From: an uncultured Verrucomicrobiae bacterium
GTDB taxonomy: Bacteria; Verrucomicrobiota; Verrucomicrobiia; Chthoniobacterales; UBA10450
Length of the DNA: 64,000 nt
Direction of reading: 5' to 3'
Assembly (NCBI GenBank): GCA_963726745.1
Contig: CAVSDR010000003.1
Span: 1,024,001-1,088,000 of the forward strand
The notes under the pieces are model-generated. The model searched no databases. It worked only from the letters and a program-made list of their open reading frames with translations, and was not told the origin of the DNA. Made by a program: the position numbers and the translations under genes. Below are positions 1-64,000 of the stretch, piece after piece. Positions within the stretch are counted from its first letter, which is position 1. Every line of letters begins with the position of its first letter.

Positions 1-854
1 GTTTTTTCCCGGGAATATTGCGCGCGCAAGCAGGCCTCGAGTTCCGGCCGGAGCGCTTCGAACTGCGCGGCGTCGCCGTTGAAATGTGCCAGCGCGCTGC
101 CTTGGAGGACGTGGATGCTCTCGATCGCCTCCTCGAGCGTCGCGCGCAGCTCGCGCGGTGGCGTTCCGCGCACGACCGCGGCCAGGAACGCGTGCCGCCC
201 AGGGGCCACCCAAACTTCCAGCTGGCCCACGCGAAACTCCTCCAGGGTGGATTCCTCGCCGAGGGCAAAGGAGTCCCGGGCAAAATCCTGGATGGCGCTG
301 AGCATGCCGGCGACCATGTCGGAGTCGCGGCCGAGCGCGGGATCGGCGGCCACATGGAGCAGCGCGAGACTGGTCGCGCGATGAATCAGGAAGACCTGCT
401 CGACGCGGTAGACCAGGCTGCGGAGCATGACCACCTCCGCGAAACTGCGGCCGGTGCGCAGCGCCTCGAAGCGCCACCGCAACCCGCGCCAGGAGAAGGT
501 GTGCTCGAGCGTTTGATTAAGCGATTGCAGGAGCCGCCGCATGCTTTCCGCGATCGAGCGGCGCACGATCGGCCCGATGATCGGATGGAGCGCTTCCACG
601 AAAGTGCCCGGGCGCTGCGCGATCGAGTCGCGCACGGAATTCTCCACCGCCGGGCGAAGCGCGCGCGACAGCTCCTCGCCGCGCTCGCGGCTCAGCTTGA
701 GCGCCTCTGGCAGGATCGCGGCGACGTCACGCGAGCGTCGCTCCTTGTCGGTCACCTGCGTGCGCAGCTCGCGCAATTGCTCGCGGTCGCGGCTGAGGAG
801 GAGGCGGCGCAGCTCCTCGAGCTCGTTGACCGGATCGACGCGAGGCCGGGGCAT
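1..854 (-). CDS. Partial CDS running off the window start; coiled-coil plus roadblock/longin-like segment, resembling the N-terminal half of a conserved OmpA-domain protein family
   Basis: My translation from ATG at 854: MPRPRVDPVNELEELRRLLLSRDREQLREL...SLNQTLEHTFSWRGLRWRFEALRTGRSFAEVVMLRSLVYRVEQVFLIHRATSLALLHV...DSDMVAGMLSAIQDFARDSF. Missing from the ORF track because there is no stop in the window; starts 9 bp after the upstream stop. Confidence 0.7.
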   Translation of the reverse strand, partial: MPRPRVDPVNELEELRRLLLSRDREQLRELRTQVTDKERRSRDVAAILPEALKLSRERGEELSRALRPAVENSVRDSIAQRPGTFVEALHPIIGPIVRRSIAESMRRLLQSLNQTLEHTFSWRGLRWRFEALRTGRSFAEVVMLRSLVYRVEQVFLIHRATSLALLHVAADPALGRDSDMVAGMLSAIQDFARDSFALGEESTLEEFRVGQLEVWVAPGRHAFLAAVVRGTPPRELRATLEEAIESIHVLQGSALAHFNGDAAQFEALRPELEACLRAQYSREK

Positions 855-863
855 GGGCGGCGC

Positions 864-1463
864 CTACACTCCGGGGACGCGGAACTCGTTTTTCAGGCGC
901 AAGGCGACCTCGCTCAGCATCTCGGCAAGCGCCTCGCGACCGGTCATGGCGGTGCGGATTTGCTCCGCTTCGCGCGCCAGGCCGGCCTGGAGATGCTCGT
1001 GCTTCTCGCGAATGTCGGTGCTGAGCGTGTTGGCTTGCTGCAATAATTGCTGCCGCAAATCCTGGAGCTCGCGGCCGGATTGCTCGCCCAGGCCATTGAG
1101 CTTCCCATCCAGGGCGCGCGCCGTCTCCGCCAAGTCGCGCGCTATTTTCTCGAAAGCCTGCACGCGCTCGCTCTGCTCCGCCGCCAGGCGGTGCCGCAAG
1201 GCTTCAAGCTCGCCTTTGAAAAAGCCCTCCAGCGCCTCGATCCGCTTTTGCGTATCCGCGCGTGCTTCGCCGGCTTCGCGGGCCAGGCGTTCGTCCAACC
1301 GCTGGAAGCGGCCGTCGTACTCGCGCATCTGCGAGCCGAAGAGAATGTCGCGAATACGGTCGACCTTGGCGTTTTCCTCGAGGCCGTCCGGGTCGCCGCC
1401 ATGGCGCTCGGTGGCGCTGGCGTTCTCCGGGATGGGGGTTTCCTGGATTTGCTGAGCATTCAT
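864..1463 (-). CDS. Coiled-coil hypothetical protein (199 aa)
   Basis: ATG at 1463 (MNAQQIQETP...); motif VDRIRDILFGSQMREYDGRFQRLDERL followed by heptad-rich helices; coupled to the downstream gene. Confidence 0.75.
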   Translation of the reverse strand: MNAQQIQETPIPENASATERHGGDPDGLEENAKVDRIRDILFGSQMREYDGRFQRLDERLAREAGEARADTQKRIEALEGFFKGELEALRHRLAAEQSERVQAFEKIARDLAETARALDGKLNGLGEQSGRELQDLRQQLLQQANTLSTDIREKHEHLQAGLAREAEQIRTAMTGREALAEMLSEVALRLKNEFRVPGV

Positions 1464-1676
1464 GGGGGCTGCCCTTTCGTGCGCCGCGTCCCGCAGACGC
1501 TGCGCGGTTCCGATGTTTCTTCCAGCGCGATTTGTAGCACCGCGGCCCGGGCAGCGGCAAGGCTGGTCTCGGCGAAAAGCAAAACCGATTGGGCTAGCTC
1601 CGGAGCCGAAGGCGTCGGCAATTTTTACATAATTGCGGCAATTGAGAAAAATGCGTCGCAAACAATCTTTCGTCGT

Positions 1677-1708
1677 AAATGCTATCTACACAGATGTAGT
1701 TTACATTT
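1677..1708. promoter_or_regulatory. Nested inverted repeat, candidate transcription-factor operator
   Basis: AAATG-N4-CTACA-N4-TGTAG-N4-CATTT in an AT-rich intergenic stretch upstream of the 1463 gene. Confidence 0.35.
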
Positions 1709-1877
1709 TAAACCGCTTTGATTGCCGCCCGGTGGTATATCCCCTGCTCTAAAGGCTTCGCCGTTCCCCCCAGAACCCGATTTACTTTGGCGTTTTAAGT
1801 CCTGCCTCGGGGCTCCGGACTTGGTGCGCCGAACGGCAAAGCGCGTATGCCTGGTAAGCCGCGCTCGGCTGCGTTCC

Positions 1878-1919
1878 CGTCGCAGGGGAGTGAAGGCCAA
1901 CGCCTCCTCCTCTGCGACG
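1878..1919. repeat. GC-rich hairpin downstream of tRNA-Thr
   Basis: CGTCGCAGGGGAG ... CTCCTCTGCGACG, 13-bp arms with one G-T pair; no clear U-tract. Confidence 0.4.
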
Positions 1920-1971
1920 TAGAACCCGGCCTGCCAGCCGATCTCCCAATGTGCTGGCTAATTTTTCGGGG

Positions 1972-2044
1972 AGCCGGCTGACGGGTTCGAACCGACGACC
2001 TGCTGATTACAAATCAGCTGCTCTACCAACTGAGCTAAGCCGGC
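1972..2044 (-). tRNA. tRNA-Thr(UGU)
   Basis: GCCGGCTTAGCTCAGTTGGTAGAGCAGCTGATTTGTAATCAGCAGGTCGTCGGTTCGAACCCGTCAGCCGGCT: cloverleaf, TGT anticodon, GTTCGAA T-loop. Followed by CCC, so CCA is not encoded. Confidence 0.97.
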
Positions 2045-2449
2045 ATTTTTCCTCGAAAAAGGAACGGGCTTCGCGACTTCGCCGCGCCCGAGGCTCTTTG
2101 TATACCCACGACGTTGCGCGCCGGCAACCGATTGCTTCGCGGCCGTGCGGTCACGGGAGAAATTTCGGAGCGCCGGCGCGCGCTCTTTCCTTACCGAGCA
2201 AAAGCTTCGGAGCCTTCCTGCGATAGAACCAGCGACTTGGGCGCGAGCCGCAGACGCGTAGTGCTCGGGCGATTCGCGAGACGGGAGCAGCGAGGTCCCA
2301 GCCTCCGCGGTGCTGTGCATTCATGCGGACGGTGGCAGTGCGGCAGGATTTGTTTCTGGGCCGCCGGCGCGCTTTGTTAAGTCGCGCAGGCGAAGAAAGC
2401 CTCGCCATTGCGTCGCAAAAGATCGGAAGTAGTAAGCACCACTGCATTC

Positions 2450-3697
2450 ATGCCCTCTTCTGCACCGGACCTGGACCTGATCGAAGCCAACCCGACGCCG
2501 CCCACCTCGCCGCCGCCGCGAGCAGGCTGGCTGCGCCGCATCCTTGGGATGCGATTCCTGGTGATCTCGATCGCGGTGCACGTACTCCTGGGCTTGTTCG
2601 CCGCCGTCTGGGTGGTGCAGAGCTACAGCGCGAATCGCAAGCTCACTTTCAAGGGCGGCCCGCCCTCGCCGAACAAGGCCACGCGCGCGATCGAGCACAA
2701 AGTGCAAATGGCGAAAAAGCAGAGCACCATGACCGCACCCGCGATGAAGCGAATCGTGAGCACGGGGATTTCGAAAGTGACGCTGCCGGAGATGCCGGCG
2801 ATGCCAAAATCTCCCACGACGCCGAACCAGATGGCGGGAGCAATGGGCGCACAAGTGGGCGCAGCCGGCGGACCGATGGGTGCGGCCGGGCCATCCGGCG
2901 GCGGCGGGCCGGTCTCGATGTTTGGCCTGCGCGATGCGGCCGGCGGGGTGAAGGGGGAATTTTACGATCTTAAGCAGAGCCCCAGCCGGAAAGAAACCGG
3001 GATGGACAAGGAGAAGTATGCGGAAGTCGTGACCGACTTTGTGAAGGGCGGTTGGAACACCTCTGTGCTCGCGCCTTATTACAAAGCCTCGAAGCCGCTC
3101 TACTCTTCGCAGTTCATGATCCCATCGATCAAGGCGGACGAAGGCCCGAAGGCCTTCCAGGTGGAGCGTGACGTGAAGCCGTCGCTCTGGCTCGCGCTCT
3201 ACCAGGGCGAGGTGACGCCCTCGGAGAGCGGCACGTTTTTCTTCGTCGGGGCGGGCGATGATGTCCTGTGCGTGCGCTTCAACGGCAACACGGTGTTAAG
3301 CGCGAACTTCAACATCCCGAACGACCCGCTCGCGCGCGCCACCGGCCGCTACGACTACAAGTGGCCGCCCCCGCCGTCGTGGTCGATCCCGGGTGGATTC
3401 TACAAGGGCCAGGCGATCACGGTGGAAGCGGGCAAAAGTTACCCGATCGAAATCCTGATCGGCGAGCAGCCCGGCGGCGATCTGCACGCCATTCTCCTGC
3501 TCGAGAAGCAAGGGCAAGAGTACAAGAAAGACAGCCACGGCAATCCCATCCTGCCAGTCTTCCGCATGGGCGCCGGCAAGCCGCCGGTCTTGAAGCAGGG
3601 CGAAACCCTCCCGCCGCACGACCCCGACGGCCCCATCTGGCGCGCCTCCTCCGAGACCAAGCCAAAGTCCGCGCTCGACGCGCTCAAGCGGCCATAG
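2450..3697 (+). CDS. Membrane-anchored PA14-like domain protein with Pro/Gly/Met-rich linker
   Basis: N-terminal TM helix FLVISIAVHVLLGLFAAVWVV; low-complexity linker; PA14-like segment YQGEVTPSESGTFFFVGAGDDVLCVRFNG...VEAGKSYPIEILIGEQPGG. Confidence 0.75.
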   Translation: MPSSAPDLDLIEANPTPPTSPPPRAGWLRRILGMRFLVISIAVHVLLGLFAAVWVVQSYSANRKLTFKGGPPSPNKATRAIEHKVQMAKKQSTMTAPAMKRIVSTGISKVTLPEMPAMPKSPTTPNQMAGAMGAQVGAAGGPMGAAGPSGGGGPVSMFGLRDAAGGVKGEFYDLKQSPSRKETGMDKEKYAEVVTDFVKGGWNTSVLAPYYKASKPLYSSQFMIPSIKADEGPKAFQVERDVKPSLWLALYQGEVTPSESGTFFFVGAGDDVLCVRFNGNTVLSANFNIPNDPLARATGRYDYKWPPPPSWSIPGGFYKGQAITVEAGKSYPIEILIGEQPGGDLHAILLLEKQGQEYKKDSHGNPILPVFRMGAGKPPVLKQGETLPPHDPDGPIWRASSETKPKSALDALKRP

Positions 3698-3856
3698 AGA
3701 GAGCGGTGGTTAGTGCTTAGCGGGCTGGACGGTTAGTGTCCGGGGAAGCGCTAAAGGCGCGATATGTCTATCGGATCGCCCACCCGTTCGCGAAGCCCTT
3801 TTCCCAGACCCCCTGGTCATCGCAAAGGAAGAGATAGCGCGGGCGCCCCGCCGTAA

Positions 3857-4939
3857 TTACTCCAAGAGGCGCGGGGCGGCCGTGGTCGCGCCGCGGAAGA
3901 ACTCGAATGGAAAGGAAATGGAGCGCACCGACTCCGACGGGTTCTGGATGCGATAGAGCAAGCGTTGCAACGCGGCCGCGCCCATCGAGTGATAAGAGGC
4001 GGTCACACTCGTGAGCGGTGTCTCGATCGCGGCCGTCACGCCGGTGCCGTGAAAGCCGGTTACGGAAACCTCTTCCGGCACGTGCAGGCCGCGGGAAGTC
4101 ATCCAGCGGACGAGCCGGTGCGCGACAAATTCGGTCGAGCACATCCAGGCGGTGACGCCTTCGTTGCGCGTCAATTCCTCCGCGCGTTCGAGGTGGGATT
4201 TTGTCGCTACGCGCGGATCGCTCAACGTGCTCGCCTCGACCTCCAGGGCCCACTCCGGGCGGTAGCGGATTCCCAGCCGCCGCAAGGCGGCGACATAGCC
4301 GCCGAAACGCGCGGTCGACCAATGCAGCTCGCCGCAATACCCGAGAAACCCGATCCGCCGGTGCCCGAGCTCATGCAAATGCGTGGCCAGCATTTGCACG
4401 CCCTCGTGGTTAGCCACCTCGATCAAGTCGAGGTCCACGCCCGGGTAACGATGCATGATCGAGACCGCGCGCAGCCGGGTGTGAATCGCGCGCACCACTT
4501 CCGCGGGCCAGCGGAAGACGAAGATCACGCCATCGAGCAGGCTGGATTGCATCGCCGGCGGGCGGGCATCCTCGTGCACGAGCTTCTCGCAATCGGCTGG
4601 GCTCACGAAATGCACCATCAGCGAGGCGTTCAAGCCCATGGCTGCCTGGCTCATGCCGACGAGGTATAAGGGTGGGGGAGCATGCCGATCGGGCGTCTGG
4701 ATGAGCACGCCCACGTGCCGGAGCGTTTGCTTTTGCAGGTGCTGTGAGCGGTAGCTTTTTGGCAGCCGATAGCCAAGCTGCGCGGCCATCGCAAAGACCC
4801 GGGCGCGCGTCTCGGGATTGATCCCGGGCACGCGCCGGAGCGCCCGCGAGACCGTGGGAATGGAAAGGTTCAGCCGCTCGGCGATCATTTGCATGTTCGC
4901 CGCGCCCCCGCGTTTCCCTTCGGCAGGGAAGGCCACCAT
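3857..4939 (-). CDS. LacI family transcriptional regulator
   Basis: HTH NMQMIAERLNLSIPTVSRALR...INPETRARV; sugar-binding domain with HLHELGHRRIGFLG, VPEEVSVTGF, PLTSV. Start uncertain (4939 or 4894). Confidence 0.9.
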   Translation of the reverse strand: MVAFPAEGKRGGAANMQMIAERLNLSIPTVSRALRRVPGINPETRARVFAMAAQLGYRLPKSYRSQHLQKQTLRHVGVLIQTPDRHAPPPLYLVGMSQAAMGLNASLMVHFVSPADCEKLVHEDARPPAMQSSLLDGVIFVFRWPAEVVRAIHTRLRAVSIMHRYPGVDLDLIEVANHEGVQMLATHLHELGHRRIGFLGYCGELHWSTARFGGYVAALRRLGIRYRPEWALEVEASTLSDPRVATKSHLERAEELTRNEGVTAWMCSTEFVAHRLVRWMTSRGLHVPEEVSVTGFHGTGVTAAIETPLTSVTASYHSMGAAALQRLLYRIQNPSESVRSISFPFEFFRGATTAAPRLLE

Positions 4940-5196
4940 CGAACTGGTGCTATCGGGCATTTTCAACCTTGTAACCACAATCGCACGGGAGACCCAGATG
5001 AAATTAGCGATCCCAATCGTGGGCGCAGAGCCACCCAGAGATTACCTATTCTCTGCAGGAGTCAGCGACCCGGAGAATCCCGCTTGGGCCGCTGGGAAAA
5101 GCTAATTTAGCCAGCAACTTCCGGCTTTGAAAAAACGGTGATTTCTTAGGCTCAGCACCGTGAGCGCTCGCGCGGAACGCAGTTCATCTTCGCGTT

Positions 5197-5962
5197 CTAC
5201 TGTACAACACCCGTCGAGAACGCGAGCCGGACTGGCCAAAGTGGAATGCGCTTGTTGCTGGTAAAGCCGATGTCCAGCGTGTTGTTCAATTCGAATTCGT
5301 AGGTGCTCGAGGGCTTGAACTCGTAGGCCAGGGTGAAACTCTTGCCGTCGGGCGAATATTGGAAGGCCGCTTTGGAGAGATCGACTTCCTTCTTGTTCTC
5401 CTGCATGTGCAGACCGTGTTTCGTCGTCTGCATCGGCTTGTCGAAAGTGATCGTGACTGATTTCAACTTCGCCGGGTCGAGATCCTTGGCGCCGTTTCCC
5501 GGGATGGTCGAGAGCGCACGAGGCGGGGCATCCTCCGGCGCAGGATTTCCCGCGGTTTGAAAAACGAGGAAGTAGGGCGGCGCGGATTTGCCTCGCTGAT
5601 TTTGAAAGCCAACTCCGGGGATTTTTTTCTCGTTCAGCGCGAAGACGTAGACCTTGCCCGGCTGAAAACTCACGTTCAGCGAAAAGGTCTTTCGATCGGG
5701 ACTGATCTTGGAATCGAGATCCAGCTGCGGCACGACACTGCTGCGGCCCATCCAAGCGGTAAAGGCAGGACTCATTACCTGGTCGAAGGTGACCGAGAGT
5801 TCTTTCTGCCCCGAGTTAACGCCGACTTGCCACGCTTTGGGCGAGGTTTCGATGACTTTCGGGACGGCATCCGCGGGAGCGGGAGTGGGTTGCTGTGCGC
5901 CAACCGACCCGAGCCGATAAAATTAAAGGAATAGCGAATGCAATTAGGGCAGCAGGTTTCAT
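5197..5962 (-). CDS. Secreted protein with two Ig-like (Big_5/SbsA-like) domains; frameshift in the signal-peptide region
   Basis: ATG 5962 MKPAALIAFAIPLILS; after a 1-nt shift the frame reads VPKVIETSP...LSVTFDQVM and PRALSTIPGNGAKDLDP...VTITFDKPM, each followed by SPDxKxFxL. Confidence 0.75.
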
Positions 5963-5965
5963 TGT

Positions 5966-8900
5966 TTATTCGGTTATCGGACGCTGTGCAATGACTGTGT
6001 AGCGACTGTCAGAAGTCTTCTTCGCGTCGGGATTGCTGCCTTGGGGCGCGAAGATTGGCTGGCGTTCTACAAAGGCTTCGCCGAGATACTCAGCCACGAT
6101 CTCGGAATCCTTCTCAACCGCCCCAAGTTGACCGCTGGCGTCTTTCTGATCCTTGATAGCTTGTCCTACGTACAGGACGCGAAAGACGTTGCCACGTGTC
6201 GTAGTTGAACTGCTGACTTCGCGAAATGCCTGCTCTGCCTGGATGTCTGTACGGTAGTATTTCGTGTCCGTGATGGCTGAAGGATCACTTCGCAGTATAC
6301 TGTAGATTACGCGAGATTGGGCGGAGTTGGCTGCCACATTCGAGGCCTCACTGCCTGAGATTAATCGACTTAGAGTGGAAGCGAGTTCGGCAGGCTGGAA
6401 ATAAGGCCGCGCGGGGTGCTTGTCTGGAGTTGCGATTTCTTTGTTAGCACCTTCTAGAGGTATCCGCTTGTTGGATACGCTCGCGAACCGATATTTCCGT
6501 GGGGATGAGCCAGTGGAGCCAGCGCTTGGAGGCGACTCCGTGTTGACTTCCAGCAGCAGATTTACTCCGGTGCTAAGCCGATCTGCATTGAGGTCTGGCA
6601 GCGCCGTCCCTACCGGTAACCCGAGGAACAAGCTCCGCAACAAATGCACCGGGGAGGGCGGAGTGGCGGTGGTATCCGACATCTGTTGCTGTGAGTTGAT
6701 GTTGATCGCGCCGCGTCGCGTTGTCGGCCCACCCGCGCGGAACAGATCGAGCAGCACGTAATCGACTGCCTGTCTGCGATATGTGGGAATGTCGTCCTTC
6801 GGGCCGGTCTGAGCGGTATTGGAAGGCCGCTCAGGTTGCTGCAAATATACTGTTCGCCAAGGGTATTGTGCCGCAGAAACGTTTCCAAGCTCGCCAATGT
6901 TCAGAAGTGGTTGATTACGGATGAAAGCAAAAGGCCGGTCCGCGGTTTGATCGAACCAATCGAACGCATACGATTTGAGATTTGTTTCCGATTTGTCTTC
7001 ACCGAAGGCAACGCGTGCGGGATCCGTGCGAGTAATGTTTCTCCATCGTTCATTCACCAAGCGAGCTCGAAAGCGGGGATCTCCGTGGTCTAACTCGGTA
7101 TTCCCGCTGAGCCCATAGGTAAGACTTATCGCAGCCGTCGATTTGTTATCTTTGAGGAAATCCCCGGTTGAGGGTGAAGCGTTGTTGTATCCCGTTAATT
7201 TCGGGTTAATACCTATTGCTGTAACGTCGATTTTATCACCAGCAGGGCTGTAGACGGTAATTTCCACTTTACCATCTTCCAGGCGCGGGCGCTCATCATT
7301 CGTTGGCTTGATCGTATAAGTGACGTTCTTCGTCACGACGTCGTTCGTCGTTTCAAAAGTGCGCGCGCCAGAGTTTGTCGTTCCATCTACCCCCGGTTGG
7401 ATCTGAACTCCTGATCCTTTCACTGCCTTAAGATCAGTCGCTTGGATAACGAAGGTCTGAGTCTCCACGTCAAAAAATGGGGCGTTGTTTTTGTCGAGCA
7501 CAGGAACGCCCTTTATCTCAACCCGCCCGATTTTTTCCGTTAGGTTCAACGGAATCTCGAACATGTTGAGAAATCGCAACCGCACTTTTAGAGCGACATT
7601 TGCAGTCCCCGTAGGCGGGACAGCCGTAGCGCTGGTGGCAGTGTAGATGAACTCCACTCCAGTTATATACGGCAGCTTCTCGATCCCTATTATCGGGACA
7701 GGATCGGCGAATCCTGGGATGACGTAATCGTCTAAAACCGTGGGGGTATCGTCGGTGTCGATGTAGTCGATCAAGTTAGCCGCAAATTGCAGTCGCAAGC
7801 GTTCGTCGCCCCAGACTTGCGAATAGGCGAGGTTGCCGATTGGAGTTGGGCCGGTCCACGCGTCACGAATCCAGTCCGAGATCCGCTTAGCCAGAGATTT
7901 TTTTGCGTCATTACTGGCACCTGCGTCGGCTACGAGTTTGTTGATATCGAGTTTCTCCCAACCCCTCGCGGTCGTGTCGTCGTCTTTTGAGACAATGGTC
8001 AAAATGTGGGCGTACTCCGGGAATGTAGTCTTCCACTGGTCCAGCAGAGCCATGGTGGACTTGGACGGGATAACAGTGCGGGGGGCCGGAATGTAAGCAT
8101 TGAGCGCAGCAGCACGATTCGGCGATGGCAAAGCGGCCGCTGGATTGACCTCTTGAATTTGCGAGGTCAAAGCGGGAGAGGGCGTCGGAGTCGGTGGGAC
8201 CGCCGGAACGTCGTTGATTCGTAGGTTCTTGTCCGCCGTCGTCGATGAAGTGTTGCCGCTGACGTCCACGTTGATCTTCATGCTCTCATCTTCAACGAAA
8301 TAGGCATACCGGCCGATAAGTTCACCAGCCGAATTCCGAACACGCACCCATTGGCCGTATGCCGGTGGCGGCGAGGGTGCTGGAAGACGGACGCGGGCGG
8401 CGTTCAACGAGCCGGCCGTCCACGTCTCCGACGCGGATGACTTGATTGAAGTCGTAGCTGTTTACCGCCGTAAACGGTTAGCGGCGCGGAAAACCTGTGC
8501 TCTTCAATTGCGGGGGTCAAAGGGGAGATCTGAACGTGGGAACGACCTGGGCCGGGATGGTTTACTTGCGGCGCCTGGATCAGGTCCCGGCGAAGTCGAT
8601 GCTCAGGGCGCGTGAGACGCAGGGCGTCACCACGGGCATTGTCCAGCTTCAGATAATCGTCTACGGTGGATCGCCGGTAGATTAAGCCGAATCGGAATAG
8701 GAGAGGCCGGCGGGCTAGGCGACACGGTCGGTGCGGGCATCGCGGTGATGTAGTTGCCCGTTTTGGTGTGCTGGTAGAGGAGATTAGTCGCCGCGCTCAG
8801 GCCCGCGTCGGCCACGATTTTGGCGCGCAGGCGATTGGCGTAAAGAGAGGAGGTCGAGCGATCGGTGCGGCTGTTCAGGAGATAAGCCACGACCACGGTG

Positions 8901-8971
8901 ACGACCAGGGCCATCATCACAAGGGTGGCAATCAAGGCGAAGCCGGAAGCGGGACGGAGGTTAATTTTCAT
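5966..8971 (-). CDS. Large PilX/GspK-like pseudopilin (Verru_Chthon cassette protein A-like); frameshifted around 8400-8690
   Basis: N-terminus SGFALIATLVMMALVVTVVVAYL (class III-like leader without E5); GRYAYFVEDESMKINVD, ANLIDYIDTD and GAININS motifs; split into ORFs 8627-8971 and 5966-8407. Confidence 0.8.
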
Positions 8972-8974
8972 CGC

Positions 8975-9721
8975 TCAACGCAGCGGCAGTTTGAAATCGC
9001 CGAAGAACTCGCGCGCGCTACGTTTCATGGTGTCGTTGTAGGTCGCGCTGCCGACGGGCACGCCGGCGAGGCGAACGAGGGTTTTGTCGTCGACTACTTT
9101 TATCCGCAGGACAATGCGGCGCGGGGTTTTCCCTTCAGTCACGGTATTGCCCGCAGCGCGCGAGCTCCAACTGTCACCCGGGAGGGCGACGTTGTTGTCC
9201 ATGTCCTGTTGCGAGTAGGAGCGGATTTCGAATTCCATCACGCCGTCGGCCACCACGCGCCATTTGAAGTTCGCGCTCGCACTGGTAGGCGCCACTTTGA
9301 AACGGCTGCCCTGCCCGATCGCCCAGGCGGCCGCGCTATCCATGAAAGCGCGCTCAAGCCGGTGCGCGCTCGTGTCCAGACGGTAGGCAATGACGCAGAG
9401 ATCGCCGGTGCCGGAATTCGGATACGGCGAGACGAAGAAAATGTTCTCGGAAGTCTTCGCGACCGGCGGGGTGGTCCCCTGAAGCTCGGTCGCGTTCTCG
9501 ACGAATTCCATGCCGTCTTTGGCCGCGAGCGCGGCACCGATTTCATCCTGAATGCGACCGATAACCCGGCGCGCACTCGAGTAGGTGTCGAGGCGATTCC
9601 GCGCCTGTTGCCAGGCCACCATGGTGGCGGAAACGACGTTGGCCAGGAGGACGACGAGAATGGAAGTGATCGCGAGAGAGATCAGCAGCTCGACGAGCGT
9701 AAATCCGCGGTCGCGCTTCAT
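8975..9721 (-). CDS. Prepilin-type N-terminal cleavage/methylation protein (PilW/PulJ-like; cassette protein C-like)
   Basis: RG|FTLVELLISLAITSILVVLL prepilin motif. Confidence 0.88.
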   Translation of the reverse strand: MKRDRGFTLVELLISLAITSILVVLLANVVSATMVAWQQARNRLDTYSSARRVIGRIQDEIGAALAAKDGMEFVENATELQGTTPPVAKTSENIFFVSPYPNSGTGDLCVIAYRLDTSAHRLERAFMDSAAAWAIGQGSRFKVAPTSASANFKWRVVADGVMEFEIRSYSQQDMDNNVALPGDSWSSRAAGNTVTEGKTPRRIVLRIKVVDDKTLVRLAGVPVGSATYNDTMKRSAREFFGDFKLPLR

Positions 9722-10140
9722 GGCTTGGGGGTATTCATCAAAGTGGTGAAGCGGTAAACACTCTGACTCGCCGCGGGCGCGTTTGCCGGGTAGCGCACTT
9801 CCGCGTTGAAGACCGAGTCCGCGGGCACCGGCGGACTAAGCGGCACGATGCTAATGCCGAATTGGTAGACGGCCGCGGAAGTCTTGTTCGTCCCGAGGTC
9901 GCCCAGATTGGCGTCGAAGTAGCGGGCATTATAGGAGGCGGGAAAATTGACCGCGCTGAGCGCACGGAGGCGGTCGAATTCATTGGCCGCCAGTTGCGCC
10001 GCGAAGGTCTCTTCGCGCGAGCGGCGGTTGGTGTCGTTCGCCACGGAGAGGAGACCGACGGTCGCGAGCACGGAGAAACTCACGATCCCCATCGCGAGGA
10101 CCACTTCGACCAGGGAGAAGGCGCGCGCTCGGGACCTCAT
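9718..10140 (-). CDS. Minor pseudopilin (PilV/PulI-like; cassette protein B-like)
   Basis: RA|FSLVEVVLAMGIVSFSVLATVGLL; later YFDANL motif; ATGA overlaps on both sides. Confidence 0.88.
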   Translation of the reverse strand: MRSRARAFSLVEVVLAMGIVSFSVLATVGLLSVANDTNRRSREETFAAQLAANEFDRLRALSAVNFPASYNARYFDANLGDLGTNKTSAAVYQFGISIVPLSPPVPADSVFNAEVRYPANAPAASQSVYRFTTLMNTPKP

Positions 10141-10820
10141 TGCAGGCGCGCGCTCCCAGTCAGCGGATCGATCGCGACGCGATATTTCAGGTTGGGATTT
10201 TTTTTAGTGATGCTGCCGCTGTTATCGGGAATGGCATCGACCACGGCGAGAATTTGGCTCGGCGAGTTCGGGTCAAGACTGGTGGAGCCATTCGAGTGAA
10301 ACTCGATGTAGGCCCCGGTGAAGGTCGTGGTCGCGCCATTGCCAGACTGGGTGTTGTCGATCCGGGTCGTCGAGGTTTTGCGCGCATCGATCACACCCTC
10401 CTCTGTGGTGGCGTTCACCGTCGGCGTCGGATCGAAGGTGGCCGGCTGCGAGAGACGAGTCCACTTGCCGCGCTGCTTCCAGGTATTCGCAGTCTTGTTG
10501 AGACTAACAACAGCGTAGGCGCGCAGCGGCGCGTCCAATGGTACCGGACTCGAGTTGGCACTCGGGTCTCCTAAAATCAGCAGGCGGGTGCGGGTGCGCT
10601 CAGCGATGGCAATTTGCCGCGCATTCTCGAGTTCGGCCGTGAGTTGGCGGGCCGCGCCTTCGAGCGAACGGCCAGTCGCCGGCGCAAGCGCTGGCACGAG
10701 CAGGGCGATGGCAATCCCGATAATCGCCATCACAACCAACAGCTCGATGAGCGTGAAGGCACGAGGGCGTAAACGGGACCGGAGGACAGGGATATGCAAG
10801 GCGCGGGATGATGACAGCAT
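10137..10820 (-). CDS. FimT/GspH-like pseudopilin (cassette protein D-like)
   Basis: RA|FTLIELLVVMAIIGI; LENARQIAIA; IEFHSNGS; C-terminal IDPLTGS. Confidence 0.88.
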   Translation of the reverse strand: MLSSSRALHIPVLRSRLRPRAFTLIELLVVMAIIGIAIALLVPALAPATGRSLEGAARQLTAELENARQIAIAERTRTRLLILGDPSANSSPVPLDAPLRAYAVVSLNKTANTWKQRGKWTRLSQPATFDPTPTVNATTEEGVIDARKTSTTRIDNTQSGNGATTTFTGAYIEFHSNGSTSLDPNSPSQILAVVDAIPDNSGSITKKNPNLKYRVAIDPLTGSARLQ

Positions 10821-10919
10821 TGCGCTGCGGGGGGCAATTTTAATCCCGAATGAGCCGATGCAAACCCGGAGATTTTTTGCAAGCGCCGCGCCGTCGATCA
10901 GCCGCGGAAAGCGCGGAGA

Positions 10920-11600
10920 TTAGCGATTGGAAACCGTCAGCGGCTCCGCCGTCTCAAGCTGCTTCACCACCGTGCTCAGGTAGACCGACTCCGGATGGTA
11001 GGCCTTGTATTTCGTGATCTCGGCGCGGTTCATCACCTTGAAGCCGTAGCGCTCAAACATTCGCTCGCCGCGCCGGCTCTCGAAGGTGACGATTTGCCCG
11101 AAGACCGCCTTCTCGCCGCAGCGATGAAGATACGAAAAATAAGCGCTCAAGAGCGAGCGGGTGGTCGACATCTTGCGCGCGTCCGGCAGGAGATTGATGT
11201 GGAAATGCGGGGTCCGCCGCGGCGCTGCCGGGACTTCGCGCCAGCCGTTCATCAGGATCCAGAGAATGAAGCGGCGCGAGCGCTCGTGATAGCGCGGGTA
11301 ACGCAGGAGCGCGCGCCCGAACAGCACGATGTTTTGGTAGAGCGAGTAGACCTGGTTGCGGAGTGATTTCCGGCAACCGAGCAGGTAACCGTGAAGCTCG
11401 CCGTCCTTCTCGATCACGAAGGAAGATTCCGGCTCGTGATCGGTGTAGTAGGTCGTGAGGAAGTCGGCAAAAAGCTCGCGGTCCTCGTAAACCGGATCGA
11501 TCGGCTCGCCGAGGAAACCCGTCTGGCAACAGAGCCGCCGCACCGCGGCGCGATCCGACGCCCGATAGTTTCGGATGGTAAATTCCTCGGGCGGCTTCAT
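10920..11600 (-). CDS. GNAT family N-acetyltransferase
   Basis: IRNYRASDRAAVRRLC, SFVIEKDGELHGYLLG, HFHINLLPDAR, FERYGFK. Confidence 0.8.
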   Translation of the reverse strand: MKPPEEFTIRNYRASDRAAVRRLCCQTGFLGEPIDPVYEDRELFADFLTTYYTDHEPESSFVIEKDGELHGYLLGCRKSLRNQVYSLYQNIVLFGRALLRYPRYHERSRRFILWILMNGWREVPAAPRRTPHFHINLLPDARKMSTTRSLLSAYFSYLHRCGEKAVFGQIVTFESRRGERMFERYGFKVMNRAEITKYKAYHPESVYLSTVVKQLETAEPLTVSNR

Positions 11601-11604
11601 GCGA

Positions 11605-12745
11605 TCAGTGCCCATAGCCTGCGCAGACTTCCCGGTAAATGCAAAAGAGCCGCGCGAAAACCTCCGGCCAGGCGAAGCGTCCCGCGACCGCCGCGGCCGC
11701 CTGCGCGCCAATTTCCGGCAAGGGCAAACGCGCCATCCGCGCGATCGCTTCCGCGAGTGCTTCGGCGCTGTTCTCCGTGGCCCAGGCGGATTGACCGTGC
11801 AGGATGGCATCGTCCATGTAGCTCCCGCGAATGCCGACCACCGGCGTGCCGCAAGCCTGCGCTTCCAGCGCCACCAGGCCGAAGGTTTCCTCCACGCCGG
11901 GATGCACAAAGAGGTCCGCCGCGCGGTAATAGCCAGCGAGCTCAGCAGCGTCGCTGCAGTAGGGAATCCAGGTCAGGCGATCACTCGTTAGGCCACGGAG
12001 CAAGTCGCGCTGCTGGCCGTCGCCGATGACCAGCGAGGTGAAAATTAGCCGGCAACTTCTCCAGCGCTGCGAAGAGAGTTTGCGTGTTCTTTTCGCTCGC
12101 GAGCCGGCCGACATAGAGCAGGAGCGTGCGACCTGCGGCGGCGGGGATTTCCGCGCGCGCGCCTTCCGGCCGAAAGATCCCGGTGTTCACGCCGAGCGGC
12201 ATCGGCCGCGTGTTTGGCACGCCCCAATTTTCCAGCAACGCCGCCAGCCGCGCCGAGGGCACCAGCGTGACCGCAAAGCGCCGGTAAAGCTCGCGCGTGT
12301 AGGCTTCGCCGGCGCGAAGCGCGAGCCGCGCCGCGGTTTTGCCCAGCCGGCGCACCGGCCCGCGTAGATACGCCTCGACGAAGTGCGAGTGGTAAAACGC
12401 CACCACCGGGATGCGCTGCCTCTGGCCGATCGCGAGCGCGCGCCAGCCGACCTGATACGGATCGGCCGACTCGATGATGTCCGGCCGCTCGCGCGCGATG
12501 ATTTCCTCGACCGCGCGCAGGTCGAGGAGCGCGCGGTATTGCGTCCGGCGTGAGATCAAGGGCGAGCGAATCGTGCAGGTGCAGAGGCGGCCTTCGCGCA
12601 CGATTTCATTCTTCGCGCCCGGGATGACGAGCAGGTGCTCATCGCCGCTGCCGGATTCCTCGATGAAGCGCCGCTTCTCCCCGAGGTAGCGTTTCACCCC
12701 GCCGCTCAACGGCGAGTAAAACTGCGTCAGGTCACAGACCTTCAC
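11605..12745 (-). CDS. Glycosyltransferase family 4 (GT-B); frameshift near 12035
   Basis: GTG start, DLTQFYSPLSGGVKRY; LLYVGRLASEKN; second frame ADLFVHPGVEETFGLVALEAQACGTPVV. Confidence 0.88.
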
Positions 12746-12766
12746 GGTCGTTCGGCGGCGCGCGCT

Positions 12767-13693
12767 TTACGAGTTCAGCGCGCTCAGGTAGCGCTCGGCC
12801 TCGAGCGCTGCGGCGCAGCCGGAGCCGGCGGCGGTAATCGCCTGTTTGTAGACGCGATCGGCCACGTCGCCGGCGATGAAGACGCCCGGGTGCTTGCTCT
12901 CCGCAAGGTGACGCGCGATCAAATAGCCATCGGGATCGGTCTCCAGTTTTCCCTGGAAAGCCTTCGTGTTCGGGTCGTGGCCGATGGCCACAAAAACGCA
13001 GGCCACATCGAGCCGCCGCTCGGCGTTCGTCTGCACGTCGCGCAGGTTCACCGCGGTCATCTCGCCTTTTTCGTCAGCGATATATTTCGTGATCACGGTG
13101 TTCCAGATCGGCTCGATCAAGTCGCACGCGAGCACGCGGTCGGCCATGATCTTGGAGGCGCGCAGGCTGTCGCGGCGATGGATCAGGTAAACCTTGGAAG
13201 CGAAGCGCGTGAGGAAGAGCGCCTCCTCGGCTGCGGAATCCCCGCCGCCAACCACGCAGACGGGGACGTTGCGGTAGAAAGCGCCGTCGCAGGTGGCACA
13301 ACTCGTTAGGCCATGGCCGATGAGCTTCTCTTCGTTCTCCAGCCCGAGCCAGCGCGCGGCCGCGCCGCTCGCGATGATGAGCGATTGCGTCTCGACCCAT
13401 TCCTCGCCGTCGAGTTGCACCCGCACATGGCCGGCGGCCGGCTCAAACGCGGTCACGAGAGCGTATTTGAACCGGGCGCCAAATTTCTCCGCCTGCGCAT
13501 GCATGTTCATGATCAACTGCGGGCCGTCGATTCCTTCGGGGAAGCCGGGAAAATTTTCCACCAAAGTGGTGGTGGAAAGCTGGCCGCCAGGTTGCGGTCC
13601 TTCGAGCACGAGCGGGGCGAGGTTCGAGCGCGCCGCGTAGATCGCCGCGGTCAATCCCGCGCAGCCCGTCCCGACGATGATCACTTTTTCCAT
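12767..13693 (-). CDS. trxB: Thioredoxin-disulfide reductase
   Basis: IIVGTGCAGLTAAIYAAR, GGQLSTTTLVENFPGF, CATCDG active site, GGGDSA, YKQAITAAGSG. Confidence 0.96.
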   Translation of the reverse strand: MEKVIIVGTGCAGLTAAIYAARSNLAPLVLEGPQPGGQLSTTTLVENFPGFPEGIDGPQLIMNMHAQAEKFGARFKYALVTAFEPAAGHVRVQLDGEEWVETQSLIIASGAAARWLGLENEEKLIGHGLTSCATCDGAFYRNVPVCVVGGGDSAAEEALFLTRFASKVYLIHRRDSLRASKIMADRVLACDLIEPIWNTVITKYIADEKGEMTAVNLRDVQTNAERRLDVACVFVAIGHDPNTKAFQGKLETDPDGYLIARHLAESKHPGVFIAGDVADRVYKQAITAAGSGCAAALEAERYLSALNS

Positions 13694-13759
13694 GCGGCCG
13701 GAACTTAGCATGCCGCGCGAGCGTGCGACAATCGACCGGCCTGTGGCTACCTTCCGCCC

Positions 13760-14554
13760 ATGCCCGAGCTGGCCGAGGTGGAGTTCAATCGCAAGAAATG
13801 GGATGCCGGCCTGGGCGCGAAGGTGCTCGCAGTCGCGCTCCACGGCGCGAAGCGGATCTTTCGCGGGAGCGACGCGAAAGAGATCGCGCGCCGCCTAACG
13901 AGTCAAAAGCTGCTCCGCTCCGAGGCGCGCGGGAAGCAGATGCTCTTCGTCTTCGGCGGCGACAACTGGCTGGGGCTCCATCTCGGGATGAGCGGCGCGC
14001 TCCGGACCGAGCCGGCGAAGTTTGCGCCCGAGAAGCACGATCATCTGGTCCTGCGCCAGGCGAAACAGGCGCTGGTTTTTCGCGATCCGCGGCTCTTTGG
14101 GCGAGTGAAATTTCATCACGGAAAGGAGACGCCGCCTTGGTGGAGCAGTGCGCCGGAGATCGGCTCCAAGGAATTTACCCAGCGATATGTGGCCGATTTC
14201 CTCCAGCGCCATGCGCGCGCGCCAATCAAGGCGGTGATCCTGCGGCAGGAAGGTTTTCCGGGTGTGGGCAATTGGATGGCGGACGAAATTCTTTGGCGCG
14301 CAGGAGATTTTGCCGGCGCGCAAAGCGGGGTCGTTCAGGCGTGGAGGAACGCAGCCGCGCTGCGGCGGGCGACGCGGTTTGTTTCGCGCGAAGCGCTGCG
14401 CGTCATCGGGCACGATTATTCGGACCCGCCAAAGAGCTGGCTAATTCACGAGCGCTGGAGCGCGAAAGGCGTGTGCCCGCGGCATCGCACGCTCTTCAAG
14501 CGGGCGACGATCGGCGGGCGGACGACGGCCTGGTGCGCGCAGTGCCAGGTGTAA
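13760..14554 (+). CDS. Fpg/Nei family DNA glycosylase
   Basis: N-terminal MPELAEVE, RGKQM, HLGMSG, DPRLFG, H2TH GVGNWMADEILW, C-terminal zinc finger CPRH...GGRTTAWCAQCQ. Confidence 0.92.
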   Translation: MPELAEVEFNRKKWDAGLGAKVLAVALHGAKRIFRGSDAKEIARRLTSQKLLRSEARGKQMLFVFGGDNWLGLHLGMSGALRTEPAKFAPEKHDHLVLRQAKQALVFRDPRLFGRVKFHHGKETPPWWSSAPEIGSKEFTQRYVADFLQRHARAPIKAVILRQEGFPGVGNWMADEILWRAGDFAGAQSGVVQAWRNAAALRRATRFVSREALRVIGHDYSDPPKSWLIHERWSAKGVCPRHRTLFKRATIGGRTTAWCAQCQV

Positions 14555-14555
14555 T

Positions 14556-14608
14556 TTCCGGGAGCGCAGCTGTCGGAAACGACAGGCTGGCAGCCTGTGC
14601 TCCCGGAA
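14556..14608. repeat. REP-like palindromic element between convergent genes
   Basis: Outer arms TTCCGGGAGCGCAG / CTGTGCTCCCGGAA plus internal palindrome ACAGGCTG-G-CAGCCTGT. Confidence 0.6.
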
Positions 14609-15295
14609 CTACCGCTCCAGCGCCACCCGAAAGAGCGTGGCGATGATGCGGGTGCCGGCGAGCAAGGTGCCGCGCAGGCTCCCGGAGACTTTGGATTCGC
14701 CGCCGGTGCGGCAGCGGTGGTTCACCGGGATCTCGCGGATGCGCAGGCCGGCGCGAGCAGCGCGCATCTGCATCTCGAGGTTCCAGCCGTAGGTTTCCTC
14801 CTTCATCCCGAGGCGCGCGAGGGCGTCGCGCCGGATCGCGCGAAAGGGACACATGTCGGTGTATTGCACGCCGTAGAGCGGGCGAATGAGAATGCCGGCT
14901 AAATATCCGGCAAAGACCTGCTGCGCGTTCATGCTCCCGGGTTCGCGCTCCCCGCGAGTGCGCGAGCCGATGACGAAGTCGGCCAGGTTGTCGGCAATCG
15001 GCCGGACGAGCGTTTCCATGAACTCCGGGCAATCGCTCCCGTCGCCATCGAGGAAGACGACGATCTCGCAGTCCTCCGCAACCGCGGCCACGCCGGCAGC
15101 GCAGGCGCGGCCGTAACCGCGCGGCGCCTTCACCACCTGCGCGCCTGCCGCCTGCGCGCGCTCGGCGGTGCGATCGGTGCTGCCGTTGTCGACCACGATG
15201 ATCTCGTTAGGCAAACCAGTCGCGCGGCAGGCCCGCACGACCTCGGCGATCGGCTCCTCTTCGTTGAGCGCGGGAATGACAACCGACACTTTCAT
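14609..15295 (-). CDS. Glycosyltransferase family 2 (DPM1-like)
   Basis: VSVVIPALNEE, IIVVDNGSTD, GYGRAC, VFLDGDGSD, TDMCPFRAIRR. Confidence 0.92.
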   Translation of the reverse strand: MKVSVVIPALNEEEPIAEVVRACRATGLPNEIIVVDNGSTDRTAERAQAAGAQVVKAPRGYGRACAAGVAAVAEDCEIVVFLDGDGSDCPEFMETLVRPIADNLADFVIGSRTRGEREPGSMNAQQVFAGYLAGILIRPLYGVQYTDMCPFRAIRRDALARLGMKEETYGWNLEMQMRAARAGLRIREIPVNHRCRTGGESKVSGSLRGTLLAGTRIIATLFRVALER

Positions 15296-16302
15296 CGCAG
15301 GACCATCGCCGCGGTGCCGAAGTAAAGCAGGAGCGCGCAGAAATCGGCCAGCGCGAGGGTCACCGGGCCGGCGGCGATTTTCGGATCGAGCTTCAGCCAA
15401 TGCAGGAGCGACGGAACCGAGAGCCCGAAGAGACACGCGGTAACCAGCGAGACGCTGATGCTCCCGCCAATGACGCAGGCCGCGAGCAGGTCGCGCCGCC
15501 AGGTCCAGACGATCGCGCACACGACCACGCCGCACGCGCCGCCGAGGAGCGCCGCGGTGGTGGCCTCGCGGCGGAAAGCTTCAACGAACCAGCGGCGCGT
15601 CGGCTTCTGCGAGCGGAGCGCTTCGATGGTCACAGTCATGGATTGCATGCTCACGCTCTCGTTCAGGCCCAGGACCATGGTGAGGAAGAACGCGATCACC
15701 AGGCTCTCGGCGAGCGTGGTTTCAAAAGCGCCGGCTAAAAGCGCGCAAGCCGTCCCGCTGAAGACCGTGGCCAGGAGCCAGGGGAAGCGGTAACGAAAAA
15801 TGCGCGCGGGCGAGGCGCCGCGGATTTGGGAAAGGTGGAAGCCGAGCGACTCGAAAAAAGTATCCGCCGGCGGCCGAGGTGGCTCGCTCAGTCGCTCCTC
15901 CGCTTCCAGCACTTCCTGCCGGAAAAGCCCGACATCGACCACGCCGACAACGCGGCGCTCGGCATCGACCACCGGGAAGGCGAAGAACTTGTAGAGCACG
16001 AAGAACTCGCAGGCATCGAGCACGGTCGCAGTCGCTGGGAGCGCGACCACGCGGCGGATCATGATCTCCTCCAGCCGCGTCTCAAGCGGCGCGGTCAGCA
16101 GCCGTCTCGTCGGCAAAACGCCGGCTAATTTCCGCTCCGCATCGACCGCATAGAAGTAGATCACGCGTTCGCCCACGCCTTCGCGCCGGATGGTATCCAG
16201 CGCCTCCTGCACCGTCATGTCGACCCGCAGGAGCGGCAGATCCTTGCGCGCATGGAGCGCGATCGGCTCGTCAAAGTCGGGAATGACGGCCGGCTCGTCC
16301 AT
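15292..16302 (-). CDS. MgtE-family magnesium transporter (CBS pair plus membrane domain, no N-terminal domain)
   Basis: IYFYAVDAERKLAGVL CBS motifs; RFPWLL; LDPKIAAGPVTLALAD. Confidence 0.88.
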   Translation of the reverse strand: MDEPAVIPDFDEPIALHARKDLPLLRVDMTVQEALDTIRREGVGERVIYFYAVDAERKLAGVLPTRRLLTAPLETRLEEIMIRRVVALPATATVLDACEFFVLYKFFAFPVVDAERRVVGVVDVGLFRQEVLEAEERLSEPPRPPADTFFESLGFHLSQIRGASPARIFRYRFPWLLATVFSGTACALLAGAFETTLAESLVIAFFLTMVLGLNESVSMQSMTVTIEALRSQKPTRRWFVEAFRREATTAALLGGACGVVVCAIVWTWRRDLLAACVIGGSISVSLVTACLFGLSVPSLLHWLKLDPKIAAGPVTLALADFCALLLYFGTAAMVLR

Positions 16303-17432
16303 CAAGTGGAGGCCACGCGGTGGACGATGCCTTTTTTGCGGAGGATATCGGCCGCTTCGCTGAAGTAATCCTTCACGTTGGCCTGGGTGCGGATCCAATC
16401 GAGGTAACGGCCGATGCCGGTCGCGAGGTCGACCTGCGGAGCGTAACCGGCCGCGCGGATGCGCTCGGTGCCGCTGATGAGCGAGCGCATTTCGCCCGGG
16501 CGAAATTCGCCGTTGGTTTCGGGCGCGAGGCGGATGCCAAGGGCGTCGGAGATTTGCTCGGCGACTTCGCGAATCGGGACGCCGCGGCCGCTGCCGACGT
16601 TCACTGGATAGCCGTCGAGTTGATCGGTGGTAGCGGCGAGGAGATTGGCGCGCGCGATGTCTTCCACGAAGGAGAAGTCGCGCGTTTGCTCGCCATCTTC
16701 GTAGAGCACGGGCGGGAGATCGTTCAGCAGGCGAGTGCAGAAAATCGCGATCACGCCGGTGTAGGGATTAAAGATCGATTGCCGCGGGCCGTAGGTGCAG
16801 GAGTAGCGGAGCGCGACTGTGGGGATGCCGCTCTGTTTGCCCCAGAGAAGGACGAGCTTTTCCTGGTCGACTTTCGTCAGGCCGTAGACGGTTTCGCCGC
16901 CAATGGGCGCTTCCTCCGGCGTGGGCACGCTGGTGGTGACGGCGCCGCATTTCGGACAATGAACCGACCAATCGCCGGTGCGGAGCTGCTCGATCGGGCG
17001 GACGCCGGGAAAGACCAGGCCGTGCTCCGGGCACTGGCCGGCGCCTTCGCTGTAAACCGCCTGCGAAGAGGCGACGACGATTTTTTTAACCGGCAACTTC
17101 TCCTCGCGAATGATCTCGAGGAGTTGCGCGGTCCCGAGCGAGTTCACCTCGACGTATTTCGCGATCTCCGGCATGTAGCCGCCGTAAGCCGCCTGGTGGA
17201 AGACGACGTCGATCTTCTCGAGCGCGGCGCGCATGGTCGCGCGGTCGCGCAGGTCGCCCTGGAGAAACTCGGCGCGCTCATTCACCCACGCCGGCTTGCC
17301 CTGCTTGTGCGTGTTTGGCTCGAGGTTATCGAGGATGCGGACGCTCCAGCCTTCGCGCAGAAGCAGGTCGACCAGATGCGACCCGATCAAGCCCGCTCCG
17401 CCCGTGACCAACGCTCGTTTTTCCGTCGTCAT
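16302..17432 (-). CDS. NAD-dependent epimerase/dehydratase (extended SDR)
   Basis: ALVTGGAGLIGSHL, ASSQAVY, YGLTK catalytic motif, GEQTRDF; Cys-rich insert CPEH...CPKC. Confidence 0.93.
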   Translation of the reverse strand: MTTEKRALVTGGAGLIGSHLVDLLLREGWSVRILDNLEPNTHKQGKPAWVNERAEFLQGDLRDRATMRAALEKIDVVFHQAAYGGYMPEIAKYVEVNSLGTAQLLEIIREEKLPVKKIVVASSQAVYSEGAGQCPEHGLVFPGVRPIEQLRTGDWSVHCPKCGAVTTSVPTPEEAPIGGETVYGLTKVDQEKLVLLWGKQSGIPTVALRYSCTYGPRQSIFNPYTGVIAIFCTRLLNDLPPVLYEDGEQTRDFSFVEDIARANLLAATTDQLDGYPVNVGSGRGVPIREVAEQISDALGIRLAPETNGEFRPGEMRSLISGTERIRAAGYAPQVDLATGIGRYLDWIRTQANVKDYFSEAADILRKKGIVHRVAST

Positions 17433-17530
17433 GTGATCGCACACTGGTCGCTGATCGCACCGGTTTCGCAACGCCGCGCGCACGGAGAGCGCCGCGCAGA
17501 TTCCGCGGCCGCGGCAGAGGCGACCTCTCG

Positions 17531-18283
17531 TTAGGCTCCGAGGCGGGCGGAGAGTTGCGCGAGGCAGTCGCGGGTCGCGGGCGCTTCGAAGCCGGCGTGC
17601 TCCGGATCCGCCAAAGTGCTGGCTAATTTCTCCAGCGTGGCGCGATCGTCCACGTCGAACCAGGTCGGGAGCATGTGGACATCGAGCCCCAACTCGGCCG
17701 CGCGTTCGAGCGTCTGCGTGGCCACACGCTCCGTGCTCCAGTCGATCCGCTCGAAGAGCGCCGCGTGCGCCTGTTTCATCCCAATGAGGTAATAGCCGCC
17801 ATCCTCCGAGGGACCGAAGACGATGCGGTCGCCGGGTTGCGCGAGCGCCGCGGCGGCGTCGCGGTAGGCTTCGACTGGGACCGTCGGGCTGTCGGAATCG
17901 ATCAGGCAAACCGACTCGAAGCCGATCTCGAAAAGATCCGCGGTCGCAAGCGTGAGCCGTTCGCCGAAAGCGTCGCCGCGCTGCGCGATGAGCTCGAACT
18001 CCGGCGGAAAGATATCGGCGTAGACGGCCTCTTCACCGACCGGGGTGTAGACGGCAATGCCGCGGGCGAAGGCCTGGCCGCAAGCGGCCTGGATGGCCGC
18101 GCCGGTGTCGCGCAGGAAGCAGGCATTGAGCGCGGCGGCTTCTGCCGGGGTGAGCGGCGGGCTGAGGCGCGTCTTCACTTTTCCGGGACGCGGCGCCTTC
18201 GTCATGACCGCGAGGGCGCAAAGCCCGGGCGGCACTTGTTTGCCTAACGAGCGATCGAAAACGCGGTGGCCCGGCGCGCTCAC
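17531..18283 (-). CDS. DUF2064 / TIGR04282-like glycosyl- or nucleotidyltransferase
   Basis: AVMTKAPRPGKVKTRL, QRGDAFGERL, LIDSDSP, GPSEDGGYYLIG, IDWST, WFDVDD; GTG start overlaps the upstream TGA. Confidence 0.9.
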   Translation of the reverse strand: MSAPGHRVFDRSLGKQVPPGLCALAVMTKAPRPGKVKTRLSPPLTPAEAAALNACFLRDTGAAIQAACGQAFARGIAVYTPVGEEAVYADIFPPEFELIAQRGDAFGERLTLATADLFEIGFESVCLIDSDSPTVPVEAYRDAAAALAQPGDRIVFGPSEDGGYYLIGMKQAHAALFERIDWSTERVATQTLERAAELGLDVHMLPTWFDVDDRATLEKLASTLADPEHAGFEAPATRDCLAQLSARLGA

Positions 18284-19008
18284 GCTTTCGCGCAGAGCGC
18301 GTATTGGTAGCGGCCATCCTGCCAGATGCGGACCTCGCCCCACGGCTGGGTGGCAAAGAGCTCCGCAAATTCCCGCGCGGCGAGCACGGTCGCGCGGCGG
18401 GGCTCGCGGCAGCCATTGTTCATCCGGGTGGCGCGGGCCAGGAGCCACATCGCGAGCAAGGGCAGCGAAGCCCAGAAGGCGTAGCGCGGCTCGGCGATGA
18501 GACAGCGACCGCCGGGCCGGAGGATGCGGTGCATTTCGCCGAGAGCGCGCGCCGGATCGGGCAGCACGGTGAAGAGCCGGGCCGCAAGGACGAGATCGAC
18601 GCTCGCGTCCTCGTGCGAAAGAGAGAGCACATTGTCGGCGGCGAAGCGGCAATTTCTGAGCGCCAGCCGGCGGGCCTTGGCGCGGGCGCAATCGAGCTGA
18701 CGGGCAGCGCGATCGATTCCAAGAACGGAAAGCCCGGGGAAGCGCTGCGCGAAACCGCAGGAGTAAAAGCCCGGGCCGCAGCCGAGCTCGACCATTTGCG
18801 TGCCGGGCCGCGGCCGGCCCGCGGGCCACAGCGCGCGGATCATCCGGCTGGTGTCATCGCGGAAAAGACGCTCCCGAAAGAAGACGTAGAGCCAGGCGAA
18901 ACGATTAAAGAGGCTATCGTCCTCCTCCCGCGCCGCGGCGAACTCCGTGGGACGCGCGGAGATTTCTCCGGCAATCATCGCCGCGGGTCTCTCGATGGTC
19001 TGGCTCAT
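18280..19008 (-). CDS. Class I SAM-dependent methyltransferase
   Basis: VELGCGPG motif I; ALGEMHRILRPGG. Confidence 0.9.
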   Translation of the reverse strand: MSQTIERPAAMIAGEISARPTEFAAAREEDDSLFNRFAWLYVFFRERLFRDDTSRMIRALWPAGRPRPGTQMVELGCGPGFYSCGFAQRFPGLSVLGIDRAARQLDCARAKARRLALRNCRFAADNVLSLSHEDASVDLVLAARLFTVLPDPARALGEMHRILRPGGRCLIAEPRYAFWASLPLLAMWLLARATRMNNGCREPRRATVLAAREFAELFATQPWGEVRIWQDGRYQYALCAKA

Positions 19009-19306
19009 GCTTAATTAGGCAGCGCAATCACCGCGACTGCCGGAGGGGAAAGCGAGCAGACCAGGGAAGTTTTTCACAGGCTTTCTTTGAATGATTTCTT
19101 AAACCCCAGCTCTCTCTTCATCATCTGGGAGCCAATAACCGGCCGGATCGCCGTGCCCACACGAGGCGTGGCCGTCGCGCCAGCAGCCTGTGCATAAACG
19201 GAGGCGCAAGGACCGACAACTCGCTCCGGAGTGGAGAAGGACGGATGGTGTTCACGGTTATTCAAAGATGTTGGCTTCTTGCTGAGCGTTCCATTAACAG
19301 AACGGA

Positions 19307-20137
19307 ATGCCTTCGTTCCGGGTCGTGGTTTGGTTGCTCGCGAGCCTCCTGGCGACGCGCGCGCCTGCATTGGGAAACGCCGATGAGCCGAGTCTCGCGC
19401 GTATCGGCCAGATCCTCGCGGGCAAACCAAAGGTCGACCTGACGCACGCCTTCGCTCCCGGGATTCCGCATTGGCCCGGCTTTCCGGAGGAGAAACGCGA
19501 GACGCTCTATTGGTATGAGAAAGGGCGCGGCTCGATGGGCACGGGTTTCTTTGCGGAACGCTACGCGCTCGTGGGGCAATGGGGCACGCACGTGGATCCG
19601 CCGGCGCATTTCCACCGGGGACTGCGCACGGTCGACCAGATCAAGCTCGAGGAAATGATCCTGCCGCTGGTGGTGATCGATGTGCACGAGGAGGTGGCAA
19701 AAAATCCGGACTACACGCTGACGCTCGAGCGCGTGCGGGCATGGGAGAAAGCGCACGGGGAAATTCCTGCGGGCGCGTTTGTGGCCTTGCGCACGGATTG
19801 GTCGAAGCGCTGGCCGGATGGGGCGGCGATGGAAAACAAGGATGCGGCCGGCGTGGCGCACTACCCCGGCTGGGGCAAGGAAGCGCTGCAGTTCCTCTAC
19901 GAGACGCGCAAGATCACCGCGAGCGGACACGAGACGACCGACACCGATCCCGGCCTTGCCACTTCCAAGGACGACTACACGCTCGAGACCTATGTGCTCG
20001 GGACGGATCATTACCAGATCGAGTTGCTGGCTAATCTCGACCAGGTGCCGGAGGCAGGCGCGTTGGTCGTGGTCACGTTTCCCAAGCCGAAAGGCGGTTC
20101 CGGATTTCCCGCGCGCGTCTTTGCGATCCTCCCGTAG
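19307..20137 (+). CDS. Cyclase family (kynurenine formamidase-like) metal-dependent hydrolase with signal peptide
   Basis: VDLTH, GQWGTHVDPPAHF, RTDWS, IELLANLDQVP, GGSGFPARVFA. Confidence 0.9.
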   Translation: MPSFRVVVWLLASLLATRAPALGNADEPSLARIGQILAGKPKVDLTHAFAPGIPHWPGFPEEKRETLYWYEKGRGSMGTGFFAERYALVGQWGTHVDPPAHFHRGLRTVDQIKLEEMILPLVVIDVHEEVAKNPDYTLTLERVRAWEKAHGEIPAGAFVALRTDWSKRWPDGAAMENKDAAGVAHYPGWGKEALQFLYETRKITASGHETTDTDPGLATSKDDYTLETYVLGTDHYQIELLANLDQVPEAGALVVVTFPKPKGGSGFPARVFAILP

Positions 20138-20188
20138 CGCGAGTCTCCGCACGGCCAAAGGCTGCCGCGCGCGCGAACCTTTAACCCT

Positions 20189-20920
20189 ATGGCAAACCGA
20201 TTCGCAGCTCTGGCCGACAATAAAGCGCTCAACCAAATCGGCGAGGCGCTCCAGGTAAACGTCTCCGATGGCGAGCGCATCGGCTCGATCGCCGCCGGCG
20301 CGGCGCTGGTGGTGCTGGGATTGTCGCGGAAGTCGATCGGCGGCTGGCTCCTGGCCCTGGCGGGCGGCGCGCTGGTCGCACGCGGCGCCACCGGACATTG
20401 CCTGGCCTACGAAAATCTCGGGATCAACTCCGGGAACCTGAACCGCGAAACCGGCGTGCCCGGAGATCGTGGGATCAATGTCGAGCGCTCGATCACGGTG
20501 GCGCGGCCCCCGGCGGAGGCGTTCCGTTTTTGGCGGCAACTTGAGAACCTGCCACAGATCTTTGAGCATGTGGAATCGGTCCGCGAGCTCGATACCAAGC
20601 GCTCCATCTGGGTGGTTAAAGGTCCGCTCGGTCACGACGTGGAATGGACCGCGGAGATCATCAACGAGCGCAACGGCGAGATGTTGTCGTGGGAATCGCT
20701 GCCCGGCGCGGAAGTGCAAAATGCCGGCTCGGTTTGGTTCGAACCAGCCGCGGGTGGCGGCACCCGGGTGAAGGTCTCGCTGCAGTATCTCCCGCCGGCC
20801 GGCGCAGTCGGCGCGGCGCTGGCGCGCTGGTTCGGCGAAGCGCCCGAGGTGCAGCTCGCGGAAGATCTCGCGCGCTTCAAGCAGGCGCTGGAGAGCCGGC
20901 CGCTCGCGACCGCGCGCTGA
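20189..20920 (+). CDS. SRPBCC (cyclase/dehydrase) protein with N-terminal DUF2892-like TM segment
   Basis: NVSDGER...RGATGHCLAY; VERSITVARP, FWRQLENLPQIF, WESLPGAEVQNAGSVWF. Confidence 0.9.
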   Translation: MANRFAALADNKALNQIGEALQVNVSDGERIGSIAAGAALVVLGLSRKSIGGWLLALAGGALVARGATGHCLAYENLGINSGNLNRETGVPGDRGINVERSITVARPPAEAFRFWRQLENLPQIFEHVESVRELDTKRSIWVVKGPLGHDVEWTAEIINERNGEMLSWESLPGAEVQNAGSVWFEPAAGGGTRVKVSLQYLPPAGAVGAALARWFGEAPEVQLAEDLARFKQALESRPLATAR

Positions 20921-20946
20921 AGTCGTCGCCTAACGAGCGGTGTGGC

Positions 20947-23464
20947 TCACGGCACGGTGTAAAATTCCACCTGGCCAACGCCGCTGCTGCGATCGCGGCC
21001 CCGCACGATGGCGGTGTAATTGCCTTTCGTCAGCGTCGCGAGCAGGGCGGACTCGCGCGAGTTTTCCGGCGCCAGACCGGTAGCGGTGATCTCCGCCGCC
21101 TGGGTCGCGTTCCAATCGTCGTTCGTGGCCAGGATCGCGCCGTTGTGATCAAAGAGGAGCAGCTCCGGATTAGCCAGCGCGCCCTCGACCCCACGCGCGG
21201 TGAGCGAAGGACCCAGCCCGCGCACGAGCACCCGCACGCTGCCGGCGCCATCGGTGCCGCTCCCGTTGCCCACGATCAAGCCGCCAATGAGGACGTTCTC
21301 ATCCACCCCGACGAGGCCGCGGCTGCTGACGTTGGCCAGTTGCGAAACACTCCCGGGCGCGAGGTCGTAGACTTCGACCAAGGCTACGCCGGTGGAGTGG
21401 TCGCGCCCGCGGACGATGGCGGTGTAGGCGCCGGGGCTGAGCGTCTGCACGATGGCAGATTCGCGGTCGTCTTCCGGTGGCAGGCCGGTGGACTCGATGG
21501 CGGCAGCGTCGGCCTCGCGCCAGTCGTCATTCGTTAGGCTGGGGCCGTTTTGCGGGACGAGCTGGAGGGTGGGATCGGCCAGGGCGCCGGCGATCCCGTG
21601 CCGCGCGAGCGAGGGACCAAGGGCGCGCAGCAGGACGCGTTTCGGCTCGCTCCCGGTGATGATGAAGCCGCCGATGAGAGCATTGGCATCGCCCATGCCG
21701 ACACGCGCACGGGTGGAAAGGTTGAGTTGCCGGCCGGTGCGGAAGACGGAGGCGGGATCGTTTGGATCGGTGCTCGGCGAGGAACTCCGCGCCGTTGTCT
21801 TCGCCATCGCCATCGGCGTCGCCCGCAGGGCCGCCAGTGAGGTTGCTGTCTATTTGGCCTAACGAGAGGCGGGCGGCCTGCCAGCTGAGAAAGCTCAATG
21901 CCGGCGCCAGGCCCACGCGGGTGACGAAGGGATCGGGATCGCCCGTGCGCGTATCCACCCAGACCGGCACCGCCGGGACGTCCGGCGTGGTGCTTTCCGC
22001 AAGGCCGAGATAATCGCCGAGCATGTAGCCGCTGCTCGTGCGCGGGGCGAGCGCAGCCTCGGTGGAGACGGAAGTGAGGCGAAGATTCGGCTGCCAGGTG
22101 GCGCCGCCGTCGAAGGACTGCGCGAGGTAGAGATCGACCAGCGTGGCAGAGCCGGGATTGTCGCGATGATCGTAAAAGGCGACCGTGATCCGCTGGCCGT
22201 CGGGCGACGCCGCGATCGCGGGATTAAACACGCCGGAGCCGGCGGGATTATCGCTGATCGCAACCGGCGCGCGCCAGGTCGAGCCGCTGTCGGAGGATTT
22301 CGTGAAGAGAATGCGCGGCGCCCCGCCGAGGCGTCCCTGGCACGCGACATAGAGATTGCCGACGTGATCCGCCGTGGCCGATGGGAGGAAACCGCCGCTG
22401 CGGATCTGGCTCTCGGAATAGAGGGCCACGTTGGCGATTTTGCGCGAAGCGCCAAAGCTCGTGCCGCCGTCATTCGAAACCGCGACCGCGAGAAAGTCGT
22501 CCGCGGAGGAGGCAGTGCGATTAAAGTTCCAGTAGACGAGCGCGAGTTTGCCATCCGCGAGGAAGACCGGCTGCGCGCCCTGCGTGTCCTGATTGGCGGA
22601 ATCGATCAGCGCGATCGGGCTCCAGGTCAGTCCGCCGTCATCGCTGAAGGAGCGGACGATCGGGCCGCCGTTGGTGTTTGTGGGGCCGAAGAGGGTGAAG
22701 GCCACGAGGATGCGGCCGGCGGTAGCGGTGCCGGGGAAAGGATTTAGCGCCATCCAATTTTTGTCCGGGAAAATCGTGTCGTTAGGCGATTGGTAGACCA
22801 CGACGGGCGCGGCGAAGGTTTGCCCGCCATCGGTCGAACGGCTCACGAGCACTGCGCTGGTGGTGAACTGTGGATTGAGCGCGGCGATGGTATTGAGATA
22901 GGCCGCACCGTCGAGTCCAACGCCGGCCACGGGATCGCTCGCCCGCGGATACGGGCCGCCGCTTGCACTCGTTAGGCCAGGGATGAGCGCGCGCGTCCAG
23001 GTCAGGCCGCCGTCGCGGCTCACCCCGTAGCCGCAGTCGACCGCGCCGCCGTCGGTGAAACGGCCTTCCTGGAAAGTGGCGAGGAGAAAGTCGGGATCGC
23101 CCGGGGAGCGGGCGACATGCGGCTCGGCCTGCGCGCGCAAATTAGACGGCAAGCTGGCGGGATCATCGCCCAGGCGAATGCCGGCGCGCACCCGGCGATC
23201 GAGCGCAGTTTCGACGGCGGCGCTCTGCGCCGGGACGCGGCGAGTGTCGCGGGGCGCGGGGCTTTCAACGAGATCGCCTCCGCGATCGAGCCGGAGCAAG
23301 GCGCCGGAAGAAAGATGCTCGAGCGGGACCTGCTGGAGGGCACGCGGCAGCCGCGCACGATCTGGGGCCGGCCAACCCGGCGGCGGGGGCGTTTCTGCCC
23401 TAACGAGTGGTGCGAGCAGCGCCAGAGTGACGACGAGACCAGAGAGCGCGCGCGGCAGTTTCAT
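20947..23464 (-). CDS. Secreted BNR/Asp-box (sialidase-like) beta-propeller protein with tandem C-terminal domains; frameshift near 21775
   Basis: Signal peptide MKLPRALSGLVVTLALLAPLVRA; Asp-boxes SRDGGLTW, STDGGQTF, SDDGGLTW, SNDGGTSF, SSDSGSTW, SFDGGATW; DADGDGEDN loop; two repeats NLSTRARVG...IGGFII and NVSSRGLVG...IGGLIV. Confidence 0.85.
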
Positions 23465-23561
23465 GGTGGCGAGGTCAAGCTTACATGATCCCGCGGCAGA
23501 AGCAGGCGGGTGAAGTTGCTGGCTAATTTGCGCCGGACTCCGAAGAGGCGAAGGTTCGCGC

Positions 23562-24327
23562 ATGGCTCCGGTGCGGCGCGCCCTTTTCATCCAGTTCGGC
23601 GGGCTGCTCGCAGCTGCGGTTCTGCTGTTGGTTTTGGCGCGCCTCTTTCCCTTGGCGGACTGGATTGCGCTCGTCCAAGAGCGGGTCATGGGCTGGGGCG
23701 TTTGGAGCGCAATTTGTTACCCGCTGCTCTACGCCGGTTGCAATGTGCTTCTCTTGCCGGGCGGTTTTCTTGAGCATCGGCGGTGGGTTTTTCTTCGGCC
23801 TCTGGTGGGGGTTTCTCATCATTCTGGTGGGCAACGTCGGCGGCGCGGCGATCTCGTTTTACATCAGCCGTTGGTTCGGGCGCCGCTGGCTGCGACGGAG
23901 ATTAGTGCGGCATCCGACCTTTGGCGCACTGCAACCAGCTCTCGAACGCGAAGGATGGAAGATCATCTTATTGAGTCAGTTACATCCGCTGTTTCCCACC
24001 AGCCTTTTGAATTATCTCTACGGTTTGACGACCATCCGCTTTCGCACCTGTATCACTTGGGTGGCCGTGGGTCAGGCGCCGGGACTGTTTTTGTATGCCT
24101 ATATCGGGACGCTGGGGCAGCTCGGCCTGCGGCTGGCGCGGGGACAAACACATCCGCGCCTCGTGGAATATCTCGTCTGGGGCGGCGGCCTGGCCTTGAG
24201 CGCGATCATCCTTTTCTTCCTTGGGCGCATCGCACTGCGGCTGATGAAAGAGGCGGAGTTAGCTGCTGCGCAAGCGGAACCGGCGCGGGTGAATCCGGCG
24301 GCAAATTTAACGAGCGTTGAGATCTAA
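23562..24327 (+). CDS. TVP38/TMEM64 (DedA/VTT) membrane protein; frameshift near 23770
   Basis: LLLPGGFL then IGGGFFFGLWWG...ISFYISRWFGR, LHPLFPTSLLNYLYGLT. Confidence 0.85.
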
Positions 24328-24330
24328 TCC

Positions 24331-24721
24331 ATGACCGAACAACAGCTTACAGAATCGGCTTTGGCTGCGCGAAAAGCGGCCTATGCGCCGTATTCCCATT
24401 TTGCGGTGGGCGCAGCGTTGCTCTGCGATGATGGTTCCGTTTTCCAAGGATGCAACGTCGAGAATCTTTCGTTTGGATTGACGATGTGCGCCGAACGTGT
24501 CGCGATCGGCGCCGCCGTTGCAGCCGGCCGACGCAAGTATTCGCTTCTCGCCTTGGCTTCGGAATCTTCCGAGCCGGTAGTCCCTTGCGGCGCGTGTCGG
24601 CAAGTGCTGGCCGAGTTTTCGCCCAGTTTGCAGATTGTTAGCACAACGGTAGACGGCAAATTAGCCCACTATAGTCTTAAAGGAGCTTTTGCCGAGGCCG
24701 AGCCAAGGCATTCTTCGGTAG
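24331..24721 (+). CDS. cdd: Cytidine deaminase; apparent 1-nt insertion near 24680
   Basis: AYAPYSHFAVGAAL, GCNVEN, CAER, PCGACRQ; corrected end LKELLPRPSQGILR with TAG at 24719-24721. Confidence 0.92.
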
Positions 24722-24735
24722 TTCTACGTGGAACA
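24720..24735. promoter_or_regulatory. parS-like site (2 mismatches)
   Basis: AGTTCTACGTGGAACA versus the palindrome TGTTCCACGTGGAACA. Confidence 0.6.
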
Positions 24736-24736
24736 A

Positions 24737-26593
24737 ATGCCCGTGAAGTCATATGACGTCATTGTAGTAGGCAGCGGTCATGCCGGCATCGAAGCTGCGC
24801 TGGCCTCGGCCCGGATCGGTTGCGCCACCCTGCTGCTTACCCAAAATCTGGACACTATCGGCCAAATGTCCTGCAACCCAGCCATCGGCGGGTTGGCCAA
24901 GGGGCACATGGTCCGTGAGATCGATGCATTGGGCGGGTTCATGGGCGAAAACGCCGACGCTACCGGCATTCAGTTTCGCCTGCTCAACCGCACCAAGGGG
25001 CCGAGCGTCCGGGCGCCGCGGGCGCAATGCGACAAAAAAGCTTACCAATTTCGGGCCAAGGCGGTCTTGGAACGGACGGAACATCTCGACGTTAAACAGG
25101 CAACCGTCTCGAAAGTGCTGGTCGACGCGGATGGAGTAACGGGCGTCGAGACCGACTTCGGCGGGACGATTCCTGGCCGTGCGGTAATCATTACGTCAGG
25201 GACCTTCCTGCGCGGCTTGCTGCATGTGGGGGAGACGACCAAAGCCGGCGGCCGAATGGCGGACACCGCGTCAGGGCTTAGCGAGAACCTGCGTGGCATG
25301 GGGTTCGAGGTAGGGCGTTTCAAGACGGGAACGCCGTGTCGGCTAAATGGTCGGTCGATCGATTTCGCGAAGTGCGAGATTCAACATGGCGACGAGCCGG
25401 CGCCGTTTTTCAGTTTTATTCGAGACGCGGGGAAGAAGACAGTAGCCGACATTTTCACGCTGAATCGTCCGCCGTTCCACGTGGAACAAGCCAACTGCTG
25501 GATCACCTACACCAACGCCCGGACTCACGAAATCATCCGGGCCAATCTTCATCGGTCGCCCCTTTATTCCGGGCGGATTGAGGGAACGGGGCCGCGTTAT
25601 TGTCCATCGATCGAGGACAAGGTGGTGAAGTTTTCCGAAAAACCGGCGCATCAGCTTTTTCTTGAGCCCGAGGGGTTGCATACGAACGAGTTTTACGTCA
25701 ACGGCATTTCCACCAGCCTGCCGGTCGACGTGCAGGAAGCGTTTCTCCGCACTATCCCAGGCTTGGAAAATGCAGAGATGATCCGCCCTGGTTATGCCGT
25801 CGAATATGACTATTTCCCCCCGACCCAGCTGCGCCATACCCTGGAGACGAAATTGGTTTCGGGCCTTTACTTTGCCGGACAAATCAACGGCACCTCAGGT
25901 TACGAAGAGGCGGCGGCGCAAGGTTTGATAGCTGGCGCAAACGCAGCGCTAAAGGTCCGAGGAGGCCAACCATTTCTGGTCGATCGCACCGAAGCCTACA
26001 TCGGCGTTTTAATCGACGACCTCGTCTCCAAGGGGACGGATGAACCGTATCGGATGTTCACGAGTCGTGCGGAAAACCGCTTGGGTCTTCGGCATGACAC
26101 CGCGGATGAACGTCTGACCGCGAGGGCTCGAGCATTCGGGTTGATCCCCGATGCGCGCTGGGAACAACATCAAAGCAAAATGGATGCGCTGGAAAAGATC
26201 CGGCGAGCAGCGCGAACTGAGCGTATCGATGGGCGCCTCGTTTTCGATCTCCTGCGTCGCCCGGACTTTTCCGTCGCCGACCTCCCTGCAGGGATGGCTC
26301 TCCTCGCGCCGACGGCGCTCTGGGAGCTGATCGAGGTGGAGGCGAAATACGAGGGCTACATCCGACGGCAGGAAGCGCAGAATCTACAAGTCGCCGGAAG
26401 ATATTCCCAAGTTATCCCGAACGCCGTTGACTTCAGCGCGCTGTCTGGGTTACGGCCTGAGACCCGGCAGAAATTGGATCGCCACCGGCCGGCTACCTTA
26501 GGCGATGCGAGCAGAATTAGCGGAATTACACCGGCGGATCTCGCCATGCTGTCGCTCTTCCTGAAAGCGAAGGCAAAAGTTACTACGCTATGA
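24737..26593 (+). CDS. mnmG: tRNA uridine-5-carboxymethylaminomethyl(34) synthesis enzyme MnmG (GidA)
   Basis: [64 protein letters not shown]. Confidence 0.97.
25473..25488. promoter_or_regulatory. parS-like site inside mnmG
   Basis: CGTTCCACGTGGAACA, 15/16 match to TGTTCCACGTGGAACA; encodes FHVEQ. Confidence 0.8.
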
Positions 26594-26612
26594 TGCCGTG
26601 TAGTTTACCGGT

Positions 26613-27242
26613 ATGATCTTGCTGGCTATTTCCGTCGTTCTTACGGCCTACCTGCTCGGTTCGATCCCGTGGGGTTTCCTTTTTGGTCGGTTTCGCGGAA
26701 TGGATATCCGCGAGCACGGGAGCGGCAACATTGGCGCGACCAATGCCCTGCGTGTGCTGGGAAAACCGTGGGGCGTCGCCGTGTTTATTCTCGATGCCTT
26801 GAAAGGCCTCCTCGCAGTGCGCCTGGCCATTTGGCTGGCGCAGTCGACGCCGGGGGCCGCGCCGTACACCGAACTCATGGCGATTGTGGCTGCAGCCGCG
26901 TGCGTGGTCGGGCACTCGTTTCCGGTTTGGCTGCGCTTTCGGGGCGGGAAAGGGGTGGCAACTTCGGCGGGCGCCCTGGTCGGGGTAATCCCGCTGGCCG
27001 CGTTGGCAATTTTAGTGGTTTGGTTGCTGACTTTTCAAATCACGCGCTTCGTGTCGCTCGCCTCCATTTGCGCCGCCCTCAGTCTTCCGCTGGCCGTGCT
27101 CGCCCTGGTCCTGGCACACCAAACGCGCGGCTGGGTCTTGCTTTACTTCTCGGTCGCAATGAGCGCGCTGGTCGTTTGGCGGCACCGGGGAAACATCAGC
27201 CGCCTGCTGGCTGGCACCGAACCGCGTTTCGCTCGCAAGTGA
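26613..27242 (+). CDS. plsY: Glycerol-3-phosphate acyltransferase PlsY
   Basis: YLLGSIP, DIREHGSGNIGATNALR, GHSFPVWLRFRGGKGVAT, HRGNISRLLAGTE. Confidence 0.96.
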   Translation: MILLAISVVLTAYLLGSIPWGFLFGRFRGMDIREHGSGNIGATNALRVLGKPWGVAVFILDALKGLLAVRLAIWLAQSTPGAAPYTELMAIVAAAACVVGHSFPVWLRFRGGKGVATSAGALVGVIPLAALAILVVWLLTFQITRFVSLASICAALSLPLAVLALVLAHQTRGWVLLYFSVAMSALVVWRHRGNISRLLAGTEPRFARK

Positions 27243-28253
27243 TGGAACAAAGACGCATTGCCATTCTCGGAGCCGGTGGCTGGGGCCTGGCGCTGGCGGT
27301 CCTGTGGGCTCGCCGCGGCCAGGAAGAGATTACCCTGTGGGGCCATAACCCAGCGCACCTGGAGCGCATCGCGGCCGATCGCAAAAATCTCTCGCGCCTT
27401 CCTGGCGTGGAATTGCCCGCCAGCGTGCGCCTTTCGAGCGATCTAAGCGATTGCGGCCGCGCCGACCTGCTGGTGCTCGTGACCCCGTCGACTGCGGTGC
27501 GGGAAATAGCCGGCAACTTGAAAGCCGTCCTCTCCCCCGACTCGGTGCTCCTTAGCTGCACCAAGGGTATCGAGCACGGCACTGGCATGCGCATGAGCGA
27601 GATTCTCGAGGAACAACTCCCCGGCCACCCTGTCGCCGTTCTCTCCGGGCCGAATCTCGCCGTGGAAGTTTCGCGCGGGCTGCCCACCGCGACGGTGTTG
27701 GGCTGCCGCGAACGCGCGCGCGCGGAGGAATTGCAGCAACGCCTCGGCGGCTCGCACTTCCGGATCTACTCGAGCGACGAGACGGTCGGGATCGAATTAG
27801 GCGGCGCCTTGAAGAACGTCTTCGCGATCACCGCCGGCGCGAGCGACGGCCTGGGCTTGGGCGACAATGCGAAGTCCGCGCTGGTTACGCGCTGTCTCGC
27901 GGAACTCCTCCGGCTCGGCACCGCCATGGGCGGGAAGGCCGAGACCTTTTACGGCTTAAGCGGCGCGGGCGACCTCATTGCCACCTGTTTCAGCCAGCTC
28001 AGCCGCAATCGTCGCGTAGGGCGAGGAACTCGGGAAAGGGCGCACGCTTCGGGAAATAACCAGCGAGATGGGGACGATCGCGGAAGGCATTCCCACGACG
28101 AAGAGTGCCTACGAATGCGCCCGCCGGCTCGGCGTGGAAACGCCGATCATCGATCAAGCTTACGCCATGCTTTACCAGGGACGCCGGCCGCAGGAGGCGC
28201 TCCTGGAATTACTCCAGCGCGAGCAGAAATCCGAAAGCTTAACTCTTCGTTAG
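27242..28253 (+). CDS. gpsA: NAD(P)H-dependent glycerol-3-phosphate dehydrogenase; frameshift near 28022
   Basis: IAILGAGGWGLALA, SCTKGIE, LSGPNLA, ELGGALKNV, GLSGAGDLIATC, SRNRRVG; C-terminus AEGIPTT...ETPII in the next frame. Confidence 0.93.
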
Positions 28254-28256
28254 GCT

Positions 28257-28282
28257 CTCGTTAGGCGAGTTGGCCTAACGAG
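28257..28282. terminator. Hairpin of two inverted copies of the GCCTAACGAG motif between convergent gpsA and purN
   Basis: CTCGTTAGGC-GAGTTG-GCCTAACGAG; perfect 10-bp stem in the ~30-bp gap; no U-tract. Confidence 0.55.
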
Positions 28283-28858
28283 TCATTCGCAGAATTGACT
28301 GAGCGCCGCCGGGTAGAGCTCGCGCTCCGCCAGTTGGATGCGCCCGTGCAGACTCTCCGGCGTGTCGCCCGGGAGGATCGGCACCTCGCGTTGCGCGATG
28401 ATCTCGCCGGTGTCGACCCCTGCGTCGACGAAGTGCACCGTGCACCCGGTGATCGTCTCCCCGGCCGCGAGCGCCTGCTTCCAGGCCTCCAGCCCGGGGA
28501 ACTTTGGCAGCAGCGAGGGGTGGATGTTCAAAATCCGGTGCGGAAAAGCCGACAACATCGGCTCCTTGAGGACGCGCATCCAGCCCGCGAGCACGACCCA
28601 TTCGACAGTTGCTTCGCGCAGCATTTGCACCAGCGCCGCTTCCGCTTCCGGCTCCATTTTCGTGCGAAATTTCCCCGGCGGCAGATACGCGTGCGGCACG
28701 CCGAACTCGCGCGCAATCTCGAGAATGCCCGCGTCGAAATGGTCCGACACGATCACGCGCGCCTCCGCGCACAGGCGGCCCTCACGGATCTGCTCGAGGA
28801 TCGCGCGGCAGTTGCTGCCTTTCCCCGAGCCGAGAATGCCAAGACCGATCGCCGCCAT
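28283..28858 (-). CDS. purN: Phosphoribosylglycinamide formyltransferase
   Basis: GSGKGSN, VLAGWMRVL, NIHPSLLPKFPG, GCTVHFVDAGVDTGEII. Confidence 0.96.
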   Translation of the reverse strand: MAAIGLGILGSGKGSNCRAILEQIREGRLCAEARVIVSDHFDAGILEIAREFGVPHAYLPPGKFRTKMEPEAEAALVQMLREATVEWVVLAGWMRVLKEPMLSAFPHRILNIHPSLLPKFPGLEAWKQALAAGETITGCTVHFVDAGVDTGEIIAQREVPILPGDTPESLHGRIQLAERELYPAALSQFCE

Positions 28859-28860
28859 TG

Positions 28861-29334
28861 TCAGTGCATGCGCTCGATCAGGCCGGAAGTCGAGTAGCCC
28901 TGCTCGAACGGCAGGATGCGAATCTCCGCCCCCGCCGCCTCCAGGACCGCGCGCTCCGCCGGGTCCAGACTGTCGACCTGGTAGTCGCCGCCCTTCACAT
29001 AGATGCCTGGCTGGACCCGCTCGAGAAAAGCGGTCGCGCGCACTTCCGGGAAGATGACCACAAAGTTCACGCAGGCCAGCGCCGCCAGCACCTCGGCGCG
29101 GTCGCGCTCGGGATTGAGCGGGCGCGCGTCGCCCTTGAGCGCGCGCACCGAAGCGTCGCCGTTTACCCCCACCGCGAGCGCGTCGCCCAGCGCGCGCGCC
29201 GCCTGCAGGTAACGCACGTGCCCCACGTGCAAGAGATCAAAGCAACCGTTCGTCACTACCAGCTTGCGGCCCTCCGCGCGCAGCGTCGACGAGAGGCCGG
29301 CCAACTCTTCCGCACTCACGATTTTACCTCTCAT
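28861..29334 (-). CDS. rfaE2: D-glycero-beta-D-manno-heptose 1-phosphate adenylyltransferase (RfaE domain II)
   Basis: TNGCFDLLHVGHVRYL, GVNGDASVRALKG, VKGGDY, YSTS. Confidence 0.9.
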   Translation of the reverse strand: MRGKIVSAEELAGLSSTLRAEGRKLVVTNGCFDLLHVGHVRYLQAARALGDALAVGVNGDASVRALKGDARPLNPERDRAEVLAALACVNFVVIFPEVRATAFLERVQPGIYVKGGDYQVDSLDPAERAVLEAAGAEIRILPFEQGYSTSGLIERMH

Positions 29335-30227
29335 GACTGGGGCGGCGGCACGAAGACCCGAAGCGCTCGCGGCATGATTTCGAAGACCGCCGGCTCGTTC
29401 CCCACAAGTTCGCCATCGACGTTGAACCACATGCCCGGCTGCGAATGGATCGCCACTCGCGCGGCACGGCGGAAGATCACGTTCTCGCTTTCCAGATGCG
29501 TGCCGAGGCCGATCGCCGCGATCACCAGCGCGATTGCGGTGGCCTGGTTTTCGGGAATCAAAACCACGTCCAACAAGCCGTCGTCTATTTTTGCTTCGGG
29601 CGCGATCTCCGTGCCGCCGGCAACGAAGCGGCCATTGGCGACGACCACGTTATAGAGATCGAAAATCTCCGGCGTGCCGCCATCGAGCGAGACCTCGGTG
29701 CGGTAGGCGCGCAGGTCCGGAAGCGCTTCCGCGGCGCAACGCAGATAGGCCAGCGGCCCCCAAGTCTGCTTGATTTCCGGGGTCATGATTTCGTTGACCG
29801 CGCCGCTGAAACCGCCCGCGGAGACGTTGATGAAATAGCGCACGGCGTCGCTGCGCACGCGCACCAGGTCGACCGGGCGCGTGTGGCCGGCGGCAATCAC
29901 TGCGAGGCATTCATCCACCGTGGCCGGCAGTCCCAAAGTGCGCGCAAAATCGTTCCCGGTCCCGAGCGGGAGCAGGCCTAACGAGACTTCGCCCGCGTGT
30001 TCCGCGAGGCCGTTGACCACCTCGTTCAGGGTGCCGTCGCCGCCGGCCGCCAGCACTTGCTCGCACCCGCGCTCCACCGCCGCGCGGGCCAGGCGCGTGG
30101 CGTCGCCTTCCTTCCCGGTGAAGTGCACCTCCGCCGCCGGCAGGTGTTGCAGCTTCGCGCGCAATCCCGCCTCGTCATCGACACTGCCGGCCCCGGGATT
30201 GCAGATGACGAACGTCTTTAACCTCAT
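29331..30227 (-). CDS. Diacylglycerol/lipid kinase family protein (YegS/BmrU-like)
   Basis: NPGAG, GGDGTLNEVVNG, LPLGTGNDFAR, VDGE. Confidence 0.92.
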   Translation of the reverse strand: MRLKTFVICNPGAGSVDDEAGLRAKLQHLPAAEVHFTGKEGDATRLARAAVERGCEQVLAAGGDGTLNEVVNGLAEHAGEVSLGLLPLGTGNDFARTLGLPATVDECLAVIAAGHTRPVDLVRVRSDAVRYFINVSAGGFSGAVNEIMTPEIKQTWGPLAYLRCAAEALPDLRAYRTEVSLDGGTPEIFDLYNVVVANGRFVAGGTEIAPEAKIDDGLLDVVLIPENQATAIALVIAAIGLGTHLESENVIFRRAARVAIHSQPGMWFNVDGELVGNEPAVFEIMPRALRVFVPPPQS

Positions 30228-30352
30228 GCCGCGGCACGTTCGCTGCGCCGCGCGGAAACGGCAACGGGAATGCGGCCTCCCGGAGCCGGCCGGACAAGAG
30301 TCTTGTCGGCCCCGGCCGGTGGCCTTACCGTCCGCCTGCAAATTCCCACCCC

Positions 30353-31171
30353 ATGGACTTCGAACTCAACCCCACTCCTCAGCGCGCTCGTCGCCAGCCC
30401 CGCGCGGCTGCAGCCGAGGCCGCCTTCGAGATTTCGTCCCGCCCGCTGATCGGCGAGGCACCCGCCGCCGCGGTCGCACCCGCGCCTTCGGCCGCCGCGA
30501 TTCCGCCCACGCTCTGCCTGATGGCGCGCGATCCGCATACGCTCTTTGCCTATTGGGAGATCGACTGGACGGATGCGTTTCGCGACGGCAAGCCGGCCGA
30601 CCGCAAGGTGCATCTGCGTTTGCTCAACTCCGCCGACAAGGAGCAGACCGTGGAGGTGGAGCCGATGGCCGGAAGCGCCTACCTCCCAGTAGACGGTGCC
30701 GACGAAGAATACCGCGGCGAGATCGGTTTTTTCCGGCCGGCCGGGAAATGGAATGCGCTGGCTGTTTCCGCGAACATCGCCACGCCGCCCGACAGCCTGG
30801 TTGATTTCGACGAGACGGAATGGGCCACGGTGCCATTCCACCTCAGCTTCCAGCGCATGATCGACATGCTCCGGACCGCGCGCGCGCCGCTCACCGTGCA
30901 GCTCGCCGAGTTGCGCGAACGCTCCGCAGCCCCGGAAACGGAAGCCATGCTGAGCGCCCCGGAGCGCGAACTAAACCGCGCCGTGCGCGCGGTCGAAAGC
31001 CGTCCGCCCGCCGCTCCGGGCGCGGCCCGGCCTAACGAGTTGTCGAAAAAGCAAAAGCAGAAACGCCTCGAGCGCATCCTCGGCTTCGGTGGCGCCGGGT
31101 TGAGCCCGGCCGAAGGCTTCGGCGGCGCGAGCGAGAACGGTCTTGGCGGCAGCAGCCGCGGCGGGTCCTAG
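30353..31171 (+). CDS. DUF4912 domain protein
   Basis: LMARDPHTLFAYWEI, YRGEIGF, LAVSANIATPP; Gly/Ser C-terminal tail. Confidence 0.8.
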   Translation: MDFELNPTPQRARRQPRAAAAEAAFEISSRPLIGEAPAAAVAPAPSAAAIPPTLCLMARDPHTLFAYWEIDWTDAFRDGKPADRKVHLRLLNSADKEQTVEVEPMAGSAYLPVDGADEEYRGEIGFFRPAGKWNALAVSANIATPPDSLVDFDETEWATVPFHLSFQRMIDMLRTARAPLTVQLAELRERSAAPETEAMLSAPERELNRAVRAVESRPPAAPGAARPNELSKKQKQKRLERILGFGGAGLSPAEGFGGASENGLGGSSRGGS

Positions 31172-31878
31172 CCGCCGCCCAGATAGGCCTGCTTGACCTG
31201 CGCGTTCGCCCGCAGCGCGCTCGACTGGTCGGCTAAAATAATCCGCCCGGTCTCGAGCACGTAGCCAAAGTGCGACACTTCCAGGGCGAGGTTGGCGTTC
31301 TGTTCCACCAGGAGAATGGTGATGCCTAACGACTTGTTGATCTCGCTGATCTTTTGGAAGATCGACTTCACCAGGAGCGGGGCGATCCCGAGCGATGGCT
31401 CGTCCAGCATCAGGCAGCGCGGCTTGCTCATCAGCGCGCGACCGATCGCGAGCATCTGCTGTTCGCCGCCAGACAAAGTGCCGGCAACCTGCTTCGCCCG
31501 CTCCTTCAGCCGCGGGAACATCCCGAAGACGAGGTCGAACTCGCTGCCTAACTTCCCGCGATCCTTTCGCAGGTAAGCGCCCATCAGGAGATTTTCGTGC
31601 ACCGTCAGGTTGGCGAAAATCATCCGCCCTTCCGGCACGTGCGAAAGCCCGCGGGCCACGATCCGGTGCGGCGCCTCGTTCGCGATCTCCACCCCTTCGT
31701 AGCGGATCGAGCCGCTCCGCGCTTTCAGCAATCCGGAGATCGCGCGCAAGGTGGTCGACTTCCCGGCGCCGTTCGCCCCGATCAAGGTTACGATCGAGCC
31801 CTGCTCGACCTTGAGCGAGATCTCGTGCAGCGCATTGATCGAGCCGTAGGCGACCGCGAGGTTGGTAAGTTCCAGCAT
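31168..31878 (-). CDS. livF: Branched-chain amino acid ABC transporter ATP-binding protein
   Basis: GANGAGKST, LSGGEQQMLAIGRAL, LDEPSLGIAP. Confidence 0.93.
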   Translation of the reverse strand: MLELTNLAVAYGSINALHEISLKVEQGSIVTLIGANGAGKSTTLRAISGLLKARSGSIRYEGVEIANEAPHRIVARGLSHVPEGRMIFANLTVHENLLMGAYLRKDRGKLGSEFDLVFGMFPRLKERAKQVAGTLSGGEQQMLAIGRALMSKPRCLMLDEPSLGIAPLLVKSIFQKISEINKSLGITILLVEQNANLALEVSHFGYVLETGRIILADQSSALRANAQVKQAYLGGG

Positions 31879-31884
31879 GACTCG

Positions 31885-32673
31885 TTAGGCAGAAGCGGAT
31901 GCTGCTGGCGGTTCTTCGCCGAGGTAGGCTTCAATCACTTTCGGGTTGGACTGCACTTCCGCGGGCGTGCCCTCGGCGATTTTCTCGCCGTAGTCGAGCA
32001 CGGCAATGCGCTGGCAAATTCCCATGACCACTTTCATGTCGTGCTCGACCAGCAGGACGGCGATCTCGAATTTCTTTTTGATGAAAACGATCAGCTCCAT
32101 GAGCTCTTCCTTTTCCTTCGGGTTCATCCCCGCGGCCGGCTCGTCGAGCAGGAGGAGCTCCGGCTTGGTCGCGAGTGCGCGCACGATCTCGAGCCGGCGC
32201 TGGTCGCCGTAGCTTAGGCTACCGCAGCGCACGGCGGAGAATTTCCCCAGCCGAAAAATCTCCAGGAGCTCGTGGACCTGGCGCGCGACCTCGGCTTCCT
32301 CGCGGTAGAATGCCGGGATGCGCATGAGCGCGTGCGCCAGCCGATGCTTCAACCGGAGATTGAAGGCGGCGCGGACGTTGTCGAAAACCGAGAGCGTCGG
32401 GAAAAGCCGGATGTTCTGAAAGGTGCGCGCAATCCCGCGGCCGGCGATCACGTTCGGCTTCAAGCCGGCGATCGGCCGACCTTCCAAGGTGATGCTGCCG
32501 GAAGTGGGCCGGTAGACGCCGGTGATGATGTTGAAGATGGTCGTTTTGCCGGCGCCGTTCGGGCCGATGAGCCCGATGAGGTCGTTCTCGTCCACCTGCA
32601 GGTCGAACTTCGAGACCGCCGTAAGACCGCCGAACTGCACGGTGCATTGCTTAAGTTCGAGAAGCAGCGCCAT
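31885..32673 (-). CDS. livG: Branched-chain amino acid ABC transporter ATP-binding protein
   Basis: FGGLTAV, GPNGAGKTT, RTFQNIRLF, LSYGDQRRLEI, LDEPAAGMNP, VIEAYLG. Confidence 0.93.
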   Translation of the reverse strand: MALLLELKQCTVQFGGLTAVSKFDLQVDENDLIGLIGPNGAGKTTIFNIITGVYRPTSGSITLEGRPIAGLKPNVIAGRGIARTFQNIRLFPTLSVFDNVRAAFNLRLKHRLAHALMRIPAFYREEAEVARQVHELLEIFRLGKFSAVRCGSLSYGDQRRLEIVRALATKPELLLLDEPAAGMNPKEKEELMELIVFIKKKFEIAVLLVEHDMKVVMGICQRIAVLDYGEKIAEGTPAEVQSNPKVIEAYLGEEPPAASASA

Positions 32674-32676
32674 GGT

Positions 32677-33699
32677 CTAGGAAGCGGAAAGCTGCGGTTT
32701 CTTTTTCCGGTCGCGCGCCATGCGCGGGAGCGCGCCAAACAAGCCCTGCGGCCGCAGAAGCATGAGCGCAATCAAGACGAGCGAGAAAATGATCATGCGA
32801 TTCGCGGCGATCCGGCGGACGATGTCCGGGAGCCACTCATAGCCCGCGACAAACCGGAGATACTCGAGCAAAACAGTCAGCAAGATGGCGGCAAAGGTGA
32901 CGCCGGCGGTGCTGCCCATGCCGCCGAGGATGACCATGATCACAATCTGGATGGAGAGCTGAAAGTCGAAGCCGCTGGGATTGATGTAAGTCGTGGTGTG
33001 CGCGTAAAGCCCGCCCGCGACTCCAGCGAAGAACGCCCCCAGGACAAACGCCGTTACCTTGTAGCGCGTGGTATTGATCCCGATCGCTTCCGCGGCAATC
33101 TCGTCATCGCGCACGGTCAGGAAGCCGCGGCCGTAAGTCGAGTCGATCATGCTTACGACCACGTAGATCGTGATCGCCGCGACCGCGAAGGTCCAAAAGA
33201 GAGTGGTGTAACCGGCGATGCCGCTGTAACCGCGCGGGCCGCCGACGGCATCAGTGTTTTGGATTAGAACACGAATGATCTCGCCGAAACCGAGAGTAAC
33301 AATCGCAAGATAATCGCCCTTCAACCGCAGCGAAGGCACACCTACGATAAGTCCCGCGAGCGCGGCCGCGAGACCGCCGATCAGGAGGGCCGCGGCGAAG
33401 ACGACGAAGATGCTGAAGCTTCCTGAGCCACCGAGCAGCTGGAAAAGGCCGCCGCTTTTCTCGGTCGAAAAATAAGCCGCGGAATAGGCGCCGATGGCCA
33501 TGAAGCCGGCGTGACCTAACGAGAACTGGCCGGTGTAGCCATTGATCAGGTTAAGGCTGCTGGCGAGGGTAATGTTGATCCCGATGAAGAGCAGGACCTG
33601 GAGGTAGTAAGGATTAAACGAGCCGGCGAAACGCGAGGCTACTGCCGCCAGGATGAGCGCCGCGACCAGGGCGAGTTGTTTGAGATGCCGATGCTGCAT
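32677..33699 (-). CDS. livM: Branched-chain amino acid ABC transporter permease
   Basis: GQFSLGHAGFMAIGAY, LRLKGDYLAIVTLGFGEI, VILGGMGS. Confidence 0.93.
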   Translation of the reverse strand: MQHRHLKQLALVAALILAAVASRFAGSFNPYYLQVLLFIGINITLASSLNLINGYTGQFSLGHAGFMAIGAYSAAYFSTEKSGGLFQLLGGSGSFSIFVVFAAALLIGGLAAALAGLIVGVPSLRLKGDYLAIVTLGFGEIIRVLIQNTDAVGGPRGYSGIAGYTTLFWTFAVAAITIYVVVSMIDSTYGRGFLTVRDDEIAAEAIGINTTRYKVTAFVLGAFFAGVAGGLYAHTTTYINPSGFDFQLSIQIVIMVILGGMGSTAGVTFAAILLTVLLEYLRFVAGYEWLPDIVRRIAANRMIIFSLVLIALMLLRPQGLFGALPRMARDRKKKPQLSAS

Positions 33700-33717
33700 G
33701 GCGAACGATCTTGCCGG

Positions 33718-34626
33718 CTAAACTTTCTCCACCTGCATCTTGCCGAATAAACCCGCGGGCCGGAACAAGAGGATGATGATAAGAATCGCGAAAGCAATCG
33801 CGTCGCGGTAGGTCGAGTAGACTGAGCCGGCGACAAAGGTTTCCACGATTCCAAGAATCAACCCGCCCACCGCCGCGCCGGGAATGTTTCCGATGCCGCC
33901 GAGGACCGCGGCCACGAAGGCTTTGATACCTGGCAGGATGCCCATCAGCGGATCGATCGAGGGATAACTAATCGCGTAAAGAATGCCGGCCGCGCCCGCC
34001 AGCGCGCTGCCTAAAGCGAAGGTAAAGGAGATGACCGTGTCGATGTTTACTCCCATGAGCGCGGCAGCGGTGGCGTTATTCGAGAGCGCGCGCATCGCCA
34101 TACCCATCTTGGTGCGCTTGACCGTGTAGGTTAGTCCAACAAGGAGCAACAAAGTGACGGCAAACGCCGCAATCTGCGTGGTCGTGATCGTGAGCGCGCC
34201 GGTGTTTTCCAAGGCACGATCTTCGACCAACTCGGGAAAAGCCTTCGGATCGGCGCCAAAGATAAACTGCCCGGCGTATTCCAGGAACAGGGAGACGCCG
34301 ATGGCCGTGATCAGGACGGTTAATTTCGGCATTTTCCGGAGTGGGCGGTAAGCCAGGCGCTCGATGAGTACGCCGATGGTGGCGCAAATGGCCATGGTGG
34401 CGACGAGGACAACGCCCACGCCCACCGGCGCGAGCGAGCCGGTGAAATGTGGAAGGATGCGCGGAGTTAAGTAGTAACCGCTAAAAGCCCCCAGCATGAA
34501 AACATCGCCATGCGCAAAGTTAATAAACCGGAGCACGCCATAAACCATGGTGTAGCCCAGCGCGATCAAGGCATAGAAGGCGCCTAAGGAAAGGCCGTTG
34601 ATTAACTGCTGCCAGAACTGCATCAT
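33718..34626 (-). CDS. livH: Branched-chain amino acid ABC transporter permease
   Basis: QQLINGLSLGAFYALIALGYTMVYG, INFAHG, KAFVAAVLGGIG. Confidence 0.94.
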   Translation of the reverse strand: MMQFWQQLINGLSLGAFYALIALGYTMVYGVLRFINFAHGDVFMLGAFSGYYLTPRILPHFTGSLAPVGVGVVLVATMAICATIGVLIERLAYRPLRKMPKLTVLITAIGVSLFLEYAGQFIFGADPKAFPELVEDRALENTGALTITTTQIAAFAVTLLLLVGLTYTVKRTKMGMAMRALSNNATAAALMGVNIDTVISFTFALGSALAGAAGILYAISYPSIDPLMGILPGIKAFVAAVLGGIGNIPGAAVGGLILGIVETFVAGSVYSTYRDAIAFAILIIILLFRPAGLFGKMQVEKV

Positions 34627-34650
34627 CCGCGGCCTGCTTTCTCGGGGAAC

Positions 34651-35787
34651 TTAAGGAGCAACCGTGGCCACGAATTCGTTGCCTTTGTTGTCGACCTTCA
34701 AAACCACCGCGGACTTGGTGGCGTTGCGCTTCTCGTCGATCGTGATCTTGCCGGTCACGCCGTCGAAGTCCTTGATGTTAGCCAGCGCATCGCGCAGCTT
34801 CGGGCCTTCGGTCGAAGCGGCGGCGTTCATCGCCTGCGCCAGGACCATCATTGCATCGTAGCCCAGCGGGGCCATCCCATCGGGCATGGCGCCGTATTTC
34901 GCCTGATAACGTTTCACGAAATCCTGCACCTTCGGGTTGGTATCCTTGGGCGAGAAGTGAGTCGAGAAGTAGCTCCCCTCGATCGCGCTCCCGCCGATCT
35001 CGCTCAGCTTGGGCGAATCCCAACCATCGCCGCCGAGCAACGGCACCTTGATGCCTAACGAGCGGGCCTGCTTCGCGATCAACCCGGCTTCGGTGTAGTA
35101 ACCAGGAACGAAGATCGCATCTGGTTGCGCGGCCTTGATCGAGGTGAGCTGCGCGCGGAAATCGCGATCCGTCCCGCCGCCACTGAAGGAACGCTCGACC
35201 ACGATTTTGCCGCCATGACTTTCGAAGTATTCCTTGAAGTATTTCGTCAGGCCAACGGAGTAATCATTTCGCACATCGGTCAGGATGGCGACCTTCTTGG
35301 CCTTTAAGTTATCGAGCGCGAACTTCGCCATCACCGTCCCTTGGAAAGGATCGATGAAGCAGACGCGGAAAATATAGTCGCCCACTTCGGTCACGCGGGC
35401 ATTGGTCGCGCCCGGCGAGACCATGGGCATCTTGGCTTCCTGGCAAATCGGCGCCGCCTCGAGCGAGCGGGAGCTGGCGATCTCGCCGATGACCGCGACC
35501 ACGCGATCGCTCGAGATGAGCTTCTTGACCGCGGCGGAAGGCTGGCCCGGCTTCGACTGATCGTCCTCGGTGATGATCTTGATTTGCCGGCCGCCGAGGA
35601 CGCCGCCCTTGCTGTTGATGTCGTCGAGCGCGAGCGCGACACCGTTGCTGGAGTTAATCCCGAAAGTCGCTTCGCTGCCGGTGAGCGAAGCGTATTGGCC
35701 GACCGGAATTTCCTGCGCGCCGAGCGGCAGCGCAGTCCAGATAAGGGCTCCGAGCGAAAGAATTGCGAGGCGGAGGGATGGCTTCAT
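34651..35787 (-). CDS. Branched-chain amino acid ABC transporter substrate-binding protein (LivK/LivJ family)
   Basis: Signal peptide; INSKGGVLG, FRVCFIDPFQG, DFRAQLT, GGDGW, GVTGKITID. Confidence 0.92.
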   Translation of the reverse strand: MKPSLRLAILSLGALIWTALPLGAQEIPVGQYASLTGSEATFGINSSNGVALALDDINSKGGVLGGRQIKIITEDDQSKPGQPSAAVKKLISSDRVVAVIGEIASSRSLEAAPICQEAKMPMVSPGATNARVTEVGDYIFRVCFIDPFQGTVMAKFALDNLKAKKVAILTDVRNDYSVGLTKYFKEYFESHGGKIVVERSFSGGGTDRDFRAQLTSIKAAQPDAIFVPGYYTEAGLIAKQARSLGIKVPLLGGDGWDSPKLSEIGGSAIEGSYFSTHFSPKDTNPKVQDFVKRYQAKYGAMPDGMAPLGYDAMMVLAQAMNAAASTEGPKLRDALANIKDFDGVTGKITIDEKRNATKSAVVLKVDNKGNEFVATVAP

Positions 35788-35900
35788 GGCAGAGCTTCTT
35801 TACTGTCTCCCTCTGGCGGGCGCAAGGAGTCACGCCGCCCGGCACGCCTCGGCGCGAACGAACCATTTCCGCGCGCGCGGCGTGATGCTATTCTCGGCGC

Positions 35901-36911
35901 GTGTTTATCCGCTCGCGGTTTTCCTTGGTGCGAAATTTCTACGTCGCACTCCTTCTCGGCACGCTCACCTCCGCCGCGCTCGCCGCTCCGGCGCGGAGCA
36001 AAGGGAAGCCGTCGCGCTTCGCCGCGGACGAAGCGAACGCGCCGCGCACCTTGCAATTCGAGGCGCTGCCGTTGGAGCGTAGCCGGCAGAATCACCTCCT
36101 GGTCCGCGCGACCATCAACGGCAAACCAGCGCTGCTTGGCGTGGACACCGGCGCGCCGGTGAGCGCGATCGCGCTCAGCCGCGTGCGCCACTTCGGCCTG
36201 ACGCCGGCGGTGGCGAAATCCGAGATTCCCACGCGCCTGCAGATCAATGGCGCGTTTGCCGGCGTCTCGATCGCGCGCACGCTCCGGCTAGGCGCGCTCA
36301 CCTTGGTGGACGAGCCGCTGGTGGCGGTGGACCTGAGCAGCTCCCAGCGGGCCGCCAGACTCATGCGCGAGCAGCCGATCGACGGCATCCTGGGCGCGGA
36401 CATTCTTTTCCCGACACATGCGGTGCTCGATTGCCGCGCGCAGATGTTGATCTTGAAGATCGATCCGCACACACCCGGGAGCGTCCCGGGGATGGATTAC
36501 CGCGGCTACAACAGCGTGCCGATGGAAGTGAGCCCGGGCTACAATCTCTACGTGAACGGCAGCTTCAACGGCCGGCGCGGCAAGCTCATGGTCGACACCG
36601 GCGCCTTCACCACTTTGTTCCACCAGCGCTTCGTCCATCGGATGCAGATTCCGTTGCGGAAAAGCCCATTTCAATCCGCCGGGGTGAACCTCAAGCAACG
36701 CGGCGTGCAACTGGCGACGATCTCGCGTTTCTCCGTCGGCTCGCTCAACCTGCGCGACAAGGAAGTGGGCGTGATCGACCTCGAAGGTCTCGTGCGCACT
36801 GGACTGCTCAACGGCGCCACGCCGGTCGCCGGCTTGCTCGGCTCGGAGACGCTCCGATTGCACTACGGCATCATCGATTTCGGCACGCGCACGCTTTACC
36901 TGAAGAAATAG
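35901..36911 (+). CDS. Secreted aspartyl protease with two retropepsin-like domains
   Basis: LGVDTGA...DGILGAD and LMVDTGA...AGLLGSE; signal peptide; true start may be GTG 35928. Confidence 0.85.
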   Translation: MFIRSRFSLVRNFYVALLLGTLTSAALAAPARSKGKPSRFAADEANAPRTLQFEALPLERSRQNHLLVRATINGKPALLGVDTGAPVSAIALSRVRHFGLTPAVAKSEIPTRLQINGAFAGVSIARTLRLGALTLVDEPLVAVDLSSSQRAARLMREQPIDGILGADILFPTHAVLDCRAQMLILKIDPHTPGSVPGMDYRGYNSVPMEVSPGYNLYVNGSFNGRRGKLMVDTGAFTTLFHQRFVHRMQIPLRKSPFQSAGVNLKQRGVQLATISRFSVGSLNLRDKEVGVIDLEGLVRTGLLNGATPVAGLLGSETLRLHYGIIDFGTRTLYLKK

Positions 36912-36920
36912 CCAGCAAGC

Positions 36921-37652
36921 TCAGCGGTGCCGACGCTCGCCTGGAAGCGGCGGTGGCGTGTTCTTTTTCAACGGCGTGGCCGCGTCGTCTTCGGGCGCGA
37001 ACTCGAACGACTCTTTGGCGATCGGCTGGTTCACCGTGATCTCGCGGTGCGTTTCCTCCATTCGGTAGCCGCTGTAGAGGGCCACGATTTTGCGGACCAG
37101 GTGATCGTCTCGCCCGATCCAGACATCGTAGGGATCGCTCTGCCAGACGCCATGAACTTGCTGGCAAAGGACGCCATCGATCGTCTCCTCGCCGACGATT
37201 GCAGCCTCGTCGAGTTGATGCAGCCGGCGCGGGCCACCATAGCTGCTCTCGAGGAGACTCGGGATGTGATAGGCGTAAGTGCCGAACATTTTCGAGCCGG
37301 CCAGCTGCACCTTCGCGCGAGATTTCACCGGCTGCGTGGTGCCCCAGGTGCGGATGCTGTCGCCATTCGCCCAGAGGACTTCACGCGTTGGTTTCTCGGT
37401 GCCGCCGCCCGGGGCCTTGGTCACAGCGTCGATCCGGAAAAGCGCCGGCCGTTGGAACCAAATGCGGTAATCTACCTGGGCGCCGGCGGCGCCGTCGGGA
37501 TTGGTGAAATGCGCCGTGCTCGTGTCGGTGTAGGACGAAAGGGCGGCGTAGGTTTGCTCCATCGTGCGCAGGAGCGCGGTCGCGGCCTCGTCGGCGCGGA
37601 TCCCGCGCGCGCTCAGGCAAAGGAGAAGGCAAAAGAGAATTGCGCGGCGCAT
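36921..37652 (-). CDS. Periplasmic LolA-like fold protein (DUF2092-like)
   Basis: Signal peptide MRRAILFCLLLCLSARGIRA; MEQTYAALSSY, WFQRPALFRID, GEETIDGVLC, VWIGRDDHLVRKI, NQPIAKESFEF. Confidence 0.75.
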   Translation of the reverse strand: MRRAILFCLLLCLSARGIRADEAATALLRTMEQTYAALSSYTDTSTAHFTNPDGAAGAQVDYRIWFQRPALFRIDAVTKAPGGGTEKPTREVLWANGDSIRTWGTTQPVKSRAKVQLAGSKMFGTYAYHIPSLLESSYGGPRRLHQLDEAAIVGEETIDGVLCQQVHGVWQSDPYDVWIGRDDHLVRKIVALYSGYRMEETHREITVNQPIAKESFEFAPEDDAATPLKKNTPPPLPGERRHR

Positions 37653-37708
37653 AGTCCCGCAACTGAACGCGCAAAGCGCTGGCTGTCGATGCGGAATTGC
37701 GCCGCAGC

Positions 37709-38297
37709 CTAACGAGCGGCGCGCTTCTTGACCCGGCGGCGGGCGGCGCTTTTTCGCGGCCGCCGGCTCGGTGCGCGCGCGCAGGCCCACTTGCATGTGC
37801 GGGAAGCCGATCACACGCAGAATCGCGTGATACTCGTGCCCGAGGCGGAAGAGATCGGGCAGCGGTAGGGTGCAAGCGACGGTGCGCTCCGCCCGCGGCG
37901 CGAGCTCAAAGGATTCCGGGGCCACGACCGCTTCCACGCGCACGGTTTCCTCGCCATCGTCGCGCACAAACTCGGAGAGCTCGAAGCGAATCGCCGCGGT
38001 CGCGCCGGTGGTGTTGGCCACGAGAAAGTTGTGCGTCTGCGCGCTCCCGATCGGACCTTCGAAGACGAGTTCCTGTGCCGCCGTGACTTCTGGCGGCGGG
38101 CCGCAGGGCGTCGCCTCCACGGTGAAGAGATTGCGGTAGAAACTCTGCGAAAGATGAAGCCCCACGTTCCAAACCTCGCGGTAATAGTTGAGGCTAAGCT
38201 GCGTCACTTTCTGGAAAGCGACCGGCGCTTCTGCGCGCCAGAATTCCGCATAGCGCTGCGGGAGCGAAGTGATCTCGGGAGGGGCGGACTCTTTCAT
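37709..38297 (-). CDS. Hypothetical protein D of four-gene cluster (N-terminal helix, Ig-like domain, basic tail); 1-nt frameshift near 37752
   Basis: ATG 38297 MKESAPPEITSLPQRYAEFWR...HNFLVANTTGATAAIRFELSEF...VAPESFELAPRAERTVACTL...YHAILRVIG; removing one A from the A5 run gives KSAARRRVKKRAAR-TAG at 37709. Confidence 0.6.
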
Positions 38298-38965
38298 TTG
38301 GCTGCGCTTGCGGTCGTCGTTGGGGTTAGGGCGCACCGGCTGGAAGCAGGGCTCGGTGCATTGAAAATGCCGATACCAATCATCCGCGCGGATGCGTTGC
38401 GGGATCGCGCCCATCTCCAGCCGGCAACACGGCTCAGCTTCCGCGCTCACCTGCACCCGCAGGCAAAGGCAGCGCTCGTAAAGCCCGCGCACGAGAATCT
38501 CCGACTCGTAGGTTTCGCCTGCGCGCCACGTCTCGTCGGTGGAGAAAGAAACGCGCATCGATTGCGCTCCGCCGGCGGGAAGCGTCGCGCCTTTGGGCTC
38601 GACTTGCGGGCGCTGCTCGAGCGTTTCGCGGCAGGAGCGGAAAGGCGACGCCTCGAAGCCATATTGCACCCGCTCGTCGGCAGTGTTCCGCAGTTGAAAA
38701 TAGCCGACACGCTGGTCGCCCGGCGCCACCGTCCACTCGAGCGTGCAGGCGCAGCGCGGCGGGCAGGTGGTCTCGGGAATTTCGCAACCGCAACGCGCCG
38801 CCTCGACTGCGCCGGTGAAGAAACGGCTGTAGGCCTCGAACCAAGGCTGCAGCCCGCGCAGGGAAACGCGGAGCGCCTCGTTGTTCAGATCCGTGAGGCG
38901 CTGCACGAAATCGGGCGCGCCGGGAAGAACGCCGGGGCGCCGGCGCAGGATGGCTCTGGGTTCAT
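38294..38965 (-). CDS. Cys-rich hypothetical protein C of four-gene cluster (Ig-like core); frameshift near 38915
   Basis: AAGGAG RBS and ATGA overlap at 38962-38965; CGCEIPETTCPPRCAC...FQLRNT...VEPKGATLPAGG...DDWYRHFQCTEPCF; a second ATGA at 38294-38297 suggests the boundary with D. Confidence 0.65.
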
Positions 38966-39734
38966 AGGGTCTCCTTGGTGCCGGCTTTCTCGGTCGTGTA
39001 GATGTCGACCGTGAGCGTGGCGTTGTAGAGTTCGAGGAGCGCGCGGTAGTGGCGCGCCGGCTTGATGTCGTCGGGTAATTCAAAACGAGCGACCATCGCG
39101 CGGCGTTCGCCCGGCTGGAGGATGACGCGCTCGCGGTGCACCCGCAACGGGCCGACCTGCGCGCGGCCGACATCGTCGAGCACCCGCTCGAGACGCTGCT
39201 TGAGCTCCACGCCCACGTTTTTGCGCAGCCCTTCCTGGAAGCGCGGCAAAGAAGTCGAGCGAGTCGAGCAGCGGCGCTTCGCAGAGCGCGCCCAGCGGGA
39301 GCGGGACGTTGCCGGCATTCTCGGCGATGAACTCGCGCTCGAGCGTGCGTTTGCCGCCGGCCAGGAGCGTGACCGTGGTCGGCTCGATGCGGAAATCGAC
39401 CTGCTCGACCACGTGCGCCTCGACCGCCACGGTGCGGCCGCCCACGTCCATCTCCAATTCGTAAAGCCCGGGCGCGGTCCCGTCGCCTAACGAGAGCTCG
39501 AGCGGGACCAGCGCCTGTTCGCCCGGTTGCAGGCGCGCGCCCAGGTGCAACAAAGCGCCGTCTAATTTCTCCGCGCTCCTGGCCCCTTTCCGCGGGCGCA
39601 GGGAAACGCTCCGGAGCTTGAGCTTCTCGCGTGGAATCATTCCGCAGGTGGAGCTGGCCGCGGAGCGCCTGCGGCGGACCGGCGACGACCAGAGTGTCGC
39701 GACCGGTTTTAAGCGTGGGTGCGGGGGTGGCCAT
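38962..39734 (-). CDS. Hypothetical protein B of four-gene cluster (two Ig-like modules); frameshifts near 39630 and 39243
   Basis: Stitched from three frames: MATPAPTLKTGRDTLVVAGPPQALRGQLHLRND / EKLKLRSVSL...LQPGEQALVPLELSLGDGTAPGLYEL...FIAENAGNVPL / FQEGLRK...LQPGERRAMVARFELPDDIKPARHYRALLELYNATLTVDI. Confidence 0.7.
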
Positions 39735-39753
39735 CGGAACGCTCCATCTGCGA

Positions 39754-40146
39754 TCAGCGGCAAACCTCCGTTGCCCGCGGTTGATATTTCTCGTTGATCA
39801 CCTGGCTCTCCCCGCAGAGCGCGAGCTTCCAGATTTCCACGCCGAAAAGACAAAACGCGACCTGGTAATGCGCCGGCAAATGCACCCGCGTCTCGGGGAT
39901 TTCCTTGAGGGCGATGTTCAGGTTGCTGTTGGTGTCCACCCGCATGGTCGGCAATTCCTTCACCGAGATGTTCGAGTTGAAGGTCATCACCGGGACTTCC
40001 TTCACGCGCAGGACGACGTCCGGCACTTCCTTCACGTGGATGTTATCGAGGTCGCTATCGACCTGGATGGTGCTGCCGGGCAGGCCACCGAACTTGACCG
40101 TGTAATCCTTGGGAATGTTTACGCTGCCGCCGCCGCCTTTAGCCAT
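39754..40146 (-). CDS. Hypothetical protein A of four-gene cluster with repeated (V/L)KE(V/L/I)P motifs
   Basis: 130-aa intact ORF; VKEVP, VKEVP, VKELP, LKEIP; C-terminal HLPAHYQVAFCLFGVEIWKLALCGESQVI. Confidence 0.8.
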   Translation of the reverse strand: MAKGGGGSVNIPKDYTVKFGGLPGSTIQVDSDLDNIHVKEVPDVVLRVKEVPVMTFNSNISVKELPTMRVDTNSNLNIALKEIPETRVHLPAHYQVAFCLFGVEIWKLALCGESQVINEKYQPRATEVCR

Positions 40147-40298
40147 GGGAAGGACCTGGGGTTGAAGCCGGCGGACTCGATGGGCTGCGCGTTGCCGCCG
40201 ATGCGGTCCAAGCTACAAATCCGGCGCCCCCGGCGGCAAGCGCATAATTCCAGCGCGCGGGGCGTTGCTTTTACCGCTCGTGCGCTGAAGGTCGCGCG

Positions 40299-41266
40299 AT
40301 GCCGCCGCCCGCCATCCGCCAAGCCTTCGTTCTCGGGGCCGGGCTGGGCCTGCGGCTCCGGCCGCTGACCGCGGATTTGCCGAAGCCGCTGGTGCCGATC
40401 TTCCAGAAGCCGCTGATCTCTTTTGCCTTCGACCATTTGATCGCGGCCGGCGTGGAGCGCTTTTGCGTGAACACGCACCATCAGCCGCAAGGTTTCGACG
40501 AAGCCTTCCCGGACGGGACCTACCGCGGGCGAGCGCTCCGGTTCCGGCACGAGCCGGTGCTGCTCGAGACGGGCGGCGGGATCGCGAATGTCGCGGACCT
40601 GCTGGGCGGCGAGCCGTTCCTGGTCTACAACGCCGACATTCTTTCCGACCTGCCGCTGGCGCCGCTCCTGGAGGAACACGCGCGCGCCGGGAACATGGTC
40701 ACGCTTGCGCTCCGCTCGCACGAAGGTCCGCGGCACGTGGCCTTCGATCGCGCCACCGGACGCGTGCTCGATATTCGCAATCTCGCAGGCACCGGCGCCG
40801 TCGACGAATTTATCTTCAGCGGCATCTACGTAGTGCAGCCGGAGTTTCTGCGCCTGCTCCAGCCCGGTGTGAAGCGGTCGGTCATCCCGACATTCATCGA
40901 AATGCTTCGCGGCGCCGGCCGCCTCGGCGGCGTCCTCCTCGACGAGGGTTCGTGGTGGGATGTGGGCACGCGCGCGGCCTATCTGGAATTGCATCGCGCA
41001 TTGCCCACGCTCGACTTCCCGCGCTACGGCGCGCCGGACGCAAACTGGCGGGCCGCGGTGCATCCCTCGGCGAAATTAGCCAGCGAGATCGAATTGCTGC
41101 GGGAGCACTGTCATCGGCGCGAGACGCAGAGGTCGGCGCCGGGGCGAAATTAGCCGACACCATCGTCTGGGCCGGGGCACAAATCGCTTCCCGCAGCGAC
41201 CTGCGTGGCTGTATCGTCCGCGCCCGCCAAACCGCCCAAGGAACCCTGCGTGACACCGACATCTAG
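40299..41266 (+). CDS. Sugar-phosphate nucleotidyltransferase (MurU/mannose-1-P guanylyltransferase-like); frameshift near 41100-41125
   Basis: AFVLGAGLGLRLRPLTADLPKPLVP, LLETGGGI, VYNADI, WWDVGT; short hexapeptide C-terminus in the next frame. Confidence 0.88.
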
Positions 41267-42242
41267 CAGCCAAAAAACCGACCAGCTCCTGCGGCAAACG
41301 CGGCGGCATTTCCCGCTCATGGAGGCGGCCGAGGTGGAGATAACCCCGATCGAGAAAGGCGGGAGCGACCGGCGTTTTTATCGCGTGCGCACTGGCGGGG
41401 AGCAGTCGCTCATCCTGGTGAAATACCACCTCGAGCGCGGCGAGAACCGGCACTATGTGCAGATCGCGGAGTTTCTCGGGGCGCACGGAATTCGCGCGCC
41501 GAAAATCTATTTCCACGATGCCGCGGAAGGCTTGATCTGGATCGAGGATCTCGGTGCGAACGATCTCTGGACCTACCGCGGCGAGCCCTGGCCGGTGCGC
41601 CGGCAGCTCTACCAATCCGCCCTTGGCGAAGTCGCGAAATTGCATCGCCTTCCATTGACCGCAGCCGACCAATTGCGCCCGGATTTCCCGCAGGAATTCG
41701 ACGCCGCGCTTTACCACTGGGAGCAGCAATATTTCTTTGAGCATTGCCTGGGCCGGCGCTTCGGGCTGGACGAAACGGAGCGCGCGGAACTGGCCGCCTT
41801 GCCCGCGCTGGCCGCCATCGCCGAGCGGCTCGCGGCGCTTCCGCGCGTGCTGGTGCATCGCGATTTCCAATCGCAAAACCTCATCATCCGCGACGGCGAC
41901 GCCTGTTTGATCGACTTCCAAGGGATGCGTCCCGGCCTGGCGGAGTACGACCTGGCCTCGCTGCTCTACGATCCTTACGTCTCGTTAGGCGCGGAGGAGC
42001 GGGACGAGCTCTTCCGTTATTCCGGCACGCTGCATCCGGCCGACGAGGAAATCTTCCAGCTCTGCGCGATGCAGCGCTTGATGCAGGCGCTCGGCGCGTA
42101 TGGGAATCTGGGCCTGGTCAAGGGCAACCCCGCCTTTCTCGAGCACATCCCGCCGGCCCTGCGTTCGCTGCGGGCGGTCGTCGGCGAAATTGACGGCCTC
42201 GAGCCACTGCGGCTTGTGCTGGACGCTCTTCCCACCGAATAG
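41250..42242 (+). CDS. Aminoglycoside-phosphotransferase-fold kinase (AmgK-like)
   Basis: GGSDRRFYRV, IEDLG, LVHRDFQSQN, IDFQGMRPG, YDLASLLYDPY, QRLMQALGAYG. Confidence 0.88.
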   Translation: MTPTSSSQKTDQLLRQTRRHFPLMEAAEVEITPIEKGGSDRRFYRVRTGGEQSLILVKYHLERGENRHYVQIAEFLGAHGIRAPKIYFHDAAEGLIWIEDLGANDLWTYRGEPWPVRRQLYQSALGEVAKLHRLPLTAADQLRPDFPQEFDAALYHWEQQYFFEHCLGRRFGLDETERAELAALPALAAIAERLAALPRVLVHRDFQSQNLIIRDGDACLIDFQGMRPGLAEYDLASLLYDPYVSLGAEERDELFRYSGTLHPADEEIFQLCAMQRLMQALGAYGNLGLVKGNPAFLEHIPPALRSLRAVVGEIDGLEPLRLVLDALPTE

Positions 42243-42288
42243 CCAGCGCTTTCTTCCGTCTGATCTCAGCGGACGGACAATCCCACAC

Positions 42289-42702
42289 ATGAAAAACCTG
42301 ACCCTTACGCTTTCGCTCACCCTGCTCGCTCTGGCTGGCGCCACGCCGCACGCCGCGGCTCAACGTTTCGACCGCCGGAGCGAAATCCCGGCGATCATTA
42401 ACGCCGGCCGCGAAGACCGGCAGGAACGCGGGGGCGATTGGCAGCGCCGCGCTCGTTTCGAGATTGTGCAACTCCAACGCGAAGTGCGGCAGGTCCGCCT
42501 TGAGATTGGCGATTCGCGCAATCGCAACCTCCGTGAGCGTTTCGGCCGGATCGTGCGCTCGGCCGATTATCTCGAAGCCGCCTACGAACGCGGACGCGTG
42601 CGCGGCTGGGAAGTGCGCCAACGTGCGGAAGCGCTCCGCAGCGAGCTCGACGGCATCCGCCGTGACTTGCGCGAACGCGGCCGCGGCCGGCGCGGACGTT
42701 AA
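42289..42702 (+). CDS. Small secreted Arg-rich helical hypothetical protein
   Basis: Signal peptide MKNLTLTLSLTLLALAGATPHAAA followed by charged helices. Confidence 0.7.
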   Translation: MKNLTLTLSLTLLALAGATPHAAAQRFDRRSEIPAIINAGREDRQERGGDWQRRARFEIVQLQREVRQVRLEIGDSRNRNLRERFGRIVRSADYLEAAYERGRVRGWEVRQRAEALRSELDGIRRDLRERGRGRRGR

Positions 42703-43313
42703 CGCACAAAGGGATTGCTCGCGCGCTCCCGGCCGATGGTGGTCGGTGGGCCGTGGCCGGCGAGGACGGTAAGGTCGTCGCCTAACGGGTAGAGCTTCGT
42801 GCGGATCCCGCGAAAGAGGAGATCGCCATCGCCGCCCGGCAGATCCCAGCGCCCCACGCCGCCGGCGAAAAGGACGTCGCCGCCGACGACTAATTGGTCT
42901 TCCCGCGAGACGAAGCAAAGGCTGCCGGGCGAATGGCCGGGCACTTCAAGCACTTCGAATGGCTTGTCGAGGAACTCGCGGCTCGACGTTTCTTCAATGA
43001 GGAAGTCGGGCTCAGCTGGCTCAATCTCCAAGGCAAAGCCGAATTTGCGGAAGAATTCCGGATCGGAAATCATCGGCGCGCAGTCCGCATGGCAGCCGAT
43101 CGGGCAACCAAAGCGCTGTTTAATTTTCGCCACGTCGGGCACGTGATCGAAGTGGCCGTGGGTCAGGAGCAGGAGCTTCGGGGCAAAGCCCTGCGCCTCC
43201 AGCCAGGCGCAGGCGCCGTCGGGCGCGTCGAAGAGGATGTCGCCCTCGGGCGCATGCAGGAGGTAGCAATTGGTCTCAAAGACTCCGCCGCAAAAGGTCT
43301 CGTAGTTGCTCAT
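42699..43313 (-). CDS. MBL-fold metallo-hydrolase (glyoxalase II/YcbL-like)
   Basis: TNCYLL, THGHFDH, PGHSPG, GDVLFAGGVGRWDLPGG, GHGPPTTIGRE. Confidence 0.93.
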   Translation of the reverse strand: MSNYETFCGGVFETNCYLLHAPEGDILFDAPDGACAWLEAQGFAPKLLLLTHGHFDHVPDVAKIKQRFGCPIGCHADCAPMISDPEFFRKFGFALEIEPAEPDFLIEETSSREFLDKPFEVLEVPGHSPGSLCFVSREDQLVVGGDVLFAGGVGRWDLPGGDGDLLFRGIRTKLYPLGDDLTVLAGHGPPTTIGRERASNPFVR

Positions 43314-43468
43314 AAGTGGAGTTTCCCGTGCGGATCAGTTTTTCAGCAAAATGTTTTGAATCTTCCCAAGGGTCGGGTGTCTCAAGTGCTACACCCTTGG
43401 CGCCCGGCGCCATATGTTGCGCAGAATATTGAACTCTGCGACCATACGAACTCCGCATCTCTTACAGA

Positions 43469-45654
43469 ATGAAGCTCCCACTCCGTCGGTCGCTCGCTTT
43501 CGCCGCCCTCCTGCTCCCGCTGGTGGCCATCCCATCGCTCCAGGCGAGGTCCGATCTCGAGCAGGTCGAGGTTTCCGTCGGTCGTCTCCTCGAGGAAGGA
43601 CATTACACCCATCAACCGCTAAACGATGAGGTCTCGAAGAAATTCCTCAAGACTTACCTGGAGCTGCTCGATTTCAGCCACCTCTTTTTTACCCAGCAAG
43701 ATGTCGATGCGTTGACCGCGAAATACGGCACCTCGCTCGATGACGATATTCTCCTGGGAAACCTCAAGCCGGCCTACGAAATCTACGAGCTTTACCAGAA
43801 GCGCGTGGATGACCGCGTGGCCTGGGTGAAGGAGTCGCTCAAGAATCCGCCGAAGGAATTCAAGGGCGACGCAACGATTGAACTGAGCCGGCAAAAAGCG
43901 CCCTGGCCGAAAGATGCGGCGCCGACGCCGACGGGATTTGGACTGCGCGGATCAATAATGAGCTTCTCCAGGAGAAACTGAGCGAGCATCCGATCGAGCC
44001 CGGCCCGCAGTTGATCGCCCGCCGTTACGAGCGCCTCCAGCGCAACGTCCACGAGGAAGACCAACCGGAGCAGGTGAAGCTCTTCCTGGCGGCGCTCGCG
44101 CAAACCTACGACCCGCACTCGGAATACCTGAGCAAGGCCGACCTGAAGAACTTCAGCATTAACATGGGCCTCTCGCTGGTCGGCATCGGCGCGATGCTCC
44201 GCACGGAAGACGGCTACGCCAAGATCGAGAGCCTCGTTCCCGGCGGCCCGGCGCAGCGTCATGGTGGGATAAAAGTAGGCGACCGGATCACCGCAGTGGC
44301 GCAAGGCCCGGCGGACTTCGCCGATGTGCGTGACATGCGGCTGGACAAGGTCGTGGAAATGATTCGCGGCAAGAAAGGCACAAAAGTGCGCCTGCTCCTC
44401 ATTCCCTCGGATGCGGCCGATCCTTCGAAGCGCAAAACGATCGAGCTGGTGCGCGACGAAATTAAGCTGAAAGACCAGGAAGCGCGCGCGGACATCATCA
44501 TCAAGAAAGACCGCAACGGCGATCCGGTGAAGCTCGGCTGGATTACGCTCCCGTCGTTCTACGCCGACATGGAGCGCCACCAGAAGAGCACCACCAAGGA
44601 CGTGCTCGCGCTTTTGAATCGCCTCAAGAAAGAGAAGATCGGCGGCCTCGTGATCGATCTCCGGCGCAATGGCGGCGGCTCGCTCGAGGAAGCGATTTCG
44701 CTTACCGGCTTGTTCCTGAAGTCCGGCCCGATCGTCCAGACGAAAGGCTCCAACGGGAACATCGTCGTCTCGAGTGATCCCGATCCGGGCGTGGCCTACA
44801 CGGGTCCGTTGGTTGTCCTGACCAGCCGGCAAAGTGCCAGCGCGAGCGAAATTTTCGCCGCGGCGCTGCAGGATTACGGCCGCGCGCTCATCGTGGGCGA
44901 CAAGAACACCTTCGGCAAAGGGACCGTCCAGACCATCCTTGAGATCGGCCGTTTCACTTCGCTTTTAGGCAGCGCCTCGAAGGAAGACGGCGCGCTCAAG
45001 CTCACCATCCAAAAGTTCTACCGCGTCGCCGGCGGCTCCACGCAGCTCAACGGCGTCGCTTCCGATATCGTCCTGCCGTCGCTCACCGACCTCCCGGAGT
45101 TCGGCGAAGGCTCACTCAAAAACGCGCTCCCGTATGATGAAGTGCCGAAGGCGCGCTTCTCCATGTGGTCCGAGCCGCCGACAGTTTACCTCGATGAACT
45201 TAAGCGCCGCTCGAACGGTCGCATCCAGGAGAACCCGGAGTTTCATTACGTCATGGAAGACATGGAGCGGTTGCGGAAGAAGATCGATGAGAACCGCATC
45301 TCCTTGAACGAGGACCTTCGCCGCTCCGAGCTGAACGAAGACAAGGAGCGCAAGGAAGCGCGCTCAAAAGATCGTCTGGCGCGCGCGAACGATGACACCA
45401 AGACCTACCGGATCACGCTCGATAACGTCGACAAGCCGAACCTGCAGCTCGTGACCTTGCCGGCAAAAACCGCCGATGCCAAGAAGAGCACAACTGCCCC
45501 GGAAGTCGCAGACGACCCGGATAGCGAGCTCACTGGCAGCGACGGCAAAGACCCCGCGCTCGATCCGACGCGCGACGAGGCTTTGAACATCGTAGCCGAC
45601 ATCGTCGATCTCAGCGCCGGTCCGAAAACTGCGAGCGTGGCCCCGGCAAAGTAA
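43469..45654 (+). CDS. prc: Tail-specific (carboxy-terminal processing) protease, S41A; frameshift near 43920-43950
   Basis: YDPHSEYL, GIGAML PDZ, DLRRNGGGSL, SASASEIFAAALQDY, TFGKGTVQ, KFYRVAGGSTQ. Confidence 0.92.
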
Positions 45655-45708
45655 CTTTTGCTCGAGCAAGCTTCCCAAGCTCGCGGGATGTTGTTTAACT
45701 ACCGCGGC

Positions 45709-48537
45709 ATGAGGTGTCTGGTTCTACGCGGGGTGCAAGTGGCGCTGGCCCTGTTGCTTGTCGCGACTGCTCACGCGCAGCAGCCCGCGCCGCCGGAGGG
45801 TGGCGGGCTCCCGGAACTCTACGCCCAGGGCATGGCCGCGTTCCAAAACGGCGACTTTGCCGGCGCCGCGGGCCAACTCGAGGCGCTCATCGGCAAGGCG
45901 GAATTTTCCCCGCAACTGGAGCCGGTTTTTTTCACCATCGGCTCGGCCTGGTTCAACGCCGGAAACTACCCGAAGGCCATCGCCGCCTTCAACACCTACC
46001 GGCAAAAATTCCCCGCCGGCCCGCATAACGGCGACGCCATTTACGGGCTCGCGCAGGCCAATTTGCTGTCTAAAAACTTCGCCGAAGCCGCGCAGCTCTT
46101 CGCCGCCCTCGAAAGCGACCCAAAACTTCGCGAGCAAGCCCTCCTCGCCCAGGCGACCGCGCTCAAGGAAACCGGGAAAGTCGACCAGGCGATCGCCGCC
46201 CTCGAGAAACTAACCGCAGGTGAAATTCGCACCGCGCAGGGCGCGCGCGGCCTCATGCTCCTGGCCCAGACTTATGCGCAAAAAGGCGCGGCCGATAAGG
46301 CAGTCAAAACCCTCACCCGCCTGCATGCACAAGTGCGGCTGGTGGATAATTTGATTGAGCTCAACGGCATGACCATCGAGCTCGGCGACCAGCTCTTTAA
46401 GAAGAAAGAGTTCGTCGACGCGCTCGCGGCTTACCGCTCCGCTTACCCGCGCGAGCAGGTAATAAAAATGCAGCAGGAACGGATCGCCGCGATGACCCAG
46501 GCGATCGAGGATAACCGCAACGCCGCGCGCGCCGATCCCACGCAGGTCGCAAACCTGGGCACCGTGATCAACCAACTGAAGGCCGATATCACCCGCGCCC
46601 AGGAGTTACTCGCGGCCTTCGAGAAATTACCCGACATCACGCCAGCCATCTATATCCGGATGGCAAGTTCCTTCTACGAGACAGACAAGAAGTGGGAAGC
46701 TATCGTGGTCTACCAGGAATTGCTCGACCGCTACCCAAAGGCGCCGGAACGCGAAACCGCGCTTTTCGGCATCATCGTTTCCCTGGCCGAAGTGAACCAA
46801 GGCGAACGTGCGGTCGCGCGTTGCGAGGAATATCTGCGCGATTTCAAGACCGGACCGAACGCGGAAACGGTCGGCTATTTACTCGGTGCGGTCGCCCTGC
46901 AGGCAAACGATCCGCAAAAGGCCGAGACTTACTTCGGGCGTATGCTCGAGACGCAACCAAAAAGCAATTTCCGCGAGCAAATGCGCTACTTGTTAGGTAA
47001 CGCCAAGTTTATGGCCGGGAAGCACGAGGAAGCGATTGCGGAATATCAGAAGTATCTTAAGGAATACCCCAAAGGCCAGAACGTCGAAGACGTCACCTAC
47101 CGCATGGCCTTGACCTCGGTTTTCGCGGGGAAATACGAAGAGGGCATCCAGAAGCTTAACGATTACCTCAAGCAGTATCCGCAAGGCATTTTCGTGAGCG
47201 ACGCACGCTACCGTCTTGCTGTCTGTTACTACGCCGCCTCGCAATACGATCAGGTGATCAACGACTGCAAAGCCTGGGAGCGCGACTTCGAAAAGAACCA
47301 GCAACTTGGCGAAGTGCTCGCGCTCCTGGCCGACTCCTATGCCGCCACGGGCCGCGACCAGCTGGCGATCGACGAATACATTCGCTCCTACAAAAGCGCC
47401 ACCACCGACGAGGTGATGAACTACTCGCTTTTCGCCGCGAGCAAGCTCCTGCAAAAGCAGGGCGAGTGGAACCGGGTGAGCGACCTTTTCGCAGAGTTCA
47501 TCAAGGAGCGCCCGGATCATCCCACCGTGATCACCGCGCTTTACTGGATCGGAAAAGCCAAGGCGCGTGAGGGCCAGGTGGACGAAGCCAAGAAGATCAC
47601 CGCCGACACGATCAAGAAATACATCGGCAATCCGCAGCGCGAAGCAGTGGAGCTTCTCCTCACGCAACTGGCGCAGCTCTCGGTAAAGAAGAAGCCGGCG
47701 GTGGCGGAAGGCGAGACTACACCCGCGCCACCAGCGGTCGATCCCGGCGCGGAGCTCGAACAATTACTGGGCGACAGCGCGGGCGACACCTCGCCCACGA
47801 CCAAGGCGCGCATCCTTTTTGCCAAAGCCGAGTTGGCCCGTCTCCGCCGACAGCCTGCGGAGGAAGAGAAGAACATCGCCTTGATCGCGACGACCGCGAA
47901 GCCGGAAGAGTTAAGTCCGATACTCCTGGGACGCGCGGGAGATTATCTCGTCGGCAAAGGCAAACTCGACGAAGCCAAGCCATTCTTCGATCGGCTGATG
48001 GAGGAATACCCTAAAAGCGAGAACATCGACTTTGCCTACAATGGGCTGGGTGAAATCGCACTGCTGAAGAAGGATTACCCGAAAGCTTTGCGCTACTTTA
48101 CCGACGGAAGCGAAAAAGTGGTCGCGATCCAGAAGATGAAGGATCTAACCATCGGCAAAGCCAAGACGCTTCTGGCGATGGACCGGCTGGTGGAGGCGAA
48201 GAAAGTCTTCGAACAAATCGCTTCCGTGCGCGACTGGCGCGGCGAGGCCACGGCTTTCAGCGTTTACTCGTTAGGGGACATCGAAGCGCGCCAAGGTCAC
48301 TGGGCGGAGGCGAATGCTTACTTCCAGCGGGTTTTTGTCGGTTACCGGAAATACCTTCCCTGGGTCGCGAAAGCTTATCTAAGGAGCGCGGAGAGTTTCG
48401 AGAAACTGGGCAAGCCGCAGGAAGCAGCCAATACCTACCGCGAGCTGGTCCGTTTGTCGGAAGACAAGAAGGAGCTGCAAGGCTTTGCCGAGACTTTGGA
48501 AGCGCGGAAGAAACTGGAGGCCATGGGACAAGGATGA
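45709..48537 (+). CDS. Large secreted tetratricopeptide-repeat protein
   Basis: Signal peptide; many TPR pairs ending in YP/FP (e.g. YQKYLKEYPKG, FDRLMEEYPKS); C-terminal AYFQRVFVGY...WVAKAYL. Confidence 0.88.
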   Translation: MRCLVLRGVQVALALLLVATAHAQQPAPPEGGGLPELYAQGMAAFQNGDFAGAAGQLEALIGKAEFSPQLEPVFFTIGSAWFNAGNYPKAIAAFNTYRQKFPAGPHNGDAIYGLAQANLLSKNFAEAAQLFAALESDPKLREQALLAQATALKETGKVDQAIAALEKLTAGEIRTAQGARGLMLLAQTYAQKGAADKAVKTLTRLHAQVRLVDNLIELNGMTIELGDQLFKKKEFVDALAAYRSAYPREQVIKMQQERIAAMTQAIEDNRNAARADPTQVANLGTVINQLKADITRAQELLAAFEKLPDITPAIYIRMASSFYETDKKWEAIVVYQELLDRYPKAPERETALFGIIVSLAEVNQGERAVARCEEYLRDFKTGPNAETVGYLLGAVALQANDPQKAETYFGRMLETQPKSNFREQMRYLLGNAKFMAGKHEEAIAEYQKYLKEYPKGQNVEDVTYRMALTSVFAGKYEEGIQKLNDYLKQYPQGIFVSDARYRLAVCYYAASQYDQVINDCKAWERDFEKNQQLGEVLALLADSYAATGRDQLAIDEYIRSYKSATTDEVMNYSLFAASKLLQKQGEWNRVSDLFAEFIKERPDHPTVITALYWIGKAKAREGQVDEAKKITADTIKKYIGNPQREAVELLLTQLAQLSVKKKPAVAEGETTPAPPAVDPGAELEQLLGDSAGDTSPTTKARILFAKAELARLRRQPAEEEKNIALIATTAKPEELSPILLGRAGDYLVGKGKLDEAKPFFDRLMEEYPKSENIDFAYNGLGEIALLKKDYPKALRYFTDGSEKVVAIQKMKDLTIGKAKTLLAMDRLVEAKKVFEQIASVRDWRGEATAFSVYSLGDIEARQGHWAEANAYFQRVFVGYRKYLPWVAKAYLRSAESFEKLGKPQEAANTYRELVRLSEDKKELQGFAETLEARKKLEAMGQG

Positions 48538-49343
48538 AGCGCGCTGCTTATTGTCTCCTGCTCCTTGGCCTAGCCGGAAGCGCACACGCGCAGACGATTT
48601 TGCTGAAGAACGGCCAGCGGATCGAAACCAAAGGGGTGCGGCGTGCGGGCGACTTGATCATGGGGAAGATCGAGGTCGCCGGTCGCGCGGGTGAAGTCGG
48701 CCAGCCGCTGAATGCGATCGCCAAGATCGAGTTTCCGGAGCCGAACGGGCTCACGGCCGCGGGTGAGTTCCTGGTGCAGGGACAGCCGGAGAAAGCGCTC
48801 GCGGAGGTCAATCCCGTGGTCGCCTTTTACGAACCTTTCCGCGACGTGCCCGGGAGTTGGTGGGCGCCGGCGGCGGTGATCAAAGTGTCGGCTCTGGCCG
48901 CGCTCGGCCGCGAAGGCGAAGCGGAAACGCTGGCGCAGCAGATCCAGAAAAGCTCGACCGACCCCGAGACCGCGCGCGCGGCCAGCCTGCGTATTGCCAA
49001 TTCCTTTGTGCGCAAACAGGAGTTCGAGAAAGCGCTGGCTATTTGCGAGACCGCGATCAAGGAAAGCGCGCGCGACGAGGTGCTGGCCGATGCCTGGGTG
49101 ACCAAGGGACAGATCCTGCTCGCGCAGCGCAACTGGGACGGCGCGCTCCTCGCCTTTCTCCACGTCCCCGTCTTTTACCAGGAGGAGAAACTCCTCATGC
49201 CGGCGGCCTTGCTCGGCAGCGCGCGGGCTTATCGGCGTCTCGACGACATCGACAGGGCCAAGAAATCGCTGCAAGATTTAATCAGCACCTTCCCAAAGTC
49301 GGCGGAAGCCGCCACCGCCAAGACCGAACTGGAAAAACTTTAG
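48534..49343 (+). CDS. Secreted TPR protein
   Basis: Signal peptide; TILLKNGQRIE beta-start; ALLAFLHVPVFY, LISTFPKSAEA; ATGA overlap. Confidence 0.85.
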   Translation: MKRAAYCLLLLGLAGSAHAQTILLKNGQRIETKGVRRAGDLIMGKIEVAGRAGEVGQPLNAIAKIEFPEPNGLTAAGEFLVQGQPEKALAEVNPVVAFYEPFRDVPGSWWAPAAVIKVSALAALGREGEAETLAQQIQKSSTDPETARAASLRIANSFVRKQEFEKALAICETAIKESARDEVLADAWVTKGQILLAQRNWDGALLAFLHVPVFYQEEKLLMPAALLGSARAYRRLDDIDRAKKSLQDLISTFPKSAEAATAKTELEKL

Positions 49344-49365
49344 CCGACACCAACGCCACCGCCTT

Positions 49366-50226
49366 ATGACCAGAAAATCCTTATCCATCGCTGCGCTCGT
49401 CCTGTTGACTCCGTTTCTTGCGGTCCCGGCGACTTACGCGCAAGCCGCCTCACCGGCCGCGTCGCCCGCCGAAACGATTCACTCCAAGACCCTCTGGGAG
49501 CAGATCAAGGAAGGCGGCTGGGTCATGTTCCCCATCGGCCTTTGTTCAGTAGCCACGCTTTACTTGATCGGAGACGGCTTCCTGCGCACCTCCCGCAAGC
49601 GCGTTTCGCCGGAAGCGCACGAGCAAAGCGTGAAGTCGCTTTTCCGCCAAGGCGACTACGTGGGTGCCTTTAATTTCTGCAAAGAAAATCCCTCTCCGCT
49701 GACCAACGTCCTCCGCGTGGGCGTCGGCTTGCTCGGCGAAGGCAAGCAGGTGGCCGAGGAAGGCATGATGGGTGAGCTGGCGAAGGAGAATTCCCGCATG
49801 CAGACCTACATTAGCTACCTTTCCGTTATCGGTGTGACGACGCCGATGATCGGTCTCTTGGGCACGGTCACGGGCATGATCAAAGCGTTCGCTAAACTAG
49901 GATCGTCCGGCATTGGCGATCCCTCGGGTCTGTCTGCGGCTATCGGCGAGGTGCTGGTGGCGACGGCCTCCGGCCTGGTGATCGCGATCCCGGCCTTCGG
50001 CGCGTTCTACTTCCTGCGCAACCGCGCGGCCGCTTCGCTGCACCACATCCAGGACGTGATCAATAGCGCCTTCCGCAAGATGCCTTACGAGTCGCTCGCC
50101 GGGGTTCACTTGGGCGACGAAGAACTTTACGCGGCGATCCCGAACTGGCTGGTGCAACCCGCCGAGGGCGGCGGAACCACCGGCCGCATTCCCACTGGGA
50201 CAACGCAGCAGATTGCCGGCGCCTAG
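49366..50226 (+). CDS. MotA/TolQ/ExbB proton channel protein
   Basis: GGWVMFPIGLCS; PMIGLLGTVTGMIKAF; IGEVLVATASGLVIAIP. Confidence 0.93.
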   Translation: MTRKSLSIAALVLLTPFLAVPATYAQAASPAASPAETIHSKTLWEQIKEGGWVMFPIGLCSVATLYLIGDGFLRTSRKRVSPEAHEQSVKSLFRQGDYVGAFNFCKENPSPLTNVLRVGVGLLGEGKQVAEEGMMGELAKENSRMQTYISYLSVIGVTTPMIGLLGTVTGMIKAFAKLGSSGIGDPSGLSAAIGEVLVATASGLVIAIPAFGAFYFLRNRAAASLHHIQDVINSAFRKMPYESLAGVHLGDEELYAAIPNWLVQPAEGGGTTGRIPTGTTQQIAGA

Positions 50227-50244
50227 CCGGACGGGAAGCAATCC

Positions 50245-50706
50245 ATGGCTGGCGGCGGAGGAGGAACGGAGCAAGGCGAACCTGAATTCCAGGTCGCGCC
50301 GATGATCGACGTGTTGCTGGTTATCTTGGTCTTCTTTATGACCATTACCTCGACCCAAGTTTTGAAGGTCGACAAAACAATTAACCTACCGATCGCGAAG
50401 AATGCGCTGAAGAAGGATAACTCCCGCTCTGAGGCGATGGTCAACGTGCGTTGGCGGCCGAGCGACAAGAAGGCGGAATTTGTCTTTGATGACCGCGTCT
50501 ACAAAAGCGGCACGGAGCTGGTCGAACCTTTGAAGAACGCCAAGATCACAGGAGAGAAGAAAGTGTCTGCCGGGAGCAATCCTACTTTCCGCGCCGTCAT
50601 CCGCGGCGACCGCGAGGTGCCCGCGCTCTTCGTTTCGCAGGCGATGAATGCTTGTGCGGAAGCAGGGATTACCGACATCTCCTTCTCGGCGGTGAACAAG
50701 GACTAA
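50245..50706 (+). CDS. ExbD/TolR family protein
   Basis: FQVAPMIDVLLVILVFFM; VIRGD. Confidence 0.92.
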   Translation: MAGGGGGTEQGEPEFQVAPMIDVLLVILVFFMTITSTQVLKVDKTINLPIAKNALKKDNSRSEAMVNVRWRPSDKKAEFVFDDRVYKSGTELVEPLKNAKITGEKKVSAGSNPTFRAVIRGDREVPALFVSQAMNACAEAGITDISFSAVNKD

Positions 50707-50709
50707 GCA

Positions 50710-51153
50710 ATGCGCCTGGAACTTCATCAAAACGAAGGCAACGCCAGCTTCCAGATCGCGCCGATGATCGACGTCGTCTTCGTGATCATGCTCTTTTTCA
50801 TGGTCATGGCCGGCGCGGTCAAAGTGGAGAACGAGCTGAACACGCAGCTCCCCGGCACCGCCGAGACCTCGAGCTCGACCGACTTTGTCGACGAGCAAAT
50901 CATCACCATTTCCGACATTGGCGAGGTAAGCCTGAACGATGAGCCGTTTGACTCGAAGGACAGCAAGGACCTGCCGATGCTGAAAGGCACGCTCATGCGC
51001 CTGAAGCAGAACGCCGATGCCGCCAAGACGCCGGCCGTGGTCACGATCGTGAGCGACGAGCAGGCCAAGTATAGCCGCACGGTCGACGTGCTCGACGCGC
51101 TCGCGGTGGCGAAGATCGACAACGTCACCTTCACCGTCTCCGAGGAAGAATAA
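50710..51153 (+). CDS. ExbD/TolR family protein (second copy)
   Basis: FQIAPMIDVVFVIMLFFMV; VDVLDAL. Confidence 0.92.
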   Translation: MRLELHQNEGNASFQIAPMIDVVFVIMLFFMVMAGAVKVENELNTQLPGTAETSSSTDFVDEQIITISDIGEVSLNDEPFDSKDSKDLPMLKGTLMRLKQNADAAKTPAVVTIVSDEQAKYSRTVDVLDALAVAKIDNVTFTVSEEE

Positions 51154-51223
51154 GCGCCCTCAGCGGGTTGCATTTCCGCAACCGGGCGGGCGCAGCCTGC
51201 GGGTCACGCGCGAATCAGAGCGA

Positions 51224-52129
51224 ATGATTAGCGTAATCCTGAACCAGGCGGCGGGCAGCGTGGGCGAAGATTTAGCCGCCAAGGTGCGGCAGGAGTTTGC
51301 CGCCGCCGGGCTGGAGGTGGAGGTGCGGCACCCGGAGGAGGGAGAGGATTTGGTCTCGTTAGGCAAACGCGCCGCGCAGGGAAACGAAGACTTGGTTGTG
51401 GCTGGCGGGGGCGACGGGACAATCAGCGCCATCGCCGGCACCCTGGTCGATACCGGAAAAACGCTCGGGGTGCTGCCGCTGGGCACGCTGAATCACTTTG
51501 CGAAAGACCTCGGGATTCCGCTGGAGCTGCCCGCGGCGGTCGCGGCCATCGTGCACGGTCGCACCATGGAGGTGGACGTGGGCGAGGTCAGCGGGCGGGT
51601 CTTCATCAACAACAGCAGCCTCGGCCTTTACCCGCGCATCGTGGCCACGCGCGAGGCCCAGCAGGAGCGGCTGTCGCGCAGCAAGTGGACCGCCTTTGCC
51701 TGGTCGACGCTCCGGACCTTCCGGCGTTTCCCCTTCCTCCAGCTGCGCCTGACGGTGAATGGAAAACAACTCGTTAGGCGGACGGCGTTCCTCTTCGTGG
51801 GGAACAATGAATACGAAATCGACGGCTTCAATTTGGGCGCGCGCAGCTGCCTGGATGCCGGGAACCTGGGTCTTTACCTGACACCGCGAACTGGACGGCT
51901 GGGATTATTTCTCCTCGGCCTGCGGGCGCTGTTCGGCCGGGTCCGGCAGGCAAAGGATTTTGAAGCTTTCTGCGTCGATGAAGTGACGATTGAATCGCAT
52001 AAGCCGAAGCTGCTGGTCGCGACTGACGGTGAGGTGGGAATGATGGAGACGCCGCTCCGGTATCGCATTCGGCCGGGCGCCTTGCGGGTGAAAGTGCCGG
52101 CTAAAAACGACGCCCCGGCGGATAAATAA
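51224..52129 (+). CDS. Diacylglycerol/lipid kinase family protein
   Basis: GGGDGTIS, LPLGTLNHFAKDL, TDGE. Confidence 0.9.
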   Translation: MISVILNQAAGSVGEDLAAKVRQEFAAAGLEVEVRHPEEGEDLVSLGKRAAQGNEDLVVAGGGDGTISAIAGTLVDTGKTLGVLPLGTLNHFAKDLGIPLELPAAVAAIVHGRTMEVDVGEVSGRVFINNSSLGLYPRIVATREAQQERLSRSKWTAFAWSTLRTFRRFPFLQLRLTVNGKQLVRRTAFLFVGNNEYEIDGFNLGARSCLDAGNLGLYLTPRTGRLGLFLLGLRALFGRVRQAKDFEAFCVDEVTIESHKPKLLVATDGEVGMMETPLRYRIRPGALRVKVPAKNDAPADK

Positions 52130-52959
52130 TGCGGCTGCTGGTTCACCTTTCCGACCTGCATTTTGGCCGGGTGAACCCGGAAATCCTCGAGCCGCTGGGG
52201 CATTTTGTGCGCAAGCTCCAGCCGGACCTGGTCGCGGTCTCGGGCGACCTTACCCAGCGCGCGCGCACGCACGAGTATCTCGCGGCCCGGGAATTCCTGG
52301 CCACGCTTCCGGGCCCGCAGATCGTCGTTCCCGGGAACCACGATGTGCCGCTGCACAATCCGTTTCGCCGCTTCTTTCGCGGGCTCACGCGCTACCAGCA
52401 TTACATCACCCGCGACTTGCAGCCGACCTTCATCGACGACGAGCTCGCGGTCGTGGGGGTAAACACCGCGCGCGCGTTCACCTGGAAAGACGGCCGGATC
52501 AATCGCCGCCAGCTCGCGCAATTACGCGCCACCCTGGAGACGGTCGGGCCGCGGCACACGCGCGTGCTGGTGACGCATCATCCCTTTGATCTCCCCGGCG
52601 GGGCGAGCGGGGAAGTGGTCGGCCGCTCGCGGCTCGCGATCAAAACGCTGGCTGATTGCCGGGTGGACCTGCTGCTCGCGGGGCACTTCCACATTGCCGA
52701 CATCGGTTACACCGCGAAGCGCTATAACGTCGAAGGTTATTCCGCGCTCATCGTTTCCTCCGGCACGAGCACGTCCACGCGCGGGCGCGGCCAGCCGAAT
52801 TCATTCAACCTCCTGCGGATCGAGCACCCGGCGGTCACGATTGAGCGTTACGTTTGGCCGCCGGCCGGCGGGGAGTTCACCCTCTTCTCGGTGGAGAACT
52901 TCCGGAAAGGCGACGCCGGCTGGCTACGCGTCCCAGACGGCGTATCCTCTCCGGAATGA
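52129..52959 (+). CDS. Calcineurin-like metallophosphoesterase
   Basis: HLSDLHFG, SGDLTQRA, PGNHD, THHP, GHFH. Confidence 0.92.
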   Translation: MRLLVHLSDLHFGRVNPEILEPLGHFVRKLQPDLVAVSGDLTQRARTHEYLAAREFLATLPGPQIVVPGNHDVPLHNPFRRFFRGLTRYQHYITRDLQPTFIDDELAVVGVNTARAFTWKDGRINRRQLAQLRATLETVGPRHTRVLVTHHPFDLPGGASGEVVGRSRLAIKTLADCRVDLLLAGHFHIADIGYTAKRYNVEGYSALIVSSGTSTSTRGRGQPNSFNLLRIEHPAVTIERYVWPPAGGEFTLFSVENFRKGDAGWLRVPDGVSSPE

Positions 52960-53426
52960 AACTCTATTTCCTGCGCCATGGAAAAGCGGATTGGCCCGAC
53001 TGGACCGGGACCGATGACGAGCGGCCGCTGACGAAAAAGGGCCGCAAGGAAACGAAGCGCGTGGCGCGATTCCTTTGCCGACACGGCGAGGAGCCAGAGT
53101 TCATTCTCACCAGTCCGCTGCCACGCGCCCGGCAAACCGCGGAAGCCGCCGCGAAGAAACTTGGCGTGGAAGTGCGGGTGGAAGCGGCGCTCGAAAAGGG
53201 CTTCGATCTCGCGGCGTTGCGGCGCCTGCTCAAGCGCACCGAAGCAAAGACGATCATGCTCGTCGGGCACGAGCCGGACTTCAGCGGAGTGGTCGCGGAA
53301 TTGACCGGCGGCCGGGTGGAGCTGCGCAAAAGCAGTGTTGCCTGCGTGCTCCTGGGCGAGGCGAAAAGCGCCGGCGTGCTCGCCTGGTTGCTCCCACCGG
53401 CACTGACGAAGCGGCGGAAAGCTTAG
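52956..53426 (+). CDS. sixA: Phosphohistidine phosphatase SixA-like
   Basis: MKLYFLRHGKA, DDERPLT, SPLPRARQTA, LVGHEP; ATGA overlap. Confidence 0.88.
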   Translation: MKLYFLRHGKADWPDWTGTDDERPLTKKGRKETKRVARFLCRHGEEPEFILTSPLPRARQTAEAAAKKLGVEVRVEAALEKGFDLAALRRLLKRTEAKTIMLVGHEPDFSGVVAELTGGRVELRKSSVACVLLGEAKSAGVLAWLLPPALTKRRKA

Positions 53427-53471
53427 CCGGCGCGACTCGCGGGCGTTCGGCGGGTTAAAAGAACCAAAGGG

Positions 53472-55190
53472 ATGTTTTACGGGGTCACGTTTCGGTCGCC
53501 CAAGGGCAGTTCAGCGCTCGTTAGGCGAAAAGCTGTGCGCGCGCAGGAGTGCGTGCTGGCGGCGGCGATCTTCGGAGGCACGCTCCTGCTGAAGCTGTGG
53601 GCGGTTTATCACTACCGCTTCGATAGCGACGAGTCGCAGCATCTGCACGTCGCCTGGGCCTGGACGCACGGCTTGGTGCAATACCGCGACGCGTTCGATA
53701 ATCACATGCCGCTCTTCCATCTGCTGACCGCGCCGGTGCTCGCGCTCCTCGGCGAGCATGCGTCGGTGCCATTTTGGATGCGGCTTTTCATGCTCCCGCT
53801 CTACGGGATCAGCGCCTGGGCGATTTATCGCATCGGCACGATCACGTTTTCGCGCCGGGTTGGGATGTGGGCCGCAGTCGTGCTCGGCGGTTACGCGCCC
53901 TACTTCTTCTGCACCACGGAATTTCGCACCGATAACCTCTGGAATCCGCTTTGGCTGCTCTCCGTGCTCGTCTTGTTGCGCGGACCGATGGAAACGCGGC
54001 GGTCGCTCGCCGCGGGCGTGCTTCTCGGGCTTTGCTTTGCGGTGTCGATGAAGACAACGGTGATGCTGCTGGGATTGCTCCTGGCCCTGGGCTGCACGCT
54101 GTTTCTCCTGCGCGCCGAGTTGCCGGCTATTTCCTGGGGGCGGGTGGGGCGTTGCGCGGCTGCCTATGCGCTGGCCGCGGCGGCGATCCCAGGTTGCATC
54201 ATGCTCTACTTCGCCGCCATGGGCGTGTGGCCGGAGTTTCGCTACGGCGTCTTCGAGCACAACTTGATGCTGCATCGCTCGGCCGCGGCGACGTATCTGC
54301 GGATGCTGTTGCTCCCCATGGGGCTGCCAATCATCCTTCTGGCCGGGCGCCATTTCCTGGCCCGGCAGCCGAAGCGGGAGCGCGGTTTTGCGCGCACTTT
54401 CGTGCTTCTGCTCGCGCCTTGTTATTTCATCGTGCTGGTTAGTTTTTGGCGGCACGTCACGCGGCAGGACGATCTGCCGTTTCAGCCTTTCGCGGCTCTG
54501 CTCGCGGTGGTGGGCGTGCTCCATTTTGCGCGGAACTGGCGGCCGCTTCTGCTTGGGCGCTGGCTCCCGGCGCCGGCGTGTCTCGCGCTCGTGCTGGTGG
54601 CGCTCCTCGGGCCGCGTTTCGCCAGCTTAACCGGCGCGCGCACCGAGGTGGCCTTGGTGCGCGAAGTTCTCCAGCTGGCCGATCCGAGCGACTACGTGCT
54701 CGACGCCAAGGGCGAGACGATCTTTCGCCCGCGGCCTCTGTTCTGGGTGCTGGAGGGGATCACGATGGATCGCCTGCACAAGGGCCTGTTGGCGGACGAT
54801 CTCGCGGCGCGTTGCCTGTCCACGCGGACCTGTGTCGCGGTCGTGAGCGGACATTTGCCGGAGAACGACCGCGCTTTCCTGGATGCAAATTACATCGAAG
54901 TGCGACCGGCCTTGCGAGTCGCGGGGAAGGTCTTGCCGTCGACGAGCGGCCCGGACGGCAAGATCCCGTTCGAGGTTGCGATTCCGGCAAGCTACGAGTT
55001 GATCTCGCCGGACGAGAAAGTCACCGGGACGCTCGACGGCCTGCCTTACGAAGGTGCGCGGACGTTGAACCAAGGCTGGCACGATTTCCGGCCAGCGGTG
55101 GCCGGCGAGACCGTGGCGGTGATCTGGGCGCAGGCGGCGGACCGGAACTTCACTCCTTTCCACTCGCACCACGCGAAGGTGCACGGCTAA
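53472..55190 (+). CDS. GT-C fold (ArnT/PMT-like) membrane glycosyltransferase
   Basis: DSDESQHLH, YRDAFDNHMPL, EFRTD motifs; multiple TM helices; start uncertain. Confidence 0.75.
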   Translation: MFYGVTFRSPKGSSALVRRKAVRAQECVLAAAIFGGTLLLKLWAVYHYRFDSDESQHLHVAWAWTHGLVQYRDAFDNHMPLFHLLTAPVLALLGEHASVPFWMRLFMLPLYGISAWAIYRIGTITFSRRVGMWAAVVLGGYAPYFFCTTEFRTDNLWNPLWLLSVLVLLRGPMETRRSLAAGVLLGLCFAVSMKTTVMLLGLLLALGCTLFLLRAELPAISWGRVGRCAAAYALAAAAIPGCIMLYFAAMGVWPEFRYGVFEHNLMLHRSAAATYLRMLLLPMGLPIILLAGRHFLARQPKRERGFARTFVLLLAPCYFIVLVSFWRHVTRQDDLPFQPFAALLAVVGVLHFARNWRPLLLGRWLPAPACLALVLVALLGPRFASLTGARTEVALVREVLQLADPSDYVLDAKGETIFRPRPLFWVLEGITMDRLHKGLLADDLAARCLSTRTCVAVVSGHLPENDRAFLDANYIEVRPALRVAGKVLPSTSGPDGKIPFEVAIPASYELISPDEKVTGTLDGLPYEGARTLNQGWHDFRPAVAGETVAVIWAQAADRNFTPFHSHHAKVHG

Positions 55191-55201
55191 CGAGTCGCTG
55201 G

Positions 55202-55546
55202 CTAATTCTCGGCCGGTGCGGTGAGCGCGGCGAGCTCGCCCGCGATCTTCTGCTGGCGCTCGTTCAAATCCTTCAGCCGAAGTTGCCAGCGATGCAGCTG
55301 GATGCTGTGCTGATTGATGTAGCTGGTGATTTCTGTGCGCTGCGACTCGTTCTCCTTCAGCTGGTGTTGTAACTCGGAGAGCTTCGCGGCATTCACCGCG
55401 GCGGCGGCAATCCCGGACGCGGGTACGGTGGTCGTCTTTCCACAGGTCTGACATTGCAGACTAATGCCCGCGGCTGCGGCGTCGACCACGTAGGAAGTGG
55501 CGCAGTGGGTGCAGGCAAAAACGATGTCGGGCGTGCTGGTTTCCAT
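55202..55546 (-). CDS. Small zinc-ribbon plus coiled-coil protein
   Basis: FACTHC...LQCQTCGKTTTVP followed by a heptad helix. Confidence 0.75.
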   Translation of the reverse strand: METSTPDIVFACTHCATSYVVDAAAAGISLQCQTCGKTTTVPASGIAAAAVNAAKLSELQHQLKENESQRTEITSYINQHSIQLHRWQLRLKDLNERQQKIAGELAALTAPAEN

Positions 55547-55714
55547 CACGTCGTCTCTTTAGCAGGTGGTATACCGGAATGTCCTCTGGGAAAGGTCCTG
55601 CCACTAGAGAGATGCGACACAGCAGCGCATCGCAGGGAAATCCACTGCGCCACGATGTCCCGAAAGCCCGCAGCCACGTCGCGACACTCAAAAAAGTAAA
55701 CCGCTCTCCCGTAG

Positions 55715-57763
<2,049 letters not shown>

Positions 57764-57788
57764 GCAGCACTTTCAACCCATAAAATTT

Positions 57789-57823
57789 GCCGGCGCTCGC
57801 AGGGCTACCTGCCGGGCGCAGGC
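57789..57823 (+). other. Intergenic stem-loop between dnaK and groES
   Basis: GCC-G-GCGCTC-GCAGG-GCTA-CCTGC-C-GGGCGC-A-GGC; no U-tract, so more likely a stability or processing element. Confidence 0.4.
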
Positions 57824-57858
57824 ATTAACCAAAAGACAAGAAGGAGTAACTAAAACAC

Positions 57859-58152
57859 ATGGCAATTAACGTAAGACCGCTTGGAGATCGCGTGCTCGTG
57901 CAGCCGATCGAAGAGCAGGAAATGAAAAAAGGCGGGATCATCATTCCCGACACCGCAAAGGAAAAGCCACAGGAAGGCAAAGTTGTCGCCCTCGGCACCG
58001 GCAAGCTCGATGACAATGGGAAGAAGGTCGAGTTCACCGTGAAGAGCGGAGACAAGGTGCTGATCAGCAAATATGGCGGCACCGAAATCAAAGTGGACGG
58101 TGAGTCCTACTTGATCATGCGTGAGGACGACATCCTCGGCATCATTGGTTAA
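57859..58152 (+). CDS. groES: Co-chaperonin GroES
   Basis: [40 protein letters not shown]. Confidence 0.99.
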
Positions 58153-58184
58153 TCAGAACCTTTAACTAGAAAACCACACAATAA

Positions 58185-59846
<1,662 letters not shown>

Positions 59847-59880
59847 GTCCAGCGACCCAAAGCTAACCAAAGCAATCAAG

Positions 59881-59919
59881 AGCAGCCGGGTTCCGCAAGG
59901 GGCCCGGCTGTTTTGCTTT
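59881..59919 (+). terminator. Rho-independent terminator after groEL
   Basis: AGCAGCCGGGTTCC-GCAA-GGGGCCCGGCTGTT followed by TTGCTTT. Confidence 0.85.
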
Positions 59920-59929
59920 CGCCGACGTT

Positions 59930-59963
59930 TAGCTCAAAGCGCGGTTGCGCGCTTGCGAGCTAC
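59930..59963 (-). repeat. GTAG-initiated imperfect palindrome (REP-like)
   Basis: Minus strand GTAGCTCGCAAGCGCG-CAAC-CGCGCTTTGAGCTA between convergent groEL and rpoZ. Confidence 0.45.
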
Positions 59964-59994
59964 GCTGTGGGGAAGGCAAAGGCGGAGGCTGCGG

Positions 59995-60252
59995 CTAAGC
60001 GGCCTGCTTCATCCCGGGGAGGACGCTTGGGAAGACGGCGATCGCGGCTTCCGGCTTTTCCACCGGCTCGGAGGTCAGCTTTCCTTCGATGATCTCGGTC
60101 AAGGCGATATCGGCCAAGCCCATTCCCGGCGGAGTGCTGACCAGCGGACGATGTCCCTGGTTTAACTGCCGCACGCGGCGCGAGACCACGTTAACTAGAA
60201 GTTCAGTCAGCGGGATCACTTGGGCGGCAGCGGCGACGAGGTGGGAATTCAT
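59995..60252 (-). CDS. rpoZ: DNA-directed RNA polymerase subunit omega
   Basis: LVNVVSRRVRQLNQGHRPLV...DIALTEIIEGKL. Confidence 0.85.
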   Translation of the reverse strand: MNSHLVAAAAQVIPLTELLVNVVSRRVRQLNQGHRPLVSTPPGMGLADIALTEIIEGKLTSEPVEKPEAAIAVFPSVLPGMKQAA

Positions 60253-60414
60253 AAGGGAAGAGGAGTGGGAAGCTGCGGACTGGAAGAGAGGCACCGGCGC
60301 GCCCGCGAGGCGCGACCCGGCGATTCACCGCAGGGAAGCAGGCGGAGGTTCGCCCACTTTGAGGGAAAGACAACCGCTCACTGCGGATGGTCCCGCTGCG
60401 TTGGAAACTGTCGG

Positions 60415-60603
60415 CTAACGAAAGAAGAGCGAATAACCGACCGCGGCCAGGAGCCCTCCCGCCACGATGAGCCAGGGAAGGCCCCGGGCGTTGAAGCGCA
60501 GCCGGTTCGATCCATTGCCGAGCAACGCTGGCGCACAGTGCCGGCAGCGATGATCCACGATCGACAAGGCATAACCGCAGGCGGGACATTCTTCCAGAGG
60601 CAC
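60415..60603 (-). CDS. Small zinc-ribbon protein with C-terminal TM helix
   Basis: GTG start; CPACG...CRHC then LPWLIVAGGLLAAVGYSLFF. Confidence 0.65.
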   Translation of the reverse strand: MPLEECPACGYALSIVDHRCRHCAPALLGNGSNRLRFNARGLPWLIVAGGLLAAVGYSLFFR

Positions 60604-60708
60604 AACTCACCCATCGCAGGCTTTGGCGGCGACGCGAGGGAAGACATGCTGTCGCGGCGCGCGCAACTTCTTTGACTCCGCCGCAGCCTCTCGTCACTCT
60701 CCCTTTCC

Positions 60709-63905
<3,197 letters not shown>

Positions 63906-64000
63906 TTAAGCAGAACTTTATTTGGAGACCAAGAAGCCAGGAAGAGAATGCTGGCTAATGGCCGAGTGCTTTCACAGAGCCGCCGGCTCTTAGACAAAAA

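Follow-up and report, generated by a model that had tools for sequence, protein, structure and literature searches.

The window, that is, the whole stretch of 64,000 nucleotides analysed here, carries on its minus strand at 37709-40146 four genes resolved by ORF reading and designated A, B, C and D. Gene A (39754..40146) is an intact ORF of 130 aa, separated by a 19-nt gap from gene B (38962..39734, ~257 aa). In the assembly B is spread over three frames (39734-39624, 39640-39243 and 39240-38965, with shifts near 39634 and 39240). One unbroken ORF encodes it in 66 related loci. Gene C (38294..38965, ~222 aa) starts at the ATG at 38965, which overlaps the TGA of B (ATGA, 38965-38962) and is preceded by the AAGGAG ribosome-binding site that had been described before C (38971..38976); it contains a frame shift near 38930 and an extra base at 38300. 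In the assembled sequence C continues in frame into gene D (37709..38297, ~195 aa) with no stop between the two (junction at 38294..38300). A near-identical 168-nt contig of run X1 (4 mismatches and 1 gap relative to the window) has one base fewer at 38300, which restores a stop-start overlap of C and D. A natural C-D fusion is ruled out by the same contig and by the related loci, where a shared open frame occurs in 0 of 79. Of the ATGA junctions proposed in the original prediction, the one between B and C therefore stands, the one between C and D exists only when the base at 38300 is removed, and A and B do not overlap at all. The 3' end of D requires one further, unconfirmed indel, at a place reached by none of the aligned contigs, as the RRRVKKRAAR tail of D and the stop at 37709 both sit in another frame. 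Neither a sigma-70 site nor a convincing terminator was detected for the cassette in the window sequence.

These frame shifts explain the 937-aa ORF that spans the region, which is a chimera, as had been proposed, produced by about five single-base indels; the reading frames, the near-identical contig and the separate orthologs all confirm four distinct genes. The same ORF also takes in an unrelated DUF2092 gene recognised by family scan (36921..37652, minus strand), which lies outside the cassette and has no tblastn match in loci L002-L032. The density of indels is unusual, with at least four in the 2.4 kb of the cassette versus three in 33 kb of background. One explanation is that the host copy, whatever the family does elsewhere, is a recently broken pseudogene cluster. 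This is a separate question from that of function, and a broken copy is on the whole unlikely, although a real chance of it has to be allowed for: the background rate is 0.09 per kb across 33 other gene matches (Poisson P ~1e-4), and all four putative partner genes in the host (module II, described below) read without frame shifts. However, there are no nonsense codons, the invariant residues are kept, and the near-identical contig does not have the base at 38300. Moreover, frame shifts also interrupt the adjoining nucleotidyltransferase gene and the Prc protease gene, a sign that the consensus is poor in this region, which makes local assembly error the likelier cause. The indels of the cassette are thus likely to be mostly assembly errors.

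The arrangement of the four genes is conserved far beyond the host. Gene C has 13 close homologs and 311 profile matches at E<=1e-3 (60 at 1e-30), the weaker of which include D-sized proteins and long Ig-repeat proteins. A genome scan identified 31 loci in 12 phyla, as judged by record title, with A, B and C present in 31/31 and D in 27/31, and with the order A-B-C(-D) on one strand in 30/31, the exception being an inversion of A and B (L017). In metagenomes (63 loci), A and B lie upstream of C in 28/28 loci with room for them and D lies downstream in 43/44. Synteny of orthologs of all four genes across phyla exceeds what is expected by chance, and the conservation of A-B-C-D that had been suggested as a check is thereby borne out. 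The distribution is nevertheless patchy in character: gene A was found in 0 of 60 relatives of the host genome and the cassette in 9 of 301 genomes of one acidobacterial class. The cassette was not found in viral contigs, and A and B were not found in plasmids. An intact version of the cassette exists at locus L002, and gene A is present in Hahella ganghwensis (WP_020405576.1) and Hahella sp. CCB-MM4 (WP_094712256.1).

None of the four proteins has a match above cut-off in Pfam or NCBIfam, and for A the Atlas returned unnamed clusters only. Gene A, for which 502 homologs were found, encodes N-terminal beta-repeats with the motif KE[VLI]P, of which four had been claimed and four were located (residues 39, 49, 63 and 81; repeat region 39895..40032, residues 39-84). 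In the homologs a loosened form of the motif occurs in 0-7 copies (median 2). The repeats are followed by a long hydrophobic beta-hairpin, predicted as two strands at 39793..39891 (residues 86-118), with invariant CGE and ExC motifs, so that two cysteines are invariant among the homologs. The AlphaFold model of A (pLDDT 61, pTM 0.24) is confident only over this C-terminal hairpin, a pattern that would fit a protein requiring partners. A fold search gave one match (Z 2.1) from a model too poor for a verdict on the fold. All four proteins had been described as free of signal peptides and transmembrane helices. Judged by hydrophobicity windows only (KD19), this description suits B, C and D, which reach the value of 1.6 in 1/66, 0/76 and 1/70 homologs, respectively; for A, 14/63 homologs are at or above it.

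Proteins B, C and D are, according to profile comparisons, paralogous Ig proteins of the ASH/HYDIN type. The strand motifs previously said to be shared among them (LHLRND, FIAENAGN, FQLRNT, FLVANT, LQPGEQ, LQPGER and VAPESFELAPR) are all present, and the proposed relationship to PapD/ASH-like sandwiches agrees with hhalign probabilities of 98.2% for C-D (158 columns, helices included), 95.9% for B-D and 93.5% for B-C. Among the homologs of C there are sub-cut-off matches to PF22544 (HYDIN/VesB/CFA65 Ig) in 10/61 (best 1e-6), to fn3_5 in 9/61 and to Ig_CFAP65_4th in 5/61. The ASH-type profile similarity spans the sandwich of C, and B and D are tied to C through hhalign. B is composed of two Ig-like sandwiches with an amphipathic helical insert within the second. 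C begins with an amphipathic helix and carries its Ig domain between the motifs CCxIPETxCPPRCxC and RIRAxxWYxHFQCxExC; eight cysteines and one histidine are 92-100% conserved. In divergent copies these motifs are replaced by other Cys/His-rich tracts, with the Ig domains and the lipid context kept.

D combines amphipathic phasin-like helices, an Ig domain paralogous to that of C and a basic tail. The Lys/Arg tail attributed to D fits the homologs, of which 30/70 have a tail with a net charge of +6 or more, but the tail in the window is reached only through the indel noted above. The copy of D in the window is also without the first ~40-aa helix present in homologs. Amphipathic N-terminal helices had been proposed for both C and D, and their predicted helical moment indeed exceeds that of shuffled sequences (z>2) in 42/60 C and 51/70 D proteins. 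Phasin_2 was matched by 2/26 and 1/54 D proteins in two sets (best E 2.2e-4) and not by the D of the window, and a PDB profile search with the D helices returned mainly designed helical bundles. In view of these two results, the amphipathic helices of D may be of a generic kind. Searching PDB sequences with profiles for A, D, a CrtC-like neighbour and a propeller neighbour gave nothing informative, and complex prediction for A, B, C and D together (L002 sequences) returned a score of 0.00 and a mark of 0.32, which is evidence in neither direction.

The most consistent clue to function is provided by the genes adjoining the cassette. The neighbour scan covered 143 of 281 flanking ORFs in 29 genome loci, plus further sets, with L003 and L027 left out as near-duplicates. 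A lipid-type partner adjoins the cassette in 28/31 genome loci. Two recurrent modules were counted with profiles built from the cassette loci themselves. Module I (15/31) is defined by an IdsA/GGPPS-like polyprenyl synthase, accompanied in 13 loci by a 340-aa protein with a CrtC/tocopherol-cyclase fold (TM 0.72-0.76 to the CrtC and tocopherol-cyclase clusters), in 6 by IPP isomerase and in 6 by an SCP2-like protein (one member matching PF02036 at E 1e-3). NF041169 is a below-cut-off match of the neighbouring synthases, and three loci (L026, L124 and L128) contain a different synthase clade paired with a geranylgeranyl-reductase-like enzyme. Some of the synthases carry an N-terminal extension of ~220 aa with no Pfam match. 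Module II (9/31) consists of DUF362, an SDR (HpnA/SdmB-like, below cut-off), a START-like protein (DUF2505, weak) and a 7-bladed propeller. An ABC1 kinase is found in 5/31 loci, four times alongside module II. Other associations include ABC1 with a B12 radical SAM enzyme, a Coq4-like protein and an SDR (L011), and, in L016, DUF362 and a glycyl radical enzyme together with a DAG-kinase family gene inserted between C and D. Two Myxococcota loci have haem peroxidase and DyP, one of them (L032) with patatin and PAP2 as well. Divergent copies adjoin either a geranylgeranyl-reductase-like enzyme or, in the order B-A-C', a type I PKS (KS-AT-KR-ACP-MT). Extra stand-alone amphipathic proteins are encoded in some loci. 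No clear lipid partner was recognised in 3/31 loci: none in L030, an SDR and MMPL on the opposite strand in L010, and IspH in an ordinary ileS-lspA context in L013.

With two synthase genes in 3.4 Mb, about 1% of 16-kb windows are estimated to hold one by chance. The 15 polyprenyl-synthase loci share descent and are not independent events, and the recurrence of several unrelated modules is a stronger argument for the lipid link. The propeller has a generic 7-bladed fold whose top match is a YVTN propeller (Z 28.6, rmsd 2.8, 286 aligned residues), with lactonases within 2 Z of the top. Its C-terminal GFHH motif, a possible sign of a carotenoid oxygenase, led to that enzyme being considered; it is not favoured, ACO ranking 45th in Foldseek and falling outside the top 50 elsewhere.

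The host cassette itself is surrounded by housekeeping genes. The genome does contain module II on the same contig (485150-489932), 575 kb from the cassette and 45-61% identical to the copy that adjoins the cassette in L012. Trees were built from genome loci with complete genes only (29/31 for A and 26/31 for C, the latter a quick tree), and the A of the window falls with 100/100 support into a clade with six module-II cassettes from Acidobacteriota, Gammaproteobacteria and Fibrobacterota. Like A, the propeller is found in 0/60 relatives of the host, and no genome among the 31 has both module II (found in 9) and the CrtC-fold gene (found in 13). Among the 301 acidobacterial genomes the propeller occurs in 7, A in 9 and both in 5. 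Two of these five have the close propeller clade; the other three, apparently near kin, have a distant propeller elsewhere in the genome. The distant propeller is present without A in 2/5 genomes tested, so that this clade can do without the cassette.

Searches for known storage and compartment proteins bear on the nature of the presumed product. In the host genome (94.7% complete) neither PhaC_N nor TIGR01836 (class III synthase) was found, and PhaC_N occurs in only 8/32 cassette genomes; a droplet would therefore probably not be PHA, and membership in PHA granules is rejected, with no phasin family above cut-off and no PHA synthase in the host. WS/DGAT (PF03007) is found in 3/32 genomes, not including the host, so that TAG or wax is probably not the general cargo, though the same search matched 0/14 control genomes. 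GvpA was matched neither by A-D nor in the host genome, in a search that matched no control genome; the SrpI-like search had no positive control. No Linocin_M18 encapsulin was found in the host genome.

Only a few kinds of bacterial storage body have a known coat (PHA granules, TAG droplets and cyanoglobules), and the protein shells known so far are built on HK97 or BMC folds. The original prediction could assign the cassette to no named system, and none has been found since. Nor was a description of the cassette found in the mainly open-access literature searched. The closest resemblance is to the phasins PhaF and PhaI of Pseudomonas putida, which share an amphipathic helical N-terminal region and, in the case of D, a basic C-terminal tail; in PhaF an amphipathic helix is joined to a basic tail that binds DNA (PMC5658603). 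However, phasins offer no counterpart of A and B, the ASH-type Ig domain of C and D is an addition, and there is no adjacent PHA synthase. Cyanoglobules contain ABC1K3, SDRs, a methyltransferase, fibrillin and prenyl lipids (PMC12923008). Enzyme classes of plastoglobules and cyanoglobules, which are fibrillin-coated prenyl-lipid droplets, recur at the cassette loci as gene neighbours only: ABC1 kinase, SDRs, methyltransferases, prenyl-lipid enzymes and a tocopherol-cyclase-like fold; in contrast, hosts of A-D are not cyanobacteria and A-D form one dedicated mobile cassette with enzymes. PAP_fibrillin was matched by none of A-D or their homologs in Pfam. Encapsulins (Family 1 with DyP, Family 2B with terpene or polyprenyl cargo) show the same logic of fixed structural genes with swappable DyP or polyprenyl-synthase neighbours. 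They are defined by the HK97 fold (PMC8346489), whereas B, C and D are Ig sandwiches that match Ig-like families and not the encapsulin family, A is a hairpin protein, and four genes are involved as opposed to one or two. ASH/HYDIN-VesB-CFA65 Ig domains (PF22544, PF15780) give the sub-cut-off matches over the sandwich of C, but the related domains from the profile search sit in repeat proteins of 600-4200 aa, unlike the single or double domains of these small proteins with their amphipathic helices and Cys motifs. The likely job of A-D resembles that of known droplet coats.

A-D is a real, widespread and unannotated gene system with a strong lipid context and a putative structural role. The favoured reading, at a probability of roughly 45%, is that it forms the coat or scaffold of a cytoplasmic, non-PHA lipid inclusion, in which A-D would cover a droplet of the water-insoluble product of the partner pathway. 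The observed support consists of synteny, Ig paralogy, amphipathic helices, lipid-enzyme neighbours and the genome-level coupling to the propeller module. The roles of the single proteins are inferred. C and D would sit on the droplet surface via their phasin-like helices with the Ig domains displayed, and cross-linking would fall to B, which has two Ig domains and an amphipathic insert. The variable beta-repeats and the hydrophobic hairpin of A may let it polymerise and so nucleate or stiffen the coat, and metal or disulfide bonds at the Cys/His motifs of A and C would lock the lattice. D could tether the body to the nucleoid with its basic tail, as PhaF does. For the host, the cargo enzymes would be those of module II (DUF362, HpnA-like SDR, START-like and beta-propeller), and their product is probably a modified isoprenoid or hopanoid, or another neutral lipid. 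Of the shapes originally offered, a granule coat is best supported, through the lipid-enzyme neighbours, and a filament found no support. Against a coat it can be said that phasins and fibrillins are not known to need a four-gene Ig set. A bolder form of the idea, possible although the odds lean against it, is a horizontally mobile organelle kit in which an ordered Ig lattice, closed by cysteines and nucleated by A, surrounds a lipid core and accepts pluggable hydrophobic pathways in at least 12 phyla. Such a body would be a hybrid of lipid droplet and protein shell, with isoprenoid, polyketide and oxylipin-like pathways.

The partner modules differ in chemistry, and the glycyl radical enzyme, DyP and DUF362 suit a closed shell equally well. 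A-D could then build a protein nanocompartment that encloses the neighbouring enzymes, following the logic of encapsulins or BMCs with an unrelated fold, and confines chemistry that is hydrophobic, reactive or sensitive to oxygen. Encapsulins likewise pair an unchanging structural part with exchangeable enzymes; among Family 1 cargo DyP is the most frequent, and polyprenyl transferase is also found as cargo (PMC8346489); the glycyl radical enzyme and the Fe-S-type DUF362 are both neighbours in L016; and the host has no Linocin_M18 encapsulin of its own. Nevertheless, this is unlikely: ABC1 kinase, PAP2, the DAG-kinase family, SCP2-like and START-like proteins act at membranes or lipid surfaces and are poor lumen cargo, the long amphipathic helices of C and D suggest a lipid surface, and neither A-D nor their homologs match an HK97 or BMC family. 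Those helices, together with the hydrophobic hairpin of A, could also bind a bilayer, and A-D might act at the periphery of the inner membrane, as a scaffold or lipid shuttle that gathers the enzymes and carries their product along or away from the membrane, with no discrete droplet. ASH/MSP domains act as membrane-traffic adaptors in eukaryotes, and START-like and SCP2-like carriers as well as ABC1 kinases adjoin cassettes. This reading is judged distinctly improbable, as no transporter is conserved among the neighbours and both the basic tail of D and the extra stand-alone amphipathic proteins are left unexplained.

The metal or redox responsiveness suggested earlier has the conserved Cys/His residues as its sole basis. 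In its strongest form, A-D would be a Cys/His-based metal-storage or redox-sensing assembly with the lipid genes as secondary passengers, in line with the near-invariant residues of C, the two invariant cysteines of A and the alternative Cys/His-rich tracts of divergent copies. It is very improbable, however, since the neighbours include no recurrent metal transporter, chaperone or metalloregulator, and since the motifs are replaced in those same copies while the Ig domains and the lipid context persist.

If the coat reading holds in its broad form, a mobile four-gene Ig-based kit that recurs beside five or more different lipid pathways would constitute a new organelle class, and cytoplasmic ASH-type domains would gain a bacterial role. 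The cassette also flags uncharacterised lipid pathways, namely the DUF362-SDR-START-propeller module and the IdsA-like synthase with its CrtC-fold enzyme. The system is directly testable through intact versions such as L002 and through gene A in the cultured Hahella strains, and the 2.4-kb module could serve terpene storage in engineered cells.

Because the four-gene cassette is split into divergent pairs, A-B and C-D, in some loci (L017, L068, L075, L081 and L082), with the polyprenyl synthase and IPP isomerase genes lying between them, A+B and C+D are suggested to form sub-units. Myxococcota-type cassettes (L029, L032 and L105) are without D, have a duplicated Ig domain in C and adjoin an animal-type haem peroxidase, joined in L029 and L032 by DyP. 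A divergent B-A-C' cassette with Cys/His-rich tracts (L126:1358-9844 and L127:7221-15678) faces a gene that resembles D, together with a PKS of one module (KS-AT-KR-ACP-MT).

The polyprenyl synthases of L014, L017, L018, L019 and L031 carry an N-terminal extension of ~220 aa, which has no match in Pfam and by eye resembles SCP2; a conserved gene of ~200 aa follows each of these synthases. Around the window cassette, the genes for a nucleotidyltransferase (40299-41266) and a Prc/Tsp protease (43469-45654) are each frameshifted, near 41090 and 43930 respectively, a sign that this stretch is poorly polished.

The partner module of the same genome (G000:C3:485150-489932; L033:9094-13936) encodes a DUF362 protein whose C-terminal part reads by eye as START-like, an HpnA-like SDR, a START-like protein and a His-rich 7-bladed propeller. 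Directly upstream of DUF362, a short ORF spread over two frames (L033:8629-9076) is amphipathic and looks like a phasin, but has no match in Pfam. Small amphipathic ORFs also adjoin the cassettes of L026, L124 and L128, 64-95% alike among themselves and about 25% to the L033 ORF. Next to the module, a sigma-54 activator, an HlyD-like protein, a cNMP/peptidase ABC exporter and small ORFs (L033:1000-8140) resemble, by eye, a peptide export locus. Propellers of a distant clade (L047-L051) adjoin a GMC oxidoreductase and metallophosphoesterase, or else a papain-like protease, with the cassette absent nearby. The DUF362/SDR/START-like/propeller module is a highly conserved, uncharacterised pathway in its own right, for which hopanoids are a candidate substrate class, since the genome has a squalene-hopene cyclase gene (G000:C6:156835-157788).
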